Shown in pieces: positions 1 through 13,187 of a DNA stretch of 13,187 nucleotides. Position 1 is the stretch's first letter; every line of letters starts with the position of its first letter. Origin of the DNA: Candidatus Sumerlaeia bacterium (GTDB lineage Bacteria; Sumerlaeota; Sumerlaeia; SLMS01); assembly GCA_038208905.1 (NCBI GenBank), contig JBBQYG010000114.1, positions 1 through 13,187 of the forward strand, read 5' to 3'. Below the pieces are notes generated by a model. That model did not search any database. It was not told the DNA's origin and saw nothing but the letters and a program-made list of their open reading frames with translations. The position numbers were made by a program, and so were the translations under genes.

Positions 1-189
1 GGCTGCTGCGGTGCGGCCATGGAGGACGCGGGGACCGATTCCATCGGGGAACCTTCACTTTTGGGTAGGTTCCTCTCCCTATTGCCCAATCGTCAATGCT
101 TGTCGCCACTCGTTTTCACTTGCCATTCTTCCTGTTTCGCATGAAGCAAGGGGGCAGAAGGATATCCGTCCCCCACCACGGAGCGAGCG

Positions 190-738
190 ATGGCCACCCC
201 AGCCCACGTCATGATCGCGATCAGCGGCGTTTTCCTCGTCGCTTGGTACGGCACCAAGCGGTTCGACCGGCGGCGCGGGGCAATGCCCCACCTCGGCATG
301 GAGGATCCCCTCTCCGACGGATACTGCCACGCTGCCACCGCCGCTCTGGGCGCGGAACTGCGTGAAGATCCGGTCCATGAATTCCCCGGAGGCACAGCAC
401 TCTGTCGCGATTGCGGGATTGCTTACCCGGCGGGTGTGCTCTACTGCGAATGTGGCGGAGAGACCGCCGAGCAGGAAGACCCCGATGAGCCCCTTGCTGG
501 CGACGAGACCATCACCGCGCCACCGGCCGAACTGGTCTGCGTCCACGTGGCCGACAGCGCGTGGAAGGCCACCCTTCTCAAGACCCTCCTCGCCACCCAC
601 GACATCCCCTGCGCCACCGGCGGGAATGCGGGATCGGGGCCCTACCAGTTCTCCTACGGCCCCCTCGCCGAAGTCCGCATCCTCGTCCACCTTCAACACG
701 AGCGGGAAGCGCGTGCGCTGATCGGGCGATGCGTGTGA
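190..738 (+). CDS. Membrane-anchored protein with zinc ribbon and C-terminal DUF2007-like (putative signal-transducing, PII-like) domain, 182 aa
   Basis: GGAG at 180-183, 6 nt before ATG 190. N-terminal hydrophobic segment VMIAISGVFLVAWYG followed by basic KRFDRRR. C72xxC75...C86xC88 (CRDC-x10-CEC). The C-terminus LVCVHVADSAWKATLLKTLLATHDIPC...GPLAEVRILVHLQHEREARALI follows the DUF2007 pattern. Confidence 0.7.
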   Translation: MATPAHVMIAISGVFLVAWYGTKRFDRRRGAMPHLGMEDPLSDGYCHAATAALGAELREDPVHEFPGGTALCRDCGIAYPAGVLYCECGGETAEQEDPDEPLAGDETITAPPAELVCVHVADSAWKATLLKTLLATHDIPCATGGNAGSGPYQFSYGPLAEVRILVHLQHEREARALIGRCV

Positions 739-904
739 AACTGGAAGTCCCTCGATTCCGTAGGGCCACGCCACAGTAGCACGGGTATGCTGCCGGTTCG
801 CGACCAGCTATCGGATTCCACGATGGCTTGCGGCCCCTCCGGCATGGGCGTGACCCATCATGCTATGGGGCTGTTCGCATCCTCGCTCCTCGATTGCGTA
901 TTGC

Positions 905-954
905 CCCCGGTCAATATCACCGTTGTCCTTACCCGAATCCTTTTTTGACCGGGG
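905..954. repeat. Perfect 10-bp inverted repeat with 30-nt spacer upstream of the radical SAM-like gene
   Basis: CCCCGGTCAA (905-914) is the reverse complement of TTGACCGGGG (945-954). Confidence 0.75.
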
Positions 955-986
955 CCTAATCCCAGCGATCCGCGGATAGCCATCCC

Positions 987-2867
987 ATGAGCGTTAACGC
1001 CGCCGTCGTCCTGTTGCAGGAGTCCCCCGAAATCGATCCGCGCGAGTGGATCGAGGCCGGGCAGGCGCTCGCCTTCCTCAAGGAGGCGGGACTCAAGGCA
1101 TCGGGCCACCTCGTGCGGACGGCGCGCCAGCGCGACCAGCTCGCGGCCCAGCTCCGGCACGATTCGCCCCGGGTGATCTGCGTCGCCGTGGGGCGGCACC
1201 AGGCCGCGAGCGCGTCGGCGTTCCTCAACGCGATGCGCGGGCTTCCCGCCACGAACTACGTGGTGATCGCCGGGAGCTATGGCACCCTCCTCAGCCACGA
1301 GTTCACGCCCCACGACGCCGTTCAGGCCGTGCTCCTTGGCGAGTGGGTCGAGGCGCTGGCGGAATTCACGCTCTCCGTGGTGAAGCAGGGCGAGCCAGGC
1401 GCCGTGACCGGCGCGTATATGCGCGGCTATCGCGGCTGGTTCATGGGCGACCGCCGCACCCACAATCCCGATCTGGGGAAATGGCCGGAGCCCCTGCTCG
1501 ACAACCTACGGCCACTTGACTTGATCCGCCTGCGTGGCGGCGTGATGCCGATCCTCGCAAGCCGTGGCTTCCCTTTCCAGACGCTCTTCTCTCCGGAGCC
1601 AATACTCCGCGAATTGCAGCAAAGCGACTTCTATTATCATGTCCGCCCACCCGCGGGCATCGTGGAGGAGGCCCAGCACCGCGTGAGCGAGTTCGGCGTC
1701 GTCTCTTTCGACTTCGTCGATTCGATCTTTCCGTGGCCCGACACGTGGACGCAGGAATTTGCGGACCTGTGGCGGACGAAGGTCGGCCTTCCCTTCTCCA
1801 TCCGCAGCGCCGCGGAATACGTCACGCCGGAACGCGTCTCGCTTCTCCGCGCGGCTGGTCTGGCGCGCGTCGAGTTCCGCCTCGAGGGCGGCAGCGAGAA
1901 AGTCCGCCAACGCCACAGTGATCTGAATCAGACCAACGCGCGCGTGGTCGAGGCGATCCGCCTTCTCCGCAGCAAAGGCATTGAGACCTCCCTCAAGCTC
2001 TTGATTTCGCTTCCGCTGGAGACGCCGGAGCAACTCCGGCAAAGCATCGAGCTGGCCCGCCTCGCCGAAGCCAGTGCAACGGACGGACTCATTCATCACC
2101 CATGGCCAGAGAGCCCGTATTGGGAGGAGACGCTCCGCGCGATGGCGGGGGAGGACGTCGTGACACGGCGTTCCACGACGCCTACTCCGACGCCGCCGAG
2201 TCACTCGTCCGCGGACGCTCCGCGCATCACGCAGGACGCTCTCGCGGCTCAACGCAGTATTCTGGCGATCGACTCGCTCAACAGATCCAAGCGCGTCCCA
2301 AAGTTCCCCGGCGCATCGCTCGATGGATTGGCGGAGTTCCCCGCCTCCACGCTGCGCTCGCCCCTCGAGGGCGCGGCGCGCATCGACCGATTTCACGCGC
2401 CCTCGGGCAGCCACGACGTCATCGCTCTCCGCGTGCCGTCGGAGCTCTGTTGGGAGATCCAGTTCCCCGATGACCCTGCCATCGAATTCGGCATACTGCT
2501 GAAGGCGGCGCTCCCCGGCGAGCGGACGCGCCTTCCCGTTTCCTTCTCGATCCGCGCGTCGCAGAACAGGCGTAGCTTCCGAGTCTTCCAGAAGATCCTC
2601 ACCCAGGCGCTCGATCCCGACAGCCGCCGATGGCACTGGTTCCGCATTCCACTTAGCGGCGTTCGCGCGGGAACAGGGACCCTGATCATCGAGAACCTCG
2701 TGATTGGGGAGAAAGCCGGCGACGTGCCCGCCGATGGCGAATTGTGGGCGGGCTGGAGCCACGTCGTCGTAGCCACCATGGATCAACTCCAAGCCGCCGC
2801 AAAGGAGCGCGCCGACAAGCGATTCGAGCATCCCGCCGGCCACGGCGAAGGCGTCCTGGGAGAGTAG
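987..2867 (+). CDS. Cobalamin-binding-domain radical SAM family homologue lacking the CxxxCxxC motif, with C-terminal beta-sandwich domain, 626 aa
   Basis: Colinear motifs of B12-binding radical SAM proteins: ALAFLKEAG, PRVICV, VVIAGSYGT (GGxHxT position), AVLLGEW (GEGE position), DLGKWPEP (DLDxLPxP), ILASRGFPFQTLFS (SRGCPxxCxFC position), RPPAGIVEE, FDFVDSIF, LLRAAGLARVEFRLEGGSEKVR, ISLPLETPEQLRQSIELAR. The ORF is uninterrupted with GC-rich codon usage. Confidence 0.85.
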   Translation: MSVNAAVVLLQESPEIDPREWIEAGQALAFLKEAGLKASGHLVRTARQRDQLAAQLRHDSPRVICVAVGRHQAASASAFLNAMRGLPATNYVVIAGSYGTLLSHEFTPHDAVQAVLLGEWVEALAEFTLSVVKQGEPGAVTGAYMRGYRGWFMGDRRTHNPDLGKWPEPLLDNLRPLDLIRLRGGVMPILASRGFPFQTLFSPEPILRELQQSDFYYHVRPPAGIVEEAQHRVSEFGVVSFDFVDSIFPWPDTWTQEFADLWRTKVGLPFSIRSAAEYVTPERVSLLRAAGLARVEFRLEGGSEKVRQRHSDLNQTNARVVEAIRLLRSKGIETSLKLLISLPLETPEQLRQSIELARLAEASATDGLIHHPWPESPYWEETLRAMAGEDVVTRRSTTPTPTPPSHSSADAPRITQDALAAQRSILAIDSLNRSKRVPKFPGASLDGLAEFPASTLRSPLEGAARIDRFHAPSGSHDVIALRVPSELCWEIQFPDDPAIEFGILLKAALPGERTRLPVSFSIRASQNRRSFRVFQKILTQALDPDSRRWHWFRIPLSGVRAGTGTLIIENLVIGEKAGDVPADGELWAGWSHVVVATMDQLQAAAKERADKRFEHPAGHGEGVLGE

Positions 2868-2895
2868 GGCACGCTGGGAACGGAAGGGAGAAATA

Positions 2896-2925
2896 GAAGT
2901 GCCCCCGCGCGGGCGGGGGCCCTTC
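2896..2925 (-). terminator. Putative intrinsic terminator between convergent genes (possibly bidirectional)
   Basis: Stem GCCCCCGC (2901-2908)/GCGGGGGC (2913-2920) with a 4-nt loop, extended past one mismatch by GAAG/CTTC. On the minus strand the core stem is followed by ACUUCUAUUUCU. It lies between stops at 2867 (+) and 2954 (-). Confidence 0.65.
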
Positions 2926-2953
2926 GCGTTGTCGGTGCTGGTTGATACTGCGA

Positions 2954-5900
2954 TCAGGGCGGAGTCTGGAAGGACTCCACGACGAGGCTTCTCAGCGTGA
3001 GAGTCAGCGAGCCGTCGTTGGTGGACGGCGGGAGCAGGTAGTCGAAGGAGAAGATCAGCGGCGACTGCTCGATCTCCGTGCGGCCCTCGAAGAACAGGTT
3101 ATACGCGGAGGGCTGGATTGACGTCGGCAAAATCGTCGATGGACCCGTGGATTCGATGTTCATGTAGGCGCTATAGTTCAGGGAACCATCGTTCATTCGC
3201 AGGCGGAACGCGGGCAGGAGCGAAGCCGTCTGATTCGACGCCGACGAACCAACGGTGAAAGTGGCGCGGTACAGGCGATCGCTCGCCAGCTTCACGGCAC
3301 CATCAACCACCCCGGAGTCCTGAAAGTTGTCGGGCGAGTGCCAGAATCCGAAGTAGGTCGAAGAGCCACTCGGGCTCGCCGGGCCAACGCGGAGGCCCCC
3401 CGCGGTGAGCGCGGACTGCGGAGCGAGGAAGGGTGATCCCACCCCGGCGAATGCCCAGCCCTGCTGGTTTCCGCCAAAGGTCAGCACCTTCTCCGTGCGC
3501 AGGCCGGTCAGGCTGGACTGAGCGATCGCATCAACCGTCACGCGGTCCAGCGAGAGCGTCGCGATCGCCCGATCCGTCGGGTCGAAGTTCAGCAACTCGA
3601 AGAACAGCTTGAAGCGCGTGCTCGAAATCGGCAGTTGGAAATACGTGCGGTAGTTCTTGTTCGCTTGCAGCGGCGCAACGCCGGGCTCGGTGACGGAGCT
3701 GACCACCACCACGTCGGATTGCTCAAAGGTCTCCGTGGACGCACGGAGCCGAAAGCTCGGGACCGCCGTCGCGAATTCGGGCGTCGTGTCGCTGCTGACC
3801 GTAAAGAGCGCGCGGTACAGCGTTGCGGGCCCGTTCGTGCCGGAGAGCGGGCGATCACCAGACCGCTCCCACGGCCCGGCCACATGGACCGGGGACTCCC
3901 AGAATCCGTAGGTGTTGGTGTTCTCGGTCGAGGTAAGCTGGAGGGCGCCGCCTTCGAAGACATTCACCGGGGGGATGAAGGAATTCGGGAAGGAGCCGAA
4001 ATTCCAGCCTTCGGCGGTCTCGGTGAAGGCGAAGGACTGGCGACTGAGCGGCGCCGGTGTCCCCGTGGGCTCCGGCGTCGGTGTCGGTGTCGGTGTGGTC
4101 GTGGGGGTCTCGATGCCGCCGAGCTGCGCGGCCTCCAGCAACGCGGCATATCCGTCGATCATGCCGAAGCCGGAGACGCCGTCGAACCCGGGGGCCGCGC
4201 GGAAACCAGTCACGTCGATCGCCGTGCGCTTGAGGATGTCGTCGATCTGGGCCGGCGTCAGCTTTGTCTCGTTCCCCGATGTAACGTCCATGATCAGCGC
4301 CGCGATCGCCGCCGCGTTGGGAGCCGCCGCCGATGTGCCAAAGAAGTTGGGAAACTCGTCGGGGACGTTCTCGTATCCCTCGAGGTAACTAGGCAGGCTG
4401 TCTCGACCGAAGAAGGACGTGTTGTTGCCCTGCACCGCGCTCAAATCCGGAAGGTACTTGACCCTGTTCTCGAACTGCCCCGCGCGGTTGAAATAGATCG
4501 AGACGATCCCGCCCAGCGACGAGAAAGCTTCCGGATCGATGTTCTCCGTCGGCTCGAACGCCGGATTGTAGTTTGGCGACTCCCACCAGGGGATCGCGCC
4601 AACCGCTGTCACGCCGATGCCGATCGGATGGCCAAAGATCGCGTTCGATGGCGCCAGCTTTTCGCTGGCGCTGTAAACCTGCGAAAGATCGGTAATGCCC
4701 GAAAAGGGCATTTGAATCACGAATTCGAGGGGAATCGAGGTGTTCTGGGGGATGAATTCCTTGTTGCCAAAGAAGTGATCGATGGCAAGGAAACCACCCG
4801 GGGAAACGATTGCTTCCACCGGATCGCCGTTGGGTCCTGCAAGGCCGCCCTGGGAATCGGTGGACGCCGCGATGATCGTGGAGGTCAGGCTCGCCTCGGA
4901 ATAGACGTACATATCCAGATCGATCTCGGCCCCCTGACTGCCGGGTATCGAATCGCCGGGCTGGTTCCACTTGAGGAAAATCGTAACTCCCGCGGGGATG
5001 GGAAGGAAAGCCGTGCCATTGGGCCAGCGGTGTAGGTCGAAGCCGCGCGTCGGGCGGGACTCCTCGCTGACAAGCGGGGCGATATCCTGGTAACGCTGAC
5101 GGAATGTTGAGGAGCCATCATTTCCTGCGGCCGAGAAGAACGGAATTCCCTTCTTCACTACTTCCTCCGCCGCGATCGTAATCAGATCCGCCTGGTAAAC
5201 TGGCTGGGCTAAATAGCGCACGTCGTCCACAATGATCGTGCAATCGGCGCCGCCTTCCACCGCGCTGGCGCCCAGCAGTCGAATCCCATCGGCAAAAACA
5301 GCCTCCCCGCCAAAGGCGGTGTGAAAGGCCATCTGGATTCCCGGCGCGATGTCATAGATCAATTCGCCCATGCCGGCGCCTTCGTCGGAGGGCGGAGTTG
5401 ACTCCACATTTGCGCCGCGCAAATCGCGGAGGAGCTGGACTTCTCTGGGAAGGTCGCCGCTGTCCTGATTTCGCGCATTGCGCAGAATCCCGGCGGTCAC
5501 GCCGAGCCGTGGAGTTGTCAGCGTCGAGCGCACTTCCTCGGTGTTCGCGAACGAATCCGACAACACACCAATCTTCTGCGACCGGCCGTCCACCGGGCGA
5601 CCGCCAACCTGCAGAAGCGGGAGCACCCGGTCCAGACCGTGGGCGCGTGGCGCCTCGCTCGGGGCCGGGGCCTTTGCATTCGTATAGGCGGGGGCGGAGG
5701 GCCGCACCCTTCGCACGCCCGGAAGGGCGGCCAGGTCCAGCACCGCATCCAAGTTCTTCAACTCGAAGTAGGCACGGTCCCAATACTCGGAATGATAGGT
5801 CATTTCGAGGTCTTTGGACTTGAGCGCCTTGATGCCCTTGCCCGAAGCGCCCTTCTCGAAGATGACCTCCACGATGGGGCCGTTGGGGCCCCTGTCGATG

Positions 5901-6133
5901 ACGACGGCGGATAGGCTTTCCTCCGTGCTGATTCCCTTGGTCTTCTGGCGTTCCAGGGCTTCCAGCAGATTCAGCGTCACCACCCCACTGGCATCCGCCG
6001 TGGGGAGGTGAGCCGCCTTGGGGCTGACCGCAAACGCGGGCCCGCCAACCATCAGAAGCATTGCCAACCCCAGACCTCCGGCCCCCGAAAGGGCGGTCAG
6101 CCTCGGGCTCGATGGCGAAAAGCGAAAGATCAT
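2954..6133 (-). CDS. Secreted subtilase-clan serine protease (S8/S53-like, Glu in the His position) with Pro/Thr linker and two tandem C-terminal beta-rich domains, ~1059 aa
   Basis: Start moved from 6268 to ATG at 6133: it gives a signal peptide (MIFRF...GLGLAMLLMVGGPAFA|V), has AAAGG upstream and removes the overlap with the UDG gene. Prodomain-like region (LDLAALPGVRRVRP). Motifs: KIGVLSDS (Asp codon 5555-5557), DEGAGMGELIYDIAPG (Glu 5381-5383), IIVDDV, SAAGND (Asn 5120-5122), FFGTSAAAPNAAAIAAL (Ser 4331-4333), LTPAQIDDILKRTA, SGFGMID. Confidence 0.9.
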   Translation of the reverse strand: MIFRFSPSSPRLTALSGAGGLGLAMLLMVGGPAFAVSPKAAHLPTADASGVVTLNLLEALERQKTKGISTEESLSAVVIDRGPNGPIVEVIFEKGASGKGIKALKSKDLEMTYHSEYWDRAYFELKNLDAVLDLAALPGVRRVRPSAPAYTNAKAPAPSEAPRAHGLDRVLPLLQVGGRPVDGRSQKIGVLSDSFANTEEVRSTLTTPRLGVTAGILRNARNQDSGDLPREVQLLRDLRGANVESTPPSDEGAGMGELIYDIAPGIQMAFHTAFGGEAVFADGIRLLGASAVEGGADCTIIVDDVRYLAQPVYQADLITIAAEEVVKKGIPFFSAAGNDGSSTFRQRYQDIAPLVSEESRPTRGFDLHRWPNGTAFLPIPAGVTIFLKWNQPGDSIPGSQGAEIDLDMYVYSEASLTSTIIAASTDSQGGLAGPNGDPVEAIVSPGGFLAIDHFFGNKEFIPQNTSIPLEFVIQMPFSGITDLSQVYSASEKLAPSNAIFGHPIGIGVTAVGAIPWWESPNYNPAFEPTENIDPEAFSSLGGIVSIYFNRAGQFENRVKYLPDLSAVQGNNTSFFGRDSLPSYLEGYENVPDEFPNFFGTSAAAPNAAAIAALIMDVTSGNETKLTPAQIDDILKRTAIDVTGFRAAPGFDGVSGFGMIDGYAALLEAAQLGGIETPTTTPTPTPTPEPTGTPAPLSRQSFAFTETAEGWNFGSFPNSFIPPVNVFEGGALQLTSTENTNTYGFWESPVHVAGPWERSGDRPLSGTNGPATLYRALFTVSSDTTPEFATAVPSFRLRASTETFEQSDVVVVSSVTEPGVAPLQANKNYRTYFQLPISSTRFKLFFELLNFDPTDRAIATLSLDRVTVDAIAQSSLTGLRTEKVLTFGGNQQGWAFAGVGSPFLAPQSALTAGGLRVGPASPSGSSTYFGFWHSPDNFQDSGVVDGAVKLASDRLYRATFTVGSSASNQTASLLPAFRLRMNDGSLNYSAYMNIESTGPSTILPTSIQPSAYNLFFEGRTEIEQSPLIFSFDYLLPPSTNDGSLTLTLRSLVVESFQTPP
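4073..4102 (-). repeat. Short hexamer tandem repeat encoding the Pro-Thr linker of the protease
   Basis: The plus strand reads CGGCGT CGGTGT CGGTGT CGGTGT GGTCGT, within the segment encoding TPTTTPTPTPTPEPTGTP between the catalytic and C-terminal domains. Confidence 0.8.
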
Positions 6134-6254
6134 ATCCTTGGAACCTTTGCGCAAGGGCGACTGGATGGAGTTCGGCCTGTTACCTTTAGCTGACGGTTCT
6201 ATCGGCCCCCGGAGCGATAGGCTCAAGGGGAACTTCCATCGGCCCAACCGGTTT

Positions 6255-6851
6255 TCACGGGCCATCAAGCGCGGCGCGAAAGGCCACCCTCAACTCAGCT
6301 AGGACATCGCGCTCGAACCAGTTGTTCCGCCGGAGCCACAGGTTATTGCGCGGCGACGGGTGGGGGAGCGGAAACGCCCCCGGCGCGAAATCGCGCCATG
6401 CCCGAACAGTCGCGGTGACGCCTCCGCCAGTTGCGGCGGTTCCAAGGTGATGTGCTTGGGCGTACCTCCCAATCAAGATTCGCAGGCAGACTCGCGGAAG
6501 CTGTGAATAGAGGCCGTCGAGCCAGAGCTCCGCGCACTCCTTTCGGGGAGGGAGATCGCCGCTCTTCCCCCGCCCCGGGTAACACAATCCCATCGGGATG
6601 ATGGCAATTTGCGACTCGTCGTAGAACACTTCGCGGTCAATTCCCAACCATTCCCTCAGGCGGTCGCCCGACGGATCGTTCCATGGAATGCCGGTCTTGT
6701 GAACGCGTGTTCCCGGCGCCTGGCCAACGATCAGCACCCGTGCCGTGGCGGAAGCCCTGAGGACTGGTCTCGGGCCCAGAGGAAGCTCCGCCTCGCAGGC
6801 CCGGCACGCGCGGACGCGGGCAAGGAGTTCCTCCAGCGACTCTGCCGACAC
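6255..6851 (-). CDS. Uracil-DNA glycosylase superfamily protein (family 4/5-like, putative [4Fe-4S] ligands), 198 aa
   Basis: Motif A VLIVGQAPG, PWNDPSGDRLREWLG, MGLCYPG, DLPPRKEC, motif B LPHPSPRN. Cys16, Cys19, Cys90 and Cys106 are spaced as in Fe-S-containing UDGs. The GTG start is 1 nt after the upstream TAG. Confidence 0.92.
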   Translation of the reverse strand: MSAESLEELLARVRACRACEAELPLGPRPVLRASATARVLIVGQAPGTRVHKTGIPWNDPSGDRLREWLGIDREVFYDESQIAIIPMGLCYPGRGKSGDLPPRKECAELWLDGLYSQLPRVCLRILIGRYAQAHHLGTAATGGGVTATVRAWRDFAPGAFPLPHPSPRNNLWLRRNNWFERDVLAELRVAFRAALDGP

Positions 6852-6852
6852 G

Positions 6853-8451
6853 CTATCCCACCGGGGTGGAAAGGAGCTCGATGCTACGTGCCTTGAAGGC
6901 CTGCATGACCCGTCGCGCCTCTGGCGAGGGCGTGGCGCGGAAGATGGCCTGCATCTCCGTCAGTGCCCGGTCGAGCAGGCTGCGCTTTTCATCGGCGCTG
7001 GAAAGCTTCGCGGCCACCGCCAACGCTTCGACGCCCAACAGGCGCACCGTGTCGTCGCCCGTCTGGACGCGCTTCCCCGATTCCGAGCAATACAGGACGA
7101 TCAGATGCCCGGTGGCGGCCATCCCCTCCAGCGCGAGGAGGAACGCCAGTCGCGACCGGACCGCGAGCTCGGTGTGGTCCGGCGGCATCAGCAGCGCCCG
7201 CCGATAGTGGCGGCACGCCTCCCGTCCATTTCCGAGGCTTTCGAGGGCGATTCCCAGAATCAACAGCATCCAGGGCTTCGTGCCGGACCTCCCCTCGTAG
7301 GCGGAAAGATGCGCCACCACCTCCGCGGGCTTCCCCTTGTCCATCAGCCACGCGCCAACTCCGCCCCACAGGATTGCATTCGAGTTGATAGCCGCTCGAT
7401 TGGCGGCGACCCAGCGCGACACGGCCCCCGGCACCAAGAGTTGGCCCGAGTAGGTGGAGAGGAAGCGCGCCATGGCCCGGGGATAGCGCAGGGGTTCGAC
7501 GGAGATAACATTGTAAATCTCGATGACCTGGCCTCGATTGCCGCGCTGGCCGCAGCGTTCAAGCATCTCCAGGGCGTAGCTATCGACCGCGCGGCGCGAC
7601 CGAAGCTGCTCGATCGCAAACTGGTCCGAACCCACCAGCCCCATGTTGTGAAGGCAAATGTCGAGGACCTCGCGCTGAAACTCCTCCGAATCGCCCCGCG
7701 CGTCCGATGCGAGGCGCTGGATGATCAGAAGGGCATCGGGATGGCGTCGACTACGGAATAGTGCATCCGCCGACCGTAGGAGCGTCGCAGGCTTGGATCC
7801 CTCGCCTTGCAGGAACGGCTCGAGGAAGCGGACGGCTTCCTCAGAGTGATTCTGGTCGAGGAGAAACTCCGCGAATCCGCGCGCGGCGTCTTCATCCCCC
7901 GGATTGTTGGCGAGCAGACGCTCATAGGCGCGCCGGGCACGCGGCTCGTCCCTCAGCCGCCTTGCCGCGCGCGCCATCGCGGAAAGGAGAGCACGGTCGT
8001 CCGGAGATTGCGCGAGCCCTGCTTCCGCCAACGCGGCGGCCCCGGCGTTGTCTCCGGTGTCGAGCATCCAATCGACCAAGTTCGCGCGCGCCGAAGTGCT
8101 GCCGGGGTGGCGGGCCAGCGTGGCGCGCGCCTCGGCGATGGCTTCTTCGCGCAGGCCAAGATTCCAGTGGATCCACGCCAACCGCGACCGCGCTTCGGCG
8201 TGGTCCGGATAGTAGCGCGTGTACTCTTCCAGAAGGCGCTGGGCCAGTTTGGCCTCGCCTCCGCTCGCGAGGATTCGAGCCTCCAGATCGAGTGGCTCGT
8301 ACCATCCGGAATCCGCGCGCAGCAGACCTTCCGCGAGCTGGCGCGCCTCGATGCGGTTTCCTGCTTCAAAAAGACTCGACGCGCGGGCAAGCGTCTGAGC
8401 CCGCGTCTCGTGTCCAAGATCAACCGCGCCAACTTCCACCGATACGTCCAT
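6853..8451 (-). CDS. Tetratricopeptide repeat (TPR) protein, ~532 aa
   Basis: Repeated TPR units: YYPDHAEARSRLAWIHWNLGLREEAIAEARATLARHP, GLAQSPDDRALLSAMARA...ARRAYERLLANNPGDEDA, LGIALESLGNGREACRHYRRALLMPPD. ATG at 8451 is preferred over TTG at 8511, which overlaps the kinase end; the start is uncertain. No signal peptide or TM segment seen. Confidence 0.82.
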   Translation of the reverse strand: MDVSVEVGAVDLGHETRAQTLARASSLFEAGNRIEARQLAEGLLRADSGWYEPLDLEARILASGGEAKLAQRLLEEYTRYYPDHAEARSRLAWIHWNLGLREEAIAEARATLARHPGSTSARANLVDWMLDTGDNAGAAALAEAGLAQSPDDRALLSAMARAARRLRDEPRARRAYERLLANNPGDEDAARGFAEFLLDQNHSEEAVRFLEPFLQGEGSKPATLLRSADALFRSRRHPDALLIIQRLASDARGDSEEFQREVLDICLHNMGLVGSDQFAIEQLRSRRAVDSYALEMLERCGQRGNRGQVIEIYNVISVEPLRYPRAMARFLSTYSGQLLVPGAVSRWVAANRAAINSNAILWGGVGAWLMDKGKPAEVVAHLSAYEGRSGTKPWMLLILGIALESLGNGREACRHYRRALLMPPDHTELAVRSRLAFLLALEGMAATGHLIVLYCSESGKRVQTGDDTVRLLGVEALAVAAKLSSADEKRSLLDRALTEMQAIFRATPSPEARRVMQAFKARSIELLSTPVG

Positions 8452-8489
8452 TTTGCCGTGCCGATCTTCGCGATGGGGGTCGGGCCAGG

Positions 8490-11447
8490 CTAATGACAAG
8501 CCTTGGCCCAAACCTGTTCCAGCTCGGCGACACCGGGAACGGGCGCCAGGGTGGTGAGAGTTATTCCCGCCGTGGCGCAGATTTCCGCAAGGGCGTTCAG
8601 ATCATTCTGCCCTTCGAATGCCTCGCCGAGCGCGATATAGGCGCCTACGAGCGTGACAATATCTCCGCGCCACAAGTTGCTGTTTGGGTCCTTGTAGGCG
8701 AGCCGCTCGGCAACCAAGAGCCCGGATTCGTAGGCGCGCTTTGCATCCGCCAGACGACCAGAGGCCGCGCGTGCACGGCCAGCCTGGAGGACGGCCTTCA
8801 GAAGCGTGTGCTGCCAGAGGGCATTGTTGGAATCTCTCGAAGCGAGCGTCTGGGCCTGATCCAGCCCCATGTCGCCTTCCGCCACGGCGCGGGGCAGGTC
8901 ATCCGCCGCCAGATGCAGGGTTGACCGGCGCAGATGGACAGCGGCCAGCAGCCTGAGCCAACGCGGCTGCGATGGCTCCTCCACGCGCCCCCGCTGGGCA
9001 ATGTCGAGGGCCTTGGAGTAAGCCTCATTCGCAAGGACCTGCTCGCCTTCGGATTCGCTCAACTGTCCCGTCCGCATCAGGCTCTCCGCCAAGTCGATGC
9101 GGAAGCCGCCGTCGGAAGGATACTCCTTGGATAGAAACTCGCGGACCTTGAGCTCGCGTTCGAATGTCACCCGCGCCAAGCCGATGTTGCCCTGCCGCAG
9201 GAACGCATCGCCCAGCCAGGAATAGGCGGTCGCCATGTCACCCGTCCAATCCGGGTCGTTCTGCTTCGAGGCCACGAGGCGATCAACGACTTCCACGAGC
9301 TTCTCCTGATCCGCGCCGAGGCCGGAGAGATCATCCTGCGCAAGGAGGAAGCTATTGATCTTGTCCAGATCCTCGCGGGCGATGCTTCCATCGTCGGCCT
9401 CCGGACCAAGTGTCCGGAGGGCCGCCTTCACCGCGGCGGCAAGGGCGCGCGCCAGATTCACTTGTTGGCCCTTGATGTCCCCTTGGTCGGCCAGCACCTG
9501 ACCAATCAGGATATGGCTATAGCCGAGCTGGCTGAGCCATTCCTCGTTGCCGGGCTCCTCCGCCACAATCTCAACGCATGCCTCGTTGAACTGGCGAAGC
9601 AGGTCCAAGGCAAGGCCACTGTCGCCGAGTTGGCGCTGGACGAGGCCAACGGTACGCAAGGCAAGGGCGCGCTGGCGTTTCGTCTCGATAGAAGCCTCGT
9701 CTTCGGGGACGCGATTGTAGTAATCGAGAACGCTCTGGCCGACTTGGAGGAGCGGCTCGAGCTGGGCGCTCGGCTCTAGGCTTTCGCGCAGGTCCGTGAG
9801 CATGAAATTGACGAGGCGGTGGGCGTCGTTGCGCGCCGTCTGCGCCTTGTCGCGCTCCGCCAGCGCGTTGTCGCGCTCCACCATGACCTGCCGGTTGAAC
9901 CAGGTGCCAAGGGCGAGCATTCCCATGAAAAAAATGCCGACGAAGCTGATGGACCAGTGGCGGATCCGTTCGCGCCTCCGTGCGCGGTCCTCCGCCTGGG
10001 AAACCGCGATCAGCAGTTGGTCGCGGATTTCCGAAGGTTCGAGGCTCTCCGCCTGGAGCCTCGCGAGCACCAGATCGTCATTGGCCAGCGCCGCGCGGCA
10101 CCACTGGGTATGGGAGCGCTGGCTCAGCCAGGAGATCGACGGGTTATCGCCCCAGAGCGCCTGGGCGCGGGAGACATGGCCGATACAATGTCCAAAGTCG
10201 CCGTAGGTGGCGCCCTTCTTCTCCAGATCGCGGGCCACCTGATCGGTGATTGTCAGGGATTCGCGGCGGCGGGATGATCCGGAGAGGTAATCCTGGATGA
10301 GATGGAGAAACTCCCCTGCAGTCTGGAGGCGGTCCTTTATATCCGGCTTCATCGCGATCATCGCAAGGTCCACCAACTCGGGTGGCATGTCGCGCCCGGG
10401 AGTGGCCTTTTCCGGTGGCGGCACATCTCCAAGGCTCGCGCGCAGGAACGCTTCGCGCGTGGAGACCGCCTGATGCGGCGGCTTTGCAGTGAGCAGGTAG
10501 TAGAGGATGCCGCCCAGAAGATAGACATCCGTCCACGGGCCGATGCGATTGGGGCGCCGCTCGGTTTGCTCCGGCGCCATGAAGGCGGGAGTTCCCGCGG
10601 GGTTGGAGGCTGAATCCGCCGTGTGGAGGAACTGCAAGTCGATCCGCTGCCCCACGCGCGCCAGCGCCTCCCGGTCGAAGACCATGGAGAGACCCCAGTC
10701 GGCCAGAAGCACCTCGCCGAACTCGCCGACGATCACCTGCGCGGGCTTGAGATCGCGATGCACCACGCCGCGCGAGTGCGCAAACGCCACGGCCTGGGTC
10801 ACCTGCACCAGGATCGGGATGTGGCGAGCAAGGAACTCCGCGGGATCCGTCGCGTTGAACTCGTCTTCGATCAACTTGTTCCACGGATCGCCGCGCACAT
10901 ACTTCATTGCAATCAGCGGCGAGCCATCCTCGTCCACGCCCAAGTCGTGTACAGGGACAATGTTTGGGTGGTCGAGGTTGGCGGTGGTGACGGCTTCCTG
11001 CCGGAACTCGGCTTTCATCACCTTGGACATCAGGCTCCGGTCTTCCTCGTCACCCTGCAGGATGTCGCGGCGCAGGCGCTTGACGGCGACGATTCGGTTG
11101 AGGCTGACCTGAACGGCCTCCCAGACCTCGCCGAAGCCGCCCTTGCCCACAATCTTGCGGAGGCGGAACGTCGAGCCACCCTGGCCGACCTCCTCTTCCT
11201 CCACGCCATCCTCCATCCCCTTTTCAAGGCGAAGTGCCCATCGCGACATCTGGATGTTGTCGGAAGTTGGGAGCTGGGAGGCGTTCAGGCGCATCGAGTC
11301 GGAGACGCCGGGCGCGATTCGCAGGTGAGTTTGGGAGGGATCGTAGGAAAGGAGCGAATCCTCCGGGAGGTCCGACGGGAAATCGGGCCCCGCCATGGTC
11401 TCCTGCTCCGATTCTTCGCCCGCATCCGGCTTCCGCATTATTTCCAC
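8490..11447 (-). CDS. Hanks-type Ser/Thr protein kinase with single TM helix and C-terminal TPR region, 985 aa
   Basis: GKGGFGEV, VAVK, EFRQEA, LDHPNIVPVHDLG, HRDLKPAQ, DWG, GTPAFMAPEQ, TDVYLLGGILYYLLT, DR. TM segment WSISFVGIFFMGMLALGTWF (aa 498-517), coiled-coil ERDNALAERDKAQTARNDA, then TPR-like repeats (e.g. DMATAYSWLGDAFLRQGNIGLARVTFERELKVRE). Start is GTG 11447 or ATG 11438. Confidence 0.93.
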   Translation of the reverse strand: MEIMRKPDAGEESEQETMAGPDFPSDLPEDSLLSYDPSQTHLRIAPGVSDSMRLNASQLPTSDNIQMSRWALRLEKGMEDGVEEEEVGQGGSTFRLRKIVGKGGFGEVWEAVQVSLNRIVAVKRLRRDILQGDEEDRSLMSKVMKAEFRQEAVTTANLDHPNIVPVHDLGVDEDGSPLIAMKYVRGDPWNKLIEDEFNATDPAEFLARHIPILVQVTQAVAFAHSRGVVHRDLKPAQVIVGEFGEVLLADWGLSMVFDREALARVGQRIDLQFLHTADSASNPAGTPAFMAPEQTERRPNRIGPWTDVYLLGGILYYLLTAKPPHQAVSTREAFLRASLGDVPPPEKATPGRDMPPELVDLAMIAMKPDIKDRLQTAGEFLHLIQDYLSGSSRRRESLTITDQVARDLEKKGATYGDFGHCIGHVSRAQALWGDNPSISWLSQRSHTQWCRAALANDDLVLARLQAESLEPSEIRDQLLIAVSQAEDRARRRERIRHWSISFVGIFFMGMLALGTWFNRQVMVERDNALAERDKAQTARNDAHRLVNFMLTDLRESLEPSAQLEPLLQVGQSVLDYYNRVPEDEASIETKRQRALALRTVGLVQRQLGDSGLALDLLRQFNEACVEIVAEEPGNEEWLSQLGYSHILIGQVLADQGDIKGQQVNLARALAAAVKAALRTLGPEADDGSIAREDLDKINSFLLAQDDLSGLGADQEKLVEVVDRLVASKQNDPDWTGDMATAYSWLGDAFLRQGNIGLARVTFERELKVREFLSKEYPSDGGFRIDLAESLMRTGQLSESEGEQVLANEAYSKALDIAQRGRVEEPSQPRWLRLLAAVHLRRSTLHLAADDLPRAVAEGDMGLDQAQTLASRDSNNALWQHTLLKAVLQAGRARAASGRLADAKRAYESGLLVAERLAYKDPNSNLWRGDIVTLVGAYIALGEAFEGQNDLNALAEICATAGITLTTLAPVPGVAELEQVWAKACH

Positions 11448-11477
11448 GCCATTCAGACTCGAGATGCCATTTTCGGG

Positions 11478-11507
11478 ATAGTATTCACCCCACCTTCAAA
11501 CACACAA
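11478..11507 (-). promoter_or_regulatory. Candidate sigma70-type promoter for the kinase-TPR-UDG genes
   Basis: The minus strand reads TTGTGT (11507-11502), 18 nt, TACTAT (11483-11478), about 30 nt upstream of the kinase start, in a locally AT-rich stretch. Confidence 0.4.
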
Positions 11508-11554
11508 TGGAATCGTGCGGTCCCCGGGGTGACTCCCTGAAAATGGCCTGCAAC

Positions 11555-12115
11555 CTACCTGAATTTGATCAGGCGCCTCCATAGGGGTAGTCGGCTCGAC
11601 TCCTCGCGGAACACAACCGACGCCCCCACCGAGGTCCGGACATCCTCGATCGTGATAAACACCCCCGGCGCATAGCGATGAATAGCCTGTACCGTGAGCT
11701 TGACCTTCTTCCTCGGCACAACGAGGAAGCAGAGCTCCGCCTCCCCTGACGCCCCCGTGGCGGCCACTTGGGTAACCGTCAGGCGCCGCTTGCGCAGAAA
11801 AGGCACAATGGGGCGGCTGGCGTCCACGTTCACTATCCGAATCATCTGGTCCCCAAGGGCGACCGTCTCCTCGATCAGCATCCCCACCAGGGTCCCCGCA
11901 GCAAATCCCGCACCGTAGGCAAGGACCGTAACCAAGCTCTGGGAGATGTTGGAGATCACGGCCGAAACCGCGAATATCCAAATAATGACCTCGAAGAACC
12001 CCAAGGTTGCGGCCATCAGCTTCATTCCGCGCATGATCAGAATGACACGCATGGTCCCGATCGAGACGTCTCCGATGCGGGCGAAGAAAATAAGAATCGG
12101 CAGGTACCACTCCAC
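11555..12115 (-). CDS. DUF5698/DUF2179 (UPF0316/YebE-like) membrane protein with C-terminal PII-like domain, ~186 aa
   Basis: Signature LIFFARIGDVSIGTMRVILIMRG...AATLGFFEVIIWIFAVSAVI...VLAYGAGFAAGTLVGMLIEETVALG, then LTVTQVAATGASG...VVPRKKV...IHRYAPGVFITIEDVR. Start reassigned to GTG 12115, which has GAGAGGGA 8 nt upstream; the 28 extra residues from ATG 12199 look non-coding. Confidence 0.9.
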   Translation of the reverse strand: MEWYLPILIFFARIGDVSIGTMRVILIMRGMKLMAATLGFFEVIIWIFAVSAVISNISQSLVTVLAYGAGFAAGTLVGMLIEETVALGDQMIRIVNVDASRPIVPFLRKRRLTVTQVAATGASGEAELCFLVVPRKKVKLTVQAIHRYAPGVFITIEDVRTSVGASVVFREESSRLPLWRRLIKFR

Positions 12116-12200
12116 AGGCTGCGTCCCTCTCGAACGGCGATTATGTCGATGGCGCCACGGGAGGCCATCGCGATTTGGATCGTCAAGCCCATTGCCCATG

Positions 12201-12219
12201 TCGGATTCGTCGAATCCGA
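12201..12219. promoter_or_regulatory. Perfect 9-1-9 palindrome in the divergent intergenic region (candidate operator)
   Basis: TCGGATTCG-T-CGAATCCGA, further flanked by CCA (12196-12198)/TGG (12222-12224). The palindrome is certain; the operator role is inference. Confidence 0.45.
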
Positions 12220-12284
12220 ATTGGTGAAAATGCTGCGAAGCTCGGGAACCTTCGCGGGGAAGTCGCTGTCGTTACCCACAGGAA

Positions 12285-12380
12285 GCCCGGCTGGGCGTGG
12301 ATTCCCCCCTTGACGCATCGCGGAGAGGGCTGAATCTTGGCTGAAAGGCGTTGAGTCTCAACGAATCGACCCAGCCGGGC
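12285..12380. repeat. 11-bp perfect inverted repeat enclosing nested palindromes upstream of the prepilin gene
   Basis: GCCCGGCTGGG (12285-12295)/CCCAGCCGGGC (12370-12380). Inside are GATTC (12300-12304)/GAATC (12363-12367), CGTTGAG-T-CTCAACG (12349-12363) and a TTGACG hexamer (12310-12315). Confidence 0.7.
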
Positions 12381-12413
12381 GCCACAATTTGGGGAGAAGA
12401 GGTCGGCCCAGCC

Positions 12414-13148
12414 ATGTCGAGCAAGAGCGGGCGCGCGGGAAAGCGCGCTGAAGTCAGTTGGAAGCAGTCCTTGTCGCGCTCCCGCCCAACCGGCGGAACG
12501 CGGGCATTCACCCTGATCGAGTTGCTCGTGGTGGTGGCCATCATCTCCATTCTCGCCGGCATCGCCCTTCCCAATTTCCTGGAGGCACAGACGCGCTCCA
12601 AAGTGGCGCGGGTGCGGGCCGATCAGCGGACTCTGGCCACGGCGCTGGAGTCCTACTTCATCGACAACAACCGCTATCCCCCGCGGACCAAGGTTCCCGC
12701 CGCCGCCGGCATCCTCGGCCTTCCCGATACTCTCTTGCGCGTCGAGCAGATGAGCGTGATAACCACCCCGATCAGCTACCTCACCTCGCTTCCCTCCGAT
12801 GTTTTCGAGAATCGGGTTGCCGCCCCAAACAACCTCATCGATTACTACGATCCGCTGACAGTGCAGCACATGCGTCGTTCCGCACTCGGGTCCAACAACG
12901 TGGACCTCGACTATGCTGCCGAGAGTGGTGGTGCGAAGGTCTTCGACTTCGGGTGGATGCTGCTGTCTGTCGGGCCGGACACGGTGCTCGGAAATTCCGG
13001 AAACCAAGGGAACTATCCGGTTCGGAGTCCCAGTATCAGTTGGAACGACGAATACGACCCCACGAACGGGACGGTCACGGGCGGAAACGTGACGCGATTC
13101 TTCAAGAACGGAGCGACCGCGACGGATGCGTTCCGAACCAAGCCCTAA
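12414..13148 (+). CDS. Prepilin-type N-terminal cleavage/methylation domain protein (GspG/type IV pilin-like), ~244 aa
   Basis: Basic leader, then RA|FTLIELLVVVAIISILAGIALPNFLEAQTRSKVARVRADQRTLATALESYFIDNNRYP with Glu at +5. C-terminal WMLLSVGPD (GspG-like LxSxGPD) and YDPTNGTVTGGNV. ATG 12414 is preceded by GGGGAGAAGAGG (12391-12402). Confidence 0.92.
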   Translation: MSSKSGRAGKRAEVSWKQSLSRSRPTGGTRAFTLIELLVVVAIISILAGIALPNFLEAQTRSKVARVRADQRTLATALESYFIDNNRYPPRTKVPAAAGILGLPDTLLRVEQMSVITTPISYLTSLPSDVFENRVAAPNNLIDYYDPLTVQHMRRSALGSNNVDLDYAAESGGAKVFDFGWMLLSVGPDTVLGNSGNQGNYPVRSPSISWNDEYDPTNGTVTGGNVTRFFKNGATATDAFRTKP

Positions 13149-13158
13149 GGAGCACGGC

Positions 13159-13187
13159 ATGTCCTGCCTGAAAGCCCTGAAGCAAAC
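13159..13187 (+). CDS. Probable 5' end of the next gene (MSCLKALKQ...), truncated by the window edge
   Basis: AAGGAG (13147-13152) overlaps the prepilin stop codon, 6 nt before ATG 13159. The frame is open to the window end. Product unknown. Confidence 0.55.

Follow-up and report, generated by a model that had tools for sequence, protein, structure and literature searches.

Radical SAM enzymes are defined by their CxxxCxxC cluster, and two described members give the best matches to the protein analyzed here, TsrM in structure and AprD4 by sequence profile. TsrM, the cobalamin-dependent radical SAM tryptophan 2-C-methyltransferase (PDB 6wte, 6wtf), belongs to class B and works without cleaving SAM reductively, and it keeps its own cluster. 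AprD4 (PDB 6fd2), the radical SAM 1,2-diol dehydratase of apramycin biosynthesis, is cobalamin-independent. A full-text literature search returned, among the matches listed, no description of a conserved class B homologue that is devoid of the cluster.

A candidate for such a protein is encoded in the window, by which we mean the whole 13,187-nt stretch of DNA from Candidatus Sumerlaeota that was analyzed. The open reading frame at 987–2867 on the plus strand encodes a protein of 626 amino acids, termed P0001, whose start codon is supported because orthologues align from M1. The initial annotation had ended the gene at 2300 and thereby cut it short, since the reading frame runs to 2867, but had rightly described an unbroken frame of 626 amino acids. 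The features of the gene are as follows.

987..2867, plus strand: whole open reading frame of P0001, predicted to descend from a radical SAM enzyme of class B and devoid of the cluster cysteines (ORF call; AlphaFold2 pLDDT 92.6, pTM 0.91)
987..1391, plus strand: N-terminal Rossmann-like domain, residues 1–135, predicted counterpart of the class B cobalamin-binding domain (model and profile alignment)
1542..2186, plus strand: radical SAM partial TIM-barrel core, residues 186–400 (PF04055, 39.5 bits; Foldseek match to TsrM, E 1.9e-19)
1560..1592, plus strand: degenerate cluster loop S-R-G-F195-P-F-Q-T199-L-F-S202, replacing SRG-C-PFx-C-xF-C (sequence and alignment)
2214..2294, plus strand: long connecting helix, residues 410–436 (AlphaFold2 secondary structure)
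2349..2777, plus strand: C-terminal beta-jelly-roll domain, residues 455–597, with a CBM-like fold (separate model, pLDDT 91.4)
2604..2642, plus strand: jelly-roll motif QALDPDSRRWHWF, residues 540–552 (clade alignment)

The former cluster loop and the reading frame

Nucleotides 1560–1592 read AGC CGT GGC TTC CCT TTC CAG ACG CTC TTC TCT and encode S192 to S202, so that the codons confirm the earlier claim that F195, T199 and S202 stand in place of the cluster cysteines. Cysteine occurs at none of the triad positions in any of 26 distinct members of the clade to which P0001 belongs, whereas all 31 Cys-bearing relatives carry it at all three, a pattern that, as judged from the alignment, exceeds chance. 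The triad positions of the Cys-less clade are occupied by F, T/S and S/T. The replacement loop is itself conserved, with F195 present in 88% and F197 in 96% of the 26 members, and the alignment of the Cys-less clade contains no conserved His, Asp or Glu inside the loop. P0001 has only two cysteines in total, within RVICV and SELCW, as had been noted initially. Neither of these columns is kept in the clade, and the most Cys-rich alignment column holds cysteine in at most 12 of the 26 distinct sequences. Since no Cys column is conserved, relocation of the cluster can be dismissed, in agreement with the earlier remark that there is no relocated motif. Because the CxxxCxxC cluster is absent, it follows from established radical SAM chemistry that P0001 would be unable to cleave SAM reductively.

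The divergence extends to other parts of the protein. All of the drifted motifs quoted in the initial annotation are found in the protein (IAGSYGT, LGEWVEAL, RLEGGS and SLPLET). R218 and G298, each present in 100% of the 31 Cys-bearing rows, are replaced in the Cys-less clade, as are R313 (87%), C292 (81%) and P362 (90%). The core residues D245, E345, G302 and R307 are kept; D245 and E345 are invariant across the Cys-less clade and position 300 retains an acidic residue. In a 10-row alignment G302, P343, W373 and P374 vary little or not at all, and they are sited just after the barrel strands of the model. Conservation of these barrel residues may reflect structure alone.

Other assemblies agree with the sequence of the loop. 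Contigs from three other runs span 1560–1592 with zero differences and zero indels, while a contig from a further run leaves 1554–1588 uncovered. A contig of a strain whose gene is 99% identical to that of the window possesses the same frame and differs from it by 10 changes, 6 synonymous and 4 non-synonymous. None of the runs listed as containing this stretch is on record as RNA. A promoter scan revealed no promoter-like site, and a terminator scan yielded a single terminator-like site (2920–2901, minus strand), which is within chance expectation.

Predicted domains

PF04055 matches P0001 at 39.5 bits (cut-off 29.5), over residues 265–357 and only at profile positions 75–166; the half of the profile that holds the Cys loop is thus unmatched. 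When all 22 PF04055 matches of the same genome are compared, 21 begin at profile positions 1–5 and the window gene alone begins at position 74. NCBIfam matches are weak (BzaD, ladderane-type, PhpK, BchE and HpnJ models), and the family profile matches AprD4, MgmA (9ccb), TokK, TsrM, OxsB and CysS. In the AlphaFold2 model (pLDDT 92.6) a Rossmann domain is followed by a barrel of the radical SAM type with pLDDT above 90, then by a long helix and, at the C-terminus, by a beta-jelly-roll. In Foldseek searches the Rossmann domain and the barrel match TsrM, MgmA, AprD4, CysS, OxsB and TokK. The radical SAM fold assumed initially is hence backed both by the PF04055 match and by a high-confidence prediction that resembles class B structures. 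A Pro/Thr-rich insertion at about residues 403–420 is specific to P0001, as all orthologues are gapped there, and the model falls below pLDDT 50 at residues 403–407, ahead of the helix.

For the B12-binding domain that had also been proposed, the fold stands and the signature does not. Strands and helices alternate over residues 5–135 of the model. The N-terminal domain aligns with those of TsrM, OxsB, TokK and CysS, and in the profile alignment residues 5–160 fall on TsrM 5–169 and residues 9–204 on OxsB. PF02310 gives no match in P0001 at E ≤ 0.01, and the protein is not among the 7 PF02310 matches of its own genome. The signature is likewise absent from the three proteins of the Cys-bearing sister clade (P0018, P0022 and P0023) and present in the more distant P0029 and P0031. 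Among the folded domains of the clade, conservation is lowest in the N-terminal one (mean identity 33%), and this together with the absent PF02310 signature makes cobalamin binding doubtful.

No domain of the clade is better conserved than the jelly roll (47% mean identity). Its structural matches include TmCBM61 (2xom; Foldseek, E 5.7e-6, TM 0.57/0.62) and CBM51 (2vmi; VIA-align, Z 13.0, rmsd 2.8 Å over 133 residues), and no Pfam family, CBM families included, matches it at E ≤ 0.01. The motif QALDPDSRRWHWF hardly varies within the Cys-less clade and is largely common to the Cys-bearing sister, but not to the wider family. In the ESM Atlas the C-terminal part falls into unnamed clusters only, at 0.90.

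Phylogeny, conservation and gene neighbourhood

In a careful IQ-TREE analysis of 42 rows and 685 columns, from which the motif columns had been taken out, the Cys-less clade is monophyletic (22 rows, support 99/95). Its sister is a Cys-bearing clade from the same phylum, Candidatus Sumerlaeota, with a support of 100/99, and both clades are jointly supported by 100/99. A quick tree of 60 rows is concordant and recovers a Cys-less clade of 27 rows with an SH-aLRT of 96. Because all outgroups carry the cysteines, the change is a loss, and with one origin on the tree the removal of all three predicted [4Fe-4S] ligands is shown to be a single ancestral event. The initial annotation had asked whether the loss is clade-wide or whether the closest orthologues keep CxxxCxxC while the window copy drifts. 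The triad is absent from all 26 distinct sequences, which share 26–50% identity and come from two genome families of the order (f1 and f4), and the closest orthologues are themselves Cys-less. Three further Cys-less lineages stand elsewhere in the careful tree, within the wider family of 600–700 amino acids (P0033, P0078 and the pair P0053/P0089). These repeated independent losses suggest that the scaffold is valuable apart from radical chemistry. Source names given to the relatives are generic or seem to be automatic mislabels, e.g. 'BchE' or 'YgiQ'.

Frames of about 600 amino acids are intact in all nine Cys-less loci for which DNA was available, at pairwise identities of 26–49%. At the level of sequence the barrel is as conserved in the Cys-less clade as in the Cys-bearing sister, with a mean identity of 42% within the former vs 44% within the latter, and of 26% vs 28% to the outgroups. 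NG86 estimates of dN/dS for nine Cys-less and two Cys-bearing loci are uninformative because dS is saturated: it lies at 0.9–3.8 in 28 of the 36 Cys-less pairs and is undefined in the other 8, which renders the omega values of 0.22–0.87 unusable. The single ancient loss, the intact sequences and the sister-like domain conservation indicate retention under selection rather than decay. Of ten further genomes in the same family (completeness 75–91%), four are without the gene, and it is therefore dispensable in some relatives.

No genome with both Cys-less and Cys-bearing members of the subfamily was found in a search of 75 genomes; in two of them (G041 and G008) the second match is only a generic class B protein. 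Cys-less and Cys-bearing members are putative orthologues rather than paralogues. We compared the gene neighbourhood using greedy ORF calls for the window and 12 further loci, the Cys-less ones being the window, L028–L032 and L034. No conserved neighbour gene emerged across these seven Cys-less loci, in three loci the ORFs that immediately precede the gene bear no relation to one another, and no radical SAM gene lies elsewhere in the window or adjoins any compared orthologue. GlnE is encoded directly downstream in one Cys-bearing sister locus (L033) and in the Cys-less L034, which speaks for orthology of the two forms, and downstream in L039 as well. A CDP-alcohol phosphatidyltransferase gene precedes the Cys-bearing form at L036 and in four genomes that belong to family f14. 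As pathway clues both signals are leads only, since the kin are not independent. Within the window, an ORF at 190–738 on the plus strand has a weak DUF2007 match and is found in near-identical contigs only, and an ORF at 79–774 on the minus strand is probably its shadow.

Interpretation and comparison with known systems

P0001 combines clear homology to an enzyme family with the absence of essential cofactor residues, as is typical of a pseudoenzyme. The initial proposal of an intact homologue kept for a non-radical role is supported by the clade-wide loss, the intact frames, the predicted fold, and the conserved barrel face and C-terminal domain. We infer the present function of the protein, with neither conserved neighbours nor an adjacent active paralogue found. 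On balance, P0001 is likely a selected pseudoenzyme that still binds its ancestral ligand or partner, that is, a non-radical binding protein acting as a sensor, carrier or scaffold. Its ancestor would have been a radical SAM enzyme of class B, with a B12 domain and about 600–700 amino acids, in Candidatus Sumerlaeota. The [4Fe-4S] ligands were lost once, along with several further residues that are invariant in Cys-bearing relatives. The predicted three-domain fold was kept, with the hydrophobic loop F-P-F-x-[TS]-L-F predicted to fill the former place of the cluster. The conserved barrel face and the jelly roll, whose motif is common to the Cys-bearing sister, argue that the ancestral ligand or partner is most likely still bound by this putative sensor, carrier or scaffold.

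P0001 might instead still be an enzyme, albeit a non-radical one, for example a TsrM-like cobalamin/SAM polar methyltransferase or a protein with another activity that employs acidic residues conserved in the barrel. In its favour, the closest structural match is TsrM (E 1.9e-19), D245 and E345 do not vary, position 300 stays acidic, the barrel conservation equals that of the Cys-bearing sister, and cobalamin is probably available to the cell given the 7 PF02310 matches in the genome. However, TsrM is itself cluster-bearing, PF02310 is undetected in P0001, whose N-terminal part is less conserved than any other folded domain, R218, G298 and R313 of the active relatives are lost, and the top profile match AprD4 is independent of cobalamin, so that we consider this explanation possible but rather unlikely. 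A tentative extension, which we also regard as improbable, is that the wider family possesses a second, cluster-independent function residing in the barrel face and jelly roll. In that case loss of the Fe-S site would be tolerated because of this second function, and independent losses would number at least three to four (the clade of the window, P0033, P0078 and the pair P0053/P0089). The Sumerlaeota clade would then represent either a ligand sensor devoid of the cluster or a TsrM-like enzyme that uses cobalamin and SAM without radical chemistry, and such a protein type is not described for the radical SAM superfamily.

The initial annotation had further suggested an inactive subunit of an active paralogue, i.e. 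a protein that regulates or scaffolds an active radical SAM enzyme. Pairs of a pseudoenzyme and an enzyme are a common pattern, and the genome holds 21 other radical SAM matches, two of them class B paralogues. These two, the only other class B matches in the genome (L002 and L003), are generic, share 22–29% identity with P0001 over the barrel alone and lie on other contigs; considering also that no radical SAM gene occurs in the window or beside the compared orthologues, that there is no conserved neighbour, and that none of the 75 genomes harbors both Cys-less and Cys-bearing subfamily members, a subunit role is unlikely. Radical chemistry might be kept if an iron-sulfur or other metal centre were held by non-Cys ligands or a cluster were supplied in trans. 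A few enzymes related to radical SAM proteins do ligate their cluster in a non-canonical way, and H550, D543 and D545 are conserved, though they are located in the jelly roll. This explanation is very unlikely, as the triad positions are now F, T/S and S/T and hence poor metal ligands, no Cys is conserved anywhere, and the loop is free of conserved His, Asp and Glu. The absence of the gene from some related genomes, and otherwise just the missing motif, might raise the suspicion of a pseudogene in decay or of an error in assembly or sequencing. The Cys-less state in 26 distinct sequences at 26–50% identity, all of them with unbroken frames, its place in the tree, the agreement of the contigs from three other runs and of the 99% identical contig, and the high-confidence AlphaFold2 model make decay or error hardly credible, and we rejected it.

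TsrM matches the Rossmann domain and the barrel of P0001 best in structure (Foldseek E 1.9e-19, TM 0.48/0.56, about 430 columns, 17% identity). It has the Cys triad and the cluster, and P0001 is without the triad; since the match ends before residue 455, the C-terminal domain of TsrM is not a jelly roll. By sequence profile, AprD4 matches the barrel best (E 3.2e-34, profile positions 158–428; Foldseek E 1.1e-15). This active enzyme of 457 amino acids bears CxxxCxxC, aligned as GCPYPCRFYC, and has no jelly roll. The likeness to CBM51 and CBM61 concerns the predicted beta-jelly-roll fold of the C-terminal domain, with an identity of 12–14% to these modules and of 6–14% over the structural matches as a whole. 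This fold is very common, and scores almost as high are reached by reelin, MAM and ephrin-receptor domains. Unlike in the CBMs, the jelly roll of P0001 sits on a cytoplasmic-looking protein and is fused to a radical SAM barrel.

The nearest counterparts are the proteins of the Cys-bearing sister clade (loci L009 and L012), whose annotations go no further than 'radical SAM protein' or 'B12-binding domain-containing radical SAM protein'. The gene of P0001 would be annotated as a radical SAM enzyme as well, yet it almost certainly is not one. What makes this a clean case is that the loss is placed on a single branch, that its descendants are intact across family-level divergence, and that the Cys-bearing sister persists in the same phylum with the same architecture. 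As a natural before/after pair, the two clades offer a way to study what such a scaffold can do once its cluster is gone, and the same pair bears on what the parent enzyme acts on. The sister proteins equal P0001 in length and in their three-domain architecture, are 31–35% identical to it over the full length and share the jelly-roll motif Q[AS]LDPDSR.WH with the clade of the window. They retain ASRGCPFSCxFCH, R218, G298 and R313, whereas the clade of the window has lost all of these.

Sequence and predicted fold of P0001

The initial annotation had ended the gene under study at position 2300, which is too short:

987–2867, plus strand: ORF of P0001, 626 aa

Its reading of the motif region proved correct, as nucleotides 1560–1592 encode S-R-G-F195-P-F-Q-T199-L-F-S202 with the codons TTC, ACG and TCT at the positions of the cysteine triad (CxxxCxxC) that ligates the [4Fe-4S] cluster. 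P0001 contains only two cysteines (RVICV and SELCW), and the drifted motifs IAGSYGT, LGEWVEAL, RLEGGS and SLPLET are present verbatim. Of the two domains that had been proposed, Pfam recovers Radical_SAM (PF04055; 39.5 bits, cut-off 29.5), the match being limited to profile positions 75–166, so that the Cys-loop half of the profile is unmatched, while the B12-binding domain (PF02310) was not found by Pfam at E ≤ 0.01. The window's genome, at 93.9% completeness, contains 22 matches to PF04055; 21 of them begin at profile positions 1–5, and the P0001 gene is the sole one starting at position 74. NCBIfam yields only weak, far-sub-threshold class B matches (BzaD, ladderane-type, PhpK, BchE and HpnJ).

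Contigs from three public sequencing runs (X1, X2 and X3) span nucleotides 1560–1592 with zero differences and zero indels; in a fourth run (X4), 1554–1588 is uncovered. The frame is unchanged in the metagenome contig L041 (99% identity), which differs from the P0001 gene by 6 synonymous and 4 non-synonymous changes. The reading of Cys-less P0001 as a decaying gene or an artefact is refuted.

An AlphaFold2 model of P0001, built from a 39-row alignment (pLDDT 92.6, pTM 0.91), predicts the following elements:

aa 5–135: Rossmann-like domain
about aa 186–400: beta/alpha barrel
about aa 403–420 (window about 2193–2246): Pro/Thr-rich insertion TTPTPTPPSHSS, disordered, in P0001 only
aa 410–436: long helix
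aa 455–597: all-beta domain

All aligned orthologues have a gap at this insertion, where the model's pLDDT falls below 50 at aa 403–407. The best-scored PDB match given by Foldseek for the Rossmann domain and barrel is TsrM (E 1.9e-19, TM 0.48/0.56), and MgmA, AprD4, CysS, OxsB and TokK are also matched; a sequence-profile search recovers the same enzyme set with AprD4 as its best match (E 3.2e-34). The radical SAM fold that had been proposed is thus predicted for P0001, its barrel and Rossmann domain matching class B structures. Modelled alone, the C-terminal domain forms a beta-jelly-roll (pLDDT 91.4) whose top matches are TmCBM61 in Foldseek (E 5.7e-6, TM 0.57/0.62) and CBM51 in VIA-align (Z 13.0, rmsd 2.8 Å, 133 residues), with Reelin, MAM and other CBM families scoring close behind the latter. 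This predicted fold is a common ligand-binding one, which by itself indicates no function.

Distribution and origin of the cysteine loss

All eight full-length orthologues of P0001 obtained in a word-indexed search (36–50% identity) lack cysteines at the triad positions, and exhaustive searching with HMMER across 1.84 billion representatives returned 19 proteins at E ≤ 1e-30. Within the phylum Candidatus Sumerlaeota, 23 of 75 genomes hold a match at E ≤ 1e-20. Among 27 homologous ORFs from these genomes, 18 carry CxxxCxxC and nine (L001, L004–L008, L010, L011 and L013) lack the triad; the latter are confined to the genome families f1 (7/11 genomes, the window's own included) and f4 (2/2). Full-length relatives of f3 (L009, L012) and f2 (L014) read ASRGCPF[SR]C[QSA]FCH.

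For phylogenetic analysis we used IQ-TREE on 42 rows and 685 columns (LG+C20+F+G4 PMSF) with the motif columns removed. In this tree, 22 Cys-less rows form one clade (ultrafast bootstrap 99, SH-aLRT 95), the Cys-bearing P0018, P0022 and P0023 form its sister clade (100/99), both are united at 100/99, and the Cys-bearing P0025 is the next branch outward. A quick tree of 60 rows agrees (Cys-less clade of 27 rows, SH-aLRT 96). Since all outgroups carry the triad, the direction of change is loss. The loss is hence clade-wide and of single origin, orthologues being uniformly Cys-less and united in one clade.

Among the genomes searched, none holds Cys-less and Cys-bearing members of the subfamily together; the second match in genomes G041 and G008 is a generic class B protein. 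The glutamine synthetase adenylyltransferase gene glnE lies directly downstream in both a sister and a Cys-less locus:

L033:4963–8049, minus strand: GlnE, adjoining a Cys-bearing sister gene
L034:1046–4054, minus strand: GlnE, adjoining a Cys-less gene, frames overlapping by 4 nt
L039:10855–14043, minus strand: GlnE, adjoining a gene of a distant lineage

This common neighbour and the lack of a genome with both forms indicate that the Cys-less genes are orthologous descendants rather than extra paralogues.

CxxxCxxC is missing in 16 of the best 150 representatives, of which 11 belong to the P0001 clade and one, P0028, is a fragment beginning past the motif. P0033, P0078, P0053 and P0089 are full-length Cys-less proteins outside this clade, representing three further lineages of the 600–700-aa family; G298 is missing in them as well, and P0053 and P0089 are 50% identical. 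The minimum number of state changes on the careful tree is four in 200/200 bootstrap trees, and its well-supported branches alone force at least three; the placement of P0033 and P0078, which sit on long branches, is unsure. The Cys-bearing P0025, P0027 and P0031 (690–744 aa) possess a C-terminal tail of ~80 aa with coiled-coil-type Pfam matches (ATG16 for each of them, Tropomyosin for P0027 alone), which the P0001 clade lacks.

Constraint after the loss

All nine Cys-less loci with available DNA have intact frames of ~600 aa at 26–49% pairwise identity. Conservation by domain was scored over 26 distinct Cys-less sequences.

Mean pairwise identity by domain
N-terminal domain: 33% within the Cys-less clade, 47% within the sister clade
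Radical SAM barrel: 42% within the Cys-less clade, 44% within the sister clade
C-terminal domain: 47% within the Cys-less clade, 46% within the sister clade

Barrel identity to outgroups is 26% for the Cys-less clade and 28% for the sister, which we read as the former being no further away. NG86 estimates say little, as dS is saturated (0.9–3.8; undefined in 8/36 Cys-less pairs) at omega values of 0.22–0.87, with 0.45 for the single Cys-bearing pair.

Conservation extends to the replacement loop (F195 in 88%, F197 in 96%; clade consensus ASRGFPFx[TS]LF[ST]). Replaced in the Cys-less clade are R218 and G298, each present in 100% of 31 Cys-bearing rows, as well as R313 (87%), P362 (90%) and C292 (81%). 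No column of the Cys-less clade is a conserved cysteine, the best holding one in 12/26 sequences, and the median cysteine count is 4.5 versus 11 in Cys-bearing rows, so the cluster was not relocated. D245 and E345 are invariant across the clade, G302, P343, W373 and P374 are invariant or nearly so in a 10-row alignment, and R307 is invariant in the 39-row alignment. In the model, these kept residues lie just after the barrel strands, on the face that, going by the fold in general, we take to be the SAM- and substrate-binding side of radical SAM enzymes. In the C-terminal domain, the motif QALDPDSRRWHWF (aa 540–552) is near-invariant in the Cys-less clade and largely common to the Cys-bearing sister, but not to the wider family.

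Genomic context and possible function

We found no gene family common to the neighbourhoods of Cys-less orthologues and no link between the P0001 gene and the other genes of the window:

79–774, minus strand: longest upstream ORF, 231 aa, no family, no relatives
190–738, plus strand: opposite the former, weak DUF2007 match below cut-off (E 1.2e-4, 22.6 bits), probably the real gene of the two
2954–6268, minus strand: 1104 aa, subtilase Peptidase_S8 over aa 607–699 only (E 1.8e-7), weak mycosin-like match
6255–6851, minus strand: UDG-superfamily protein, 198 aa
6853–8511, minus strand: TPR protein, 552 aa
8490–11447, minus strand: Ser/Thr kinase with C-terminal TPRs, 985 aa
11555–12199, minus strand: DUF5698/DUF2179 protein
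12183–13160, minus strand: ORF without match
12351–13148, plus strand: prepilin-type N-terminal methylation motif (PF07963, E 1.1e-6)

The four genes between 6255 and 12199 form one minus-strand run, with 22 nt shared between the TPR frame and that of the kinase. As the longer ORF covering it is matchless, the pilin-like frame is likely the real gene.

Immediately upstream of more distant Cys-bearing relatives, and in the same orientation, is a gene for a CDP-alcohol phosphatidyltransferase (PF01066). It occurs there in four f14 genomes (L017 and L022 included) and at L036 of f2, and was not found adjoining Cys-less orthologues:

L037:1838–2587, plus strand
L038:9089–9727, minus strand
L036:9034–9738, minus strand

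As a lead from these neighbours, which come from kin and are not independent, the substrate of the parent enzyme may be lipid- or head-group-related.

P0001 is a class B radical SAM homologue with an intact fold whose cluster ligands are gone, a state kept since a single ancient event. Reductive SAM cleavage is impossible without a site-differentiated [4Fe-4S] cluster. P0001 probably keeps a binding role by way of its conserved barrel face and of the surface of the jelly-roll, which it has in common with the active sister; it would serve the ancestral ligand or partner as a sensor, carrier or scaffold. Less probably, P0001 could be a non-radical enzyme, for instance one performing TsrM-like cobalamin/SAM methyl transfer; that it holds a metal through non-Cys ligation is very unlikely. 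It might also be the inactive partner of an active paralogue, a reading to which the genomic context gives no support; the only other class B matches in the window's genome, L002 and L003, are generic proteins of roughly 470–500 aa with the triad, encoded on other contigs.

Our literature search found no published account of a conserved cluster-less class B homologue. With the Cys-bearing sister clade, a clean experimental contrast to the Cys-less clade is at hand. Class B radical SAM enzymes are both the ancestors of P0001 and what it resembles, but their defining CxxxCxxC is absent from it, and P0001 should therefore not be filed as a functional radical SAM member.
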